NCBI GenBank assembly: GCA_041661265.1
Contig: JBAZUT010000002.1
Location: forward strand, 76,316-140,315
From: Minisyncoccota bacterium
GTDB taxonomy: Bacteria; Patescibacteriota; Minisyncoccia; JAHIHE01; JAGLIN01
Direction: 5' to 3'
Length of the DNA: 64,000 nt
This document shows positions 1 through 64,000 of the stretch, piece after piece. Both the position numbers and the translations under genes were made by a program. How positions within the stretch are numbered: the first letter of the stretch is position 1; each line of letters opens with the position of its first letter. The notes beneath the pieces are model-generated. The model was not told where the DNA came from. It searched no databases and saw nothing but the letters and a program-made list of their open reading frames with translations.

Positions 1-181
1 ATCTTTTCCTTTTCACCAAGCTTCGCCTTATCGGAATCCATATTAATATAATAAGAATAAAAGTTTCCCTCCGAACCGGTCTATGTCCCTATTTTAACAA
101 ATTATATGTATTTTGTCATACCAATCGGACTATCGCGGCAACACAATAAAAAGAATGCGGACGTTTCCGCATTTTAATAAT

Positions 182-640
182 TTAATCCGCCTTGATTGCA
201 TTCGGCAGGCTTTCTATTGACTTTTTCGCGACCGACAACAATACCGTGAACACGACAACGATCGCTCCCGTAAGGTTCATGAACATAAATGCCAGATCGG
301 GCGTTGCCGAGAATGGCACTCCAGCCTCGGCATATGTCCACGGCCTTATATACGTTACCAATACAAGCATGTATGCAACGATACTGGGAAGTATCACGGC
401 GCAAAGAGCCATTGATCTCACGAAAGTGCTGTGCGGTATCAGTCTGAATATTAATCTTGCAAATAATGTGCACTCAGCGGCTATCACAAACAAAACCGCC
501 AGATACATCGCAAATGCTTTGATGGCAATGATAATCCCGAATTCCGCAATTGCGATTATCATGCCGACAAGCAATAAACCCGCCAGAACCGAGACTATCA
601 GAATGAATGCCGCCCTCTCTTCAGAATATTCTTTTTCCAT
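182..640 (-). CDS. hypothetical small membrane protein (152 aa, about 4 TM helices)
   Basis: ORF with hydrophobic helices; weak purine-rich site upstream. Confidence 0.4.
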   Translation of the reverse strand: MEKEYSEERAAFILIVSVLAGLLLVGMIIAIAEFGIIIAIKAFAMYLAVLFVIAAECTLFARLIFRLIPHSTFVRSMALCAVILPSIVAYMLVLVTYIRPWTYAEAGVPFSATPDLAFMFMNLTGAIVVVFTVLLSVAKKSIESLPNAIKAD

Positions 641-903
641 TTCTTATCACCCTTTGTATGTTTTCAATGAATTTTAACTTTATATTTCCAGGCTGAATAT
701 GTTTCACCCGGACTTGCTATTTTACCACAAGATCCGGTTTTGTCAATCATCGCGCCAATATTCCATAAACTGGAATATTATCAATGGACACGGTCAGGAC
801 CGAAGCTGAAAAGATTATTCAGACCCTTGACGCGACCACGAACACATGCTAATGTCTTTATTCACGCTCAAACAAGGTGTGAAACGAAACAAAGAGGTAT
901 AAT

Positions 904-1080
904 ATGCTATCCGGACAACACGACGCGTTTATCGCTCTCGTTGGAACCCTGACGACAGTCGACCAGGTTGTAAGTGCAATGAATTTTGCCAGAATGGTAG
1001 ATGAAGACTCCCAGAATGGCATTTGGGAAGCCTGCCAGCAAGCTATGGCAAGAGTGCAAGTCAAACCGCCGGCTAAATAA
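904..1080 (+). CDS. small hypothetical protein (58 aa); not in the ORF track because it is under 60 aa
   Basis: ATG preceded by AAAGAGGT about 8 nt upstream; GC-richer than its surroundings; ends exactly where repeat R begins. Confidence 0.35.
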   Translation: MLSGQHDAFIALVGTLTTVDQVVSAMNFARMVDEDSQNGIWEACQQAMARVQVKPPAK

Positions 1081-1240
1081 AAGATGGATCAAATTCCATC
1101 TCATTTTTTTATTCAGCGTATGCCTATTCGCCTATTCGCGCGAATTAGAGATATTAAAAGATCCACGTAAAAGATATAAAGAAATAAAAAAATAATAGTT
1201 ACTTTTGGTAACTATTGCTTTCGGTTAAAACCGACATTCC
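1081..1240. repeat. intergenic repeat R copy 1 (second copy at 3105..3290); contains two hairpins
   Basis: About 85-90% identity by eye to 3105-3290; AATAGTTAC-TTTTG-GTAACTATT and CGGTT-AAAA-CCG hairpins. Confidence 0.6.
1194..1216. terminator. bidirectional hairpin between convergent genes
   Basis: Perfect 9-bp stem AATAGTTAC/GTAACTATT with 5-nt loop, A/T-rich flanks. Confidence 0.45.
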
Positions 1241-1243
1241 GCT

Positions 1244-1621
1244 TTATTTAGGAAGCAGCGTTTCCAATTTTTCTGATATTCTCATGCTTCCCTGAATGGA
1301 GGTTCCTCCCGGCGCTGAGCACGGAGACGGGCTTCCGGTCAGCGTTATCAAAACGCCTCCGTCTGAACTGCCCGCGAAAGATACGCACGATCTGTCACTT
1401 ACGCTTTTCAGCGATCCGCTCTCCCCTTTTTGCAGATCCTTTATCATGTCCAGATATTCAGCCCAATTTAATTTTGCGCTATAGTCGTATCTTCTGACAT
1501 CTTCCCTGTCGAAATCCTCGACTTCGAGAAAGACGAAATTTCCGTCACGGTACATTCTTGAATTGCTTGCATTATTTTCTTTTTCGCCGGTATTCCAAAA
1601 CACTTGCTTTTCGTCGCTCAT
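1244..1621 (-). CDS. hypothetical protein, paralog family A (125 aa)
   Basis: RBS AAAGAGG before ATG; paralogous to 3267..3578 (shared YDY, EY.DMIK and GSPSP motifs). Confidence 0.55.
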   Translation of the reverse strand: MSDEKQVFWNTGEKENNASNSRMYRDGNFVFLEVEDFDREDVRRYDYSAKLNWAEYLDMIKDLQKGESGSLKSVSDRSCVSFAGSSDGGVLITLTGSPSPCSAPGGTSIQGSMRISEKLETLLPK

Positions 1622-1723
1622 TATATCGCCTCTTTTGTCTGGCTTTGGCCATACTTCTTTTACTTCATACTATAATGTAATATTCCATATGTCAAAATCA
1701 GATCCCCCCTCCGAGGCAAGTTG

Positions 1724-1737
1724 TTGACATATGTCAA
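1724..1737. promoter_or_regulatory. 14-bp perfect palindrome TTGACATATGTCAA overlapping a -35-like hexamer upstream of 1788 CDS
   Basis: Palindrome seen directly; TTGACA-17 nt-TAAGAT arrangement. Confidence 0.3.
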
Positions 1738-1787
1738 TATTCATATTAAGATACGGTGTTTCACATAAAATAAATGGAGGTGAGATA

Positions 1788-2132
1788 ATGTGGACGGTAA
1801 AAGGAATCAATGGAAAAGTTTTTTTTATCAAAGGAGGATCGTCTGAAGCCGACGAACAAAAAGATGCCATTAGAGCGATATTACGGGCCTATCTGGATAC
1901 GGAAATAACTCTGGAAGATCCCGAGCCGGGATTATATGAATTAATCGTAATAAATTCATATTCTCATGGCGGACGGAAAGGCTGCATATATTTGAAATCA
2001 GAAGGTATTATATTTGTAGGGAATTATATACCTTCAAAAGACGAGTCAATAGAAGATGGCATTCATTTTGAAGAATTCAATTCAGGACAATCGGAGAAAC
2101 TCAGAGAGTTCCTTCGCCTTAAGCAGGTCTAA
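1788..2132 (+). CDS. hypothetical protein (about 115 aa)
   Basis: GGAGGTGA RBS 5 nt before ATG at 1788; ORF track ORF 1731..2132 probably starts too early. Confidence 0.5.
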   Translation: MWTVKGINGKVFFIKGGSSEADEQKDAIRAILRAYLDTEITLEDPEPGLYELIVINSYSHGGRKGCIYLKSEGIIFVGNYIPSKDESIEDGIHFEEFNSGQSEKLREFLRLKQV

Positions 2133-2265
2133 CCTGCTTTTATTTTATCCGTACTGCCGTTTTGGCATATTTACGGCTTGACATTTGGAGTGTTATTGCT
2201 ATAATACACCGTTCGAATCAGGCGCGCAAAACGTGCCACACCTGATCTCGACGGAGGTTTCAATA

Positions 2266-3075
2266 ATGGAAAACACAAAAGCCAAAACGGATATCAAGAT
2301 CAAGATCGAAAGTCTGAAAGAGAGGGATGACTTCGTTGAAACAATATCCATTTTAATGACAGAGAACCTGGAACGATACCTGGCAATGAAACGCAGAATA
2401 TGCCTTTTGGCCGGCTATGCAGAAATTACAGCCGAAGAGGAAAAGGGTGAAAAACAATACATCGCCCGGACAATTGAAAGCATAGCTTCGTTCTATCTCG
2501 ATGAGATCGACGAAGATGCACTGGCCAAAATACTTGCGGATCTCCTGCATGAAGAAGTTCCGAAATCCACCGCCACTGTCCGCGAGAACATGTGCGGATC
2601 GGTTTTGATCTGCAGCAGAAAAGAGCTGCCGGTGATAAAATGGCAGGTATTCCCCGCAGACACATCACAGCTGTTCGATCCCGCAAATGAGCTTTCAAAA
2701 GAGAAAGGGATCTCGCTCAGGGACTTTTTCAGATCCAAGGATCACTACAGGGAAATGATGGTTTCCCTATACGACAATCCGAATAGTTTCGCCCTGGATA
2801 TCACCATGCAAATAAAAGAATTCTTTGAACTGAGGCTCTCTGAATGTATTTTCATGGACCTGCTGGTCGACTCACAAGATCTGAGCAAAGTGCAAAGTTT
2901 TGTAAAAGCGAACAGGATCAATCGCCCGGAGGGAAAGAGGATCGCAACGGCAGGAGCCATAGTCGCCCTTGAATCCACGAAAGAGATTTTCGGAAATAAC
3001 GAATTGCAGGAGAAAAAACTGGCCATACTGAAAGAAGAACTCGAAGAGCTAAAAAAAACAGTAGTTCCAACCTAG
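2266..3075 (+). CDS. hypothetical protein (about 269 aa)
   Basis: ACGGAGGT RBS then ATG MENTKAK; ORF-track start at 2185 is likely upstream of the true start. Confidence 0.55.
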   Translation: MENTKAKTDIKIKIESLKERDDFVETISILMTENLERYLAMKRRICLLAGYAEITAEEEKGEKQYIARTIESIASFYLDEIDEDALAKILADLLHEEVPKSTATVRENMCGSVLICSRKELPVIKWQVFPADTSQLFDPANELSKEKGISLRDFFRSKDHYREMMVSLYDNPNSFALDITMQIKEFFELRLSECIFMDLLVDSQDLSKVQSFVKANRINRPEGKRIATAGAIVALESTKEIFGNNELQEKKLAILKEELEELKKTVVPT

Positions 3076-3104
3076 GACTACTTTTTTCTTATATTATATA
3101 AACA

Positions 3105-3290
3105 AAATGGATTAAATTCCATCTCATTTTTTTTCCAGCGTATGCCTATTCGCCTATTCGCGCGAATTAGAGATATTAAAAGATCCACGGAATAGATATA
3201 AAGAAATAAAAAATAATAGTTACTTTTGAGTAACTATCTGCTGCGGTTTAAAACCGATATTTTGTCTTATTTGGGAAGAAGCATCTTGAA
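3105..3290. repeat. intergenic repeat R copy 2
   Basis: Matches 1081-1240 including both hairpins. Confidence 0.6.
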
Positions 3291-3634
3291 TTCCAGCGGT
3301 ATTATCACAGTTCCTTTGATCTGCCTCCCTCCCGGAGAAACAGATGGCGAAGGAATGCCATATAACGTGAGCTCAGCGCGTCCGTTCCCTTTGTCCATGA
3401 AATAGACCGACGATCCGCCGTCTGCACCCTTGATAAGTCCACCCTCTCCATTCTGCATTTTTTTGATCATATCGACATATTCTGTCCAAGCCAGAACAGC
3501 GCGATAGTCATATCTTCTTTGATCTTCGCTATCATAACGTTCCACCTCCAAATATACAGAATCTCCATTCCTGTACATTCTTGAACTGTGAGCACAGGAC
3601 TGCGGTTCGCCTGTATTCCAAAATTCCTGTTCAT
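3267..3634 (-). pseudogene. frameshifted or truncated paralog of 1244..1621
   Basis: Upstream ATG at 3634 with GGAGGCG RBS is homologous to the copy-1 start but a 10-nt indel puts it out of frame; in-frame ORF only from internal Met (3578, 103 aa, no RBS). Confidence 0.4.
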
Positions 3635-3731
3635 TGTCGTTAATTATATCGCCTCCTTTGTCTGGCTTTTGCCAAACATCTTTTCCTCATACTATAATGT
3701 AATTTTCCATATGTCAAAATATCAAAGGGGT

Positions 3732-3890
3732 ATGTCGTTCCGAACTTGCTTGCCTCACCGTAGCTTTCGCGAAGGACAGGCCTGCCCCTGCCTCACGGCA
3801 GGCAGGGGCCTCCGGAGGAAGCTGGAATCCACATTTGTTTCGCAAATAATATTTATACGCACAATACGGAAGATGCTGAAACGAGTTCAG
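3732..3890. repeat. GC-rich element H copy 1 (candidate structured RNA or MITE-like repeat)
   Basis: About 80% identical to 4085-4250; internal hairpin GCCCCTGCC...GGCAGGGGC. Confidence 0.5.
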
Positions 3891-3938
3891 CATGACAATT
3901 CAGAAACCTGAATCAACCAAGGAAAGTGTTTTATACAA

Positions 3939-3966
3939 CACTATGATAATTCATATTATCATAGTG
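3939..3966. promoter_or_regulatory. perfect 12-bp inverted repeat CACTATGATAAT-TCAT-ATTATCATAGTG
   Basis: Seen directly; possible operator or hairpin. Confidence 0.3.
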
Positions 3967-4084
3967 CGGGAAAGAGTGAACAAACGCTATCTTAAAATTC
4001 TAGCCATAGCAATAAAATTAAGATAGTGGCATTTGAGAATAAAATAATAGATGGATCGAACTCCATCTCTTTTTTTAAAATAAT

Positions 4085-4250
4085 ATGTCATTCCAAACTT
4101 GCTTGCCTCGCCGTATCCGCCAGACGGCGGAGACAGACGGGCCTGCCCCTGCCTACCGGCAGGCAGGCGCCTATGGAGGAATCCGGAATCCACATTTCTT
4201 TCGAAATAATATTAATATGCATAATACGGTAGATGTTCAAATAATTATTT
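4085..4250. repeat. GC-rich element H copy 2
   Basis: Homologous to 3732-3890; preceded by a fragment of repeat R (AGATGGATCGAACTCCATCTC). Confidence 0.5.
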
Positions 4251-4254
4251 GCAA

Positions 4255-4338
4255 GTTCAAATCTCCGCATTTGAACCAAATATTTCTATACTAATAAATT
4301 AGAAACGTATGGTTCAGGTACGGAGACCTGAACCAACC
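4255..4338. repeat. attC-like imperfect-inverted-repeat element, copy 1
   Basis: ATCTCCGCATTTGAACC ... GGTTCAGGTACGGAGAC CTGAACCAACC; lies immediately 3' of the minus-strand cassette gene. Confidence 0.55.
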
Positions 4339-4343
4339 AAAAT

Positions 4344-4874
4344 CTAATTAATATTAGAACCTTGTGAAAGCTTAGAAACCTTCTGCAAAAATAGCGAACG
4401 ATTATTAGGATCAAGATCTTTTGTAAGAAAATCATAGGCCATTTTTTGTTCAGGATTCAAAATAACAAACTCGGGATTTTTAGCGTACATCCACAAAAGA
4501 AATGCCACAAATAATGGCTCTTTTTGTTTTGTTAAAAGATAATATAACTGCACAGCATCCCAAAGTACGAACTCATTAGTATCTGGATTAAATTTAATGT
4601 CCGCTTCTGAATCTCTATTTGCATGCTTAAAAAAATTCTTCGCTTCATTAAGTTTTTTTCCAAATTCATTTTGGCGTTCTTCGCGAACCGTTTCTAATAT
4701 TTGTGATTTTAAACTTTTTATTTTGCGCGCCCTACAAAGCGATTCGAACATTTCTTGAGCAGCAGAGCCTAGCGTATGAATTGAAACTGGATCATTTTTG
4801 TTTAAAAACATTTGTACAGCTTTATGCAATTGTCTTGATGCAGCATCAAGTTTTGAGATATGCATGAAAGTCAT
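4344..4874 (-). CDS. hypothetical protein (176 aa), cassette-like gene
   Basis: Clean ORF bounded by repeat elements; no recognisable family. Confidence 0.55.
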   Translation of the reverse strand: MTFMHISKLDAASRQLHKAVQMFLNKNDPVSIHTLGSAAQEMFESLCRARKIKSLKSQILETVREERQNEFGKKLNEAKNFFKHANRDSEADIKFNPDTNEFVLWDAVQLYYLLTKQKEPLFVAFLLWMYAKNPEFVILNPEQKMAYDFLTKDLDPNNRSLFLQKVSKLSQGSNIN

Positions 4875-4920
4875 TTATTTATCATTTACAATATAAAAAG
4901 ATAGATAATTACCCTCCGTT

Positions 4921-5005
4921 GGTTTAAATCTCCGCATTTGAACCAAATATTCCTATATTAATAAACTAGAAACGCATGGTTCAGGTGCGGAGACCTGAAC
5001 CAACC
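4921..5005. repeat. attC-like imperfect-inverted-repeat element, copy 2
   Basis: Near-identical to copy 1. Confidence 0.55.
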
Positions 5006-5016
5006 GAAAACATTAT

Positions 5017-5202
5017 TTATTCTGCCTTAATGCATACTCCGGTAAATTTATCACATTTCATAATTGTTTTAATTGTCGTTCCTTTTAAATCACCGAATCT
5101 TCGAGTTGATTCTGACGCTATAAAATAGTATCTATTGCTAAGCAGATATGCAATTGCAAATAATATAATCATAATAATTGCGATTGTAAATTTTTTGTCC
5201 AT
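5017..5202 (-). CDS. small membrane protein (61 aa), cassette-like gene
   Basis: ORF with N-terminal TM helix between two repeat copies. Confidence 0.35.
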   Translation of the reverse strand: MDKKFTIAIIMIILFAIAYLLSNRYYFIASESTRRFGDLKGTTIKTIMKCDKFTGVCIKAE

Positions 5203-5322
5203 AGGTTTTTGTATTCGTTTTTTAAATATTTTTAACTATAAAACATCCAACTCCTCCTATTAATTCTTTACTATACAACACTTACTGTCTATGTCGATAT
5301 CAACAACATTATATCCTTTAGT

Positions 5323-5402
5323 TGGTTCAAATCTCCGCATTTGAACCAAATATTTCTATTTTTTCAGAAACGGTTGATTCAGATGCGAATACCTAAACCA
5401 AT
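5323..5402. repeat. attC-like element copy 3 (right arm degenerate)
   Basis: Left arm TGGTTCAAATCTCCGCATTTGAACC conserved; right arm diverged. Confidence 0.45.
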
Positions 5403-5428
5403 TAATAATTCATATTGTTCATATACAT

Positions 5429-6079
5429 TTAATATTTCTTTGGAAAATACTTTTTCCCCACTTGCCACAAATATTTATCAACCTGTTTTAAAGTAAATTC
5501 ATTCAAGCCATAATATTTCCTAAAGTCTATAAGAATATCTTTATATTCTGGATATGATTTTAAATCTTGTCTTGAAAAATTACAGAATTTATCTTTCTTT
5601 TTGCAATATAACAGCATTTTTTCAACATACGAGTCATATATTGGATAAACTGTCGGTTTATGATGGCTGCAGTATTTTGTCGCAAATGAATAGAAATTAA
5701 TCATTCTTCCTCCTTTCATCCTGACATTTGCGATTTTATTTACTATTGTCAGATTATTTTTCAAAAGGCAATCGTCAATTTTTAACGCCACAATATGTTT
5801 TGCAATGGTAAATGGCGAATAAATATTTGTACTGTAGAAATCGTTTAATGAACATACTTTTATTAAAACATCATCAAGATTCTTATTCAATGGATAAGTT
5901 TTTGAAAACAATTTTCTCAAGCTGCTTTCCTGCATCATGTAATTTTCAAGAGAATTCCATCTTTTAAGATATTTTTTGATTTCTTTTTGCGACGGTTTGG
6001 GTATAACTTTACTTTTTAACATATGATTTTTGCTTCGCACTTTTGTTAAAACAACTTCATTTGAAAAAAATCCTGCCAT
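5429..6079 (-). CDS. hypothetical protein (216 aa), cassette-like gene
   Basis: Clean ORF; Lys/Tyr-rich; no family recognised. Confidence 0.55.
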   Translation of the reverse strand: MAGFFSNEVVLTKVRSKNHMLKSKVIPKPSQKEIKKYLKRWNSLENYMMQESSLRKLFSKTYPLNKNLDDVLIKVCSLNDFYSTNIYSPFTIAKHIVALKIDDCLLKNNLTIVNKIANVRMKGGRMINFYSFATKYCSHHKPTVYPIYDSYVEKMLLYCKKKDKFCNFSRQDLKSYPEYKDILIDFRKYYGLNEFTLKQVDKYLWQVGKKYFPKKY

Positions 6080-6167
6080 AAACTTGTTTCGGGAAATGTT
6101 GAGGTGGATTTATTCTACATGAAGATTATCAGATTGCCACGGCGCTTTTGTGCCTCACAATGAGTCA

Positions 6168-6215
6168 AATCCCCCTAAATCCCCCTTTTTCAAAGGGGGA
6201 AAAATAACCCGAATC
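6168..6215. repeat. C-run hairpin repeat AAATCCCCCTAAATCCCCCC-TTTTTCAAAGGGGGAAAA (copy 1)
   Basis: Second copy at 14891-14930; CCCCCTTT..AAAGGGGG hairpin. Confidence 0.5.
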
Positions 6216-6261
6216 TTAAATTTGTGACTTTACGGACATTCAGACTTTATAGACTTTCGAC

Positions 6262-7893
6262 TCATTTCCCCATCGACGCCTTAATGAATTCCACAAACAG
6301 CGGATGCGGTTTCAGGGGTCGAGATTTAAATTCAGGATGGAATTGGGTTCCGACAAAGAACGGATGCTCTTTTTTCGGAAGTTCCACGATCTCCATCAGC
6401 CTTTCGTCGGGAGAAGTTCCTGAGAAAACCATTCCCTTTGCTTCCAGCGTCCCGACATAATCGGGATTCACTTCCCACCTATGCCTGTGCCGTTCGGAAA
6501 TCTCAGAACTTTTATATGCTTTTCTTGCGATCGAGCCGTCTTTCAGTTTAGCCGGATATGCTCCCAGCCTCATCGTCGCGCCGAAGTTGCTGTCCTTCAG
6601 ATTCTTCTTCTGTTCCGGCATGATGTCGATCACGGGGTGCGGGGTCATCTCATCGATCTCCGTCGTATTGGCTCCTTCAAAACCGCAAACGTGGCGCGCA
6701 AACTCAATGCAGGCGATCTGCATTCCATAGCAAAGCCCGAGGAACGGGATCTTGTTCTTCCTGAGATATTCGATCGCCCTGATCTTTCCCTCGATCCCCC
6801 TGGCTCCGAATCCTCCCGGAACGATCACTCCGTCCATTGTTTTCAGCTCTTTCAGCTTTGCGGAATTCTTCTCATATTCTTCCGAATTTATCCATTCGAT
6901 GACCGGCTTTCTTCCCATAGCCCAGGCCGCATGCTTCACCGCCTCGATGACCGAGATATATGAATCCGACAAGACAAAATTTCCTGTGCTGAAATATTTT
7001 CCAACGATCCCGATCTTCACTGTTTTTGTGAGAGCGCGCCTCTTCTTCACCATTGCTCTCCATTCCTTGAGGTCCTTCTGCCTGATCCTCATGCCGAACT
7101 TGGAAAGTATTTTTTGCGCCAGGTCTTCATTGTCGAAATTGACCGGAACGTCATAGATCGATTCGACATCCGGAGCTGAAATGACAAAATCTTTCTCAAC
7201 ATTGCAGAACATCGATATTTTTCCCCTTCTGATCTCATCAATTGGAACTTCGCTCCTGCACATGATGAAATCAGGCTGGATCCCGACGGAGTTGAGCGAC
7301 CGCGTCGCATATTGCGTCGGCTTGGTCTTCATCTCTCCCACCTTATTCGGGATCGGCAGATAGCTCACCAGAAAGAAAAGCACATCTTTCGGATATTGCA
7401 GCTTGAGCATGCGGGCCGCCTCCAAAAAAAGAACGTTCTGATATTCCCCAACTGTTCCTCCGATCTCGACCATGACAAAATCCGCCTTCGTGTTCTTGGC
7501 CACTTTTTTTATCCTGCCAATGACCTCGAGCGGTATGTGCGGAACCACCTCGACGCACTTTCCTCCATATTCCAGATTTCTTTCGCGATGAATGACCGAC
7601 TCATAGACCCTGCCGGTCGTCATATAGTTATCCGAAAGTATATCCACATCCATGAATCTTTCATAATTCCCGATGTCCTGATCCGTTTCGATCCCGTCAT
7701 CGGTCACAAAGACCTCTCCATGCTCTATCGGATTCATCGTTCCCGCATCCACGTTTATATACGGATCTATCTTGATTGCCGTGACTGAGAAACCTTTGCT
7801 CTGAAGAACCTTGCCGATAGAAGCTGTCGCAATGCCTTTTCCCACGCCCGACATCACTCCGCCCGCAACAAATATATACTTTGTCCTTGGCAT
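6262..7893 (-). CDS. pyrG: CTP synthase
   Basis: N-terminal synthetase P-loop GGVMSGVGKG and glutamine amidotransferase GLCYGMQ motif; 543 aa. Confidence 0.97.
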   Translation of the reverse strand: MPRTKYIFVAGGVMSGVGKGIATASIGKVLQSKGFSVTAIKIDPYINVDAGTMNPIEHGEVFVTDDGIETDQDIGNYERFMDVDILSDNYMTTGRVYESVIHRERNLEYGGKCVEVVPHIPLEVIGRIKKVAKNTKADFVMVEIGGTVGEYQNVLFLEAARMLKLQYPKDVLFFLVSYLPIPNKVGEMKTKPTQYATRSLNSVGIQPDFIMCRSEVPIDEIRRGKISMFCNVEKDFVISAPDVESIYDVPVNFDNEDLAQKILSKFGMRIRQKDLKEWRAMVKKRRALTKTVKIGIVGKYFSTGNFVLSDSYISVIEAVKHAAWAMGRKPVIEWINSEEYEKNSAKLKELKTMDGVIVPGGFGARGIEGKIRAIEYLRKNKIPFLGLCYGMQIACIEFARHVCGFEGANTTEIDEMTPHPVIDIMPEQKKNLKDSNFGATMRLGAYPAKLKDGSIARKAYKSSEISERHRHRWEVNPDYVGTLEAKGMVFSGTSPDERLMEIVELPKKEHPFFVGTQFHPEFKSRPLKPHPLFVEFIKASMGK

Positions 7894-7974
7894 ATTTTTG
7901 TAAGTTTATGAAAGATATTAATTTATCCGACTTAGGCCCAAACATATGAAAAAGAGGCTAAAAAGCCCCGTTTT

Positions 7975-8421
7975 CTATTCTTGCGCTTCGACTATGACCA
8001 CCGCCCTGACCTCAAGGCCGTGATCCAGATCTATCACAAATTCTTTTTCTCCGGCTTCCTTGATGGGTTCTGCAATGACTATTTTCGAACTGTCGATCTC
8101 AAAACCTTTTTCCTTCAATGCCTTGGATATTTCATCCGCCTTCACTGCGGCATAAAGTTTTCCCGCTTTGTCCGCTTTTGCACTGACAGAGATCGAAACT
8201 CCCTCGAGTTTGGCCGCAAGCTCCTGCGCCTTCTTGAAATCCTCTTCCGAACGCAATTCTTTCTCTTTCTTGATCTCTTCCGCTCTTTTTATGGTCGCCT
8301 TCGTTGCGGCTTGGGCATACCCTCCGGGAATCAGAAAATTCCTGGCATATCCGTCTGCCACATCCTTGATATCACCAGCGCTTCCGAGATTCTGTACATC
8401 TTTTGTGAGTATTACTTTCAT
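7975..8421 (-). CDS. rplI: 50S ribosomal protein L9
   Basis: MKVILTKDVQNLG...GYARNFLIP signature. Confidence 0.9.
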   Translation of the reverse strand: MKVILTKDVQNLGSAGDIKDVADGYARNFLIPGGYAQAATKATIKRAEEIKKEKELRSEEDFKKAQELAAKLEGVSISVSAKADKAGKLYAAVKADEISKALKEKGFEIDSSKIVIAEPIKEAGEKEFVIDLDHGLEVRAVVIVEAQE

Positions 8422-8495
8422 AACTTTCGTCCTTTAATGCTTAAAAATTAAATTACTTCTTAAAAGAAGCTATAATGCTTCTAGAAACCATTGTA

Positions 8496-8765
8496 CTACA
8501 TTATTTCAAAATTATCAAATGTTTTTCCTTTTTTGAGCCATTCATATTCCACTCTCTCCACATTCGCGCCCGTCGGACCATTATAGCACCATTCCAGCAA
8601 TTCTTTCAAGTTTTTCTCCTCTCCCGAAGCCATGATCTCCACGGTGCCATCGGGCATGTTCCTCGCAGATCCCGAAACGCCGCATTCCAGCGCTTTTCTT
8701 CTCGCTTCAACCCTGAAGAAAACCCCCTGAACTCTGCCGGATATCTTTATGTAGATCGTCTTCAT
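8496..8765 (-). CDS. acyP: acylphosphatase
   Basis: ISGRVQGVFFR motif, 89 aa. Confidence 0.85.
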   Translation of the reverse strand: MKTIYIKISGRVQGVFFRVEARRKALECGVSGSARNMPDGTVEIMASGEEKNLKELLEWCYNGPTGANVERVEYEWLKKGKTFDNFEIM

Positions 8766-8770
8766 AGGTG

Positions 8771-9976
8771 CTATTTCAACAGTTCCAAAGCCTTATCAAG
8801 CTGGGGATCTTTGTCATTATTTATATCCTCTTCCGTCAGTTCAACCTCGTAATCAGGATGTATTCCGTCATGATTTATATCCGTGCCGTTTGGCGTCAAC
8901 CATCGTGCAATTGTGACCTTCAGCGCCGAACCGTCCTTCAAGCCTTCCATTTCCTGAACAAGCCCTTTTCCGAAGGTCTTCTTCCCCACAAGCTTCACAT
9001 CGTTATCATCTTTCAACGCCCCCGCAAGTATCTCAGAAGCGCTGGCGCTCCCTTCATTGACCAGGACCACTACGGGAATATTGTCGAATCTCTTTCCTCC
9101 CTGAGCGGTATATTTTTCCTTTGACTTTCCTCCGTCCTGAATAACAACGGTTTTTCCCTCATCAATGAATCTGCTGGCAATATCGATCGCCCGATTAAAA
9201 TATCCCCCGGGATTGTTTCTGAGGTCCAGAACGATCCCCTTCGGCTCCTTAAGCAAAACATCGTCTATGATCCGGTCGAACTCCTGCCCCGTATCATCCT
9301 TGAACTGATTTATGGAAATATATGCAACATTGCCATCCATCATTTTCCAGTCCACCGTATTCATCACCACAGTGTCTCTCACGACCTCGATATCCCTGCT
9401 CTTCTCTTCATCCTTGCGTAAAATTGTCAGATTTACTTTCGTTCCTTTTTCTCCGCGGATCAGCATTATCGCCTCGTCTATGCTGAGTCCTGTGATATCC
9501 TTTTCATCCACCTTGATTATCACATCTCCCGCAATGATCCCCGCTTTCTCGGCCGGGCTTCCTTTGAGGGGAGCGATAACTGTCAAAAATCCGTTCCTGA
9601 ACCCGATCTCCGCTCCGATCCCGCCAAAACTGCCTTTCATGTCCTGGCTAAACAGATCATTTTCCGCCGGACTCAGGAAAACCGTATATGGATCTCCAAG
9701 AGAATCAACCATGCCCGAAACAGCGCCATATACCATTTTTTTATAGTCCAGCGGAGCGATCGTATATTTTTTTTCTATCACGCTCCATGCATCCCAAAAA
9801 ATGCCGAAATCAATGTTCTTGTCCTGAGAAACAGAACTGGGATATTGATTCGAAACATTAGCCGTCACGCCGCCTCCGGCATATGAATCCAGGATATCCT
9901 TTGAAGCAAATCCAAAGCCGAAACTGATGACTGAAACGAGAAGGAATACGGCTATTTTGTCGGAAAAGTTTTTCAT
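8771..9976 (-). CDS. S41 family C-terminal processing peptidase with PDZ domain
   Basis: GGIGAEIG, PDZ (GSPAEKAGIIAGDVIIKVD), signal peptide. Confidence 0.9.
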   Translation of the reverse strand: MKNFSDKIAVFLLVSVISFGFGFASKDILDSYAGGGVTANVSNQYPSSVSQDKNIDFGIFWDAWSVIEKKYTIAPLDYKKMVYGAVSGMVDSLGDPYTVFLSPAENDLFSQDMKGSFGGIGAEIGFRNGFLTVIAPLKGSPAEKAGIIAGDVIIKVDEKDITGLSIDEAIMLIRGEKGTKVNLTILRKDEEKSRDIEVVRDTVVMNTVDWKMMDGNVAYISINQFKDDTGQEFDRIIDDVLLKEPKGIVLDLRNNPGGYFNRAIDIASRFIDEGKTVVIQDGGKSKEKYTAQGGKRFDNIPVVVLVNEGSASASEILAGALKDDNDVKLVGKKTFGKGLVQEMEGLKDGSALKVTIARWLTPNGTDINHDGIHPDYEVELTEEDINNDKDPQLDKALELLK

Positions 9977-9996
9977 GCTTGGATTATTTTATTTTA

Positions 9997-11130
9997 TCAG
10001 TTAAAAAGATTCTTTATTTCTTCCCTGATTTTGCCGAAGTCTCCTCCGTCGGGAAGCAGAATATATGCGCCATTCTGATCTCTTGCGGCATAAAGAAGGC
10101 CGCCGCTCGTCGTGTCAAAAATTTTATGCTTTATTTTCGTTGAATCCAGTCTCTGGGCAAGCACAGCCATTTCCTGGATCTCCCAGAGCTGCGCATCCAC
10201 CCTCACATCATTTCCAAGAGTATCCAATATTGAAACGATCTTCAGCGGATTTGAAAGGACTCCGAGTCCGAGCGCTTTTTCCTTCACTGCCATAAGGACC
10301 TGCTGCTGTCTTTTTGCCCTGTCAAAGTCATTTGAACTGAATCTTGCCCGAACGAACAGAAGCGCCGTATCCCCGTTGATCGTTTGCTTGCCGGCAGGAA
10401 GGCTGATAGGCCCCTCCTCAAACTGGTTCAGCTCGGAAAACGGCTGGCTGAGAGTTATCGTGACCCCGCCCATTGTGTCTATTATTTCTTTGAAAGCCCG
10501 AAAATCAACGCTCGCGGCATAATGAACATCAAGCCCCGTAACCTCAGAAACTGTTTTTTTTGCATAGTCCAAACCGCCCTTCCAGCTCTTTGTGTCCTCC
10601 ATGCCCAAAACATACGCCTCGTTTATCTTCCTGCTGGTCTCGTGATTGGGCATTTTTACATAAAGGTCCCGCGGGATCGATATCAATGCGACATTTCCCG
10701 TCTTAAGCTCAACGCTCGCAACCATCATGGTATCGGTCAGAAGCCCTCCATTGGGATCATCCACTCCCCTTATTCCCAAGAGAAGAACATTCAGCCGCTC
10801 AAGCTTATTCTCCTTCACTCTTTCCATTGCGGAATAATCCTCGCCCTCAACAGGCAGGATCTGGAAGAATTTTGATCCGATCGGCAGCATTCTGATTATG
10901 CTTTTCAGAACCGAATTCTGTTCTCCTGTCATCTTGTCGAAAGTCAAACTGGCCTTATTGGCCATATAGCCTCCCGAAATAACCACAGCAAACAATAGCG
11001 TACAAAACACTGCGTACGTTTTCTTTCTCCTGCTTTTTTTCAACTTGGAAATAACTCCTTCCTTGACATCAATGTCTTGATTGACGATCTTTTCAATATC
11101 GAACTTCTCCTTTGGAGGATAATATACCAT
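9997..11130 (-). CDS. LCP family (LytR-CpsA-Psr) cell-envelope polymer transferase
   Basis: N-terminal TM then DTMMVASV...ISIPRDLYV motif. Confidence 0.85.
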   Translation of the reverse strand: MVYYPPKEKFDIEKIVNQDIDVKEGVISKLKKSRRKKTYAVFCTLLFAVVISGGYMANKASLTFDKMTGEQNSVLKSIIRMLPIGSKFFQILPVEGEDYSAMERVKENKLERLNVLLLGIRGVDDPNGGLLTDTMMVASVELKTGNVALISIPRDLYVKMPNHETSRKINEAYVLGMEDTKSWKGGLDYAKKTVSEVTGLDVHYAASVDFRAFKEIIDTMGGVTITLSQPFSELNQFEEGPISLPAGKQTINGDTALLFVRARFSSNDFDRAKRQQQVLMAVKEKALGLGVLSNPLKIVSILDTLGNDVRVDAQLWEIQEMAVLAQRLDSTKIKHKIFDTTSGGLLYAARDQNGAYILLPDGGDFGKIREEIKNLFN

Positions 11131-11236
11131 AAAATAAATATGAGAACATTAATGATGCTTTTATACCACTGATTATCGCATTTTATTCCTGAAATGTAAA
11201 TAGTAAAACCGCCTCCGAAACACAATAAGAATTTTA

Positions 11237-12862
11237 TCACATTCTATCTTTGAAATATGCGCCCTTCAGCGAATATAGGACTGCGATCACGAGGACTGTG
11301 AACATCAAAACCTTATCATTGAAGAGCACGACGTCGAACAAGCCGTAGATCAGCACCCAGAAAAAATATGCGAAAAATGCGCCGGCGAATATTTTCATCT
11401 CATCGCCCGCAAGTTCTTTTCTGAAAAGTCTGTTTGAAAATAATAATATTTCAAAATTGATCAGTATGAACACCAAGAGTCCGAATACTCCTGTCTCCGC
11501 CGCAATATCAAAATATATATTATGCGCGGAAGAACCCATTTTCGCAGTCCCCATCTCCTCATCCAGGATCAGCGGAAAGTTTCCGACGCCGACGCCGAAA
11601 AGATAATGCCTGTTTATAGACTCGATGGTCCTGTTCCATATCTCAATACGCCCCATATTTGAAGATTCGGTAAAATTGGAGATTGAGACCAGCCGCTTGA
11701 ACATCGCCTCCTCTTTGACGTCCCCGATCTCGACCCCGCTCCTGGAAAGCTGGACTTCCTGATTTTTCCTCAGCACGAATCCCGAGATCGGCATCAGTAT
11801 GAAAAATATCATTATGGAAAACAGAATCACCCTCGGATTTATTTTTTCACGCGCTCCCCGGCGCATCTTCCTTGATAGGTCCTTGATGCCGTTTATTTTC
11901 GATCTAAAATTCGTGAAATATGCAACACCTATCGCAAGCGCCGCAACAGAACTCGCCCACACCCCGCGGGATCCCGAAAAGAAAAGGGCCAGCAGATAAA
12001 GCGACATGGCCAATATGATATTATTTTTTTTCGGTCCTTTCTCGTGAACGATAAAGAATAATACTACGGGCATTGCAATGAGGATGAAAAGTGAGAATGA
12101 ATGCGAATCGGGAAAAACCGAGAACATTCTGAGAGTTGCCGGCAGAACATCATAATACGAAAACCATGTATTACTGTAGCTCAAAAGCGTGCTGAGATTC
12201 TCTCCATAGAACACCTTTATGACGCTATTGGTCCAGAACTGCCAGAACTTGAAAAGAGGCACGAAAAAAGTCAGAATGAGCTGGAAATATCCTATGAATG
12301 CGACAATAAGCGAACACTGGAGGAGATATTTCAAAACAGAGAGAACGTCCTCTTTCCTGCTTATAGCGGCCTGGCTCACCGGAAAAAGAAGCGCTATGTT
12401 CACAATGAATAAAATCTTCTTGATACCGGCCCCGATATAATGAGCCTCGGCAAGAGAAAGAAGATTAATAATGATGAATAAAACGAACAACCCAAAAAGT
12501 CTTCCATATGCCTTCTCTCTGACGGATATGATCGATGCCGCCGCCATATTTTTTACTTTTTCGGCCGCACCTTTTCCGCTGATCTTCAGGCAATAGCGCC
12601 CGATAACCGCCTTCGCAAACAGGGCAGCGATCAGTATCCTCCAGACGCTCATCGAATCCGAAAACTGATTTCCCGGAAGGGCGGTGAAAAAAGGGATCGA
12701 AATGATAAAAAGCCCCAAAGAATCCAAAAGTGTCATCCTATAAAAACCATAGCACATTACCGCAAGAATAAGATATGACGATTCCTGGGGCAATATGCCC
12801 AATATCATCAAAACAACGATAATGATCTGGATATAGAATATTTTGCTTATGGATATTGACAT
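11237..12862 (-). CDS. O-antigen ligase / Wzy-like polytopic membrane protein
   Basis: More than 10 TM helices; FSGSRGVWAS motif typical of the O-antigen ligase family. Confidence 0.65.
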   Translation of the reverse strand: MSISISKIFYIQIIIVVLMILGILPQESSYLILAVMCYGFYRMTLLDSLGLFIISIPFFTALPGNQFSDSMSVWRILIAALFAKAVIGRYCLKISGKGAAEKVKNMAAASIISVREKAYGRLFGLFVLFIIINLLSLAEAHYIGAGIKKILFIVNIALLFPVSQAAISRKEDVLSVLKYLLQCSLIVAFIGYFQLILTFFVPLFKFWQFWTNSVIKVFYGENLSTLLSYSNTWFSYYDVLPATLRMFSVFPDSHSFSLFILIAMPVVLFFIVHEKGPKKNNIILAMSLYLLALFFSGSRGVWASSVAALAIGVAYFTNFRSKINGIKDLSRKMRRGAREKINPRVILFSIMIFFILMPISGFVLRKNQEVQLSRSGVEIGDVKEEAMFKRLVSISNFTESSNMGRIEIWNRTIESINRHYLFGVGVGNFPLILDEEMGTAKMGSSAHNIYFDIAAETGVFGLLVFILINFEILLFSNRLFRKELAGDEMKIFAGAFFAYFFWVLIYGLFDVVLFNDKVLMFTVLVIAVLYSLKGAYFKDRM

Positions 12863-12928
12863 TTTTTAATATTTATATTATGATGTTAAGTTATTATAAG
12901 CTTTTAAGCTTATAATACGCGGAGGATT

Positions 12929-13303
12929 ATGGAAAATATTAATATCGGTAAAGCGCACTGGACCGCAACAATGCTTCTTATGCTGGCAATTATGCTTCTG
13001 GCCGAAAGAAAGAATAATATCGAACTTCTGGGATCATTCATGCTCTTTGTGTTCTCGTCCATGATGTGGATGGTTTTAAATGCCAGATTGCGGGATGCAA
13101 AACCGAAAACTGAAAGCAGCAAATTGAAAAAACTACACCTGACATTTGTTGTCATTTCGGGAATTCTGTTCGCAGCATCCTATATAATGGTTTTCATTGA
13201 ACCGCAACGATTCAACGCCGTATTGGTCGCAATGCTGGCAACTATTACGGTCATGCTGTCAAGCGGAGTCAAGTATTATGAGGTTAATAGATCATCGAAT
13301 TAA
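12929..13303 (+). CDS. hypothetical membrane protein (124 aa)
   Basis: GGAGGA RBS; 3-4 TM helices. Confidence 0.5.
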   Translation: MENINIGKAHWTATMLLMLAIMLLAERKNNIELLGSFMLFVFSSMMWMVLNARLRDAKPKTESSKLKKLHLTFVVISGILFAASYIMVFIEPQRFNAVLVAMLATITVMLSSGVKYYEVNRSSN

Positions 13304-14443
13304 TTAACCTCTTTTTTTTATTGACTCAATATTCCGCAATATCTCATCCGCGCATCTTTGCCAGCTGAACCTTTTTAGATTCTCCCGCCCCAGCAAAACC
13401 AATTTTTCCCTATAGGGTCCGTCAAGGATCAGCCTTTTCATACTATCATATATTTCTTTTTCCGTATTGTGTCCGACATATTCAACGGAATTTCCCCCCG
13501 CCTCCGGAAGCGAGCTTCCTCGGGTCGTAACGACGGGTTTATCGAATTTCTGCGCTTCAACAACCGGAAGGCCGAACCCCTCATAATCCGACAGATAGAT
13601 CACGAATTCACAGCCGCCATACAAATAATTCAGCTCTTCCTCCGCCACCGAATCAATATGCAGAATGGCATTTCTTCCAAGTTTTTTGTTGATATCGGCC
13701 GCCTGGCCGTCAATATCCTCAAAGGGATATGTATGATTCTTTCCAAGCACGACAAGCTGATAATCATTAAGCTCTTCGGATATTTTCCCAAAGGCCCTGA
13801 TCAATTCCGGAACATGCCTCCTGGTGAAGATTGAACCTATATAAAGGATATATTTTCCTTCTATCTTGTACTTGCCCGGCTTTTCCCCCATTTCAGACGC
13901 GCTCCTGTCCTTTTTTTCAAACCCCTCATCACATGCAAGATAGGTCACCTTGATCTTTTCCGGGCTTGTTCCATAGTATTTTATGATCTCATTCTTGCTG
14001 AACTCCGATATCGTGAAAATAAGATCGGTCGATTTCGCCGAATATTTCGACATCATCCTCAGAATGAACTGGCTTCGGGAATCGAACCACTCGGGATGCG
14101 CTTCATATGAAATGTCATGGAGCGCAACCGATGATCTTGCGGGACAATAAAAAGGCTTCAGATAAAAAGGCGAAAAGAAGAAATCAACCCTATCTTTTTT
14201 TATATTTATCGGAATAAGGACATGCTGGAAGAAAAAATTGCTCGAAAACCCAAAAGCGCTTCCAAGAAGCTTCGGGCGGAAATTAGAGCTCTTCAGATAT
14301 TCTTCCTGCGGTATCCTGTTTTTGAAATAAAGCAGAAATTCATGCTCCGGATGGTCTTTCCAGCGCTTCAAAACATTGGAAAGATATCTTCCCACTCCAG
14401 TTGTCGGCTGCTCAAGGCTTCTTGCATCGATCGCAATGATCAT
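13304..14443 (-). CDS. glycosyltransferase family 4 (GT1-like fold)
   Basis: EGFGLPVVEA motif. Confidence 0.85.
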   Translation of the reverse strand: MIIAIDARSLEQPTTGVGRYLSNVLKRWKDHPEHEFLLYFKNRIPQEEYLKSSNFRPKLLGSAFGFSSNFFFQHVLIPINIKKDRVDFFFSPFYLKPFYCPARSSVALHDISYEAHPEWFDSRSQFILRMMSKYSAKSTDLIFTISEFSKNEIIKYYGTSPEKIKVTYLACDEGFEKKDRSASEMGEKPGKYKIEGKYILYIGSIFTRRHVPELIRAFGKISEELNDYQLVVLGKNHTYPFEDIDGQAADINKKLGRNAILHIDSVAEEELNYLYGGCEFVIYLSDYEGFGLPVVEAQKFDKPVVTTRGSSLPEAGGNSVEYVGHNTEKEIYDSMKRLILDGPYREKLVLLGRENLKRFSWQRCADEILRNIESIKKRG

Positions 14444-14485
14444 TTGATTGAATTATATTATATACTGCTATGAAAAGGAAACTTG

Positions 14486-14525
14486 CACTCCTCCCCTTGG
14501 AAAAAGGAGGTTGGGAGGGATTTTC
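14486..14525. repeat. 40-bp direct repeat DR1 flanking the DUF559 gene
   Basis: CACTCCTCCCCTTGGAAAAAGGAGGTTGGGAGGGATTTTC; near-identical to 14952-14991. Confidence 0.6.
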
Positions 14526-14877
14526 AATTCATCTCTTCATAAATCTTTTCAACAACTCCCTCAATATTCTTCAAAACCTCTATATTTGTAAATCTCAGAA
14601 CTTTTAAACCACAATCTTGCATATATCCATCCCGGACTCTGTCTTTTTCTTTATTCACATTTTCGCAGTGCTGTCCGCCATCTACTTCTATTACCAATTT
14701 AGCGCATGAACAATAAAAATCCACTATATAATTGCCAATTGTTTTCTGGCGATAAAACTGACTATCCTTTATTTGCCTACCTCTTATTTTCAACCAAAGC
14801 AATTTTTCAGCATCTGTCATATTCTTACGAAGTTCCCGCGCTCTGGATTTTAGTTTTTTATTATATTGTAGAATCAT
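14524..14877 (-). CDS. DUF559 endonuclease-domain protein (Vsr-like fold)
   Basis: LLW..LR...FRRQ..IG.YI.DF.C...KLVIE.DG..H...D..RD..L...G..VLRF.N..V pattern. Confidence 0.8.
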   Translation of the reverse strand: MILQYNKKLKSRARELRKNMTDAEKLLWLKIRGRQIKDSQFYRQKTIGNYIVDFYCSCAKLVIEVDGGQHCENVNKEKDRVRDGYMQDCGLKVLRFTNIEVLKNIEGVVEKIYEEMN

Positions 14878-14890
14878 GAATCATTTAATG

Positions 14891-14930
14891 CAAATCCCCC
14901 TTAATCCCCCTTTATAAAGGGGGAAATAGA
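14891..14930. repeat. C-run hairpin repeat copy 2
   Basis: CAAATCCCCCTTAATCCCCCTTTATAAAGGGGGAAATAGA matches 6168-6215. Confidence 0.5.
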
Positions 14931-14951
14931 TTTGATTATCTTTTTTTTATT

Positions 14952-14991
14952 CACTCCTCCCTTTTGAAAAGGGAGGTTGGGAGGGATTTTT
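14952..14991. repeat. 40-bp direct repeat DR2
   Basis: TCACTCCTCCCTTTTGAAAAGGGAGGTTGGGAGGGATTTT. Confidence 0.6.
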
Positions 14992-15082
14992 TAATAATTT
15001 CCAAAATGCAGTCTTCTATTTATGCAATAATCATTTGCTACATAATTTCACAATACTATTTAATAAAATCAAAGTCAAACAA

Positions 15083-15112
15083 AAACCCCGCATGTGCACA
15101 TGATGGGTTTTT
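15083..15112 (-). terminator. rho-independent terminator downstream of hup
   Basis: AAAACCCC-GCATGTGCACATGAT-GGGTTTTT; stem plus U-run, loop holds 12-nt palindrome CATGTGCACATG. Confidence 0.6.
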
Positions 15113-15127
15113 GTAAAACTGACTGTA

Positions 15128-15412
15128 TTATTTTACGGCATCCTTCAGGCTCTTGCCTGCTTTGAACTTTGGAACCGTCATTGCCGGGATCTGGATCTTT
15201 TCGCCCGGTTTCTGAGGATTAACTCCTACTCTTGCAGCTCTCTTGCTTACAGAGAAAGTGCCGAATCCTGTCAGAGCGACCTTTCCGCCCTCAACTAGAG
15301 TCTTGGTTATGGCTTCTAATGCAGCGTTTACGACCAATTCAACTTCCTTTTTTGAAACGTCCGTTTTTGCTGCAATACTGCCGATAAGTTCGTCTTTTGT
15401 CATTTTTGACAC
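15128..15412 (-). CDS. hup: HU family DNA-binding protein
   Basis: MTKDELI...GFGTF...R.GRNP.T signature. Confidence 0.92.
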   Translation of the reverse strand: MSKMTKDELIGSIAAKTDVSKKEVELVVNAALEAITKTLVEGGKVALTGFGTFSVSKRAARVGVNPQKPGEKIQIPAMTVPKFKAGKSLKDAVK

Positions 15413-15511
15413 CCCCTTTCTTTATAAAATCTAAATTTAAATTAAAATCGATTTTTTAAACTGATTGCGACTATAGTGAATTATACACAAACGGCTAAAA
15501 TAAAGCAAATT

Positions 15512-16312
15512 TTAAAAAACATCGCTTAATACCTCGCTGATCCTCTCTATGCTTTTCGCTTTTCCCGTTTCTTCGTCGATGTCCATCAGAACCGCGTTCA
15601 CGATCGCGGAATTATCGTCACTTATCTCATATTTGAACGGGATCTGGCTGATCATTTGCTCGATCACCACTTCTTTCTTGCATCCGATTATCGAATCCTT
15701 CGGTCCGACCATTCCGACATCTGAGATAAAAGCCGTTCCGCCTTTCTGCACCTCATTGTCGGCTGTCTGTACGTGCGTATGCGTCCCGCATACAGCACTG
15801 ACCCTTGAATCAAGATATTGTGCAAGGGCTCTTTTCTCACTCGTGGCTTCCGCGTGAAAATCTATTACAATGACTTTCACTTTTCCCTTATTCTCGTTTA
15901 TAATCCTGTCCGCCGCGCGAAACGGACAGTCAGGATATCTCTGGAAAAACACCCTTCCGATCAGATTGATGACCATTATCTTGGCGCCGTTCACCTCAAA
16001 AATCCTGAATCCCTTGTCTAATTCAAACCTGGGATAATTCGCGGGACATAAAAAATTGAATTCTTTCTTGCTTTTTATGATCTCTCCGGATTCGCTCGTA
16101 TCCCAGACATGATCCCCGCAAGTCATAATATCGATCCCGAATGAAGCGATCTCTCTCAGTGTATTCTTGGTCACGCCTTTGCCATGTGCGACATTATCGC
16201 AATTTGCGATCGCTACGTCATAGCCATATTTCTTCTTATATGCAGGCAAAGCTCTCTTTATCGCCATCCTTGCGGCTTTGCCCACCATATCTCCAAAAAA
16301 TAATATCTTCAT
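15512..16312 (-). CDS. ymdB: YmdB-like metallophosphoesterase (TIGR00282 family)
   Basis: MKILFFGDMVGK start and GDHVWD motif; ORF-track N-terminal extension to 16342 probably not translated. Confidence 0.8.
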   Translation of the reverse strand: MKILFFGDMVGKAARMAIKRALPAYKKKYGYDVAIANCDNVAHGKGVTKNTLREIASFGIDIMTCGDHVWDTSESGEIIKSKKEFNFLCPANYPRFELDKGFRIFEVNGAKIMVINLIGRVFFQRYPDCPFRAADRIINENKGKVKVIVIDFHAEATSEKRALAQYLDSRVSAVCGTHTHVQTADNEVQKGGTAFISDVGMVGPKDSIIGCKKEVVIEQMISQIPFKYEISDDNSAIVNAVLMDIDEETGKAKSIERISEVLSDVF

Positions 16313-16370
16313 CTCGTTAATAAGCAAATTAGCTTTTATCAAATACTTTAGATCTCATATATCCCAATGT

Positions 16371-16409
16371 CTTGACCCAAGTTTTGACTTTTGACATTTG
16401 ACTTTTGAC
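16371..16409. repeat. tandem heptad array CTTGACC...TTTTGAC TTTTGAC ATTTGAC TTTTGAC
   Basis: Four perfect 7-nt units directly between rny stop and ymdB start. Confidence 0.6.
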
Positions 16410-16416
16410 CTCGCCC

Positions 16417-17949
16417 TTATCTCGCATATTCCACGGCCCTGGTCTCTCTTATGACATGAACTTTGATCTCTCCCGGATAGTTCAATGTCTCTTCGATCTT
16501 ATCGGCCACTTTCCGCGACAGTTTCAATGCCCCGAGATCATCTATTTTTTCCGGCGTAACGAATATCCTGATCTCGCGTCCCGCCTGGATAGCATATGAT
16601 TTCTCGACTTCATCGAAAGTGTTTGCGATATTTTCAAGCTCTTCAAGCCTCTTGATATAGTTCTCGAGAGTATCCTTCCTCGCGCCCGGTCTCGCCGCCG
16701 AGATCGCATCCGCAACCCTTATGATCACGGCCTCCGTCGATTCGAACGGATAGTCTTCATGATGCGATTGCATCGCCTTTATGATATCCTCCGACAAACC
16801 GAATTTTTTTAATATATTCCGTCCGATCTCAATATGAGTTCCCTGAATTTCATGATCGACCGCTTTTCCGATGTCATGCAGGAGTCCCGCTTTTTTCGCA
16901 ACCGTCACATCCGCACCGAGTTCTACGGCAAGCGAGTTCGATAATTGAGCGACTTCTATGGAATGCATAAGCACGTTCTGGCCATAGCTCGTCCTGAACT
17001 TCAGCCTTCCCAGAAGCTGCACCAGTTTCGGATCAAGCCCCGCAACTCCTACTTCTGCGACAGATGCCTGTCCCGCCCTCTTCACAACATCGATTATTTC
17101 CTTCTTCACGTCATTTACAACCTCTTCGATCCTTGCAGGATGGATCCTTCCATCAGACATGAGTTTCTCGAGCGAAAGTTTCGCAACCTGCCTTCTGATC
17201 GGATCAAAACCCGAAATGATTATCGTATCCGGAGTATCATCGATTATAACCTCAACCCCCGTCAACTGTTCCAGTGTCTTTATGTTCCTTCCTTCGCGTC
17301 CGATTATCCTCCCCTTCATCTCATCGCTCGGAAGCATTACGCTTGAAGTCGTAACTTCAGCCGCATGCGAGCCTGAATATTTCTGAATTGCCTGCACAAT
17401 GATCTCATTGGCTTTCTTCTTAACCTCGTCCGCCTCTTCGGCCTGGAGGAATTTTATTCTTTTTACCAGGTCTTCCTTGTGGTCTTTTTCCGCCTTATCC
17501 AAAAGCACCGTCTTGGCATCTTCAATAGTCAGACCGGCGATCTTTTCAAGTTTCGCTATCTGGTCCTTCTTTATAACCTCGACATCCTCTTTTATCTTCA
17601 TGATCTGCTTCGCTTTTTCCTGCAGCACGTTTTTCTGCCTCTCAGCCTCATCTGACTTCTTGTCCAGCATCTCTTCTTTTTTCTCAAGCCTCTGCTCATT
17701 CCTGATGACCTGCCTGGTCCTCTCCGTTTCTTCTCTTTTTACGTCTTCAAGGGTCTTTACGGCTTTATTCTTGGCTTCCAAGATTATTTCCGCCGCTTTG
17801 TCTTTTGCTTCAGTGAATATCTTTGACACCTTTGCTTCGGCCGATTCAACCTGTTTCTGAGCGAGGATCTGCCTGCCGAAATAACCCAAAATACAACCCG
17901 TTGAAAAGGCTATCAAAGCTAGCACAAGCATATATATTACATCTTCCAT
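16417..17949 (-). CDS. rny: ribonuclease Y
   Basis: N-terminal TM, coiled coil, KH domain, HD domain (LLHDIGKAVDHE). Confidence 0.95.
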   Translation of the reverse strand: MEDVIYMLVLALIAFSTGCILGYFGRQILAQKQVESAEAKVSKIFTEAKDKAAEIILEAKNKAVKTLEDVKREETERTRQVIRNEQRLEKKEEMLDKKSDEAERQKNVLQEKAKQIMKIKEDVEVIKKDQIAKLEKIAGLTIEDAKTVLLDKAEKDHKEDLVKRIKFLQAEEADEVKKKANEIIVQAIQKYSGSHAAEVTTSSVMLPSDEMKGRIIGREGRNIKTLEQLTGVEVIIDDTPDTIIISGFDPIRRQVAKLSLEKLMSDGRIHPARIEEVVNDVKKEIIDVVKRAGQASVAEVGVAGLDPKLVQLLGRLKFRTSYGQNVLMHSIEVAQLSNSLAVELGADVTVAKKAGLLHDIGKAVDHEIQGTHIEIGRNILKKFGLSEDIIKAMQSHHEDYPFESTEAVIIRVADAISAARPGARKDTLENYIKRLEELENIANTFDEVEKSYAIQAGREIRIFVTPEKIDDLGALKLSRKVADKIEETLNYPGEIKVHVIRETRAVEYAR

Positions 17950-18270
17950 TTTTTTCTCCTAGATCCGATCGGCCAATTTTGCTGATGCATGATCCGGAAA
18001 TACGCGCCGGCGTCTTCGATTTTGTCCTAGACGCGGGGCGGAGTTCAGCTATATTTTGCCAAAACCTAACAATGAGGCCGCAAACTGCGCCCCTTCCTTA
18101 GGATTACTATGATAAAACCGCTTTTTATAGCCAAAATTTTTATTCATAAATTAACAAAATACTCGCTTGCCGGATCATTCGATACAATCTTTTCCGATCG
18201 TTATTAATAATTTAACTTACAGAACCATGTTATCAGATAGAATGGATATTGTCAAAATGTTACCGGTATT

Positions 18271-19530
18271 TCATTCAAATCTCAAAGCTTCGATAGGATT
18301 CAGTCCTGCCGCTTTTTTGGCAGGGTACCACCCGAAAACGATCCCGAAGAAAGCGGCTACGAAAAAAGAAATAAGAATGGCTTCCACGGATATGACATAT
18401 GGCCAGGCGAATCCAAATGAATTTATGGCATAGGTTATTGCGAGGGATACCATAATACCCATTACTATCCCGATCACTCCTCCAAGAACAGAGATCAGGA
18501 TCGCCTCAAGCACGAACTGTATCAGGATATCCTTTTGCTTCGCCCCCAAGGCCTTGCGAAGACCGATCTCTTTTGTCCTCTCTGTGACTATGACAAGCAT
18601 TATATTCATGATACCGACCCCTCCCACCAGAAGGGATATTGCCGCAAGAAGTCCAAGAAGGAGAGATATTGCTCCGGTCACCGAATTCACTATATCCAGG
18701 ATCTGGCTGACCGCTACTATTTCAAAATCGTCATTTTTAGGATCCGCTATGTGGTGTCTTTGCCTCATAAGCTTCGCGATCTCGCTCCTGGCCTGCGGGA
18801 TAAATGCCTCGTCTGAGATCTTGATCCCTATTTCCATTATATAATCGATCCCAAGAAGCATCTTCTGCCCAGTCAAAAGCGGCACCACGACCATCTCATC
18901 CATGTTTATGCCGAACATGATCCCTCTTGACTTCAGAACTCCCACAACCTTAAAACTCACCTGTTTTATTTTAATTGATCTTCCGACGGCATTCTCGGAA
19001 CCGAAAAATTTCTTTGCCACATCGCCTCCGATCACGATAACCCTGGCCACGGCGCTGTTCTCATCCTCTGTGAAAAATCTTCCGCTGTCTATCTTCATCT
19101 GACCGTCTATTGCCGGATAGAAAGAATCGGAAGCAAGAATAAATACTTTTTTTTCTTTTTCCTCGTATTTTGCCACATCCATCGAAGAGGTATATCCGGA
19201 AACTGCTTCGATATACGGAAAGACTCTTCTGTCTCTCATGGCTACAGCATCATCTCCCTTGAGGGTCGTTACAACTATCCCCTCCGCTCTGGAACGCGCG
19301 CTATTTCCAAGATCGCTCCCGGGAATTTTGACCTGCACCGAGATCAGATTTGAACCGAATGAATTGATCTGATTTACGACCAAAGCTTTCAATCCCTGGC
19401 CTACGGAAACAATAATAATAACGGCAGCGACTCCGATGACTATGCCCAAAACGGACAAAGCCGTTCTCGTCTTGTTCGCTTTGAGGCCGATATACGCAAG
19501 TTTTATGATCTTGGGATTGATAATTGACAT
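18271..19530 (-). CDS. ABC transporter permease, FtsX/MacB-like (copy 1)
   Basis: N-terminal TM, large periplasmic domain, C-terminal 3 TM with GLRKALGA motif. Confidence 0.85.
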   Translation of the reverse strand: MSIINPKIIKLAYIGLKANKTRTALSVLGIVIGVAAVIIIVSVGQGLKALVVNQINSFGSNLISVQVKIPGSDLGNSARSRAEGIVVTTLKGDDAVAMRDRRVFPYIEAVSGYTSSMDVAKYEEKEKKVFILASDSFYPAIDGQMKIDSGRFFTEDENSAVARVIVIGGDVAKKFFGSENAVGRSIKIKQVSFKVVGVLKSRGIMFGINMDEMVVVPLLTGQKMLLGIDYIMEIGIKISDEAFIPQARSEIAKLMRQRHHIADPKNDDFEIVAVSQILDIVNSVTGAISLLLGLLAAISLLVGGVGIMNIMLVIVTERTKEIGLRKALGAKQKDILIQFVLEAILISVLGGVIGIVMGIMVSLAITYAINSFGFAWPYVISVEAILISFFVAAFFGIVFGWYPAKKAAGLNPIEALRFE

Positions 19531-20024
19531 ATTATTGTTTTTTTGATAGCGCTAGATGTCAGGTTTGAACTGAACTTTCAAATCTTGTACAACTTATGGA
19601 GATTGAAAAATTGAGCGAACAGAATGATGAAAATATAAAAGTCGTGATCACCGACATTGACGGCAGCATGATGCCCCAGGGAGGCCCGATGGCTTCATTG
19701 CCGAACAAAGAGACGGACTCGGCCTTGTCGAAGGAATACTGCACTATGCCGAAAACGGATATTTCGATGAGCGAACTGCCAAAAAAATACAACAAAAGAT
19801 CGACGAACTGAAAATTTTCTGAAACAAGGAGAGATAAAGTTATCTCTTTTTTTATCGGTCAAAATCATGAATAATTCCGCTCTTATAAGTTTCTGCCTGG
19901 TCGAATATTATCCATCATTCATGCAATAATCCCTCCTACGATAAATTTATTATTGAATTCATGAAATATTCAAAGATTATTCATATATTTTTCATTTTGA
20001 TCTTTAAATTTTTATTTTTAAATA

Positions 20025-21254
20025 TTATTCGTATCTCAATGCTTCGATCGCATTTAATTTTGCCGCCTTATGGGCCGGGTAAAGTCCAAAAACGATCCCG
20101 ATGATCACCGCAACAGACACGGAAATTATAACTGAAAAAGGAGAGATAATCATCTCCCAGTGATACCCGAGATATTGCAGAACGAGAGCGATCAAAACCG
20201 AAAATATCGACCCCAGGATCACTCCGATAGACCCGCCGACGAAAGTAAGCATTACGGATTCCACAAGGAACTGGTTCCTGATATCGGACCGCTTGGCGCC
20301 GATCGCCTTTCGAAGACCGATCTCCCTGGTCCGTTCCGTCACGCTGACCAGCATGATGTTCATTATCCCGACTCCGCCCACAATGAGAGATATGGCAGCA
20401 ATCGCACCCAGGAACAGATTAAGGGCATTTGTCACGCTTCCGATTATGTCCAGCGCTTGCGTCATGCTGCGCACCGTAAAATCTGCCTTAGCGGGATCGG
20501 TTATGTTGTGCCTCTGCATCAATAATTTGCGTATCATACTTATGGCCATTGGAATGTTCTCTTTCAGGTCCACCTTGCCCCTAAGAAAAGAAATATGGTC
20601 GATCCCCAGCATGATCTTCTGCGCCGTCTTGACCGGAATAAAGACCTGGTCGTCCTGGCCGGAGACGGATGAACCTTTCTTCTTCAAAATGCCGACGACG
20701 ACGAAACTCTCCTGATCTATTTTCACCCTCCTTCCGATCGCGTTTTCCGCGATGAATAATTTTTCATAAACGGAATTTCCCAGAACCACGATCCTGGAAA
20801 CGCTTTCATCTTCATCCTGGACAATGAATCTTCCGCTCACGACTTCCGCATTTTCAACGTTGATGAAATCCGAAGTCACTCCCGAAAAAGTGGCATTTTT
20901 CGATCTGTTTTCATAGGAAATATCGGCATTCCCATTGACATACGGGGTTACGGCGATGATATGGGGGATCTTTTTGATCTCTTTGGCGTCATCATAGGTG
21001 AGCGTCGTTATCACAACCCCGAACATCGATGAAGGCGGACCGCCTTCCTCGCTGGCGCCGGGAAGAACCCCTACGAGATTGCTTCCAAGGGATTCGATCT
21101 GATTGAAAACATAGCTTTGCGCCCCTGCGCCCACCGCCATGATCGTTATGACACTGCCCACTCCTATGATGATTCCCAGCATAGTCAAAAAAGACCGCCT
21201 TTTGTTGACAGCGATGTTTCCAAGTGCAAATTTAATAATTTTAACAATTTTCAT
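20025..21254 (-). CDS. ABC transporter permease, FtsX/MacB-like (copy 2)
   Basis: Paralog of 18271..19530 (GLRKAIGA motif). Confidence 0.85.
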   Translation of the reverse strand: MKIVKIIKFALGNIAVNKRRSFLTMLGIIIGVGSVITIMAVGAGAQSYVFNQIESLGSNLVGVLPGASEEGGPPSSMFGVVITTLTYDDAKEIKKIPHIIAVTPYVNGNADISYENRSKNATFSGVTSDFINVENAEVVSGRFIVQDEDESVSRIVVLGNSVYEKLFIAENAIGRRVKIDQESFVVVGILKKKGSSVSGQDDQVFIPVKTAQKIMLGIDHISFLRGKVDLKENIPMAISMIRKLLMQRHNITDPAKADFTVRSMTQALDIIGSVTNALNLFLGAIAAISLIVGGVGIMNIMLVSVTERTREIGLRKAIGAKRSDIRNQFLVESVMLTFVGGSIGVILGSIFSVLIALVLQYLGYHWEMIISPFSVIISVSVAVIIGIVFGLYPAHKAAKLNAIEALRYE

Positions 21255-21482
21255 AATTATCTCATAATGCCTAAAAAAATGTAATTATCATGAATTTTAT
21301 TCTTTAATTTTCAATTCACAATTATCAATTTACATTCAAATTCCAATTCATCAATATCCAATTTGAAAATTACGTAATTGAAAATTCACTGAAAATTGTA
21401 AATTGACCATTGAAAACTACTCAATGCCTATTAATCAGATCAATCATGATAATTAGAACAAGAAAATACTCTGCGGTTACGA

Positions 21483-22214
21483 TCATTTCTTAAACTCCCC
21501 ATTCGCAGCAAGTCTTCTTTTGCCTATTACTTCGTCTTCTATAATAAGCCCGTCTTTTACATGCAGGATCCTCTTTGCACACTCTGCGGTATATTTTTCA
21601 TGCGTAACCATGATAATTGTATGGCCTTCATTGTTCAGCTTTTGCAATATCTCAACGATCTCTTCGCCGGATTTGCTGTCAAGATTTCCCGTCGGTTCAT
21701 CGGCAAGAATAAGCCTCGGATTGTTTATAAGAGCCCTCACGATAGCCACTCTTTGCTGTTCTCCGCCCGATAATTGATTCGGCCTATGGTCAAGCCTATG
21801 CGTCAAACCGACTTTCGCAAGAAGCGCAACGGCTTTTTCCTTCATTTCCTTTTCATTGATATTGGCCAAATAGGTCGTTGGAAGAAGCACATTCTCCAGA
21901 ACACTGGTCCTCTGCAGAAGATTATATGATTGAAAAATAAATCCGATCTTTTCACTGCGAAACTCGGCAAGCTTGTCATCATCCAGCTTGGAAGTATCAA
22001 GGCCCTCAAAATAATAATCTCCGCTTGAAGGTTTGTCCAAAAAACCAATTAGATGCATAAGAGTTGATTTTCCCGAACCCGATGCCCCCATAATGGCGAC
22101 AAATTCGCCTTCATTGACTGAAAACGAAACGCCTTTTAACACGCTCGTTTCCACCTCCCCGTTCGTATAAATTTTTTTTATATCCTTCAGTTTTATCAAC
22201 TCTGCTATTGACAT
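21483..22214 (-). CDS. ABC transporter ATP-binding protein (MacB/LolD-type)
   Basis: Walker A GASGSGKST, signature LSGGEQQR, Walker B ILADEPT. Confidence 0.93.
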   Translation of the reverse strand: MSIAELIKLKDIKKIYTNGEVETSVLKGVSFSVNEGEFVAIMGASGSGKSTLMHLIGFLDKPSSGDYYFEGLDTSKLDDDKLAEFRSEKIGFIFQSYNLLQRTSVLENVLLPTTYLANINEKEMKEKAVALLAKVGLTHRLDHRPNQLSGGEQQRVAIVRALINNPRLILADEPTGNLDSKSGEEIVEILQKLNNEGHTIIMVTHEKYTAECAKRILHVKDGLIIEDEVIGKRRLAANGEFKK

Positions 22215-22236
22215 TATAGTAGTTTTATGCTATAAT
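22208..22236 (+). promoter_or_regulatory. consensus sigma70-type promoter TTGACA-17 nt-TATAAT
   Basis: Perfect hexamers with 17-nt spacer; -35 overlaps the ATPase start codon on the opposite strand. Confidence 0.55.
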
Positions 22237-22291
22237 TTAAAGTTAAATAATGTAACGTTTTGTCACAAACAAAACAAGAAAGGAAGACATT

Positions 22292-22405
22292 ATGAACTAC
22301 GAAATACAAGATATGATCGATGTAGCTTTAGATAAACTTAACGAACAGATGGAAAAATACGACATTTCTTCCAAGATCGAAGAAGCTGAAGAAGCTGAAT
22401 GGTAG
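22292..22405 (+). CDS. small acidic protein (37 aa, MNYEIQDMIDVALDKLNEQMEKYDISSKIEEAEEAEW)
   Basis: AGGAAG RBS, ATG, sits between a consensus promoter and a perfect terminator; under 60 aa so absent from the ORF track. Confidence 0.45.
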   Translation: MNYEIQDMIDVALDKLNEQMEKYDISSKIEEAEEAEW

Positions 22406-22417
22406 CTTCCATCCGCA

Positions 22418-22452
22418 AACCACCCCGGCTGAAAAGCGGGGTGGTTTGTTTT
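22418..22452. terminator. rho-independent terminator (bidirectional)
   Basis: AAACCACCCCGGCT-GAAA-AGCGGGGTGGTTT followed by GTTTT; A-run on the other side. Confidence 0.7.
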
Positions 22453-22490
22453 GGCTTGCCTCCCCTTTTCATCGATCCGCGAACTGGTCG

Positions 22491-24329
22491 CTAGGCCTGA
22501 CCCTCAACGAACGTTACAACGCTCTGGCCCTCGAAAAGTCCGCTCAAAACCTCTATGTTTATATCCCCTTTCAATCCCATTTCAATGTTGACATCCGTCA
22601 GCTTTCCATTTTCGACGATCTGAACATATTTTCGCGAACCATCTTCTTTGAGAGCCTGGAACGGAATCATAAGCACATTTTCTTTCTTTGCGGTCAGGAT
22701 GTCGAGATTGGCGGTCATTCCCGGTTTTATGATCTGCGCATCAGCTGTGAACATTGCCGTAACTTTGTAATATATGACGCCGGACACCTCGGTCTGCGCC
22801 GGATCAATGCTGATGATCTTTCCGACAAATTCTTTGTCCGGACCAAGCGCGTCAAAGGTTATTTTCACTTCATCCTCGATCTTCACTTTGGCTATGTCCA
22901 CTTCGGAGATATTTGCTTTTATTTCAAAACTGTCCGTGGTTATGATCGAAACGAAAACTTTTGCCGACGTGGCAATCTCTCCTATCTCGCCGTTAATTTC
23001 CGTGATGATGCCTTTATCGGGAGACTTGAGAGTGGAATTATCGATCTGGTTCTGTATGAGATCCACATTTGCCTGCGCTTTCTTGACCTGCGATTGGAAT
23101 GAAAGCATGTCAGCGCTCCTCGGCCTCGCTTTTTTAAACGCGAGCTGGTCCTCGGCCTGATTCAGAGCCCCCTCGGCAGCCTTAACCGAACTCTCCGCGG
23201 CATTGACCCTCAGGCTTGCGGATGACCTTGCGGAAACCAAAGATTGCTCATAAAGATCCAGGGAGCTTTGCGCCGAATTGACCGTGGCCTGAGCGCTGTC
23301 CAAATTCGTCTGATTTGTTATCTTCTGCGTAGAAACATCCTGATTGGCTGTAGTTATGTTGGATATTGAAGTGTTCGTTGAAGTCCTGGCTGAAGAAATA
23401 TTCGATTTCAACGTATCAAGCTCGGTTTGCGTCAGTGTCGACGAGGTTACGGTCGCCGAAAGAACTTTGTATGTATCGCTGAGCGCGGTCCGGATATTCT
23501 CAAGAGCATTTTTCGTCTTAAGAAGAGCTTCATCGGTCTTATCGTGCGTCAGCGAAGAAGTGATGCTGATCGCGTAATCATTGGCTGTATTATATGAATT
23601 AGTGGCCACTGCCTTGCTAGATGTTGCATTATTGAGATATTGGATATTGAGTACGCTCAAGGTATCCTGAGCATCTTCATATTCCAGCGTCGTCTTATTC
23701 GTATTCAGCGAGTTGGATGCCGTCACGAGGCCTGCATTGATCGTATCCCACGCATTATCATAATCTTGATTCAGATTATTTTCATTCGAAGTCGTGGTAT
23801 TATCAAGACTCTTCCGGGCATTTGCCAGGGTGGTCTTTGCGCTGTTCACAGAAGCTTCTGCGCTCAAGATGTCATTCTGCGATCCCTCCTCGGCATCCAG
23901 CAAGCTTTGCTGTGCATTTTCCAATGCAATCCTTGCATTCTCAACGGCAGTCTGGGATAACTTCAGATCTTCATCAGTTGCTCCCTCTATCAGCTTGTTC
24001 AGATCCGCGGTCGCCGAATTCAGACTCGCCCTCGCCTGTTCAAGCTGAGAATCCAATTGAGCCGTATCCAGCTTTGCGATAATAGCGCCCTGCTCGACAT
24101 GATCCCCGACCTTAACGTTTATTTCCTGAACCTTGCCCGAATTTACAAAATTCAGATCAAGCTTCTTCGCCGCCTCAACCGTGCCGGTTGCAGATACGGT
24201 CTGCAGAACCTCCCCCCTGGTCACTTGCGCAGTCGTATATTTAGGCTCCGGTTTTTTTGAAAAACTGAAAAAAGCGATAATTATGATCAATAGAACTGCA
24301 ACTGCAATAATTATGTTTCGCTTGGACAT
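22491..24329 (-). CDS. efflux periplasmic adaptor (HlyD/MacA-like membrane fusion protein) with extended coiled coil
   Basis: N-terminal TM, biotinyl-lipoyl-like and barrel motifs at the ends, about 350-aa Ser/Thr/Asn-rich coiled-coil middle. Confidence 0.8.
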   Translation of the reverse strand: MSKRNIIIAVAVLLIIIIAFFSFSKKPEPKYTTAQVTRGEVLQTVSATGTVEAAKKLDLNFVNSGKVQEINVKVGDHVEQGAIIAKLDTAQLDSQLEQARASLNSATADLNKLIEGATDEDLKLSQTAVENARIALENAQQSLLDAEEGSQNDILSAEASVNSAKTTLANARKSLDNTTTSNENNLNQDYDNAWDTINAGLVTASNSLNTNKTTLEYEDAQDTLSVLNIQYLNNATSSKAVATNSYNTANDYAISITSSLTHDKTDEALLKTKNALENIRTALSDTYKVLSATVTSSTLTQTELDTLKSNISSARTSTNTSISNITTANQDVSTQKITNQTNLDSAQATVNSAQSSLDLYEQSLVSARSSASLRVNAAESSVKAAEGALNQAEDQLAFKKARPRSADMLSFQSQVKKAQANVDLIQNQIDNSTLKSPDKGIITEINGEIGEIATSAKVFVSIITTDSFEIKANISEVDIAKVKIEDEVKITFDALGPDKEFVGKIISIDPAQTEVSGVIYYKVTAMFTADAQIIKPGMTANLDILTAKKENVLMIPFQALKEDGSRKYVQIVENGKLTDVNIEMGLKGDINIEVLSGLFEGQSVVTFVEGQA

Positions 24330-24553
24330 GATGGAAAAATATTAAAAATTATGAGAATCTCTCTGATAAGTTTCTTTTGAGCTATAAAATTCAGAATTTT
24401 GAGCAAAAATGATGAAAATGAGGAGGTTTAGCCTGTGTTAAGCCGACAAGTTTTGAATGATTTGCCAGCTGTAATTATGAGTTTTTGGCCAATGCGAACT
24501 TACGATGCAGGCTCTGATATCGTAAAAGATCGAAATGCGCCGCTTGGCTTGAT

Positions 24554-24877
24554 CTATGAAACTCCTCTTGTCAGCACAACGGTCGAGACCACGATAATCA
24601 TGGCATATGCAAGCCCGCATATCACCAATCCGACAAGCGCGTACTTTATTGCATTGGCTCCTCCTGTTACCATCCCGAAAATGATCATAAGAACACAGAT
24701 CATGGCGACCACGCCAAGAATAAAATTTATTATATTCAGGATCGACTGCACTACGTCCGTTTGAACATTTTTAGGCGCCTTTTTTTGCCCCCACGTCGGA
24801 ATGCTTGTGCCAAAAGCAACGCCTGCATTGAATGTAAGTGCATATCCGAAGACAAGATACCGCAATAATTTGTTCAT
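24554..24877 (-). CDS. small secreted membrane protein (signal peptide plus 2 TM); possibly a TrbC/VirB2-like fold
   Basis: Hydropathy pattern only. Confidence 0.4.
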   Translation of the reverse strand: MNKLLRYLVFGYALTFNAGVAFGTSIPTWGQKKAPKNVQTDVVQSILNIINFILGVVAMICVLMIIFGMVTGGANAIKYALVGLVICGLAYAMIIVVSTVVLTRGVS

Positions 24878-25218
24878 GATGATATGCTTATTGTTTTTTT
24901 CAAGGACCTGATCGATCGCTTCGGACTTACCGGGAAATAACGGAAAAAATTCCTTTAATCAAAAAGTTTCATGATCTCTATCATAGCGTTTTATATACCC
25001 CATTATGAATGAAATTGAAAAATTTCGCAACTGCCGCCATATGGATAAGTTCAAGGTCCCCATAAAACAAAAACACCCTATAAATAGGACGTTTTAGAGG
25101 GGGGCAAGAAAAACAAATTGTATGATCTTAAAGTTCATTTCCTCTTTGACAGTAAATGTACTTTCACGCTTTTCTTGCTCCTCTCTTCCGATCGTAATTT
25201 GTCAGTTTGTCTATTTTT

Positions 25219-25518
25219 TTAAAATGTTGTTGCTCCCCTGGTTTGTATGAAATATTCTTTTTCTTCGTGGGTTAATCCCAGGAATATTTTTACCTCGGCC
25301 GGTAGAAGTTTTCCGATTATGGCATTGAATTTCCTCTCAATCCTTTCATCGGCATCTTCAAGCTCGAAGTTGATTGTGCTCTTCAGTCTTGCGAGACTGA
25401 TATTCGAATCTTCCTTTCTCAACACATCCGACTGGAATTGTTCCCTGGTAATTCCAAAATTACGGATTTCAGGATTCCAATCAAACACCATTCCCGTTTC
25501 ATCTACTATTTCTGCCAT
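25219..25518 (-). CDS. hypothetical protein (99 aa)
   Basis: ORF only. Confidence 0.4.
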   Translation of the reverse strand: MAEIVDETGMVFDWNPEIRNFGITREQFQSDVLRKEDSNISLARLKSTINFELEDADERIERKFNAIIGKLLPAEVKIFLGLTHEEKEYFIQTRGATTF

Positions 25519-25709
25519 TTATTATACACCTCTTATATATTTATTTGTTTGACAAACTACAATCGTTAGCAATAAACTACCATAATACACTTTACTTGTC
25601 AACTTTATGCGAATGAAGTAAAATGAACATATCAATTGTAATATTTTAACTTATTGCCGGTATTTGTTTTTTATACTAAATACTAGATACTTAATACTAA
25701 CTATCATTC

Positions 25710-25877
25710 ATGGGAAAAGGGAAATGGGGCAAGCCCGCATACAAAGGCAGCGTCGATCCGATCAGTTCCGCAAATTACTTTATGTTTGTTATCATTCTTC
25801 TGCTTTTTTTGGGATTCGTCCAGGCGGGAATAAACAAGGGCTGGTTCACTGCAATTGTGGACTATATATCTCAATAG
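25710..25877 (+). CDS. possible small membrane protein (55 aa)
   Basis: ATG ORF with one TM helix ending 20 nt before a strong terminator; no RBS; different frame from ORF-track 25664..25891. Confidence 0.25.
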   Translation: MGKGKWGKPAYKGSVDPISSANYFMFVIILLLFLGFVQAGINKGWFTAIVDYISQ

Positions 25878-25896
25878 ACATTTTGATATGAAAAAA

Positions 25897-25920
25897 AGCG
25901 GGCTAACCCGCTTTTTTTAT
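25897..25920. terminator. bidirectional rho-independent terminator downstream of dnaK
   Basis: AGCGGG-CTAA-CCCGCT flanked by A-run and T-run. Confidence 0.7.
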
Positions 25921-25926
25921 GTGAAT

Positions 25927-27789
25927 TTATTTTTTGTCTTCATCCTTCTTGTCTCCCTTGTCATTATCCTTCACTTCTTCATATTCTCCCTCGACCGGAC
26001 CCTTTTCATTTTCTTTTTTCGCGCCGCCGTCTTTTTCCGGCTGAGCCTGCTGATACATAGCCGTTCCGATCTTTTGCGCTTCCTGCGAAAGATCTTCCAG
26101 GGCTTTTTTTATTGCATCGATATCCTCCCCGTCTTTCACTTTCTTGAGGATCGCCACTTTTTCTTCGATGGACTTCTTGTCTTCGGCCTTCAGTTTGTCG
26201 CCCGCCTCGCGGATCATCTTTTCTGTCGTATAGATCATCGTATCGGCATTGTTCTTCGCTTCGATCTTCTCTTTCTTTGCCCGGTCCGTAGCCGCATTGA
26301 CCTCGGCATCCTTCTTCATTCTTTCGATCTCTTCTTTCGAGAGGCCGGATGACGATTCGATCCTTATCGACTGTTCCTTGTTTGTCGCCTTATCTTTCGC
26401 CTTCACATTCAGTATGCCGTTCGCATCAATATCGAAAGTGACCTCGACTTGCGGAGTGCCTCTTGGCGCCGGAGGTATGCCGTCCAAAATAAATCTTCCG
26501 AGAGACTTGTTATCAGAGGCCATTTCTCTTTCTCCCTGAAGCACATTGATCTCAACCGAAGGCTGGCTGTCAGCCGCCGTCGAAAATACTTGCGTTTTCG
26601 ATGTCGGGATCGTAGTGTTCCTTTCGATAAGCTTGGTGGAAACTCCGCCCAATGTTTCGATCCCGAGAGAAAGCGGAGTGACATCCAGGAGAAGAACGTC
26701 CTTCACTTCACCCGAAAGCACGGCTCCCTGCACAGCCGCTCCCATAGCCACGCATTCCATCGGATCAACTCCCCGTTCGATCTTTTTCCCGACATAGTCT
26801 TCAACGAATTTCTGCACGATCGGCATCCTGGTGGGACCTCCGACCAGGATCACCTTGTGGATCTGCTGCGCCGAAAGCTTTGCGTCGCTCATTGCCTGCT
26901 CTATCGGATGCCTCATCCTGTCGATAAGAGGCTTGATCAATTCTTCAAGTTTTGCGCGCGTGAATTTCAGCGTAAGATGCTTCGGGCCCTCTGCCGTCGC
27001 TGTGATGAAAGGAAGGTTTATATCCGTTTCCATTGCAGAACTGAGCTCGATCTTCGATTTCTCGGCCGCTTCCCGAACTCTCTGCATGGCCATCTTGTCC
27101 TTTGACACGTCGATCCCGCTCTCAGCTTTGAATTCCTTAACGATATAATCAACAAGCGCCTTATCCATATCCGTTCCGCCAAGCTGAGTGTCTCCCGATG
27201 TCGAAAGCACTTCAAAAACCCCTCCGCCGAATTCCATGATCGTCACATCCAGAGTTCCCCCTCCCAGATCGAATACGATTATCTTCTGTTCCTTGCCTTC
27301 CTTGTCGAGCCCATAGGCAAGCGCCGCCGCCGTAGGTTCGTTGATGATCCTCACAACTTCCAGCCCCGCGATCGTTCCGGCATCCTTCGTTGCCTGTCTC
27401 TGCGAATCATCAAAATAAGCCGGCACGGTTATGACCGCCTTATCGATCCTCTCTCCGAGATATGCTTCCGCGTCTTTCTTTATTTTCTGCAGAATGAAAG
27501 CGGAGATCTGCTGAGGAGTGTATTCTTTCCCGAACACGTTATATTTGAAATTCGTTCCCATTTTCCTTTTCGCCGCCATGATCGTTCCTTCCGGATTCGT
27601 AACCGCCTGCCTCCTTGCAGGTTCTCCGACCAGAAATTCCCCTTTTTTCGTAAAAGCCACCACGGAAGGAAATGCTTTTCCGCCCAATGTGGCTCCTTCG
27701 GATGAAGGTATGATGACCGGACGGCTCGCTTCCATAACTGACGCCGCCGAATTTGATGTTCCGAGATCGATCCCTATTATTTTTGCCAT
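25927..27789 (-). CDS. dnaK: molecular chaperone DnaK (Hsp70)
   Basis: [18 protein letters not shown], full-length 620 aa. Confidence 0.98.
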
Positions 27790-27936
27790 AATTTTATATA
27801 GTTATAAAGTTAAAAGTTTATAAAGTTATCACTGGATAGTTATCCAATTATCATAATGTGATCGTATAATTGACATTATCATGTATTAATTTTATTATTG
27901 AATTAACAAAAACAAAAAATTTATGGAGGTTTTTAA

Positions 27937-28173
27937 ATGGCACATTTCAGATTAGAGTCAATGGTTGATTGCATTGCAGCTACAATAATTTCAGTCATAG
28001 TTTTATTCACAATAATGATTATGATTGGCAATTCCCTCTATGCAATTCCAGTTCTGGCATTCGCTTTTATAATAATGTTTATGCTGTATTTCTTCTTGTC
28101 ATTTGACAAAAACCCAATATCGAGAAGAATTATCCAGAAAGTAAAAAAACATTTCGACACTGCAGAGCGTTAG
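27937..28173 (+). CDS. small membrane protein (78 aa, 2 TM)
   Basis: GGAGGT RBS 7 nt before ATG; terminator about 100 nt downstream. Confidence 0.5.
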   Translation: MAHFRLESMVDCIAATIISVIVLFTIMIMIGNSLYAIPVLAFAFIIMFMLYFFLSFDKNPISRRIIQKVKKHFDTAER

Positions 28174-28271
28174 ACCCTGCAGGTCGATGCTCGCCTGAAG
28201 CGAGTATTGACATGCGGCAGAGACCGCATGGTATATAAATAATCAAAAGTATTTGAAATTCTAACACCCCA

Positions 28272-28300
28272 AAGAGCGAAAAAACGCTCTTATTTTTTTT
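28272..28300 (+). terminator. rho-independent terminator
   Basis: AAGAGCG-AAAAAA-CGCTCTT then TTTTTTTT; overlaps grpE stop. Confidence 0.55.
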
Positions 28301-28817
28301 GCGCTTTTTTCGCCACTTTCACTTTCGCCGCCCGGACCAATTTTCCATTGAATCTATATCCCTTCTGGATCTCATCCACGATCTCGCCTTCCGGTTTTTC
28401 CGATTCTATCATTTCAACCGCATCGTGGACATCGGTGCTGAATTTTTCCCCGATCGCCTTTATCTCTTCAAGCCCCTTTTTTTTGAGAAGATCCTCGAGC
28501 TGCAGTTTGATCTGGCGGATACCCTTCGCCCATTCCGATCCTTCCATTTCTTTCGGCGTATGCTTTATTGCGATCGAAAGAGAATCGTATATAGGCATAA
28601 CCTCCATGATCAATCCCGCCTTCGCAGAATCGATCAGATCCTCGAAAAGCTCGCTCTCTCTTCTTTTGTAATTGACGAAATCAGCCTGCGCACGTTTCCA
28701 GTTGTTCAGATATTCCTCCGATCTTTTCATCTCTTCTTCCAGCTTCTTTTCCAATTCATCCGATTGAACATCGGTTTCTTCGCCATTTTTCTCGTCATCC
28801 CCGATATTTGAACTCAT
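28290..28817 (-). CDS. grpE: nucleotide exchange factor GrpE
   Basis: Coiled-coil N-terminus, NYKRR motif. Confidence 0.9.
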   Translation of the reverse strand: MSSNIGDDEKNGEETDVQSDELEKKLEEEMKRSEEYLNNWKRAQADFVNYKRRESELFEDLIDSAKAGLIMEVMPIYDSLSIAIKHTPKEMEGSEWAKGIRQIKLQLEDLLKKKGLEEIKAIGEKFSTDVHDAVEMIESEKPEGEIVDEIQKGYRFNGKLVRAAKVKVAKKAQKK

Positions 28818-28945
28818 ATTTATTGATTAATGCTAAAGGAGTATCGGTTAATTACTCCGGACCATCAAGCCATGACCCCCGATGGCTTCATCGTCCCGAG
28901 CCCCGACATCAGTGTCGGGCCCGCAGATATGCACTGTGAACAAGA

Positions 28946-29377
28946 CTATTTTCCGACCTCGATCGGAATTTTCTTGTTTGCCTTTTTCTCGTCGACAGGA
29001 ACGGTTATTTTGAGTATCCCATCCTTGCTCTCCGCTTTCGCCTCGCCCGCCTTGACGTGAGCAGGAAGGGCGATGCTGCGGCTGAAGCTTCCCGATCTTA
29101 TTTCCTTGAAATAATAATTCTTCTCTTTGGTCTCTTTTTCTTTTTTTTCTTCTCCTTTGACCGTCAGAACGTCATTCTCTATGCTCGCCTCGACATTCTT
29201 CGGATCCATTCCCTCAAGAGCAACTTCCGCCACAACGCTGCCATCTGTCCGATATACGTTCATGGACGGTTTCGATTTTCTTGAAACAGCCGGGATCATC
29301 GGAAAAAGATCATCTCCCTCAAAAAATCTGTCAAAATCCTGAAAAGGCCTCCATTTGATAATATCCATGATTATCAC
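28946..29377 (-). CDS. Hsp20/alpha-crystallin family small heat-shock protein
   Basis: Alpha-crystallin domain; ends GILKITVP. Confidence 0.85.
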   Translation of the reverse strand: MIIMDIIKWRPFQDFDRFFEGDDLFPMIPAVSRKSKPSMNVYRTDGSVVAEVALEGMDPKNVEASIENDVLTVKGEEKKEKETKEKNYYFKEIRSGSFSRSIALPAHVKAGEAKAESKDGILKITVPVDEKKANKKIPIEVGK

Positions 29378-29423
29378 CCCCTTCCGTTTTTGATAATTTT
29401 TAAATTATGTTCTGCAAAAACGC

Positions 29424-29612
29424 TTATTTCTTGTTTTCTTCGGATGCGCCCTTGCAATCCGCATGACACCCAGCACATCCCGGACAGCTAAAAAGCTCTT
29501 CCTCGTTGACTTCCTTCATCGGCTTGCCGCAGCAGACCGGAGCTTTTTCTTTGTCGGTTTCCTCGATGCTTCCGCATCCTTCTGTACACACATAGAACTT
29601 TGACATATTCAT
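29424..29612 (-). CDS. cysteine-rich small protein (62 aa, 8 Cys incl. CxxCxxCxxxC)
   Basis: ORF inside the hrcA operon; metal-binding-like Cys spacing. Confidence 0.5.
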   Translation of the reverse strand: MNMSKFYVCTEGCGSIEETDKEKAPVCCGKPMKEVNEEELFSCPGCAGCHADCKGASEENKK

Positions 29613-29750
29613 TAGTTTAAATTTGTTAATATTTCATATATTACGAACCATGCCGATAAACACAATCCACTGTCAATGAAAATAATAAATTATCAATTAC
29701 CAATTCACAATTTTCAATGAATGATCAATGTTAAATTGAAAATTATGAAC

Positions 29751-30503
29751 TTAATATAATACAATTATCATTACCGCCATCACCGATCCTCCCCCAAGTA
29801 ACTTTTTAATATAATCAATCAATGATACGTTCCTGGAATATTTCATCCTCTTCGGTCCGATTATGGCAAGCATCCCTTCTTCTCCGCCTTTCAGATTATA
29901 TCTTGAAACCACCATACTGCACTCATCTGCGCCCGAGATCGGATTTTCTTTGCCTATAAAGATCTCAACTTCCGATCTTCCCTTGAGCTCTTTCGATAAT
30001 TTCTGAACGCTTCCATCCAGATAGTCGATTACTTCCGCGATCTTCGAAATACTGTCCAAATTTGTGAATTCCGGCTGAGAAAGAAGCCTCTGGACACCCG
30101 CCTTATAAAAATCCTCCGAGTCTATGATTCCGGACAGCGCCAGATTTCCCGACATCGCAGAAAGAAGATTCGCGGTGGTTCTTGCAAGCATCTTGTTCTG
30201 AGCTTTTAATTTCAGCACCTCGACCTCGAGCGACTTCTGCTCCCGGGGACTCAACTGTCCCCTTTCTTCCATAAGCACATCCACGAAATACCTGAAGCCT
30301 TTGTCGGTCGGGATCCTCCCTGCCGAAGTGTGAGGCTGATAGAGATATCCTTCATCCTCAAGCTCCAGCATTTCGGATCGCAGAGTCGCCGAACTTATAT
30401 CGAAATCATACTTATCTTTCAACAGAACCGAACTCACCGGAATTGCCGAATCGACATATTCCCTTACGATCGAGCCGAGTATCAATTCTTTCCTGTTTTC
30501 CAT
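29751..30503 (-). CDS. hrcA: heat-inducible transcription repressor HrcA
   Basis: N-terminal wHTH; family-level similarity; CIRCE immediately upstream. Confidence 0.9.
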   Translation of the reverse strand: MENRKELILGSIVREYVDSAIPVSSVLLKDKYDFDISSATLRSEMLELEDEGYLYQPHTSAGRIPTDKGFRYFVDVLMEERGQLSPREQKSLEVEVLKLKAQNKMLARTTANLLSAMSGNLALSGIIDSEDFYKAGVQRLLSQPEFTNLDSISKIAEVIDYLDGSVQKLSKELKGRSEVEIFIGKENPISGADECSMVVSRYNLKGGEEGMLAIIGPKRMKYSRNVSLIDYIKKLLGGGSVMAVMIIVLY

Positions 30504-30515
30504 GATTTTATCAGA

Positions 30516-30542
30516 TTAGCACTTAAACACCTAGAGTGCTAA
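30516..30542. promoter_or_regulatory. CIRCE operator TTAGCACT-N9-AGTGCTAA
   Basis: TTAGCACTTAAACACCTAGAGTGCTAA, perfect 9-bp arms with 9-nt spacer, 13 nt upstream of hrcA start. Confidence 0.9.
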
Positions 30543-30608
30543 TTCCATTATAATATTTTTTAAAGATGAGTCAAGTATCCGAATGTATATAAAAAAGAAT
30601 CGGCTTTT

Positions 30609-31196
30609 TTACCGACTCAGTCTGCTTGGAAGTATTTCCAATCCGACAAATTTCTTGTTTTCTTCGAACTGGAACAATACCACGTCCCCGTTTTCCAGAT
30701 ATCTCAGATTGATCCTGTCTTCCGTTTGCGCCATTGCGCTTTCGATGAAGAGCCTACTGCAAATGAGAAGAACATTTTGGCCCATTTCTATCCGGTCGGC
30801 CATGCTCTTGATCAAACGCAGCAAGTTCTTTCCTTCTGCCAGAAGAAGATATCTGCTTTCGCGTCGTTCAAACATTGCCCTGTCCGTAAATCTTCTTACA
30901 CCGGGATTTTCCGCCAATAGCAGATCCCACGCTCCTTCGGAAATCGGGTCCAGATCATCAAATTTTGAGACATAACCGCCTCCCGAAATGCGCTGTCCGG
31001 CCTGGATCGCTCTCGTAAAGTGCGAACTGCCGGCAAGCACGAACGAAGTCTCCGCCAAATACCTCAGATAAACATTATCCATTATTTTCTGCGCCTCCTG
31101 CGAAAGAGGTTCATCTTTTTGCCAAAAGGTCAGATCCTTATCATTTCTTGCCTGATCAGCTGCGACAACAAATATGCGCTTTGTTATTTTTATCAA
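30609..31196 (-). CDS. hypothetical protein (195 aa)
   Basis: ORF; divergent from corA; no family assigned. Confidence 0.45.
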   Translation of the reverse strand: MIKITKRIFVVAADQARNDKDLTFWQKDEPLSQEAQKIMDNVYLRYLAETSFVLAGSSHFTRAIQAGQRISGGGYVSKFDDLDPISEGAWDLLLAENPGVRRFTDRAMFERRESRYLLLAEGKNLLRLIKSMADRIEMGQNVLLICSRLFIESAMAQTEDRINLRYLENGDVVLFQFEENKKFVGLEILPSRLSR

Positions 31197-31419
31197 TCAA
31201 CTCACCTCGTAAATTACCATGTATCATTATTATTCAAAACATATGAATATTCTTCGAATAATAACCATATACTATATATTATATTATGCCTTTTGTCAAT
31301 AACGTATCCGGCCGGCTTGATACGGCCGTACTCCAAACCGGCCAGCTTCAAAATAATTCCTCAATTTGTCAATGTTCCGGAAAAAAGTTATAATATGATC
31401 GGAAACAATAAAATAAAAT

Positions 31420-32337
31420 ATGATCAAAGAAATACAAAAAGACAAAACAATCTGGATAAATATCACAAATCCGAGCAACAAAGACATCGCATTATTGAAA
31501 CAAAGATTTGCGATCAATCTCCCGGTGTTGAGCGAACTGACACCCCCGATCAAGAGATCCAAACTGGAAGAATATAAGGATTATCTTTTTTTGGTGATCC
31601 ATTTTCCCCTGTTCAACCGAAAAAAAAGAGCCAACGAATCTGCGGAGCTCGACATGATAATATTCAAAAACATTTTGATAACTTCCCATACGGTGCAATT
31701 TCCCGAGTTGAAACAGCTTTTCGACCGGTGTGTTTCGGACGATAAACTGAAGAACAGATATATGGAGAACAGCGCAGTCTGCCTTGCGTTCAGAATATTG
31801 GACCTCCTGATAGACTCGAGGCTTCCGATGCTTGATCACATTGATGACAATATAAACAACATCGATGAAGGTATTTTCGAAGGCAACGAAAGGAAAATGG
31901 TCAGCGAGATCGCCATCATAAAGCACGACATCATAAGCTTCCGGCGGATAATCAAGCCTCAGAGAGTCGTGCTGGAAAATCTGGCGCATGCCTATTCCAA
32001 GATCACCTACGAAAATCTTTCCCGCCTTGCATCCGAGGTCATAGGCTCCAACATAAAGGTCTGGAACACTTTGGAAAATCATAAAGAAATGATCGAGGCG
32101 CTGGAACACACGAATGAATCGCTTCTGTCATATAAACTGAATGACACGATGAAGATCCTGACCGCCTTTTCCGTTATTATTCTTCCCCTTTCGCTCATGG
32201 TAAATATGTTCGGTATGAACATAACCAACGGGATGCCATTCGTTGAATCCCCTGTCGGATTCTGGATCATTTTCTTCATGATGATGATCGCGTCCATGTT
32301 GCTCATTGTCTTTTTCAGATACAAAAAATGGCTGTAA
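31420..32337 (+). CDS. corA: CorA family magnesium/cobalt transporter
   Basis: C-terminal two TM with GMN motif (FGMNITNGMP). Confidence 0.85.
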   Translation: MIKEIQKDKTIWINITNPSNKDIALLKQRFAINLPVLSELTPPIKRSKLEEYKDYLFLVIHFPLFNRKKRANESAELDMIIFKNILITSHTVQFPELKQLFDRCVSDDKLKNRYMENSAVCLAFRILDLLIDSRLPMLDHIDDNINNIDEGIFEGNERKMVSEIAIIKHDIISFRRIIKPQRVVLENLAHAYSKITYENLSRLASEVIGSNIKVWNTLENHKEMIEALEHTNESLLSYKLNDTMKILTAFSVIILPLSLMVNMFGMNITNGMPFVESPVGFWIIFFMMMIASMLLIVFFRYKKWL

Positions 32338-32407
32338 ACTATCCGATATTCGAGTGATCGGGAAAATGCATTACGGAAAGCGCCTTGTTGGTGCTTTTTT
32401 TCGATTT

Positions 32408-32416
32408 GTGGTATAA
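32408..32416 (+). promoter_or_regulatory. extended -10 promoter element TGgTATAAT upstream of the giant gene
   Basis: TGGTATAAT 35 nt before the ATG; no SD sequence seen. Confidence 0.35.
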
Positions 32417-32450
32417 TAATGTCGACATTAATATAAATAAAAATAAAAAT

Positions 32451-35400
32451 ATGACCCCCAGGACCCTTTGCAGGCAAATAGTTTTTCTAGTTGCCTTCTT
32501 TGCTATAATAGCACAGGTGACTTCCCTGACGATACAAAATACCGGTTTTTCTTTGGCTTCGACGACTACAGGCGACACATCTGCGATCATCAATATGCCA
32601 TTGACTATGAATAACGGCGCGGCAGATTTTCCGCCGTCTTCCGGAATGACATTGAACGGCGCGGAAATTTTCAAGGCCAGCGTAAGCATGTCATACGTAC
32701 CGTTAATCAGCATACCAGGTCAGGCAAGTTTAAGCGGAATAACTTTTTATTTAGGTGCGAATTCAATGCCGGCAAATAAGGTTAACCCTAGTGACCCTGT
32801 CGAGGTTGACTATATTTTTAATTCTTTCAGCACCGGTTCGTTGACCGATGGAACATATGATTTTTATGCTAAAGCTTTTTATGGCAGTTCCGCTACGGTG
32901 GAGAGCGATCATTACACAGTAATTCTTGCCAGAACACCGCTTGCTCCGACGAGTTTGACGGTAGATGGAGCTCCTACCGCTTCGTCCATTAAGCTTAGAT
33001 GGATCAACCAGTCGACTACCGCGGATAAGTTTACTATAGAAAGAAAAGAAAGTTCATTGAGCAATTATACGGCTCTTCCTCTGTATGAAGTTCCAAATGC
33101 AACTACCTATACGGATGGTACGGTTGCAGCCGGAACTTCATATGATTACCGAATTCAGGCATGCAGATCCGGATCCGGTTGTTCGGGGCATTCAAATGTG
33201 ATCACTGTCAGTTCTGCCGAAAATTGTTCGCTTACTGTTTCGCTCTCCCCTGATACTCAGGCTGCTCAGTATGTCAGCCCGGGCCAAAGCGAAGCTTCTT
33301 TGGTGAAATTCAACCTTTTTCCGAATTGCGCTATTACACTGAATAGCCTCTCTGTTTCGCTCAATGGTTATACAAACATTTCCTCATTGCATCTCTACGA
33401 TAGCTCAACCCAAGTGAATGCGGTTAGTGTTGCCGGAGCAAGTGCAAGTTTTGATGGTTTAAATATACAAATTCCTGCAAGCCTGACCAGGTCTATTGAG
33501 ATCAGGGGAGATATTAATTCTTCTGCAATGTCCGGTTCAATGGTTTCTGGATCTTTTGGATCCTTTACGGCAACCAGCGCCTCAGGCTCAGTTGGCAGCA
33601 GCAACACAAGCGTTGTCGTCGGCAATGTAATGACCGTAAGCGGATATGCCGGCGATACAATTCCACCCGCCATACCGACGGAACTTGCTGCTCCAAAAAA
33701 TGATTATAACGAAGTTGATCTTTCATGGGCCGCATCCACCGATAATGTCGGAGTCGCAGGATACGAGGTTTGGAGAACTAACGGAACATGGATCAGATTA
33801 GGAAATTCTCCCACAACTTCATACATAGATACAACTGTTGCTTCGGGAACAGGTTATTATTACAAAATTATCGCATACGATGCGGCAGGAAATAAATCTC
33901 CCGAGCCGTCCCAGAGTGCATGGTTATTTTTAAACACTCCCGCATCAACGAGCTTGCCTTTACCTCCGTCCTATGTAACTGCTGAATCGATCGTCGGAAA
34001 AATTGTCGTCAGTTGGCCGCCAGCCGCCTCGGCCACAAAATACAGCATTCATAGAAAAATTGGCACGGGGACCTACCAACCCTTATCCTCAAATATAACC
34101 ATTTCTTATTATGACGACGTAAATGTTACTACTGGCAGTGTTTATCGATACAAGGTCATGGGCTGTGATGCCACCGCATGCTCAACAACAGGAACGGAAT
34201 CAAATTCTGTAACATATAACGGAGGCGGCGCGTCTTGCACCAGCTTGACTTCGGCTATTAATGACGCAGATACATCCTATGTTGCAAGTGAGCCTGTAAA
34301 CTTCACCTGGACATGTTCTCCCGGCGGTATTGCCAGTAATGTCTATATGAAGCTTTATAGATCGGATGGCACAGTCGTATCCTCTTTGAACAGCCCCAAT
34401 AATATAGGTACTCAGACATTGTATCTTAGTACTTTGAATTTATCTATTGGGTCATATATTGTTAAGGCCTGTTTCGAGTCTAATTGTTCAACGACCGCTA
34501 CCAGTCAGACATTTACGGTAGTTTCCGGCACCTCGACCGCTCCCGCCTTCACCGTATCGCCGATAGTTACTGAAAAAATAGGATACCCTTCAAAGAGGAT
34601 AATGAAAGTTGAAACGGTTTCCAGTCCGACCGGATATACGCCGACGAATATTATCGGCAAAATAAAAGATTCGTCGGGAAATATCGTCGGAAACACGACA
34701 TTCAATTTAGTTCTTCAAACTGTAGGATATTGGACATATGAATATGACATAAGCAGTCTCGCCGGAAATTACAATTTCTGCGCAAGCGGGATGTTTAACA
34801 CGACTTCCATTCCATGGGCCTGTACCACGGCCGCATTTACAGTGGCGACCACCACCCCTTCCGCCACGAGCATTTCAATTTATCCCGATGTGTTGAACAG
34901 TGCTGGAACGTTCAAAACACTGCAGATCACGGTGATGCCGTCAGGAACAAAACTGTATAACGTTTCAGGAAAGATCCGCAAGGACGGCGCATTTGGAGCC
35001 ATAGCATTCGATTCTATCGCGCTGACCTTCGATCCCTATTCAGCCTCCTGGAGAAAAGAATTTGATATGGGAAATCTCGCGGCCGGCGGAAATTATGTTT
35101 TTTGCGCAAAAGCTTCTCTTGATAGCACCGGATCAAACCCGATGCCCGAGGTTTGTACTGGAATATTCACCATAGACATCGCTGCTCCGGTGGATCAAAC
35201 CGCCACAACAACTCCTCAGCTCGAAGTGTATTTCCAGAATATCACACCTTTGGCGATCAAAGGGGATGTCAAAATTGCCATAAAAACAAATATTGAACCC
35301 GACATTGTGAACTTTAAACTGCAGAGAGAATCGGGTTCGGCCACCTATCCGGCGGCCAACAAGATCGACGCCACCAATTTCTATTTCCTATGGAATACGG

Positions 35401-37943
35401 CGCAATATTATGACGGAAACTATACCATTTCTGCGACAGCCAAAAAGGGCGTTTATGAAAAAACGGCCTTTGTGAGCGCAGTAGTCGCCAACTATTCTTC
35501 CACTCCCACAACAACTCCGACAACGCAGTCCACAGATATTTTCAATATCACTTTCAATGAAGCTTTCCAGCCCCCTCTTTCCGGAGAAAGAACCGTCTCC
35601 ATCTCATCCACCCAAAAAATGGATAGCTGCAAATTCAAGGTGGACGGCCCGAAATATGCCGAATTTCCGGGAACAAACAACGGCATGCAATGCTCCCTCG
35701 TTCTTCGCACCCTTGATTTTCCGGATGGAAAATATTTCATAAAAGCAATTGCCACAAGCGGCGTAAGCACCAAAGAAATTGTTCTGGATACTTCATTTTC
35801 AAATCAGCCGAGCACGACACTGCCACCGCCTAACCAAACATCTTCCTTCTATCTGCCGCCGGAGTGCAAGGACAAGGGATATCTGACACCGGAAACGTGC
35901 CAGAATTACATGATGCTCCCGCCGGAGTGCAGAAACCAGAATATCCTGGACCAGAAAGCCTGCGAGGCATATATGTATAAATACAGCATGCCGCCGGAAT
36001 GCGTCAGCCAGGGCGTTCAGACTCCGGAAGAATGCCAAAAAATAATCTATCTGGCCAGCATGCCGCCGGAATGCCGGAATCAGGGCGCAACGACAAAAGA
36101 AGAGTGCGACAAAATAATGAGTGTACAGTTCATGCTGACGCCGGAATGTAAATCTGCCAACATAACCGCCGCGGATGCCTGCAACACATACATGATCGAA
36201 AAATTCTCTCCTCCGGAATGCAGCAGTGCCGCAACTCAGGATGAATGCAATTACATAATGAGAAATTCATATAGCACTTTCAACGACCTGCAACCCCAGA
36301 TAACACAAAACACTTTTGGCATCGCACAGCCGGCGATAAACGAATTCCCGCCGGAATGCCGGGACGCCCGGATCACTTCCCCCGATGAATGCAAAAAACA
36401 CATGATGCTCCTTTCCATGCCCGTCGAATGCCGGGACGCCAATGTAACAACCGGACAGGAGTGCGAAAAGATCATGTTCAAGAAAAACGGACCGCCGGAA
36501 TGCATCGATGCCGGAATCGATGATCCGGCTGAGTGCGAAAAATTCATGTTCAAGAAGTATGCGCCGGACGACTGCAAGGCAACGGGCATCTTCAATCCCG
36601 AGGCGTGTAAAAAATATATGCTTGAGAAATACAGCGGAAAAGATGAAATTCCAAAAGATAAATTCCCGATCGAATGCCAGAAAGCGAATGCAAACACCTC
36701 CGAAGAATGCGACAAAGTCATGAAAACCATATACATGCCACAGGAATGCAAGGATAAGGGAATAACCGACCAGAAAGACTGCGATTCCTATTTTGAGAAA
36801 AAATATATGCCGCCCGTCTGCAAGGAAGCCGGAGCTTCGACAAGAGAAGAGTGCGATAAGGCTATGTTCAAAAAATATGCACCAAAAGAATGCCTGAAAG
36901 CCGGAATTGAAAAAGACGACGAGTGCCAAAAATATATGTTCAATCTGTATGCTCCGAAAGTGAAATGCGATAATGTGGAAGACTGGCAATGCAAGAAAAA
37001 CCTTGAAGAAGGACATCTGGGCAATATTGTTTCAAAGCAAGCTCAATTCGCTCAGATAAAAGATAATTCCGGCGAGATGATCGGAAAGTCAATGAAAGTG
37101 GGCGCCCTTATGGAATCGAAAGCATTTGAAAACAACGGAATGATCCCGCTCACACAAAAAGATACCAGTCTCAAGGTAGTTCCGGCTGCCGAGAACATGG
37201 TCCTGAACGACGAAGATACCCTTGTGCAGACCGGACCTGTCGCCTTTATGATCGACACCGACGGCGATAACCTGTCTGATGATATGGAATCGCTGCTTGG
37301 GACAGATCCGGACAAGACGGATTCGGACGGCGATGGATACAATGACGGTGAAGAGATACGGACCGGCCATGATCCTTCGGGACCCGGACTTTTCACGGGA
37401 AGCCTTTCCCCTGCCGAGAAAGCGATGATAGAAAACATAACCCTGGAACATCCGAAAACCTCCGGCGAGGTCTCGGAAACGCTTGCGGTTGAAAAGATAG
37501 ACAATGCGTCAAGCGGAAATGAAACCGACGCTCTTGGGTATCTCCTTTCGGGAACATCCGATCCGAACAGTATCGTAACCGTATATATTTATTCCGACCT
37601 GCCGCTCGTTCTGACCCTGAAAGCGAACAACGAAGGCAATTGGGAATATAAACTCGACAGATCTCTCTCCGATGGAGAACATGAGGTTTATGTTGTTGTG
37701 AATGATGAAACCGGAAAGATAGTCGCGAAAAGCAAGCCGTCAAGCCTTTTCATAAAAGAAGCGAAAGCAGTTTCTGCAAGCAATTATCTGGAAACTTCCA
37801 TAAGCGACCTCGCGGAAAAAACTCCGGCTGAGATCAGCTCTCAAAAATACAACTTTATCCTATTCCTTTCCATAACTACCGCCCTGAGCATATTCGGCGT
37901 AATGCTCATTCTCAGAAAAAGAAAGAATAATCCGGCGAAATAA
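32451..37943 (+). CDS. giant cell-surface protein (about 1830 aa): signal peptide, Fn3/Ig-like domains, 15x Cys-repeat module, Ca-binding DxDxDG repeats, C-terminal TM anchor
   Basis: Start MTPRTLCRQIVFLVAFFAIIA; Fn3-like segments (SWAASTDNVGVAGYEVWR, YYYKIIAYDAAGN); PPEC..EC repeats; DTDGDNLSDD...DSDGDGYNDGEE; C-terminal LFLSITTALSIFGVMLILRKRK. Confidence 0.85.
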   Translation: MTPRTLCRQIVFLVAFFAIIAQVTSLTIQNTGFSLASTTTGDTSAIINMPLTMNNGAADFPPSSGMTLNGAEIFKASVSMSYVPLISIPGQASLSGITFYLGANSMPANKVNPSDPVEVDYIFNSFSTGSLTDGTYDFYAKAFYGSSATVESDHYTVILARTPLAPTSLTVDGAPTASSIKLRWINQSTTADKFTIERKESSLSNYTALPLYEVPNATTYTDGTVAAGTSYDYRIQACRSGSGCSGHSNVITVSSAENCSLTVSLSPDTQAAQYVSPGQSEASLVKFNLFPNCAITLNSLSVSLNGYTNISSLHLYDSSTQVNAVSVAGASASFDGLNIQIPASLTRSIEIRGDINSSAMSGSMVSGSFGSFTATSASGSVGSSNTSVVVGNVMTVSGYAGDTIPPAIPTELAAPKNDYNEVDLSWAASTDNVGVAGYEVWRTNGTWIRLGNSPTTSYIDTTVASGTGYYYKIIAYDAAGNKSPEPSQSAWLFLNTPASTSLPLPPSYVTAESIVGKIVVSWPPAASATKYSIHRKIGTGTYQPLSSNITISYYDDVNVTTGSVYRYKVMGCDATACSTTGTESNSVTYNGGGASCTSLTSAINDADTSYVASEPVNFTWTCSPGGIASNVYMKLYRSDGTVVSSLNSPNNIGTQTLYLSTLNLSIGSYIVKACFESNCSTTATSQTFTVVSGTSTAPAFTVSPIVTEKIGYPSKRIMKVETVSSPTGYTPTNIIGKIKDSSGNIVGNTTFNLVLQTVGYWTYEYDISSLAGNYNFCASGMFNTTSIPWACTTAAFTVATTTPSATSISIYPDVLNSAGTFKTLQITVMPSGTKLYNVSGKIRKDGAFGAIAFDSIALTFDPYSASWRKEFDMGNLAAGGNYVFCAKASLDSTGSNPMPEVCTGIFTIDIAAPVDQTATTTPQLEVYFQNITPLAIKGDVKIAIKTNIEPDIVNFKLQRESGSATYPAANKIDATNFYFLWNTAQYYDGNYTISATAKKGVYEKTAFVSAVVANYSSTPTTTPTTQSTDIFNITFNEAFQPPLSGERTVSISSTQKMDSCKFKVDGPKYAEFPGTNNGMQCSLVLRTLDFPDGKYFIKAIATSGVSTKEIVLDTSFSNQPSTTLPPPNQTSSFYLPPECKDKGYLTPETCQNYMMLPPECRNQNILDQKACEAYMYKYSMPPECVSQGVQTPEECQKIIYLASMPPECRNQGATTKEECDKIMSVQFMLTPECKSANITAADACNTYMIEKFSPPECSSAATQDECNYIMRNSYSTFNDLQPQITQNTFGIAQPAINEFPPECRDARITSPDECKKHMMLLSMPVECRDANVTTGQECEKIMFKKNGPPECIDAGIDDPAECEKFMFKKYAPDDCKATGIFNPEACKKYMLEKYSGKDEIPKDKFPIECQKANANTSEECDKVMKTIYMPQECKDKGITDQKDCDSYFEKKYMPPVCKEAGASTREECDKAMFKKYAPKECLKAGIEKDDECQKYMFNLYAPKVKCDNVEDWQCKKNLEEGHLGNIVSKQAQFAQIKDNSGEMIGKSMKVGALMESKAFENNGMIPLTQKDTSLKVVPAAENMVLNDEDTLVQTGPVAFMIDTDGDNLSDDMESLLGTDPDKTDSDGDGYNDGEEIRTGHDPSGPGLFTGSLSPAEKAMIENITLEHPKTSGEVSETLAVEKIDNASSGNETDALGYLLSGTSDPNSIVTVYIYSDLPLVLTLKANNEGNWEYKLDRSLSDGEHEVYVVVNDETGKIVAKSKPSSLFIKEAKAVSASNYLETSISDLAEKTPAEISSQKYNFILFLSITTALSIFGVMLILRKRKNNPAK
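35862..37010 (+). repeat. about 15 tandem 24-aa coding repeats [M/F]PPEC(x9-10)[E/D]C.K.M..KY within the giant protein
   Basis: Repeat seen directly in the translation. Confidence 0.8.
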
Positions 37944-37969
37944 GATCTAATATAATTAACGGACACAAT

Positions 37970-39403
37970 ATGACCATTAAGGAACTGATCGTAAAGAACA
38001 AAGAGTCGTTCCAGCTGGGCTACGGACTTCTGCTTATCATCCTCATTCCGATCCTGATCACCGTGAATGTGAATTCGGTCATTGAGAAATACAGCAACAA
38101 CATCGACAAATCGCTGCAAAAACAGCTTCTTACTGTCGGCCGCTCCGTATATGCCCTCGTGAGAGATGACCTTTCGGATCAGGCGGAACTTCAGAAAAAG
38201 ATCGATGCGCTTTCAAAAAGGAACTCCGAATTTCAGAGTATCGAGGTATTGACGCCCGAAGCTTTGACTCAAGAAGGATCCGACTCAAATGAATCTTTCA
38301 AAGTGACAGCTTCCTTGAACCGCGCCGAAGTCGGAAAGGTCATAGATCTTTATTATTACAACCTGGCATGGGGACTCAAGGATAATGACGGACTGGCCAC
38401 ATCCTCCTTCCAAGTTCTGGCCACAAAGGACGGAGAAGCTCTCGTCGGCGATCTTTCAAGAAACGAACGTTTTTGGATCCTGGCCATGCCCATGAGCGAC
38501 GCATCGGGAAAAAAACAGGCCCTGCTCACGTTCAAGACATCTTCAAAGATAATCGATGACCTTGAAAGCGAGAATAGAAATTCCGCAATGTTCTGGCTCA
38601 TCATTACAGTCATTACAACGATCACTTTTCTTTCGATCAACATCAGGCTTTGGGACTATGCGCTCCTCTACAATAAGATCAAGGAGGTTGATCAGATGAA
38701 AGATGAATTCATCTCCATGGCCTCTCATGAACTCCGCACCCCCCTCTCATCCATAAAAGGATATGTTTCTCTCGTCCTGGAAGGAACTTTCGGAAAGATA
38801 GCGAATCCTGAAATGGAAAGAAGCCTGATCCGGGTCATGGCATCCACAAAACGGCTGGAAGAGCTTGTAGAAGACCTTCTTAGCGTTTCCAGGATCGAGC
38901 AGGGGCGCCTTGACGTGGAGCTGAGTGATGTCAAGATAGAGCCGATAGTTGAAGAGATAAACGGTCAGCTGAAGATCTCAGCAGACGCAAAGAACCTTGC
39001 GCTTATCTATCAGAGACCCCCGCAGGAACTTCCTCCGATCCAGTGCGATCCGGAACGCCTGAAACAAGTGCTCGTAAATCTTGTGGGCAATTCCATAAAA
39101 TATACCGAAAAGGGCAGTGTGACTGTCTCAACCGAAATGAACAAGGATAATAAACTGGAGATCAGGGTCAAAGATACGGGCATCGGAATGTCCGCCGAAG
39201 AGCAGAAAAGGCTGTTTGAAAAATTCTACAGGATCAAGAACGAAAACACCGAAAAGATCGTCGGGACCGGACTGGGGCTTTGGATAACGAAACAGATCGT
39301 GGAACTTATGAACGGAAAAATATATATCGAGAGCATGAAGGGCGCCGGAACGCAATTTACCGTGGTCCTTGATCCGGCAAAATCGAGATCATCCGGAAAA
39401 TAA
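37970..39403 (+). CDS. sensor histidine kinase (TM, HisKA, HATPase_c)
   Basis: H-box MASHELRTPLSSIKGY, N/G1/G2 boxes; no response regulator adjacent. Confidence 0.9.
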   Translation: MTIKELIVKNKESFQLGYGLLLIILIPILITVNVNSVIEKYSNNIDKSLQKQLLTVGRSVYALVRDDLSDQAELQKKIDALSKRNSEFQSIEVLTPEALTQEGSDSNESFKVTASLNRAEVGKVIDLYYYNLAWGLKDNDGLATSSFQVLATKDGEALVGDLSRNERFWILAMPMSDASGKKQALLTFKTSSKIIDDLESENRNSAMFWLIITVITTITFLSINIRLWDYALLYNKIKEVDQMKDEFISMASHELRTPLSSIKGYVSLVLEGTFGKIANPEMERSLIRVMASTKRLEELVEDLLSVSRIEQGRLDVELSDVKIEPIVEEINGQLKISADAKNLALIYQRPPQELPPIQCDPERLKQVLVNLVGNSIKYTEKGSVTVSTEMNKDNKLEIRVKDTGIGMSAEEQKRLFEKFYRIKNENTEKIVGTGLGLWITKQIVELMNGKIYIESMKGAGTQFTVVLDPAKSRSSGK

Positions 39404-39660
39404 TATTTAATATAACAACAAGCCCCGCTTGACAGAATGAGCATAAGTGGTAAACTACATTCTGCCGAGAGATTGAAATAAAAAATATAAATTAAGGAAG
39501 GAACTGCGCACATGCGGTCTCATCAATATTTCCTCTTTGCGCATGCAGGATTCCCCTCCGGCGCACATTCCTTCCTTAATTACCAAATCATGCCACTAAG
39601 GCTGTTTTTTGTTGGCAAAATGATATTTTAATGTATAATTAAATTGAAATTAATTTAACA

Positions 39661-41058
39661 ATGAATATGCCAATAAAACTCTATAACACATTTTCAAGGA
39701 AACTCGAGGAATTCAAGTCCATCGAAAAGGACAAAGTTCGCATGTATAACTGCGGTCCTACCGTTTATGACTATGTGCATATCGGCAATTTCAGGACATA
39801 TCTCATGGCGGATTTCCTCAGAAGAATGTTCGAATATTCCGGTTATGAGGTCAAACAGATCAAGAACATCACTGATGTCGGACATCTCACTCAGGACGAC
39901 ATTGAAGCCGGAGAGGATAAGATGCTCAAGGCCGCAAAACGCGAAAAAAAGAGCCCCTATGATATTGCCCGATTCTACGAAAAATCGTTCCATGAAGATG
40001 AAACCAAACTTAACATACTTCCTGCCTTCAATTTCCCCAGAGCCACCGAATATATCCCCCAGATGATAGAAATGATAAAAAAACTCATAGAAAAAGGCTT
40101 TGCATATGAGGTCAAGGGATCTGTTTATTATGATGTCGATAAATTTGCCGATTACGGAAAGCTGTCCGGGAACACGCTGGAAAATCTGAAAATAGGAGCT
40201 CGCTTGGAAGCGCATCCCGACAAAAAGAATCCTTATGATTTCGCCCTTTGGCTCAAAGCCGATCCCGATCACCTGATGCAATGGGATTCTCCCTGGAGCC
40301 GCGGCTACCCCGGATGGCATATTGAATGTTCCGCAATGAGCTCGAGCAATCTCGGCGAAACGATCGATGTCCACACCGGAGGAGAAGACAATGTATTCCC
40401 CCACCACGAAGATGAAATAGCGCAATCCGAAGGAGCCAGCGGGAAAAAATTCGTAAACTATTGGATACATGGACGCCATCTTCTGGTTGACGGAGAAAAG
40501 ATGTCTAAATCAAAGGGTAATTTCTATCCTATTTCCGAGTTCGAAAAAAGGAAGATAGATCCGATCTCTTTCCGCTATTTGTGCCTCACCACGCATTTCA
40601 CGTCTCAATTGAATTTCACGTGGAAAAGCCTTGAAGCCGGCCAGAATGCCCTGAACAAGATGATCGAGTTCATGGGATCCGATGAAAACAAGGGTGAACA
40701 GGAAGAAGGTTATGTGATCAGCGAATTCGATGATAAGTTCAGAGAGTCTCTGGAAAACAACCTGGACACCCCAAAAGCGCTGGCAACCGCATGGGAAATG
40801 ATCAGATCGAAAGATTACTCCGCTTGCGACAAAAAAGAAACACTTCTCAAATTTGACCGCTTTTTCGGATTTAACCTCAAAAACATAAAAACCGTTTCAA
40901 CTGAAATCCCGGAAAATATTCAAAAATTATCCGGCGAAAGGCTTGAAGCGAGAAAAAACAAGGACTGGAAAAGATCCGATGAGCTGAGAGATCTGATAGA
41001 GAAAAAAGGGTTTTCCATAAAAGACACGAAAGACGGACAGATCATAAAAAAGAAGTAG
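39661..41058 (+). CDS. cysS: cysteine--tRNA ligase
   Basis: [13 protein letters not shown] (HIGH) and KMSKSKGN motifs. Confidence 0.95.
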
Positions 41059-41072
41059 GCCAAGACCTGCTT

Positions 41073-41333
41073 CTATTTATCTGAATAAACAAGCTTATAA
41101 ACTTCGCTTGCGATACACAGAGTATCTTCCTTCCATTTATTGCCGTTTTCAGATTCTATAATGAAACTTTCTTTTTTATTTATGACCAGAATGCCTTTGA
41201 CCGGCATATAGGTCTTGGTTCCGGGATTGACCCTTGTGTTTGTATGTATGACAAACCTCAATTCTCCATTTTCCGGAACAACGCTTCCTTTGAGCATCCT
41301 ATCCGCTATTTCTTTTATTGTTTTTTCCTCCAT
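41073..41333 (-). CDS. hypothetical protein (86 aa)
   Basis: AAAGAGG RBS before internal ATG MEEKTIKE; ORF-track longer N-terminus is unlikely. Confidence 0.4.
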   Translation of the reverse strand: MEEKTIKEIADRMLKGSVVPENGELRFVIHTNTRVNPGTKTYMPVKGILVINKKESFIIESENGNKWKEDTLCIASEVYKLVYSDK

Positions 41334-41469
41334 AATCTGCCTCTTTTGAAAAATACTACCACATATTCCAGATATAGTAAAGGTGCGGCATTGATCCGAT
41401 TTGTTGGTTAAATGTGCACAAACAGAGCATAATTCCGCCGTTGCCATTAACCATTAACATGATATACTG

Positions 41470-41575
41470 AATCTGCAGACAAATTCAGTATTTAGTATAT
41501 AGTATTAAGTATTTAGCAAATCAATTCTCGTATAATGCCTTAATACTAAATACTATATACTTAATACTTTCATTC
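41470..41575. promoter_or_regulatory. AT-rich inverted-repeat motif pair (AGTATTTAGTATATAGTATTAAGTATTTAG ... TAATACTAAATACTATATACTTAATACT) upstream of dnaB
   Basis: Seen directly; a similar motif is at 25668-25700. Confidence 0.35.
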
Positions 41576-41641
41576 TTCATATCATCATCGTAGATATAAA
41601 TAAATTCCAAGTTATTCAGCTAAAATTATTTAAATATCAAC

Positions 41642-43009
41642 ATGGCCCAGGAAACGAAAAATCCCGCCTTCGAAAGCAACAAACTTCCGCCTCAGAACGT
41701 CGAAGCCGAACAGTCCGTTCTAGGCTCGCTTATGATAGACAAGAACGCCATAATCAAGATCGCGGACCTGATCAATCCTGAAGATTTTTATAAGAACACG
41801 CATGGAAAGATATTCGACGCGATGCTCTATCTCTATGAACACCATGAACCGATCGACATCCTCAGCCTTTCGAACAGGCTCAATGAGACCGGCGAACTTG
41901 ATGGAATAGGAGGACACAGCTATCTTGCGTCGCTCGCCAACACGGTTCCGACAGCCGCCAACGTGATCCACTATGCAAAGATCGTCGAAAAAAAAGCGGT
42001 TCTCAGAAAACTTATAGACAATGCCTCGCAAATAATCGAGAATTCGTATAATGAGACCGAAGAGGTTGATAAGATACTTGATAATGCCGAACAGAAGATA
42101 TTTGCGGTTTCCCAGAAGCACGTCAGACAGGATTTTTCTCCGATCAAACCGGCGCTGGAAGAAGCTTTCGACAGGATCGACGAACTGCACAAAAACAAAG
42201 GAAAGCTCCGGGGCATTCCTACGGGATTCACCGACCTGGACAACATCCTGGCGGGACTTCAAAAATCAAATCTTATAATTCTTGGCGCGAGGCCCAGCGT
42301 CGGCAAGTCTTCTCTTGCCATGGACATCGCAAGACATGCCGCAACAAGAGAAAAAGTTTCCGTCGGGATCTTTTCGCTCGAAATGTCAAAAGATGAAATG
42401 ATCGACAGGCTGATCTGCGCGGAAGCGAATATCGATCTGTGGAAACTCAGGACGGGAAAACTTTCCAGCACCGGAGAGAATGACGATTTTTCGAGGATCG
42501 GCCATGCAATGGGAATATTGTCCGAATCCCCCATTTTCATCGATGACACCGCCACGCTGAATGTCATGGAGATGAGAACAATGGCGCGCCGGCTTCAGGC
42601 GGAGCATGGCCTGGGACTTATAATTATCGACTACCTGCAGCTCATTGAAGGAAGAGGGAAAACCGATAATCGCGTACAGGAAGTGAGCGAGATATCAAGA
42701 TCTCTCAAAGGACTCGCCAGAGAATTGAATATCCCCATTGTTGCGCTTTCGCAGCTCTCGAGGGGCATCGAATCAAGACAGGACCAAAAACCGAAACTAT
42801 CGGATCTCAGGGAAAGCGGGTCTATCGAGCAGGATGCCGATGTCGTGCTCTTCATATACAGAGAAGACAGGGTCAACAAGAGCACCGAAAACAAGAACAT
42901 TGCGGATATACTTGTTTCCAAGCACAGAAATGGCCCGATCGGCGAAGTGAAATTGTATTTCAATGAGCAATGCACCAGCTTCAAAAACCTGGACAGAAGA
43001 CACGAGTGA
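41642..43009 (+). CDS. dnaB: replicative DNA helicase DnaB
   Basis: N-terminal domain, Walker A GARPSVGKSS, RecA-like core, 455 aa. Confidence 0.95.
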   Translation: MAQETKNPAFESNKLPPQNVEAEQSVLGSLMIDKNAIIKIADLINPEDFYKNTHGKIFDAMLYLYEHHEPIDILSLSNRLNETGELDGIGGHSYLASLANTVPTAANVIHYAKIVEKKAVLRKLIDNASQIIENSYNETEEVDKILDNAEQKIFAVSQKHVRQDFSPIKPALEEAFDRIDELHKNKGKLRGIPTGFTDLDNILAGLQKSNLIILGARPSVGKSSLAMDIARHAATREKVSVGIFSLEMSKDEMIDRLICAEANIDLWKLRTGKLSSTGENDDFSRIGHAMGILSESPIFIDDTATLNVMEMRTMARRLQAEHGLGLIIIDYLQLIEGRGKTDNRVQEVSEISRSLKGLARELNIPIVALSQLSRGIESRQDQKPKLSDLRESGSIEQDADVVLFIYREDRVNKSTENKNIADILVSKHRNGPIGEVKLYFNEQCTSFKNLDRRHE

Positions 43010-43029
43010 TAAGTAAACAGTAAATCGCA

Positions 43030-43180
43030 ATATTTTACTATTTACAAATGTCAATTTACAATTATCAATTTTCAATAAATTATCAATTTCTCAATTATCA
43101 GACAGTTTGATAATTTTGTCATTAATTATTCATCGTGAATTGATAATTATTTTTTAATTTTACATTTTAAATTTTACATT
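43030..43180. repeat. CAATT-periodic AT-rich intergenic element (family shared with 21300-21440 and 29640-29750)
   Basis: GTCAATTTACAATTATCAATTTTCAAT...AATTG inverted half. Confidence 0.4.
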
Positions 43181-43184
43181 ATTC

Positions 43185-43784
43185 ATGTCCTATCCCCGAC
43201 CGCTGCAAAATCTGATAGACGAATTTTCAAAGCTTCCCGGAATCGGACCGCGTACAGCAGCTCGGTTCGCTTTTAATCTGCTCCGAAGATCGGATGAAGA
43301 ACTATCGCTCCTGAGCGATGCGATCATAAAACTCAAAAAGGATATGCAGATATGCCGGATATGTTTCAATATATCCGAAAAAGAACTTTGTGAGTTCTGC
43401 TCCAATTCCAAACGCGACAAAAGCACTATTTGCATAGTCGAAGAGGCCATGAATATCCCTGCAATCGAAAAAACAAGGCAGTACAACGGCCTTTACCACG
43501 TCCTTGGAGGCGTGATCAGGCCGAATGAAGGGATCGGACCGGATAACCTGAAGATCAAGGAATTGACCGCAAGAATAAAAGATAATGGGATCCAGGAGAT
43601 AATTATCGCAACAAATCCCAATACGGAAGGAGAGACAACTGCGCTTTACTTGTCAAAATTACTGTCAAAGTCTAAGATAAAAGTAACAAGGCTCGCGCGC
43701 GGCCTTTCCACGGGAAGCGACCTGGAATACGCCGATGAAATAACGATATCGAGCGCCCTTTCGGGAAGAAAAGAGATCATTTAA
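43185..43784 (+). CDS. recR: recombination protein RecR
   Basis: HhH (LPGIGPRTA), C4 zinc finger CRIC...CEFC, Toprim. Confidence 0.95.
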   Translation: MSYPRPLQNLIDEFSKLPGIGPRTAARFAFNLLRRSDEELSLLSDAIIKLKKDMQICRICFNISEKELCEFCSNSKRDKSTICIVEEAMNIPAIEKTRQYNGLYHVLGGVIRPNEGIGPDNLKIKELTARIKDNGIQEIIIATNPNTEGETTALYLSKLLSKSKIKVTRLARGLSTGSDLEYADEITISSALSGRKEII

Positions 43785-43829
43785 GGAGGTGTTAACATCG
43801 CAAAGAATTCCCTGTTCTTCAGCACGATA

Positions 43830-44153
43830 TTGAACTGTCTCATCGAGAGAATGTCGGCCGAGGATGAAAAATGGATAAAAAAATACAGAATGAAGAACGA
43901 TATATGGAATATCTTTTTCCTGGAGCGCAATAACGGCTGCAGAAAAAAAGAAATAGACATTAAAGCAGCAAAAATGATGTCCAGAGACATTCTCGATGCA
44001 AAAAAGAATAGGATCACCGAAAGCCCCTTTTCCAAAAATCCGCATCTTGCTCAGCTTTCATTGATGATAGGCCTCAAAATAACCGGATTGAAAATGAATG
44101 AATCTGAAATAAAAGACCTGATCCTGGATGCAGTAAAGACAAAAAATGCTTGA
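43830..44153 (+). CDS. hypothetical protein (about 107 aa; start uncertain, TTG or upstream non-ATG)
   Basis: GGAGGTG RBS at 43785 after recR stop; in-frame ORF. Confidence 0.35.
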   Translation: MNCLIERMSAEDEKWIKKYRMKNDIWNIFFLERNNGCRKKEIDIKAAKMMSRDILDAKKNRITESPFSKNPHLAQLSLMIGLKITGLKMNESEIKDLILDAVKTKNA

Positions 44154-44192
44154 CACCACAGGGCAGAATGGCCTTGTTTTTTTATACAAAAA

Positions 44193-44211
44193 CAAACCCC
44201 TCTGCGGGGTT
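44193..44211. terminator. bidirectional terminator downstream of rplU
   Basis: AAACCCC-TCTG-CGGGGTTT. Confidence 0.55.
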
Positions 44212-44234
44212 TGCTTTAAAATATTCAAACAAAT

Positions 44235-44552
44235 TTATTTTGTTATTTTTTCTATTTCGATCTCAGTATACGGCTGTCTGTGAGAACCATTCCTGTTATA
44301 TCTTTTCTTGGCCTTATGCTTGACGACAGTCACTTTGTCATGCCTTCCCTGTTTCAGGATCTTGGCCTCAACCTTGGCTCCCTTTATCAACGGTTCACCG
44401 ACAACAACCTCTTTGGCATCCTTCGAAGAAACCATAAGAACGCTGTCGAAAATGACCTTTGACCCCTCTTCGCCTTCAATTTTCTCGATCTTTAGCTTGT
44501 CGCTTGGAGAAACTTTGTATTGTTTTCCGCCGGTTTTGATAACTGCTATCAT
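44235..44552 (-). CDS. rplU: 50S ribosomal protein L21
   Basis: MIAVIKTGGKQYKV start. Confidence 0.92.
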   Translation of the reverse strand: MIAVIKTGGKQYKVSPSDKLKIEKIEGEEGSKVIFDSVLMVSSKDAKEVVVGEPLIKGAKVEAKILKQGRHDKVTVVKHKAKKRYNRNGSHRQPYTEIEIEKITK

Positions 44553-44652
44553 ATTATTCAATAACTAATTACTTAAAAAAACAAAGGCTATTTCGGCTTC
44601 AAGACTTAAATAGCTTTGCCTAACTATTTTTAACAATAGAATTCTATCACTA

Positions 44653-45708
44653 TTACTGCTTTGTGTCAATAATTTTGCCCTTTTCGCCCTTTATGCCGAA
44701 TTCATAGATCAGATAATTCGCCAGAACGAAAAGCAGGATCAAAGATATTATTTTTCCGATATTTTGAAAAAATATGGCAGCAACTGCAAACACAGCGCAT
44801 ATCACATAGACAAAATATGCGATCTTTTTCTGTGACCATCCCCTTTTCAATAGACGATAATGAAGATGGGTCGCATCTCCCGTAAAAGGAGAATTTCCCG
44901 ATCTCATTCTCACTGCCATTACCCACATGGCATCAATTATCGGAAACCCCATAATAAGAAGCGCGGTCGCTATCTTCCCTCCCGAAAATATGGCAAGAAC
45001 TGACAGCATAAAACCCAAAAAATACGAACCGCTTGTTCCCATGAAGATCCTTGCCGGATGCATATTGAATATCAAAAAGCCAAGTGTCGAACCGGCCAGG
45101 GCTATGGCCATGATCGCAAGCGGCGGCTGATTTACAATATCAGAAATGCTGATAATGAACAATGTGACCGCTCCGATAAAACCGACTCCTCCCGCGAGGC
45201 CATCCGAACCATCGAGCCAATTCATGACATTCATAAATCCGACGATCCAGAACAACACGAAAAGAGATCCCAAAACAGAATAATCACCGATCACAAACTG
45301 ATCCAGACGAAACTCTTTGCCGCCAAGCGGGTTTGCGATATAATCGACGGTCAACCCCGAATATATCATTATAAGAGCTACGGATATCTGGACCAGCAAC
45401 TGTTTTTTCCAGGACACATCCTTAAGGTCGTCATAAATGCCGAATATTAAAATCATCACCGACGATACAGCTATTCCGGTCTTTAGCACGTCAAAAACGA
45501 GCTCTCTGCTCAGAGAAAATATCAATAAAAATGATATTATCATCGATGCTCCGCCGAATCGGGAGATTGGCCTCTCCAAGGATCCGCTTGTTGTCCTCAT
45601 CCGGAGAAGATCATATTTCCTCGACATTTTAGCGACAAAAAAAGTCAGCGCAATGCTTGCGAAGAGTGCCAGAAAAAATGGTTGTATATATAGTGCTATA
45701 TTTGACAT
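44653..45708 (-). CDS. WecA/MraY-family polyprenyl-phosphate N-acetylhexosamine-1-phosphate transferase
   Basis: About 10 TM; NWLDGSDGLAGG motif; start taken at MSNIALY. Confidence 0.8.
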   Translation of the reverse strand: MSNIALYIQPFFLALFASIALTFFVAKMSRKYDLLRMRTTSGSLERPISRFGGASMIISFLLIFSLSRELVFDVLKTGIAVSSVMILIFGIYDDLKDVSWKKQLLVQISVALIMIYSGLTVDYIANPLGGKEFRLDQFVIGDYSVLGSLFVLFWIVGFMNVMNWLDGSDGLAGGVGFIGAVTLFIISISDIVNQPPLAIMAIALAGSTLGFLIFNMHPARIFMGTSGSYFLGFMLSVLAIFSGGKIATALLIMGFPIIDAMWVMAVRMRSGNSPFTGDATHLHYRLLKRGWSQKKIAYFVYVICAVFAVAAIFFQNIGKIISLILLFVLANYLIYEFGIKGEKGKIIDTKQ

Positions 45709-45749
45709 AACGTACTGCCTTATGTAACATTCAAAAATGGAGGTCGTAT

Positions 45750-46268
45750 ATGAAAGATATACTAACAAAGATCATTAACAAAGTGAAGGAATTCAATGAT
45801 AGTCTCATAACTCCGCCCGATTTCGTATTGATTGACGCCATCATGGAACTTCTTGGCCGGAATCCATACACGAGCCAGGAGTTGAATAAACTCCTGAATA
45901 TAAACAACGAATCAAAGGTCAACGGCATTCTCAAAGAGCTTATAAAGAATGACTTTATCAAAAAGACAGATTTCACCATGGAGGTTGATGGGTCTGTGAT
46001 TCCGTCTCCTTTATATTATTCCCTGAGCTACGAAGATAAATTTCTGGAAGCTCTTGAGAAAAAAAGCATGACGATCCCGGATCTCTATCGGGAACTCGGC
46101 TGTACGGACGAATTCAAAATAATAGCCATGGTAGGGAAACTAGAACCGGAGAACAAGATAGAGCTTGAAGAATGGCCGGAAGGAATAAAAACTATCTGCC
46201 GGGATGAAGTAATAAACCTGGTTAAATATAAAAGGACAAAAACTGTCTCAAAAGGTCAAAGGGAATAA
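45750..46268 (+). CDS. hypothetical protein (172 aa), possible winged-helix
   Basis: GGAGGT RBS 6 nt before ATG. Confidence 0.5.
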   Translation: MKDILTKIINKVKEFNDSLITPPDFVLIDAIMELLGRNPYTSQELNKLLNINNESKVNGILKELIKNDFIKKTDFTMEVDGSVIPSPLYYSLSYEDKFLEALEKKSMTIPDLYRELGCTDEFKIIAMVGKLEPENKIELEEWPEGIKTICRDEVINLVKYKRTKTVSKGQRE

Positions 46269-46374
46269 CAATTCCTTTTTTTAATAATCGTACAGGAATC
46301 AATCAGAATGACCGGACACATAATTGACATTATTCACTTCTTTGTATTATATTATTCAAAAGGAGGCAAAAGCA

Positions 46375-46830
46375 TTGGATAATTCAAAAAAAGAAACAGG
46401 CACGAAAATGGAGAAGGAATTTAAGTCGCGCCGGGAACTGATCCATGTCCAGGTCCAGGATTATGAGCGGTCAGAGCTGGAAAAAGCCAACAGGCCGATC
46501 AGGATGAGAAATCTTGTACGAAAAAGGATGAGCGAACTTGAAAAGAAAGCGCTTGAATTTTTCTCAGTTCCATCGGGCTCAATGGAAGTCGCCGAAAAAC
46601 TTTATGAATATCTTTCCAAAACTGAAAAGTTCAGCCTGGAAGACGAGTACGCGATGAGAGATGCTCTTATGACATTGATCATATACCCGATGAACGAGAG
46701 CAGAAAGATCGTAGATGCCAAAATAATGAGAAAAGTGCATAGCGACAGCGGATCATATTTTGTTCTACTCCTCCAGGATGCGACTCTTGTAACCGATACG
46801 GATAAACCGTTAATTTTCGAATCAGAATAG
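46375..46830 (+). CDS. hypothetical protein (about 151 aa)
   Basis: AAGGAGG RBS then in-frame TTG; alternative ATG at 46408. Confidence 0.45.
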   Translation: MDNSKKETGTKMEKEFKSRRELIHVQVQDYERSELEKANRPIRMRNLVRKRMSELEKKALEFFSVPSGSMEVAEKLYEYLSKTEKFSLEDEYAMRDALMTLIIYPMNESRKIVDAKIMRKVHSDSGSYFVLLLQDATLVTDTDKPLIFESE

Positions 46831-46937
46831 GACAATGTTCCTATTTTTTTTAAATCTCGCTCCGACAGCCGACCTGAATTTCCCGAAACAAGAAGGCATA
46901 TCCGTCAAATTTACGCGAGACCAATTGAAGGATCCGG

Positions 46938-48488
46938 TTATTTCCTCACCTTTTTTGTAACCCAGAATTCCATATATTTTCCAAACAGCATTCTTGTCTG
47001 AGCATCAAGCATCGGAAGCGCTCCAAGAGGGACTGCTATGATCGGAGCCAATATCCACTGTATAACCATGGATATTTTTTTTATTCTGCTGGTTCCATAG
47101 GGGGCCTTCGGGAGCAAGAAGATCGAAAGAAACATCGAAACGATCAGGCCGATCGTCGCAAAGGTCATGAGATATCCCAGAACTTTCGGCAAGTTCAGCG
47201 CCAGAACCGTCTGATTGAAATTATTCCCTCCGAGAATGATCGGAAGCCATCCGAAAAAAGAGATGATTATCGGAGTAAGCCCCCACGATATTCTTCCGAT
47301 AAACTCCTCCCATGCCCTGGAGATCTTTTTCAAAATGGGTATCTTCCTGTCATGCAGAAACGATCTGTATACTATCGGAATATTCTCGATCCCCCAAGCC
47401 CATCTTCTCTGCTGCCTGTATTGATTCGCGATAGTGCTCAGAAAGTTCTCCGCCATTACGGCATCAAGCGAAACTGAAAGATAGATCGGCTGAACATGAT
47501 AATTTCCGTGGTAATAAGAGAAACATTTCCAATATATTATCGAGTCATCCGATATCATGTCCCTGGGCCAATAGTTCACGGCCACAAGCGTCTTGAAGCT
47601 CATTGAATGGCTCGAAAAGGTCACCATCTCGTCATATCGCACGCTCTGCATGATCTGCCAGAACGATGAACTTACCATAATGACGCGGACAATGCTGTTC
47701 GCCTCCCAGATATTGTTGTTATAGAGAGGAAGCGGCTGATAGCTCAGCTGATGTCTTTTGGGATTTTTTATGAATTGATAGGCAAGGCACGCAAAATACT
47801 GCGGATGGACGCACGTGTCGCTATCGAAGGTCGAAACGATGACATTCTCATATCCGATCCCTTTTTCATCAAGGAATATTCTTGCCTCTTCCGCCGCCCA
47901 GCTCGCATTCGCACCCTTCACTTTCGCCTCCCCCTCCATGCCTTCCGGATGAACGGTCGTAAGATATGCGAAAAACTTATTTGTATAAAGCTCCTCAAGG
48001 ATCTTCGCCCTCGAAAAAGCTTCCTCGCCCGCCCTTTCCTCGAAAGCAACGACAACGATCATTTTTTCCTTGGGATAATTCGAATTCACAATACAGTCAA
48101 GCGTGGTTCTGAGAACCTCGAGCCCTTCTTTATATGTGGGAAATATGATCAGCTGATAGACGTTCTCAAATCGGACCTTTTCAGCATCATCCCTCTCCCC
48201 CGCCAATTCTCTGCATTTTGCAAGCCAGTCCATGCCTTCCCATATCTTCATTCTCCTGTAACCGTATATGGCGAAGACGGTTATATAAAAAACCTTAACC
48301 ATCCAATAAAGATCGAAGATAATTATAAATACGGCAATAATAACCGGAAAATTGTACGACACATAGACACCGCCGATCAAAAACGACCAACTCACGATCC
48401 CCGGCAGCATCTCTATTGCCCTCTGGATATACCGTTCCTTGCGTTCTTTCGGCTTGGATGTCGGAAAATAAAATTTTTCTTCATTCAT
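46938..48488 (-). CDS. processive family-2 glycosyltransferase (cellulose/chitin-synthase-like), membrane-embedded
   Basis: DSD...QQRRWAWG (QxxRW) motif; N- and C-terminal TM clusters. Confidence 0.8.
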   Translation of the reverse strand: MNEEKFYFPTSKPKERKERYIQRAIEMLPGIVSWSFLIGGVYVSYNFPVIIAVFIIIFDLYWMVKVFYITVFAIYGYRRMKIWEGMDWLAKCRELAGERDDAEKVRFENVYQLIIFPTYKEGLEVLRTTLDCIVNSNYPKEKMIVVVAFEERAGEEAFSRAKILEELYTNKFFAYLTTVHPEGMEGEAKVKGANASWAAEEARIFLDEKGIGYENVIVSTFDSDTCVHPQYFACLAYQFIKNPKRHQLSYQPLPLYNNNIWEANSIVRVIMVSSSFWQIMQSVRYDEMVTFSSHSMSFKTLVAVNYWPRDMISDDSIIYWKCFSYYHGNYHVQPIYLSVSLDAVMAENFLSTIANQYRQQRRWAWGIENIPIVYRSFLHDRKIPILKKISRAWEEFIGRISWGLTPIIISFFGWLPIILGGNNFNQTVLALNLPKVLGYLMTFATIGLIVSMFLSIFLLPKAPYGTSRIKKISMVIQWILAPIIAVPLGALPMLDAQTRMLFGKYMEFWVTKKVRK

Positions 48489-48570
48489 ATGTTATGCAGT
48501 TGCATTATAGGTTTCACACTCCCCCGGATTAATTATACCATAGCACTGTTAATCTCAATTTCTATTTATA

Positions 48571-49413
48571 TTACATGATGCGGATAAAGTCAATCGATCT
48601 TATCTTTCTCTCGATATTGAATTCTATGAAAGTGTTCATGAGATGATTGAGCATTCCCGCCATTTTCGCTTCAGCGCATATTTTTTTGAGATTTTTCATA
48701 CTTCCCGACAGGTGAGCCGAGTGTTCCACTGATCCGCTCCCCCCTCTGTATTGCAGAAAACGCATCAGTTTTACGGCGTTATCATCCAAAAATACCGCCT
48801 GATTATCCCTCGACGTGCACTTATCACAGACAATACCTCCCAGGGAATGGCTGAAATAATTTTCACCGGGATTCAGATTTTCCAGACAATGAACGCACCT
48901 CCTGAACTCCGCCGAATATCCGGCGAGATCCAGAATATTGATCTGGAAAAATAGCACCAGAAGATCCAGCGTATCCATACGGCCGGCTGATCTCTGTCTG
49001 CTCCCGGCAGAATTTTCCTGCGCGGAAATATCCGCAGACTCATCCAGAAAAACAAGGCTATCTTTCAGCAAGTGATATATCCTTTCATCTCTGTGTCCGG
49101 CAATTGTCATTTTTTCCACAAGCTCGGAAAAATAATATGCTATCGAAGCCGCTCTGAAATTTTTTCTCAGGCATGAAAAACTTTTTAACGTAAAACTGCT
49201 GGTTGTCTTGTCTATACTCCTTGCATGCGCAAATATAAGATCCGTGCACAAAAAAAGCTCGAGATGACCCTTCAACTTTCCCCTGTGTTTTCTTGCACTC
49301 CTTGCGACAGCCTCCACCTTTCCATATTCCTTCGTATAAAAATCCAGAATCAGGCTCGATTCGCCGAAATTATGCCTCTTTATTATTATACCCTCCGACT
49401 TATATGTTGACAT
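48571..49413 (-). CDS. recO: DNA repair protein RecO
   Basis: N-terminal OB fold, C4 Zn motif CVHC...CDKC. Confidence 0.85.
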   Translation of the reverse strand: MSTYKSEGIIIKRHNFGESSLILDFYTKEYGKVEAVARSARKHRGKLKGHLELFLCTDLIFAHARSIDKTTSSFTLKSFSCLRKNFRAASIAYYFSELVEKMTIAGHRDERIYHLLKDSLVFLDESADISAQENSAGSRQRSAGRMDTLDLLVLFFQINILDLAGYSAEFRRCVHCLENLNPGENYFSHSLGGIVCDKCTSRDNQAVFLDDNAVKLMRFLQYRGGSGSVEHSAHLSGSMKNLKKICAEAKMAGMLNHLMNTFIEFNIERKIRSIDFIRIM

Positions 49414-49425
49414 TTTACTTTTGTG

Positions 49426-52400
49426 TTATGCCTTTTTTACGCCAATCGCGACATTTACATCTCTTATCTTCAGATCCTTCACAAGATCGAAATTATTTTT
49501 TTCTATCGTTTCTATTGGCGTTATATCGGAAGCAAGGCACTCTTTTTGGATGCTTTCTTTCCATCCGCCCATGATCTTCCCGACAAGCCCATTTCCACCC
49601 CCGGACGAATAGGCGACCGAAATCCTATCGTTTCTGTCATATTTAGCCTCTTTTCTCATTGTTTGTATATGGCGGATGATCTCCCTCGAATAGCCCTCCA
49701 TTTCAAGCTCTTCGGTTATTTCAAGATATAATCCTATTTTTATTGTGCCATCATCTTCATATGCCCATCCCTCTCTTGTTTCAAATTCATTCACATAACG
49801 CGCCTCTTTAACATTCAATTCATCCCTCATAATTTCAAATAACTCATCGGTGAGTGCCGCATCTGTAAATTTATCCTTCACATCATACTTATTACTAGTT
49901 TCCTTAGTAGCCTCGATTTTCCCAATAATCAGCACACTCAACGGCATCCTAACTCTAATAGAATTTTTAGCTCTTGCCGCCAAAGCCAATTTAGTTACTC
50001 TGCGAACCAAATCCATTGACTGAGACAGCTCGTTATCAATCAATTTTTTATTTGTTTCCGGGAATTTCTCCAGATGCACCGAAGCATTTCCTGTCAGATT
50101 CCTGAAGATTTCGTCCGCAAGAAATGGCATGAACGGCGCCATGACTTTCGAATATTCGATCATGACATAATATAAAGTTCTGAAAGCATTCATTCTGTCT
50201 TCAGCATCGTTCTCGGACGAAAACCTCTTTCTTGATCTCCTGATATACCAATTTGAAAGTTTATCCGTGAAATCACGAAGGGGTCTTGAAGCCTTAACGA
50301 GATCATAGTTTTCCATCTCGCCGTTCACTCCGCTTATAAGAAGATTCAGTTCGGACACAATCCATCGGTCGAGAAAATTATCTGATATTTTTTTGCTTTC
50401 GAGGTCTTTTGCCTCGAGTTTTGCCATCTCCAGATTCATCGCAAGAAACGAGTAGGCATTCCAAAGAATGAGAATGAACCGCTTCAAAACTTCCTCCACG
50501 CCCTTCTCGGAAAAATTTAGATTCTCGCCTTTCATGACCGGAGAAGAGAGCAGATAATATCGCAAGGAATCCGCGCCATATTTTTCAATAAGAAGATTCG
50601 GATCCGGATAGTTCTTCAGGCTTTTGCTCATTTTCTGCCCGTCTTCAGCCTGAACTATCCCGTTCACGATCACATTCTTGAATGCCGCCTTATCGAAGAG
50701 AGCAGTTGAAAGAACCATCAAAGTATAGAACCATCCCCTCGTCTGGTCCAACCCTTCGGCAATGAAATCCGCCGGGAAACTCTTATTGAATTTTTCAACA
50801 TTCTCAAACGGATAATGATATTGGGCATAGGGCATCGATCCGGATTCGAACCAGCAATCGAATACGTCTCCGACAATTACCGCTTCCCCCGCGCACTTCG
50901 GACATTTCGCCTTGACCATGTCGATGTTCGGCTTATGCATATTGAACTCCCGCCCGCCCTCGTCAATATAGAATATCTCGCTCTCGCAATACCCAAGCGC
51001 ATCTTGCGCAACGAAACAATCCGCTATGGAAATTCCGCTCAAAACCCTCCTGAAGATCGCATTGATGCCTCCATGGCTTACGACCAGAATGTTCTTCCCG
51101 GGATATTTTTCTATGCACCGGCCGATGAATTTTCTGACGCGCACTTCCATCTGCCTTCTCGACTCCCCGTCTCCGCCCAGGACAAAATCATATTTTTCTT
51201 CAAGAGTTGCGATCTTCTTGTATTTTTTATAAAGCTCGTCATTCTCCAGAAGATATTTGGCCGTTCTATCGTTCCATGAACCATATTTATATTCCATCAC
51301 CAGATCATCTGTAACAACCTCCGCTTTCAATGCTTTGCTTATTATTTCCGCAGTCTGGCGGGTGCGCAGGACCGGAGACGTTATAATTATATCTATTTTT
51401 TTATCTTTCAGTTCTTTCGCTGCTTTTTCGGCATGTCCGATGCCATCCTCCGTCAGCGGATATTTTTCAAGGCTGTCCGATTTGATATTTTCCAGATTCT
51501 TTCCGCTCTCCCCATGGCGCATAAAAATGATCTTGGTTATCTTCTTTTCAGTATTATTCCTGAGTTCATCGATCGAACTTACGACCAATTTTTCTCCGCA
51601 ATCCTTGCACTTCCAGACCGGAAGCGGAGCTCCCCAGAACCTGCTCCTGGAAACCGCCCAGTCGCGCGCGTCCTCAAGCCACTTGCCGAATCTCCCTTCC
51701 TTGATATATTCCGGAACCCACCTTATCTTCTTGTTGTTCTTTATCATCTTGTCCTTGATGTCCGTGACCTTCACAAACCATGAGCTTGTCGCATAATTGA
51801 TGAGCGGAGTATTGCATCTCCAGCAATGAGGGTAGCTATGCTCGTATTTCTCCTTGGCATACAGTGTTCCGGTGTGAGCAAGATATTTTATGATCTCGAT
51901 GTCAGTTTTCTGGCTGTCTTCGGCAGACTTCACTTTCATACCTGCGAATTCTTTCATCTCGGGAGTGAATGTGCCATCCGTCCTCACGTTGACGATTATT
52001 GGAAGCCCGATCTGTTTTGCCGCCTGCATATCGATCTCGCCGAATGCCCCGTTTATGGTCACGATCCCGGTTCCGTCTTCCAGGCTCACATAATCCGTCA
52101 AATGCGTCTTATAGACATTTTCATTTTTCTTAACCCTGTCGTCATCTTTATAAAAATCGGAAAATGGATGAATATATGAAATATGCTCCATGTCTTTTCC
52201 TTCTATCTCTTTTATGGCATCGTATTTTTCAACTTTACCTTTTTCAATGACATAAGGGAGTCTTTCTTTTACGCAAATGAATTGTTCGCCTTGCGCCGAA
52301 AACAGCGTATAACTGAAATCTCCGCCCACAGCAAGGCCCATTGTCGTCGGAACACTCCATGGAGTTGTCGTCCACGCCAGAAAACTTGTCGGCTTTCCTG

Positions 52401-53067
52401 TGCATTGCTTATCCAGGAAGGCTTTGTCGGTGATCTTGAATTTCACGATAACCGAAAAATCTTTTACCGTCTTGTATCCCAGCGTCACTTCGAAATTGGA
52501 TAGCGTAGTTTCACATCTCGGGCAAAGATGCATGGACTTTTTCCCTTCATATATCAGACCTTTTTTATACAGTTCAGAAAAGACCCACCATATTGATTCC
52601 GTGTATTTCCAGTCCATGGTCTTGTAGTCATTATCCATATCCACCCACCTGCCGACTCGCGGAATGAATTTTTTCCACTCATCCGCATATCGAAGCACAG
52701 ATGAATGACAGGCATCATTGAACTTGTCCACGCCCCACTTTTCTATGTCCTTTTTGTTCTTTATGCCATGCTCTTTTTCGATCAGATTCTCGATCGGAAG
52801 CCCATGACAATCCCAACCCCACTTTCTCTCAACTCTTTTTCCCTTCATGGTCCAGAACCTGGGCACCGCATCTTTCATAAGACTCGCCACCACGTTCCCG
52901 TAATGAGGAAGTCCCGTCGCAAAAGGAGGACCGTCAAAAAAGCTATACGCCGGCTTTTCTCCCTCCTCGCCCACGGATCTTTCGAAAATCTTATTTTCTT
53001 TCCAATATGCCATCAATTCACGCTCCATTTCCGGAAAATTTTGCTTTGGATCGGCTTTTTTGAACAT
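49426..53067 (-). CDS. ileS: isoleucine--tRNA ligase (type 2) with an inserted histidine-phosphatase domain
   Basis: HYGN (HIGH) region, CP1 editing domain, KMSKS, Zn knuckles; start at MFKKADP (ORF-track extension to 53169 unlikely). Confidence 0.93.
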   Translation of the reverse strand: MFKKADPKQNFPEMERELMAYWKENKIFERSVGEEGEKPAYSFFDGPPFATGLPHYGNVVASLMKDAVPRFWTMKGKRVERKWGWDCHGLPIENLIEKEHGIKNKKDIEKWGVDKFNDACHSSVLRYADEWKKFIPRVGRWVDMDNDYKTMDWKYTESIWWVFSELYKKGLIYEGKKSMHLCPRCETTLSNFEVTLGYKTVKDFSVIVKFKITDKAFLDKQCTGKPTSFLAWTTTPWSVPTTMGLAVGGDFSYTLFSAQGEQFICVKERLPYVIEKGKVEKYDAIKEIEGKDMEHISYIHPFSDFYKDDDRVKKNENVYKTHLTDYVSLEDGTGIVTINGAFGEIDMQAAKQIGLPIIVNVRTDGTFTPEMKEFAGMKVKSAEDSQKTDIEIIKYLAHTGTLYAKEKYEHSYPHCWRCNTPLINYATSSWFVKVTDIKDKMIKNNKKIRWVPEYIKEGRFGKWLEDARDWAVSRSRFWGAPLPVWKCKDCGEKLVVSSIDELRNNTEKKITKIIFMRHGESGKNLENIKSDSLEKYPLTEDGIGHAEKAAKELKDKKIDIIITSPVLRTRQTAEIISKALKAEVVTDDLVMEYKYGSWNDRTAKYLLENDELYKKYKKIATLEEKYDFVLGGDGESRRQMEVRVRKFIGRCIEKYPGKNILVVSHGGINAIFRRVLSGISIADCFVAQDALGYCESEIFYIDEGGREFNMHKPNIDMVKAKCPKCAGEAVIVGDVFDCWFESGSMPYAQYHYPFENVEKFNKSFPADFIAEGLDQTRGWFYTLMVLSTALFDKAAFKNVIVNGIVQAEDGQKMSKSLKNYPDPNLLIEKYGADSLRYYLLSSPVMKGENLNFSEKGVEEVLKRFILILWNAYSFLAMNLEMAKLEAKDLESKKISDNFLDRWIVSELNLLISGVNGEMENYDLVKASRPLRDFTDKLSNWYIRRSRKRFSSENDAEDRMNAFRTLYYVMIEYSKVMAPFMPFLADEIFRNLTGNASVHLEKFPETNKKLIDNELSQSMDLVRRVTKLALAARAKNSIRVRMPLSVLIIGKIEATKETSNKYDVKDKFTDAALTDELFEIMRDELNVKEARYVNEFETREGWAYEDDGTIKIGLYLEITEELEMEGYSREIIRHIQTMRKEAKYDRNDRISVAYSSGGGNGLVGKIMGGWKESIQKECLASDITPIETIEKNNFDLVKDLKIRDVNVAIGVKKA
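51025..51543 (-). other. inserted histidine-phosphatase (phosphoglycerate-mutase-like) domain within ileS, about 170 aa
   Basis: KIIFMRHGESGKN ... ILVVSHGGINAIFRRV, lying between the WKCKDCGEK and CPKCAG...WFESGSMP segments of IleRS. Confidence 0.7.
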
Positions 53068-53271
53068 AATATGATTTATTTGTTTACATATCCATTTTAA
53101 GCTAATATAAGCAAAAAGTAAATATATTCCCCGATGTTGACAAAATCGTTCATATCCAATAAACTTCAAGGAAACCCTAAAATATTTTGGTCCGGGAATA
53201 TGCCTTTATTGCATAGATATAGCCATATTCTTGTCCTATAATAAGGACACGTAATACAAAGGTGATATATT

Positions 53272-53988
53272 TTGTCCGACACGAAAAATAAAATCGACAT
53301 AAACCCCGAAAATGCCTTGATTTTGGCAAAATGCAACCCAAAACTGGCACTTTTGATAGCGGAAATGCTTGAAAGGAAAGGAGATGACGAAAAGATCATT
53401 GAGGTGTTCCGCCTCGCTCCCGGCGACACGCTGAAATTCATCTACAAGAATCCCCGGTTCGCATCGCAGCTTGTAAAGATCATACCGGATAAGGTCGATG
53501 AGATCATCAATATGCCCAACCTTCCGAAAGAAGAGCTTGTCGAGATCGCCCTCTGTTTTCCGGATAAAATGCTCAGGATAGCCAGGAAAAATCCGGATAG
53601 CATCACCCTGATGTTCTTTGAAGCGATGTACAATGCAGATGATGATCCTAAAATTGAAAAGCAGAAAATAGCCCTAATCAAGAAAAAGGTCTGCGAGATA
53701 GGGCAGGAATTCCCGGATCACATAATGCCGATCTTGTCGAAAATAAAAGACTCCAGGAAATGCGAAGATGAGCAAAAGGGAATAATGATCGAAACCGCAA
53801 AGTTCTTTCCCGAAAAGGCGGTTGATATCGCAACATTCTTCAATCTTGAAATCGATATCGCAAGGGAGGTTCCAAGCGTCGCCGCAAAGATCGCAATTGA
53901 AAAACCATTGCTGGCATTCGCCATAATCGAAGCAGTCCCTGCATCAGAAAAAGAAATAAGGGAACATTTCACCCTGAAATATAAATAA
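53272..53988 (+). CDS. hypothetical alpha-helical repeat protein (238 aa)
   Basis: ORF followed by a terminator. Confidence 0.5.
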   Translation: MSDTKNKIDINPENALILAKCNPKLALLIAEMLERKGDDEKIIEVFRLAPGDTLKFIYKNPRFASQLVKIIPDKVDEIINMPNLPKEELVEIALCFPDKMLRIARKNPDSITLMFFEAMYNADDDPKIEKQKIALIKKKVCEIGQEFPDHIMPILSKIKDSRKCEDEQKGIMIETAKFFPEKAVDIATFFNLEIDIAREVPSVAAKIAIEKPLLAFAIIEAVPASEKEIREHFTLKYK

Positions 53989-53991
53989 AAA

Positions 53992-54018
53992 ATCCGTCGA
54001 ACGAAACGGATCTTTTTT
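53992..54018 (+). terminator. rho-independent terminator
   Basis: ATCCGT-CGAACGAA-ACGGAT then TTTTTTT. Confidence 0.65.
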
Positions 54019-54096
54019 TATTTACCAAAATCCCCTCTTGAGAGCCTGCTGATAGGCAGGGGGTTAGGGGTGTGTAATTTCAGTCATCTCATAAAT

Positions 54097-55263
54097 TTAT
54101 TTCCTTACACCCGCAACTTCTTTGTATATCTTCAGCGTTTCTTCCGCAGTTTTTTTCCAATGATATTTTTTTGCCTGCTCGACTCCCTTCGTCTTGAGAT
54201 CCTCGCGCAATTTTTCATCATCAAGAATTTTCAGAATGGAGCTTTTCATGGCATCTATATCATAAGGACTTACATGCATGGCCGCATTTCCCGTTATCTC
54301 AATGTGGGACGGGACATCGGAACAGATGACCGGAACTCCGCATGCCATCGCCTCAAGCACGGATGAACCGAATTCTTCATAGACAGGAACGGAAACAAAA
54401 ACATCCGCTCCGGAAAATATTCCATTCAGATCCTCCGGCGCGATATATCCCGGAAACAGAACCTCATTCTTCAGCCCGAAATCTTTCGCAGTCTGCCTTA
54501 TCTCGTCGGACAGCCATCCGTTCTTGCCGGCAAGAACCAGCTTATATTTGGAATTTGGTTTTTTTCCTTTCAGGATCAGCCTCAATTTTGAAAAAGCCTC
54601 GATCAGCCTGGAAAGATTGTTCAAAGGCTTGATAGTATTCATAAAAAGTATATATTCGCCGTCGATCCCGTATTTTTCTTTGACCCTCTGGATCTCGCTT
54701 ATGGGAGCCTCTTTGAAGAATTTTTCATCAAACGCATTATAGACCACTCTGATCTTCTTATCCTCAACTTCGAAGTCTCCTACAAGATCCTTCCTTGCGG
54801 ACTCGCTCGTTGCAATGACCATATCCGCTTTTTTAAATGCAGGGGGTTTGAGCTTGAACTTCATGACACTCTTCTGAGGGAACATATCCGGAAACTTTTT
54901 CATTGCAAGATAATAGGACGTCACCACCAGCCTTCCTCTGTATGTCATCGGAACCCTCCCTCCGGGAACATGCAGAACATCCAGATTGTCGTGAGTGAAA
55001 TATGCCGACGCAAGCATCTCGGAATATGCAACGGGAAGGAATTTTTTATAATAGGAGAACGGGAAATGCCTTATGGTCACATTCGGCCGGCTGAACTTCT
55101 TTATATCCTTGTCCCTCACTCTATAATTAAAATACAGAAAATATTCATTTTCTTTGTCAATTTCAAGCAGATGCCTGATCAATTGATAGGTATAATGCCC
55201 TAATCCTGCGGCATCTCCCAATTCCGGATTCAATATTGTTTGCGCGTCTATTCCAATTCTCAT
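54097..55263 (-). CDS. glycosyltransferase family 4
   Basis: EEFGSSVLEAMACGVPVI motif. Confidence 0.85.
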   Translation of the reverse strand: MRIGIDAQTILNPELGDAAGLGHYTYQLIRHLLEIDKENEYFLYFNYRVRDKDIKKFSRPNVTIRHFPFSYYKKFLPVAYSEMLASAYFTHDNLDVLHVPGGRVPMTYRGRLVVTSYYLAMKKFPDMFPQKSVMKFKLKPPAFKKADMVIATSESARKDLVGDFEVEDKKIRVVYNAFDEKFFKEAPISEIQRVKEKYGIDGEYILFMNTIKPLNNLSRLIEAFSKLRLILKGKKPNSKYKLVLAGKNGWLSDEIRQTAKDFGLKNEVLFPGYIAPEDLNGIFSGADVFVSVPVYEEFGSSVLEAMACGVPVICSDVPSHIEITGNAAMHVSPYDIDAMKSSILKILDDEKLREDLKTKGVEQAKKYHWKKTAEETLKIYKEVAGVRK

Positions 55264-55374
55264 ATAATTGAATTATTTTCTTATCTGATACCCCAATTAT
55301 GACCCCGTATAAATTCAGTGTCAAATATGATTTCAACATTGCCACTGGCTCATTCATTGTGATAGACTTAAATT

Positions 55375-55824
55375 ATGAAAATCTTAGCAATAAACAAACG
55401 GGCGACTTTTGACTATGAGATCCTGGAAAAGCGGGAGGGCGGTTTGGTGTTGTCCGGACAGGAGGTCAAATCGATCAAATCCGGACACATGAGCCTCAAG
55501 GGCGCATATGTCACTTCCCGCGGCTTGGAACTGTTTCTCACCAATTCCAATGTTCCCGCCTATCAGCCCAAAAACACCTCCGAAAGCTATGATCCCACAA
55601 GACCCCGGAAGGTCATGCTGCATAAACAGGAAATAAAAACCCTCCTCGGAAAGATAACCCAGAGAGGCTTGACATTGGTGCCAATTAAGGTATACTCCAT
55701 ACATGGTTTGATAAAGCTTGAATTCGGCATAGGAAAAGGAAAAAAGAAGGTTGATAAGCGGGAAGATATCAAGAAAAGAGAAGACAAAATGAGAATTGCA
55801 AGAGCTTTAAGACCTAAGGCCTAA
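55375..55824 (+). CDS. smpB: SsrA-binding protein
   Basis: IA.NK.A.FDY.I.E..E.G..L.G.EVKS motif. Confidence 0.93.
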   Translation: MKILAINKRATFDYEILEKREGGLVLSGQEVKSIKSGHMSLKGAYVTSRGLELFLTNSNVPAYQPKNTSESYDPTRPRKVMLHKQEIKTLLGKITQRGLTLVPIKVYSIHGLIKLEFGIGKGKKKVDKREDIKKREDKMRIARALRPKA

Positions 55825-55880
55825 TTTTATTTAGTGCCTGACTAAGTTCATGATCATTGAAATGAAATTAGGATCCTATC

Positions 55881-56268
55881 GGGGATGAAATTTGGATTCG
55901 ATAGGAATCTGATTTAAAGACTGCCAATTGAGCACGCCTGTAATCTCATAAAACCTTCGGGCAAATCATAAGTGCAAAATCACTTACAGAAAAAGTGGCA
56001 TCTCTATTCAGAATGCCGTCTTTTTCAACCGCTATTGCTTAATTTAAGCCGATAGCCATCGAATTACCGATTCTTGGTAGGTAAACCTCGGTGTCATATT
56101 CCAGGATAGCGCTTGACCGCTTGGGATCAAGCCGCGAAAATACACCAAGCAAGGATCTACGGGTAACTTGGCTGTTCATCACCCATAGATCCCACTTCGA
56201 ACAGCATATATTGGTAGAAGGTCTTTGAAGGGATATCTTACACGCGGGTTCAACTCCCGCCATCTCCA
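55881..56268 (+). ncRNA. ssrA: tmRNA (ssrA)
   Basis: 5' GGGGAUGAAAUUUGGAUUCGAUAGG resembles canonical tmRNA 5' end; 3' GCGGGUUCAACUCCCGCCAUCUCCA T-arm and acceptor pairing with 5' GGGGAUG; directly downstream of smpB. Confidence 0.85.
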
Positions 56269-56474
56269 CTTAATTTCCCACCCCCGCTTTCAGTTACCGG
56301 GTAAAACTTATTTTTTGATAAGTATTTCAGTTTCAAGAAAGATTCTTCAATCTCTGGTTTTTAATTAATATTCCAATAACTTAATTTAAAAATTATATAT
56401 TCAGAAATTATTTAGGAATTAGAAATTAGAAATTAAAAATTAATTGTAAACATATAGCACAAAAAGAATTCAGG

Positions 56475-56999
56475 ATAAACCACCAGATAAGACTGCCGGA
56501 AGCTTCAATTATCGGCGACGATGGAGAGAAGTTGGGCATTATGAGCATCAGCGATGCCTTGAGACTGGCGACCGAAAAAACCCTTGATCTCGTGGAAGTT
56601 TCTCCGAACCTCAATCCCCCGGTCTGCAAGATCATGGATTACGGGAAATTCCTTTATAAGATCGCAAAGCAGAAACGGCAGCAAAGCGCAAAACAGAAAA
56701 CGGTAGGCACAAAAGGAATAAGGCTCTCGATCAGGATCGAGAAACACGATATGGAGTTCAAGGCAAAGAACGCCATCAAATTTATGGAAAAGGGCCACAA
56801 GGCGAAAATAGACATGTTCCTGAAAGGAAGAGAAAAAGCGAATATTGACTTTGCTCGGGAAAAGATCGAAAAATTCCTTCAGATGGTGCGCGAATTCGTA
56901 AAAGCGGACCCTAAAAACGCCGCAAAAGAGATATTCTCCGAAAAGGGCTTGCAAAAAACTCCACAAGGCTTTATAATCATCCTGGAATTTAAGAAATAA
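56475..56999 (+). CDS. infC: translation initiation factor IF-3; non-AUG start (AUA/AUU/UUG candidates)
   Basis: INHQIRLPEASIIGDDGEKLGIMSISDALRLA matches the IF3 N-terminus and is in frame upstream of the ORF-track TTG start; exact start unresolved. Confidence 0.85.
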   Translation: MNHQIRLPEASIIGDDGEKLGIMSISDALRLATEKTLDLVEVSPNLNPPVCKIMDYGKFLYKIAKQKRQQSAKQKTVGTKGIRLSIRIEKHDMEFKAKNAIKFMEKGHKAKIDMFLKGREKANIDFAREKIEKFLQMVREFVKADPKNAAKEIFSEKGLQKTPQGFIIILEFKK

Positions 57000-57000
57000 A

Positions 57001-57050
57001 CCCAACCCTGCAGCTTTGCTACAGGGTATCAGGGTGGGTTTTTTACGAGA
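57001..57050 (+). terminator. terminator or attenuator hairpin between infC and rpmI
   Basis: CCCAACCCTG...CAGGGT..GGGTGGGTTTTTT. Confidence 0.45.
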
Positions 57051-57112
57051 GGATTCGGCGCCGCCGAAACATTAAGTAGAAACCGTAATAATTAAGTTTA
57101 AATATTACAACA

Positions 57113-57298
57113 ATGAAATCCAAAACAAGAAAAGCGGTAGCCAAGAGGTTCAAGATCACCAAAACAGGCAAAGTCATGGCAAGATCGGCCAATCAGGATC
57201 ATTTCAACTCCAGAGAATCCGGCAACGTAACAAGAAGAAAAAGACTGGACAAGACAATATCAAGTTCACTGAAGAATGCCATCAAGAAACAGATTTAA
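57113..57298 (+). CDS. rpmI: 50S ribosomal protein L35
   Basis: Basic 61-aa protein, KRFKITKTGK motif, infC-rpmI-rplT synteny. Confidence 0.85.
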   Translation: MKSKTRKAVAKRFKITKTGKVMARSANQDHFNSRESGNVTRRKRLDKTISSSLKNAIKKQI

Positions 57299-57321
57299 TA
57301 AGTAAAAGATAAACTCAACAT

Positions 57322-57681
57322 ATGACAAGAATCAAACGAGGGGTAATGTCCCATAAAAGAAGAAAGAATGTCCTGAGAAGAGCGAAAGGTTTTGAGAACG
57401 GTAAAAAGAACAAATTCATCAGAGCAAAAGAGCATCTGATGCATGCCGGAGTTTATGCATTCCGAGATAGACGCGCTAAAAAAAGGACAATGAGAGCATT
57501 GTGGCTGATCAGGCTGAACGCCGCAGTAAGAGAATACGGGATAAGCTACAGCAGATTCATAAACGCCGCCAAGAACGCAAAAATCGACATCGACAGGAAA
57601 GTCCTTTCAGATCTCGCATTGAACAATCCGGAGATATTTGCAAAGATCGTTGAAAAAGCAAAAACCCAGATCAAACAATAG
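57322..57681 (+). CDS. rplT: 50S ribosomal protein L20
   Basis: MTRIKRGV...RRAKGF...RALWLIRLNAA motif. Confidence 0.93.
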   Translation: MTRIKRGVMSHKRRKNVLRRAKGFENGKKNKFIRAKEHLMHAGVYAFRDRRAKKRTMRALWLIRLNAAVREYGISYSRFINAAKNAKIDIDRKVLSDLALNNPEIFAKIVEKAKTQIKQ

Positions 57682-57779
57682 CACGCATTTAAAAAAACAG
57701 CCTCGTATGGGTTGTTTTTTTATGTGATCAAACCCGATTATTTTTTAGATTTTTGGGCCTCATGAACTTCTCACTCTCC

Positions 57780-58745
57780 CTACCACCTATAATTATCAAA
57801 AGTCCAATTGATGATCTTTTCGGTATCTTTGAATCTATCCGATGAATTCAGGACGACGCTTACGATCTTATTGTTCGCATCGTCAGATCCCGCAACAAGA
57901 ACCATGCATTCCCCCGCATCATCAGTAAACCCCGTCTTGCCACCTTCGATATTTTTCACTTTCCCCAAAAGCAGATTAGTGCTTTTTAATATATGCTTGG
58001 TTTTTTTGTCGGCCGACCAGACCTCGCCCCTTTGGATCTTCATATCCTCCCATATCCTTGAATAACGCAGGCCATAATCAAAGATCTGCGCAATTTCATA
58101 GGCAGTAGAATAATTCTCCTCCTGCTGGTCCAGTCCGGATGCATTGAAAAATCTGGTATTTTCAAGACCGAGCAATTCCGCTCTTTCATTCATAAGCCCG
58201 ATAAAGTCCCCCGATTCCCCGTTCACATGCTCGGCGATCGCCTCTGCTGCGACATTATTCGAATTCACAAGCATGATCTTCAGAAGATCTTCCGCCATAA
58301 TCTCTTCGCCCGCAAAAAGACCGTCTCTTTTTCCGCCTTTCTTTATGGCCTTTTCGGTTATAACGATCCTATCGGAAAGATCTATTTTTTCCATGGCTAT
58401 AATGGCCGTCATGAGTTTCGAAAGGCTCGCAATCGGCATTTTTCTGTTTTCTTCTTTTGAAAAAAGAACTGCATTCGTTCCAATATCCATAACCACCGCC
58501 GACTTTGAGCTAATCTCCATTTCTTTTGCATCGTTGTTCTTTGAAGGCAATATACTGAGTTCGCTTCCGACTTTGAGATTTTCCATATAATAATTCCAAT
58601 TAATTTTGTCGTCATTACCCGCGCTTGCGTCAACCGACCCTTCATTCACAACAGCGCCCAAAAGATCAGCTTCAGTGTTGCCTGAAGAAAATATGTATGT
58701 TTGGTTTATCAGGGCCATTATCAATATAGCGATTTTTTCTATCAT
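57780..58745 (-). CDS. D-alanyl-D-alanine carboxypeptidase (peptidase S11, PBP5-like)
   Basis: SLSKLMT (SxxK), SNN, KTGFT motifs. Confidence 0.85.
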   Translation of the reverse strand: MIEKIAILIMALINQTYIFSSGNTEADLLGAVVNEGSVDASAGNDDKINWNYYMENLKVGSELSILPSKNNDAKEMEISSKSAVVMDIGTNAVLFSKEENRKMPIASLSKLMTAIIAMEKIDLSDRIVITEKAIKKGGKRDGLFAGEEIMAEDLLKIMLVNSNNVAAEAIAEHVNGESGDFIGLMNERAELLGLENTRFFNASGLDQQEENYSTAYEIAQIFDYGLRYSRIWEDMKIQRGEVWSADKKTKHILKSTNLLLGKVKNIEGGKTGFTDDAGECMVLVAGSDDANNKIVSVVLNSSDRFKDTEKIINWTFDNYRW

Positions 58746-59491
58746 TATTGGCTGTTATTATTTGATTGGTCTTGTGAAGGACCGGAGTCCGGAGTCTTTG
58801 TGTTCAGATCCGACGGTAAATCGCTTATGCCGGATCGTGATGCGTCAATTACGGTTTGCTCCGGTGATGCGCCGGCTTCTTGGACAATATCCTGTTTTTG
58901 CCCGGATGCGTCAGCTTCTTTTTGAGGCACTGCGCCTTCTTCCTTCGCCTCCGCATTTTCAACGAATCTTTCTTCCAGGATCTTCTTGTTTCTCAATTCT
59001 TCAAACCTCGGAAGATGTTCCGCCTTTTCCACTCCCAGCTTTTTTAAAAAATCGAAAGATATCCTATAGAGATATGTCCTCGCATCGCTTGGGTTGTCTA
59101 TTCTCTCGACCAATCCTCTTATGAGAAGATGGCGAAGCGTAAAGCTGCAGTTCACCCCCCTGATCTCTTCGATCTTCGATCTCGGTATGGGTCCCCTATA
59201 GGCCACGACCGACAGAACTTCGAGCGCCGCGCGGCTGAGTTCGCCTTCGATGTCCGCTTTCATATAATTTTCAACATATTTGCTGTTTTCCCCGGCCGTG
59301 ACCATCTGGACTTCCTTGTCTTTGATAAGTATCCTCAGCCCTCTAGCCTCTTCGTTGTATTTTTTGGCAAGATCAACCGCGGCATTTTCAAGGTCCGCAA
59401 CCTCAATTGACGTATATTTTGAAAGTTTTTTGAAACTCATTGGCTCTCCCGAAATGAACAGCATGCTTTCTATGATCGATCCGATATTCAT
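58745..59491 (-). CDS. scpB: segregation and condensation protein B
   Basis: IIESMLFISGEP...EVLSVVAYRGPI motif; low-complexity C-terminal tail. Confidence 0.88.
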   Translation of the reverse strand: MNIGSIIESMLFISGEPMSFKKLSKYTSIEVADLENAAVDLAKKYNEEARGLRILIKDKEVQMVTAGENSKYVENYMKADIEGELSRAALEVLSVVAYRGPIPRSKIEEIRGVNCSFTLRHLLIRGLVERIDNPSDARTYLYRISFDFLKKLGVEKAEHLPRFEELRNKKILEERFVENAEAKEEGAVPQKEADASGQKQDIVQEAGASPEQTVIDASRSGISDLPSDLNTKTPDSGPSQDQSNNNSQ

Positions 59492-59500
59492 AATATTTTA

Positions 59501-60238
59501 TTAGGATTTATTTTCATTTTTTTTAATCTTTATATCACCAAACATCTCCGCCTGTTCTATGACCACGATATTCTTCCTGACAAGTTCCAGCATGGCAAGA
59601 AATGTGACGATTACCTCAACTTTGGTTTTGGCATTCACAACGGCCTGGCTGAAAGTGCATTCGATCCTTTCCGAAAGATTGTGGAGTATATGTTCGATCT
59701 TATCCTTGATGGATATGACCTCTCTCATCGTTTCCTGCTTGAGATGGCTGACATCCGGAAGCTTGCTTATGACATCATCAAATGCTTTCGCAAGATCAGA
59801 AGCAACGATGCTTTCCGGCGGACAAAAAACCGTTTCCACCCCCAAATAGCTTTCTCTGGAAAAGAACATTTTCTTCCTCATTTCAAGCTTTTTTATCTCC
59901 TTGGAGATTTCTTTGAATCTTCTATATTCAATGAGCCTTGCCTTGAGCTCTTCTATGTCCTCTTCTTCCTCTTTTTCCAGTTCCAGCATAGGAAGAATGG
60001 CCTTTGATTTTATCAGTATCAATTTTCCCGCCACCAACAAAAAATCCGCCAGATGTTCCGGTGTGATGTCTTCCTTTGATCCCTCAAGATAGCCCAGAAA
60101 TTGATCGGCGACCTGCGCAAGCGCAAGATCAGTGATCTCCAGTTTTTCCTTTTCGATCAGCTCCAGAAGAAGGTCCAGCGGTCCCTCGAATAGCTTTTCC
60201 TTGCTCTGCCAGTGATGCGCCTTTACAATATATGACAT
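59501..60238 (-). CDS. scpA: segregation and condensation protein A
   Basis: FEGPLDLLLELI motif. Confidence 0.88.
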   Translation of the reverse strand: MSYIVKAHHWQSKEKLFEGPLDLLLELIEKEKLEITDLALAQVADQFLGYLEGSKEDITPEHLADFLLVAGKLILIKSKAILPMLELEKEEEEDIEELKARLIEYRRFKEISKEIKKLEMRKKMFFSRESYLGVETVFCPPESIVASDLAKAFDDVISKLPDVSHLKQETMREVISIKDKIEHILHNLSERIECTFSQAVVNAKTKVEVIVTFLAMLELVRKNIVVIEQAEMFGDIKIKKNENKS

Positions 60239-60268
60239 TTGAATTAAAATCGATTTAGGTGATTAACA

Positions 60269-60529
60269 ATGTACATATTAAACAGCAGAATATATCCGTT
60301 CAGAGGCTTCGATGAACATTCATTCAAGGACTTCGGGGTCATAACAAACTCTGCAATGGAATATCTTCTCGCGGAGACAAAAACAGAATCTCCATGCTCG
60401 CTTATGGAAGCATTCAACGCTTCATTCAGAAGCGATGCACAAAAAAAACAAATAATGACCTCGATAATAGAGATTAAAACATCAAAAACATTCCCTTTCC
60501 TGAAAATATCCAAGATCATCGCAAGCTGA
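60269..60529 (+). CDS. hypothetical protein (86 aa)
   Basis: AGGTGA RBS 6 nt before ATG; the overlapping minus-strand ORF has no RBS. Confidence 0.35.
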   Translation: MYILNSRIYPFRGFDEHSFKDFGVITNSAMEYLLAETKTESPCSLMEAFNASFRSDAQKKQIMTSIIEIKTSKTFPFLKISKIIAS

Positions 60530-60545
60530 ACAGCTCGCGTTTTTT

Positions 60546-61064
60546 TTATCTCTTTTTCATCTTTTTCTTCGCCTCGGAAAATGCGCCTTTTATCATATCT
60601 TCGATCTCAATGAACTTTTTAGTTGCCATTTTTACCGATCTCTCATAATCGCCCGAATTGATCACCAAATTCTTGTTTTTCAGAAGGCTCTTGTCTATAA
60701 ATGCCGTCATTTTATTCAACGATCCCAGCGGGATCGTTGCGCCGACTTTTCCCTTCAGATTCTTTCTCATCCAGTTTTCTTTCGCAAACTCAACAGCTTT
60801 CACGGTTTTTTCCCCTTTTTTTTTCAGCCACTTATTAACCTCTTTCAGAAGCTTTTTCTTGTCCAGGTTCTTGTTGGCGGGAATAAGCGCAAGAATATGT
60901 CTTTTTGCGTCAATTTTCATCACCAGAGTTTTCACGACCTCTTTCGGATCGATATGCTGCGTCTTCGCATTATCAAGCGCCGTAAAAACAGTCCTATGAT
61001 CGATGACTTCGTGCTTGACCTTGTTCTTCTCAAGCAATTTTTGAAGATCTTTTAATATAGCCAT
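60546..61064 (-). CDS. YbaK/ProX-like aminoacyl-tRNA deacylase domain protein
   Basis: Family-level pattern (KTL...P....D.KKL, C-terminal G...P.G); moderate. Confidence 0.55.
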   Translation of the reverse strand: MAILKDLQKLLEKNKVKHEVIDHRTVFTALDNAKTQHIDPKEVVKTLVMKIDAKRHILALIPANKNLDKKKLLKEVNKWLKKKGEKTVKAVEFAKENWMRKNLKGKVGATIPLGSLNKMTAFIDKSLLKNKNLVINSGDYERSVKMATKKFIEIEDMIKGAFSEAKKKMKKR

Positions 61065-61120
61065 GGTGTTAATTTAACGACTTAGCCAAAAATAAAAAGT
61101 TTTAGTCATTGGAAATTGAG

Positions 61121-61151
61121 TTGACATTTGAGCTTTGACGTTTGACATTTG
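61121..61151. repeat. TTGAC heptad array TTGACATTTGAGCTTTGACGTTTGACATTTG
   Basis: Three TTTGAC units; same family as 16371-16409; directly upstream of a minus-strand gene start. Confidence 0.5.
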
Positions 61152-61152
61152 C

Positions 61153-61851
61153 CTAAAGCCTTCTTTCGATCTCATCATCAATTATCTCTTTCAGTCCGTC
61201 TTTCACTTTTCTTCTGACCTTGTCCTTCAGTCCTGTAAATTCGATGCCTGCGATCTTTATGCTTTCCCGGCCCTTCCCGCCCCTGTCCTCTTCGGCTTCA
61301 TTTTTTTTCCTCTTCGCGCCCGCTCCGGCACGATCCGCGCTATACTCGATGCTTTTTTCATAGAGAGCGAAAATGAACATCACAACGAAAAATACCATTC
61401 CGGAAGCGATCTCGGTATCCAGGAACATTCCCCCAAGGCCGAAAGCATTGATAGTAACGGAGTCGAGATATAGCAACAACAGAATTGTCATAAATGACGC
61501 CCAAATGAAGAGGGCCAGGATCTGTCCGATCCAAGATATGCTCCTTTTAAGTTTCGAGGTGTTCTTTGAAATGAGACCGCCAGTGGACCAGAAGAAGATA
61601 ATTCCAACGGGAGATATCATCCAAAGCATAAGCACAAAAAATATTCTAAGGGAGTAATTGATCGCACCTTCAAATTGGCTGCATGAATAAAAAGGATGGT
61701 TGCATGTGCCGTAAACCGCGCCTCCCGCACCGGAATAGTCATCGTTTCCATATGACAATGCCTCCTGTTTCACCGAGAATGACCCGACCAGAACCAGGAT
61801 CATGAACATAAGACCGATCAATTTGGCTTGGTACATTTTTTGTATTTTCAT
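61153..61851 (-). CDS. hypothetical membrane protein (about 232 aa, 5-6 TM)
   Basis: AGGAGGAAT RBS before ATG MKIQKMYQ. Confidence 0.55.
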   Translation of the reverse strand: MKIQKMYQAKLIGLMFMILVLVGSFSVKQEALSYGNDDYSGAGGAVYGTCNHPFYSCSQFEGAINYSLRIFFVLMLWMISPVGIIFFWSTGGLISKNTSKLKRSISWIGQILALFIWASFMTILLLLYLDSVTINAFGLGGMFLDTEIASGMVFFVVMFIFALYEKSIEYSADRAGAGAKRKKNEAEEDRGGKGRESIKIAGIEFTGLKDKVRRKVKDGLKEIIDDEIERRL

Positions 61852-62033
61852 ATTCCTCCTTTTTAGTGTTAACTCTGTCTCTATTTTAGCAAAATATCGA
61901 TATTTTGACAAATTCGTCTTATTGTAAATTATCGCAAACTTCCGCGATCTATTGCCCGCACTTGTTCACAATATTGCCATTATCACCTTGCTTGCATATC
62001 ATAAAAAAAAATGAGGATTTTCCTCATTTATTG

Positions 62034-63086
62034 TCATCCCAGAAGATCCACGGGTTCCACGGTATATATATTCCTGATGAAATTTTCATATCGCCTGAAT
62101 AGCTCTTCGGGTGATCCGCTCTCTTTATTGAAGCATTCTGCGAATTCTCCGGCAATCTCTTTGATTATCCGCAATTCCGCTTCAAAAAATACTTTTCTCT
62201 CCTTTTTGATCAAAACCTGATCCGTTGTGCCGGATGGCTTATTTTTTTCGGCATATGTCTCCCGATAATAAAGGATCACAGCCACAGCGACCGCATCAAC
62301 CTTGCCTTCTATTCCGCGCGCTATCGCCTCATAGATATATTTTTTCAGCTTTGCCGAAACTTCGCTTCCGATAACGGGATATTTTTTATATCCGAAGTAT
62401 TGCGCGGCATGCCCCCAATATGGCTCAACCAGCTTTTCGAGGCGAATCATCCTTTCCTTTTCCTCTTCGGGCGTCGGTATTTTCAAGGTTTTCATGAGGC
62501 TCCGAGAGCTGATCAATCCTCTTTTCACTTCAGCTTCAAATGGGGCCCTGTCCACATTGATCCCTTTCAGCATAAGCGCGTCGACGGCCTCTTCCAGTTC
62601 AGGAGGAATATCTTTTGCGATCTCTTCATAACGATCCTTGCCTATGATCCTTTTAAGCCATTCCTTGTCCCGGCCATGATCCCTGTCCGAAGGATTGAAT
62701 GCATGTGTAGTTTTTATCATGTCGTCAGGATAGTCGATCCTGGCAAAAAACTTCAAAGCCCGGATGACTCTGTACATGATAAACGGGTTATTGTGCCTGG
62801 AAGTATTGTCTATTGCGATTCCCATATCGTTTTTATCCCGGGGATTCGACGCATAAAAACCTGTCATAAATTTTCCATTGGCATTTCCGCAGAAATAATT
62901 CATAACGACCTCCATCCTGTCGGATATGTGTGTGAGTTTCTTCAGTTCTTCGGGTATTTCCGGAAGATGTTTCAAAAACAAAGTTTTTGGCTCCATCTCC
63001 CTGATCATCCAAAGTATGAATATGTTCGTAACCGGATCCGACTTTCCAATAAAATCTGCATATTTCTTTTTCTGGTCATTCTGCAT
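62034..63086 (-). CDS. hypothetical protein (350 aa)
   Basis: GAGGAGGTG RBS before ATG; no family recognised. Confidence 0.55.
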   Translation of the reverse strand: MQNDQKKKYADFIGKSDPVTNIFILWMIREMEPKTLFLKHLPEIPEELKKLTHISDRMEVVMNYFCGNANGKFMTGFYASNPRDKNDMGIAIDNTSRHNNPFIMYRVIRALKFFARIDYPDDMIKTTHAFNPSDRDHGRDKEWLKRIIGKDRYEEIAKDIPPELEEAVDALMLKGINVDRAPFEAEVKRGLISSRSLMKTLKIPTPEEEKERMIRLEKLVEPYWGHAAQYFGYKKYPVIGSEVSAKLKKYIYEAIARGIEGKVDAVAVAVILYYRETYAEKNKPSGTTDQVLIKKERKVFFEAELRIIKEIAGEFAECFNKESGSPEELFRRYENFIRNIYTVEPVDLLG

Positions 63087-63275
63087 AAGAGCACCTCCTC
63101 TATATAGCCTTAAGACGGCTAAAAACGCTTTTTCCCGCCCAAAAAGCGCATTCAGCGGCCTTAATGGCTTTTAAACAAAGAACACTCCTTTTGACGTTTA
63201 AATATATATCCAAACGAGCATTGTGTCAATCGCCGGATGCGCAAAAAAATCAGACACATTTATTTGAAAAAATCC

Positions 63276-63314
63276 ATAAAAAAAAGACGAATAGTTATTA
63301 TTATTGTTCGTCTT
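63276..63314 (-). terminator. rho-independent terminator
   Basis: AAGACGAA-loop-TTCGTCTT with U-run on the minus strand. Confidence 0.55.
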
Positions 63315-63591
63315 TATATGCCAGGCTGATCCTCCTGGCCATGATGTATTTCTCATTTTTAGAAATAGCGTCATGAAGATTTTGTATTTTTCTTGAATCC
63401 CCCTTGACCCGGACGGTGATTCTTGCATGAGATGTGGAATGGGACAATATGACACCCCTATCCTCCAATTCCATTTTTTCTATAAGCCCTTCTATGTCCC
63501 TTTTAGCCTCCTCTCCCGTGAAAGTCACATCCTGCACATCCACTGTCAAACTCGCTCCGTTTGTTTCTATATAATCCGCAACGTTCTGCAT
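63301..63591 (-). CDS. hypothetical protein (96 aa)
   Basis: AAGGAGGAAGG RBS before ATG. Confidence 0.5.
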   Translation of the reverse strand: MQNVADYIETNGASLTVDVQDVTFTGEEAKRDIEGLIEKMELEDRGVILSHSTSHARITVRVKGDSRKIQNLHDAISKNEKYIMARRISLAYKDEQ

Positions 63592-63861
63592 AGATCCTTC
63601 CTCCTTTTTTTAATATCATTTTTGTTTTAAAAAACAGCTCCCTTCAAGCTGTTATCTTATGACTGAATTCGGCTATCAGATTAAATCACAAGAAAACGGC
63701 TCGAAAATCAGGAGCTAGTAATTCCAGATTCAATAACATATCGATCAATGTTTTCGTTCCAATATTTTTCATAGATACAGAATAACATAATAAACAAAAT
63801 TGTCAATGCAAACGGAAGATATGCAGACCGACAATGGTCACAGATACGGCCGGTCAGTCTT

Positions 63862-64000
63862 TCATGGACTTATAAATTTTCAGAAGTTCTTCCACTCTCC
63901 CATCAATGGCCTTGGCGATCTTTCCATCAATAACCCCATTTTCAACTTGCCGGTCAGCTGAATATAAAATCCCGTCTATGCGCCCTTCCTCTTCAGTTCC
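63862..64000 (-). CDS. C-terminal fragment of a CDS continuing beyond the window
   Basis: Open frame to window edge, ends ...ELLKIYKSMKD*. Confidence 0.3.

What the first reader, a model, noticed from the sequence alone, without database searches (positions are those of the whole stretch)
51025..51543. Isoleucyl-tRNA synthetase with a histidine-phosphatase (PGAM-like) domain inserted into the catalytic core
The ileS product (about 1213 aa from MFKKADP) has HIGH (HYGN), CP1 editing and KMSKS regions. Between the first zinc knuckle (WKCKDCGEK) and the segment CPKCAG...WFESGSMP it carries an about 170-aa insertion with the diagnostic histidine-phosphatase branch-1 motifs: RHG (KIIFMRHGESGKN) near its start and SHG (ILVVSHGGINAIF) near its end. 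I do not recognise this as a standard IleRS architecture. It could be a fused moonlighting phosphatase, for example acting on a nucleotide or alarmone or conferring resistance-related chemistry, or a selfish domain insertion. Inteins were excluded by their motif pattern.
Basis: partly seen in the sequence, partly recalled or inferred. Interest (0 to 1): 0.8.

Follow-up and report, generated by a model that had tools for sequence, protein, structure and literature searches.

The report
Phosphatase domain spliced into IleRS
The isoleucyl-tRNA synthetase of this ultra-small (Patescibacteria/CPR) bacterium really does carry a complete, apparently active histidine-phosphatase enzyme spliced into a surface loop of its catalytic core, and this turns out to be a widespread architecture of that bacterial radiation that I could not find described in the papers I could search.

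Summary
Confirmed. The minus-strand gene 49429-53067 encodes a 1213-aa type-2 IleRS (TIGR00392 902 bits). Pfam His_Phos_1 matches residues 513-705 (E 2.5e-34). Compared with solved IleRS structures, about 200 residues (507-706) replace about 6. They sit between the two CxxC halves of the zinc knuckle in subdomain CP3.

It is not an assembly artefact. The identical protein occurs in independent assemblies. More than 100 protein clusters (45-83% identical) from many Patescibacteria lineages carry the insert at the same point.

The phosphatase catalytic residues R517, H518, R568 and H665 are invariant in 108 sequences, and E592 is always E or D. The domain models as a complete PGAM-type fold (pLDDT 96).

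Relatives show repeated loss of the insert. They also carry His_Phos copies at two other IleRS sites, tandem arrays of up to four, MutT-like NUDIX inserts at two CP1 sites, and GNAT inserts. CPR CCA-adding enzymes carry an independent His_Phos insert.

Best reading: a working IleRS with a tethered, active phosphomonoesterase whose association with IleRS is selected. The substrate is unknown; a nucleotide or tRNA-end phosphoester is the leading guess. I found no description in the searchable literature. Novelty: new variant of a known kind. Interest 0.68.

The parts
49426..53067 (-). ileS gene: 1213-aa type-2 (eukaryote/archaea-like) isoleucyl-tRNA synthetase, including the TAA stop at 49426-49428
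   Evidence: ORF. TIGR00392 ileS scores 902.6 bits against a cutoff of 621.4. Best PDB matches are IleRS 8c8v, 8wnd, 7d5c and 1ile, E about 1e-215. Start at MFKKADP agrees with the 1213-aa homologues P0001-P0003.
52894..52905 (-). HIGH signature, here HYGN (fourth His replaced by Asn)
   Evidence: HYGH in 109 of 121 sequences examined (120 relatives plus the query); HYGN in the query, P0002, P0004 and P0008; HYGQ in two.
51838..52470 (-). CP1 editing domain (about aa 200-410), flanked by the CP-core Zn knuckle CPRC (52513-52524) and CWRC (51814-51825)
   Evidence: Aligns to the T. thermophilus IleRS editing-domain structure 1wk8 over aa 196-414. WTTTPW, GTG and D346 are invariant in 51 sequences.
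51550..51630 (-). N-terminal part of subdomain CP3: strand, first CxxC knuckle (C487/C490, 51598-51609) and helix SSIDELRNN
   Evidence: Aligns to 8c8v up to chain residue 478. CP3 is defined in PMC7191050. Secondary structure comes from the model.
50950..51549 (-). Inserted histidine-phosphatase (branch 1, PGAM-like) domain, aa 507-706 (Pfam match aa 513-705 = 50953-51531)
   Evidence: PF00300 E 2.5e-34. Absent from solved IleRS structures and from close insert-less relatives. AlphaFold model pLDDT 96.4. Foldseek matches to PspA, CobC and PhoE with TM 0.7-0.8.
51511..51519 (-). R517-H518-G519: phosphate-binding Arg and nucleophilic His of the phosphatase
   Evidence: R and H are invariant in 108/108 insert-bearing sequences, G in 104.
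51364..51366 (-). R568, second phosphate-pocket arginine (SPxxR motif)
   Evidence: Invariant in 108/108.
51292..51294 (-). E592, predicted general acid
   Evidence: E in 101 and D in 7 of 108. Aligns with the family's conserved Glu in the PspA and CobC alignments.
51073..51075 (-). H665 (SHG motif), second catalytic histidine
   Evidence: Invariant in 108/108.
50863..50949 (-). C-terminal part of CP3: HKPNID motif (50920-50937) and second CxxC knuckle C722/C725 (50893-50904)
   Evidence: Alignment to 8c8v resumes at chain residue 485. H711 and D716 are invariant or nearly so.
50620..50853 (-). Second half of the Rossmann fold, from WFESG (50839-50853) to KMSKS (50620-50634)
49432..50370 (-). 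Anticodon-binding domain (aa 900-1046) and type-2 C-terminal domain DUF5915 (aa 1094-1212)
   Evidence: PF08264 E 5e-34 and PF19302 E 4e-20.

Best explanation
This is the IleRS gene of a Patescibacteria (CPR, Minisyncoccia-like) bacterium; it looks like the housekeeping copy. A complete branch-1 histidine-phosphatase domain is spliced, in frame, into the tip of subdomain CP3, between the two CxxC halves of its zinc knuckle. Shown: the synthetase keeps its aminoacylation and editing motifs. Shown: the insert keeps every catalytic residue of the family over deep divergence and models as an autonomous PGAM-type fold joined by short, confidently modelled linkers. Inferred: IleRS charges tRNA-Ile as usual, and the insert is a tethered, active phosphomonoesterase. 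It would work by the family mechanism: phosphoryl transfer to His518, with the phosphate held by Arg517, Arg568 and His665 and Glu592 acting as general acid, followed by hydrolysis. It is more likely a phosphatase than a phosphoglycerate mutase. Inferred: the physical association with IleRS is itself selected. The evidence is that relatives acquired His_Phos at three or more different IleRS sites and in tandem arrays, acquired MutT-like NUDIX domains at two further sites, and CPR CCA-adding enzymes acquired His_Phos independently. The domain is nevertheless dispensable for aminoacylation, because it was lost repeatedly. The substrate is unknown. My rough split is: a nucleotide-type phosphomonoester (NMP or a 2'/3'-phospho-adenosine species made or met at the synthetase) about 0.3; a 2'/3'-phosphorylated tRNA 3' end about 0.2; an unrelated metabolite about 0.3; a protein or regulatory role about 0.1; something else for the rest.
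For: Domain identities and boundaries. The same insertion point occurs in more than 100 clusters from the NCBI, JGI, ENA and Logan sources and in GTDB species of Minisyncoccia, Nomura-, Yanofsky- and Wolfebacteria, Paceibacterota, Saccharibacteria and Peregrini-/Peribacteria. Catalytic residues are invariant (R517, H518, R568, H665 100%; E592 E/D 100%; N524 94%), although the insert averages only 38% pairwise identity against 58% for the rest of the protein. Fold: pLDDT 96.4 and pTM 0.92 for the domain alone; pLDDT 87.2 and pTM 0.82 for aa 1-1070, with linker blocks at pLDDT 89 or higher; nearest structures are the small phosphatases PspA, HFP, CobC and PhoE. Positions after E592 that are conserved in dPGMs are variable here, and the dPGM, CobC and PspA equivalog cutoffs are not reached. 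Recurrence: His_Phos also after query residues ~757-767 and ~876-895, tandem copies in CP3, up to 4 copies, and GNAT+His_Phos; NUDIX after residues 218 and 311, MutT-like. 15 or more clusters of CPR CCA-adding enzymes have His_Phos inserted by the HD domain, with catalytic motifs kept. Repeated loss: insert-less sequences nest at 6 or more places among insert-bearing ones, up to 88% core identity, with clean in-frame boundaries. IleRS integrity.
Against: No activity, substrate or geometry was tested. The domain has no net positive charge (mean -1.3, pI 6.8), so it shows no sign of RNA binding of its own. Free-standing relatives 42-45% identical exist (P0126, P0130), and the same subfamily is also fused to a glycosyltransferase (P0205), so the domain fuses promiscuously. 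Insert-less CPR ileS loci have no neighbouring His_Phos gene, so gene order does not support coupling. GNAT inserts do not fit a simple nucleotide-hydrolysis theme. The query's HIGH motif is HYGN, and a second ileS elsewhere in the genome cannot be excluded from a 64-kb window.
Confidence: 0.6

Rival explanations
1. Hitch-hiking metabolic enzyme. The phosphatase is an ordinary housekeeping enzyme of central or cofactor metabolism (PGAM-, PspA- or CobC-like). In streamlined CPR genomes it became lodged in a permissive surface loop of an essential, constitutively expressed gene. It has no functional link to IleRS; the fusion only guarantees expression.
For: CP3 tolerates large changes: its topology and its zinc site differ between IleRS lineages (PMC7191050), and some relatives have lost the Cys ligands. 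Unrelated cargo domains (GNAT, NUDIX, even an IS200-like Y1 transposase domain) also sit inside IleRS relatives. The insert was cleanly lost many times. Close free-standing homologues exist. The same subfamily is fused to a glycosyltransferase. The nearest curated families are metabolic.
Against: It does not explain why His_Phos was captured independently at three or more sites of the same enzyme and again in the CCA-adding enzyme. The class I CysRS in the same window has no insert. All long hits among the 150 best representatives that I checked are IleRS.
Confidence: 0.3
2. tRNA 3'-end healing. The domain removes a 2'- or 3'-phosphate (possibly after opening of a 2',3'-cyclic phosphate) from damaged tRNA ends held by IleRS, so that they can again be aminoacylated. 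The same module does this job in the CPR CCA-adding enzymes.
For: The two host enzymes that carry internal His_Phos inserts, IleRS and the CCA-adding enzyme, both bind the tRNA 3' terminus. From my own knowledge, not checked here: the HD domain of the E. coli CCA-adding enzyme has 2',3'-cyclic phosphodiesterase, 2'-nucleotidase and phosphatase activities (Yakunin et al. 2004). That is a precedent for end-healing chemistry on such enzymes.
Against: I know of no histidine phosphatase that acts on RNA ends. The domain is not basic. Only IleRS among the synthetases seen here carries it. Both hosts also share ATP use and PPi release, which explains the co-occurrence equally well. Geometry is untested.
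Confidence: 0.2
3. Regulatory or non-catalytic module. The domain binds a phosphorylated metabolite or a phosphoprotein and modulates IleRS allosterically, or it acts as a protein phosphohistidine phosphatase in the manner of SixA or the MutT1 C-terminal domain.
For: His_Phos domains can act on phosphoproteins: the MutT1 C-terminal domain on sensor kinases (PMC12407098) and SixA on Ndk (PMC12934123), both listed. SixA is a weak hit. CP3 base residues line the active site (PMC12077802).
Against: Complete conservation of the full catalytic set, including the general acid, argues for turnover, not mere binding. Repeated loss without other visible change in IleRS argues against an integral regulatory role.
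Confidence: 0.08
4. Artefact or selfish element. The insert is a chimeric assembly, a frameshifted neighbouring gene, or an intein-like or mobile selfish insertion.
For: GC is slightly lower across the insert (0.42 against 0.47-0.50 in the flanks).
Against: The identical ORF is found in independent assemblies. The same junctions occur in more than 100 divergent homologues. There is no Hint/intein match. The catalytic residues are under strong constraint. The top short 'half' proteins are contig-edge fragments that do not start with Met, so they are not split genes.
Confidence: 0.02

Closest known systems
Type-2 (eukaryote/archaea-like) bacterial IleRS, e.g. Priestia megaterium IleRS2 (PDB 8C8V), Thermus thermophilus IleRS (1ILE), Candida albicans IleRS (7D5C)
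   Same: Collinear alignment over aa 3-506 and 707-1056 (E about 1e-215). It has the same domain order: Rossmann half, CP core, CP1 editing, CP2, CP3, Rossmann half with KMSKS, anticodon-binding domain, DUF5915-type C-terminus. As in T. thermophilus, CP3 carries a zinc-knuckle motif.
   Different: About 200 extra residues forming a second enzyme sit in CP3, where the solved structures have about 6. The HIGH motif is HYGN.
Small branch-1 histidine phosphatases: PspA phosphoserine phosphatase (4IJ5), CobC alpha-ribazole phosphatase (6E4B/6NRU), PhoE (1H2E), riboflavin-pathway HFP (9MMH)
   Same: About 200-aa PGAM fold (TM 0.7-0.8). It has the same catalytic Arg-His...Arg...Glu...His set and lacks the dPGM-specific insertions and tail.
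   Different: Only 20-26% identical. It reaches no equivalog cutoff. It is embedded inside another enzyme, not free-standing.
NCBIfam NF040702 'isoleucine--tRNA ligase, N-acetyltransferase domain-containing' (ileS_w_GNAT)
   Same: This is a curated precedent that IleRS can carry an extra enzymatic domain. GNAT-bearing relatives of this protein also carry His_Phos (P0220, P0180).
   Different: The query has no GNAT domain and scores 295 bits against a cutoff of 1999. No curated family describes the His_Phos-bearing IleRS. NCBI mostly names them 'class I tRNA ligase family protein'.
Mycobacterial MutT1 (NUDIX + RHG histidine-phosphatase domains) and Rv2228c-type RNase H/acid phosphatase
   Same: These are bacterial proteins in which a branch-1 His_Phos domain is fused to a nucleotide- or nucleic-acid-processing enzyme. 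Some IleRS relatives carry both a MutT-like NUDIX domain and His_Phos.
   Different: Those are end-to-end fusions, not insertions into a catalytic core. The query itself has no NUDIX domain, and the NF052459 score is far below its cutoff.
CP1 editing domain of class Ia synthetases; HD-domain phosphoesterase of the CCA-adding enzyme
   Same: These are precedents for a second hydrolytic active site built into a tRNA 3'-end enzyme as an inserted or appended domain.
   Different: CP1 hydrolyses aminoacyl esters and is universal in IleRS. Nothing shows that the His_Phos insert acts on tRNA or on a product of the synthetase.

Membership tests
Isoleucyl-tRNA synthetase (class Ia, type 2) | Whole-protein match to the ileS equivalog model above its curated cutoff | tested here: met
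   TIGR00392 scores 902.6 bits against a cutoff of 621.4, in two stretches interrupted by the insert.
Isoleucyl-tRNA synthetase (class Ia, type 2) | HIGH (H-x-G-H) signature | tested here: inconclusive
   The query has HYGN at 55-58. 109 of 121 sequences examined (120 relatives plus the query) have HYGH, 4 have HYGN and 2 have HYGQ. The effect on catalysis is unknown.
Isoleucyl-tRNA synthetase (class Ia, type 2) | KMSKS loop and Ile-pocket strand (WFxSG) | tested here: met
   KMSKS at 812-816 and WFESG at 739-743; these columns are invariant or nearly so.
Isoleucyl-tRNA synthetase (class Ia, type 2) | CP1 editing domain with conserved Thr-rich and Asp motifs | tested here: met
   aa 196-414 align to the editing-domain structure 1wk8. 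WTTTPW, GTG and D346 are invariant in 51 sequences.
Isoleucyl-tRNA synthetase (class Ia, type 2) | Anticodon-binding helical domain plus type-2 C-terminal domain | tested here: met
   PF08264 at aa 900-1046 and PF19302 at aa 1094-1212.
Isoleucyl-tRNA synthetase (class Ia, type 2) | Isoleucylation of tRNA-Ile | not testable with these tools
   Needs an enzyme assay.
Histidine phosphatase superfamily, branch 1 (PF00300) | Profile match above the gathering score | tested here: met
   119.1 bits in context and 123.8 bits excised, against a gathering score of 21.7; E 2.5e-34 and 9e-36.
Histidine phosphatase superfamily, branch 1 (PF00300) | Catalytic core: RHG His nucleophile, two Arg, second His, acidic proton donor | tested here: met
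   R517, H518, R568, H665 and E592 are present. They are invariant (E592 as E or D) in 108 homologues.
Histidine phosphatase superfamily, branch 1 (PF00300) | PGAM-type alpha/beta fold | tested here: met
   Predicted only: pLDDT 96.4. Foldseek probability 1.0 and TM 0.7-0.8 to PspA, CobC, PhoE and dPGMs.
Histidine phosphatase superfamily, branch 1 (PF00300) | Phosphatase or mutase activity through a phospho-histidine intermediate | not testable with these tools
   Needs biochemistry.
Cofactor-dependent phosphoglycerate mutase, alpha-ribazole phosphatase CobC, phosphoserine phosphatase PspA (NCBIfam equivalogs) | Score above the curated equivalog cutoff | tested here: not met
   dPGM_arch 102 against 225, ribazole_cobC 82.8 against 162.9, PspA 68 against 350. 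Positions after E592 that are conserved in dPGMs are variable here.
Mupirocin-resistant IleRS MupA/MupB | Score above the exception-model cutoff | tested here: not met
   740.9 and 720.1 bits against a cutoff of 1900. The resemblance is only that of type-2 IleRS in general.
ileS_w_GNAT (NF040702) | GNAT domain and score above the cutoff | tested here: not met
   295 bits against 1999. There is no acetyltransferase Pfam hit in the query.
Intein | Hint/intein splicing or homing-endonuclease domains | tested here: not met
   No such Pfam family matches at E <= 0.01 over the whole protein. The insert is fully accounted for by His_Phos_1.

The most novel reading that the evidence does not exclude
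Patescibacteria have repeatedly built a third catalytic site into IleRS, and independently into the CCA-adding enzyme. This would be a histidine phosphatase, sometimes joined by MutT-like NUDIX or GNAT domains, that is functionally coupled to the tRNA 3'-end or adenylate chemistry of the host enzyme. It might heal 2'/3'-phosphorylated tRNA ends, or destroy a nucleotide by-product or an adenylate-mimicking toxin at the point of use. That would be a new class of accessory activity in an aminoacyl-tRNA synthetase.
Probability: 0.25. Interest if true: 0.85.

Novelty: new variant of a known kind. Interest (0 to 1): 0.68.

Why it matters
Aminoacyl-tRNA synthetases are among the best-studied enzymes. 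Their known inserted catalytic modules are essentially the editing domains. This case is different: an unrelated, apparently active hydrolase sits inside the catalytic core of IleRS. It is conserved across much of a major bacterial radiation, acquired more than once and lost many times.

If the coupling is functional, it points to unrecognised chemistry around tRNA charging in organisms with minimal genomes. Candidates are nucleotide sanitation, tRNA-end repair, and defence against synthetase-targeting compounds.

If the coupling is not functional, this is a clean natural example of how far an essential enzyme tolerates whole-domain insertion. That is useful for protein engineering.

It also explains an annotation problem: pipelines downgrade these genes to 'class I tRNA ligase family protein'. 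Finally, it gives a simple sequence marker for lineages within Patescibacteria.

Tried and rejected
1. Assembly chimera or frameshift: rejected.

2. Intein: rejected.

3. Split IleRS genes: the top 700-aa hits begin just before the insert, which suggested this. They do not start with Met, so they are contig-edge fragments.

4. P0126 as a mis-called piece of a broken ileS: rejected. Its 1.3-kb contig has no IleRS coding sequence downstream.

5. True phosphoglycerate mutase: not favoured.

6. Gene-neighbourhood support for coupling: none. Insert-less CPR ileS loci have no His_Phos gene within 3 kb; the only neighbour found is in a Firmicute. The window has no second His_Phos.

7. Basic charge as a sign of RNA binding: absent.

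8. A GTDB scan with the insert-only alignment failed for lack of a conserved 7-10-column stretch.

9. Geometry of the phosphatase pocket relative to the synthetic and editing sites: could not be measured, because model coordinates are not exposed.

10. Literature: seven full-text searches found no description of a His_Phos, NUDIX or GNAT insertion in IleRS or of a His_Phos insertion in the CCA-adding enzyme. This is absence from the searchable library only.

11. The third large protein search was not used.
Full report
OBSERVATION

The minus strand carries one uninterrupted ORF, 49426-53169. Counted from MFKKADP (53067) it encodes 1213 aa, the same length as its closest homologues.

Pfam finds tRNA-synt_1 in two stretches, His_Phos_1 (PF00300) at aa 513-705 (E 2.5e-34; 123.8 bits when the segment is scanned alone), Anticodon_1 at 900-1046 and DUF5915 at the C-terminus. 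NCBIfam places the protein above the curated ileS cutoff (TIGR00392, 902.6 against 621.4 bits). Its next-best matches are MupA and MupB, both far below their cutoffs, so it resembles type-2 (eukaryote-like) IleRS in general.

The insert is 50950-51549.

WHERE THE INSERT SITS

Against solved IleRS structures the protein aligns collinearly. Residues 3-506 match 8C8V residues 2-478, and residues 707-1056 match 485-830. About 200 residues therefore replace about 6.

The flanks are the two CxxC pairs C487/C490 and C722/C725. In the nomenclature of the Candida IleRS paper this is subdomain CP3 (Ca IleRS residues 473-534). That paper states that CP3 carries a zinc-binding motif in T. thermophilus IleRS (PMC7191050).

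Close relatives without the insert (P0043, P0049, P0054, P0087) go directly from the helix SSIDEL.. to ..LHKPxID. The domain boundary is therefore sharp.

NOT AN ARTEFACT, AND NOT UNIQUE

The identical 1213-aa protein is on record on contigs of three size classes, including an independent Logan assembly.

A whole-protein search returned more than 100 clusters, 45-83% identical, from the NCBI, JGI, ENA and Logan sources. They carry PF00133 plus PF00300 and, where named, come from Patescibacteria: Parcubacteria, Pacebacteria, Minisyncoccia, Berkelbacteria, Niyogibacteria and Gracilibacteria.

In a capped sample of GTDB species genomes, the 12 loci whose IleRS spans the whole insert are from these groups:
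- Minisyncoccia
- Nomurabacteria
- Yanofskybacteria
- Wolfebacteria
- Paceibacterota
- Saccharibacteria (two loci)
- Peregrinibacteria and Peribacteria
- two unnamed bacteria
- one MAG labelled Gammaproteobacteria; I did not check this label

Eight other CPR loci in that sample lack the insert.

The window itself looks like an ordinary CPR chromosome. It holds CTP synthase, RNase Y, DnaK, a normal-sized CysRS, DnaB, RecR, RecO, smpB-tmRNA, ScpA/B, cell-envelope glycosyltransferases and an 1852-aa surface-type protein.

IS THE PHOSPHATASE LIKELY ACTIVE?

In 108 insert-bearing sequences, R517, H518, R568 and H665 are invariant. E592 is always E or D, and N524 is 94% conserved. The insert as a whole averages only 38% pairwise identity, against 58% for the rest of the protein and 71% for the Rossmann halves.

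AlphaFold models the excised domain at pLDDT 96.4 and pTM 0.92. It models aa 1-1070 at pLDDT 87.2 and pTM 0.82, with the insert and both linkers at pLDDT 89 or higher.

The nearest structures are the small phosphatases PspA, HFP, CobC and PhoE (TM 0.7-0.8, 20-26% identity). No equivalog cutoff (dPGM_arch, CobC, PspA) is reached. The positions after the catalytic Glu that dPGMs conserve are variable here. I infer an active phosphomonoesterase, not a mutase.

IS IleRS INTACT?

KMSKS, WFESG, the CP1 Thr-rich motif, GTG and Asp346 are conserved. The HIGH motif is HYGN in the query and three relatives, HYGQ in two, and HYGH in 109 of 121 sequences examined. The variant is real, since the same protein is found in independent assemblies. 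Its effect is unknown.

EVOLUTIONARY PATTERN

A neighbour-joining tree on 907 core columns nests insert-less sequences at six or more places among insert-bearing ones. Core identity across such pairs reaches 82-88% (for example P0046 with P0010, and P0054 with P0034), which indicates repeated clean loss.

Relatives have also gained more copies:
- His_Phos after query residue ~757-767: P0237, P0156, the second copy in P0151, and P0220, where a GNAT domain precedes it.
- His_Phos after ~876-895: P0103, P0127, P0237 and P0156.
- Tandem duplication within CP3: P0133, P0160 and L014.
- Up to four copies in P0128.

MutT-like NUDIX domains are inserted at two different CP1 positions, after residues 218 and 311. 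P0180 even has an IS200-like Y1 transposase domain in frame. NCBIfam already curates an 'ileS_w_GNAT' exception model.

Among the 150 best 50%-identity representatives for the insert, all long proteins I checked are IleRS. The list also contains free-standing 200-aa relatives (P0126 at 45% and P0130 at 42% identity), tandem double phosphatases, one glycosyltransferase fusion and one CCA-adding enzyme. P0126 is genuinely free-standing.

Following up the CCA-adding enzyme gave 15 or more clusters, Dojkabacteria-like, with His_Phos inserted next to the HD domain. They keep the RH[GAS], SPxxR, E...G and H motifs.

MECHANISM

Shown: architecture, conservation, predicted fold, and recurrence of gain and loss.

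Inferred:
- IleRS works normally.
- The insert is a tethered phosphatase using phospho-His518.
- Association with IleRS is selected, because capture recurred at several sites and in a second tRNA 3'-end enzyme.
- The domain is not needed for aminoacylation, because it was lost repeatedly.

The substrate is unknown. Three observations point to nucleotide-type or tRNA-end phosphoesters: MutT-like NUDIX co-inserts, nearest neighbours that act on ribose- or ribityl-phosphates, and the CCA-enzyme parallel.

Other observations keep the 'hitch-hiking metabolic enzyme' rival alive at about 0.3: neutral charge, no neighbourhood signal, promiscuous fusions and GNAT co-inserts. I could not test geometry, because model coordinates are not exposed.

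COMPARISON AND NOVELTY

The host is a member of type-2 IleRS and the insert is a member of His_Phos branch 1. Neither belongs to any curated subfamily that would name a function.

The closest precedents are IleRS with GNAT (NF040702), mycobacterial MutT1 (NUDIX plus an RHG phosphatase domain; PMC11784022), Rv2228c-type RNase H/acid phosphatase, and, conceptually, the CP1 editing insertion.

Seven literature searches found no description of this architecture. Public annotations call these proteins 'class I tRNA ligase family protein' or 'isoleucine--tRNA ligase'.

VERDICT

This is a new variant of a known kind. Interest is 0.68.

Noticed in passing
window 52894-52905 (-): The HIGH signature of this IleRS reads HYGN: the fourth His, normally conserved in class I synthetases, is Asn. 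The same variant occurs in P0002, P0004 and P0008, and HYGQ occurs in P0079 and P0097. 109 of 121 sequences examined (120 relatives plus the query) keep HYGH.
   Followed up: partly
homologues P0007, P0008, P0042, P0046, P0051, P0052 (after query aa 218); P0015, P0080 (after query aa 311): MutT-like NUDIX domains are inserted at two different positions of the CP1 editing region of related IleRS, with or without the His_Phos insert.
   Followed up: partly
homologues P0103, P0127, P0128, P0133, P0151, P0156, P0160, P0220, P0237, P0180; locus L014: Related IleRS carry extra His_Phos copies at two other sites (after query aa ~757-767 and ~876-895), tandem duplications inside CP3 and up to four copies. 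They also carry GNAT domains, and in P0180 an in-frame IS200-like Y1 transposase domain.
   Followed up: partly
proteins P0211, P0270-P0280, P0282, P0285: A clade of CPR (Dojkabacteria-like) CCA-adding enzymes has a His_Phos domain inserted just after the HD-domain motif HMFYYP.ADWR. Close relatives lack it, and the catalytic motifs are kept.
   Followed up: partly
proteins P0126 (locus L002 74-676), P0130, P0135, P0141: Free-standing 200-aa phosphatases 42-45% identical to the insert exist, as do ~360-420-aa tandem double His_Phos proteins. These could be donors or descendants of the insert.
   Followed up: partly
window 55375-55824 (+) and 55881-56271 (+): An smpB gene is followed directly by a tmRNA gene (Rfam 113 bits; tag peptide AKSLTEKVASLFRMPSFSTAIA).
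   Followed up: no
window 32385-37943 (+): An 1852-aa ORF has only weak fn3 and Big_13 matches. It is probably a large surface protein, and a histidine kinase gene follows it.
   Followed up: no
window 39661-41058 (+): The CysRS in the same window is of ordinary size (465 aa) with no inserted domain. Domain insertion is therefore not general to class I synthetases of this genome.
   Followed up: no
window 53272-53988 (+): A 238-aa ORF lies immediately upstream of ileS and diverges from it. It has no Pfam match, and the gene call is conserved in the independent assembly L001.
   Followed up: no
locus L012 (contig CAZKMF010000082.1): An insert-bearing IleRS sits on a MAG labelled 'uncultured Gammaproteobacteria'. 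Every other insert-bearing locus is from Patescibacteria or an unnamed bacterium, so the label may be a binning or taxonomy error. This was not checked.
   Followed up: no
homologues P0103, P0122, P0098, P0120 (CP3 region): Some insert-bearing relatives have lost the CP3 zinc-knuckle cysteines (for example VWEG..EN-GATE and HPETG). The zinc site is therefore not required to hold the inserted domain.
   Followed up: no
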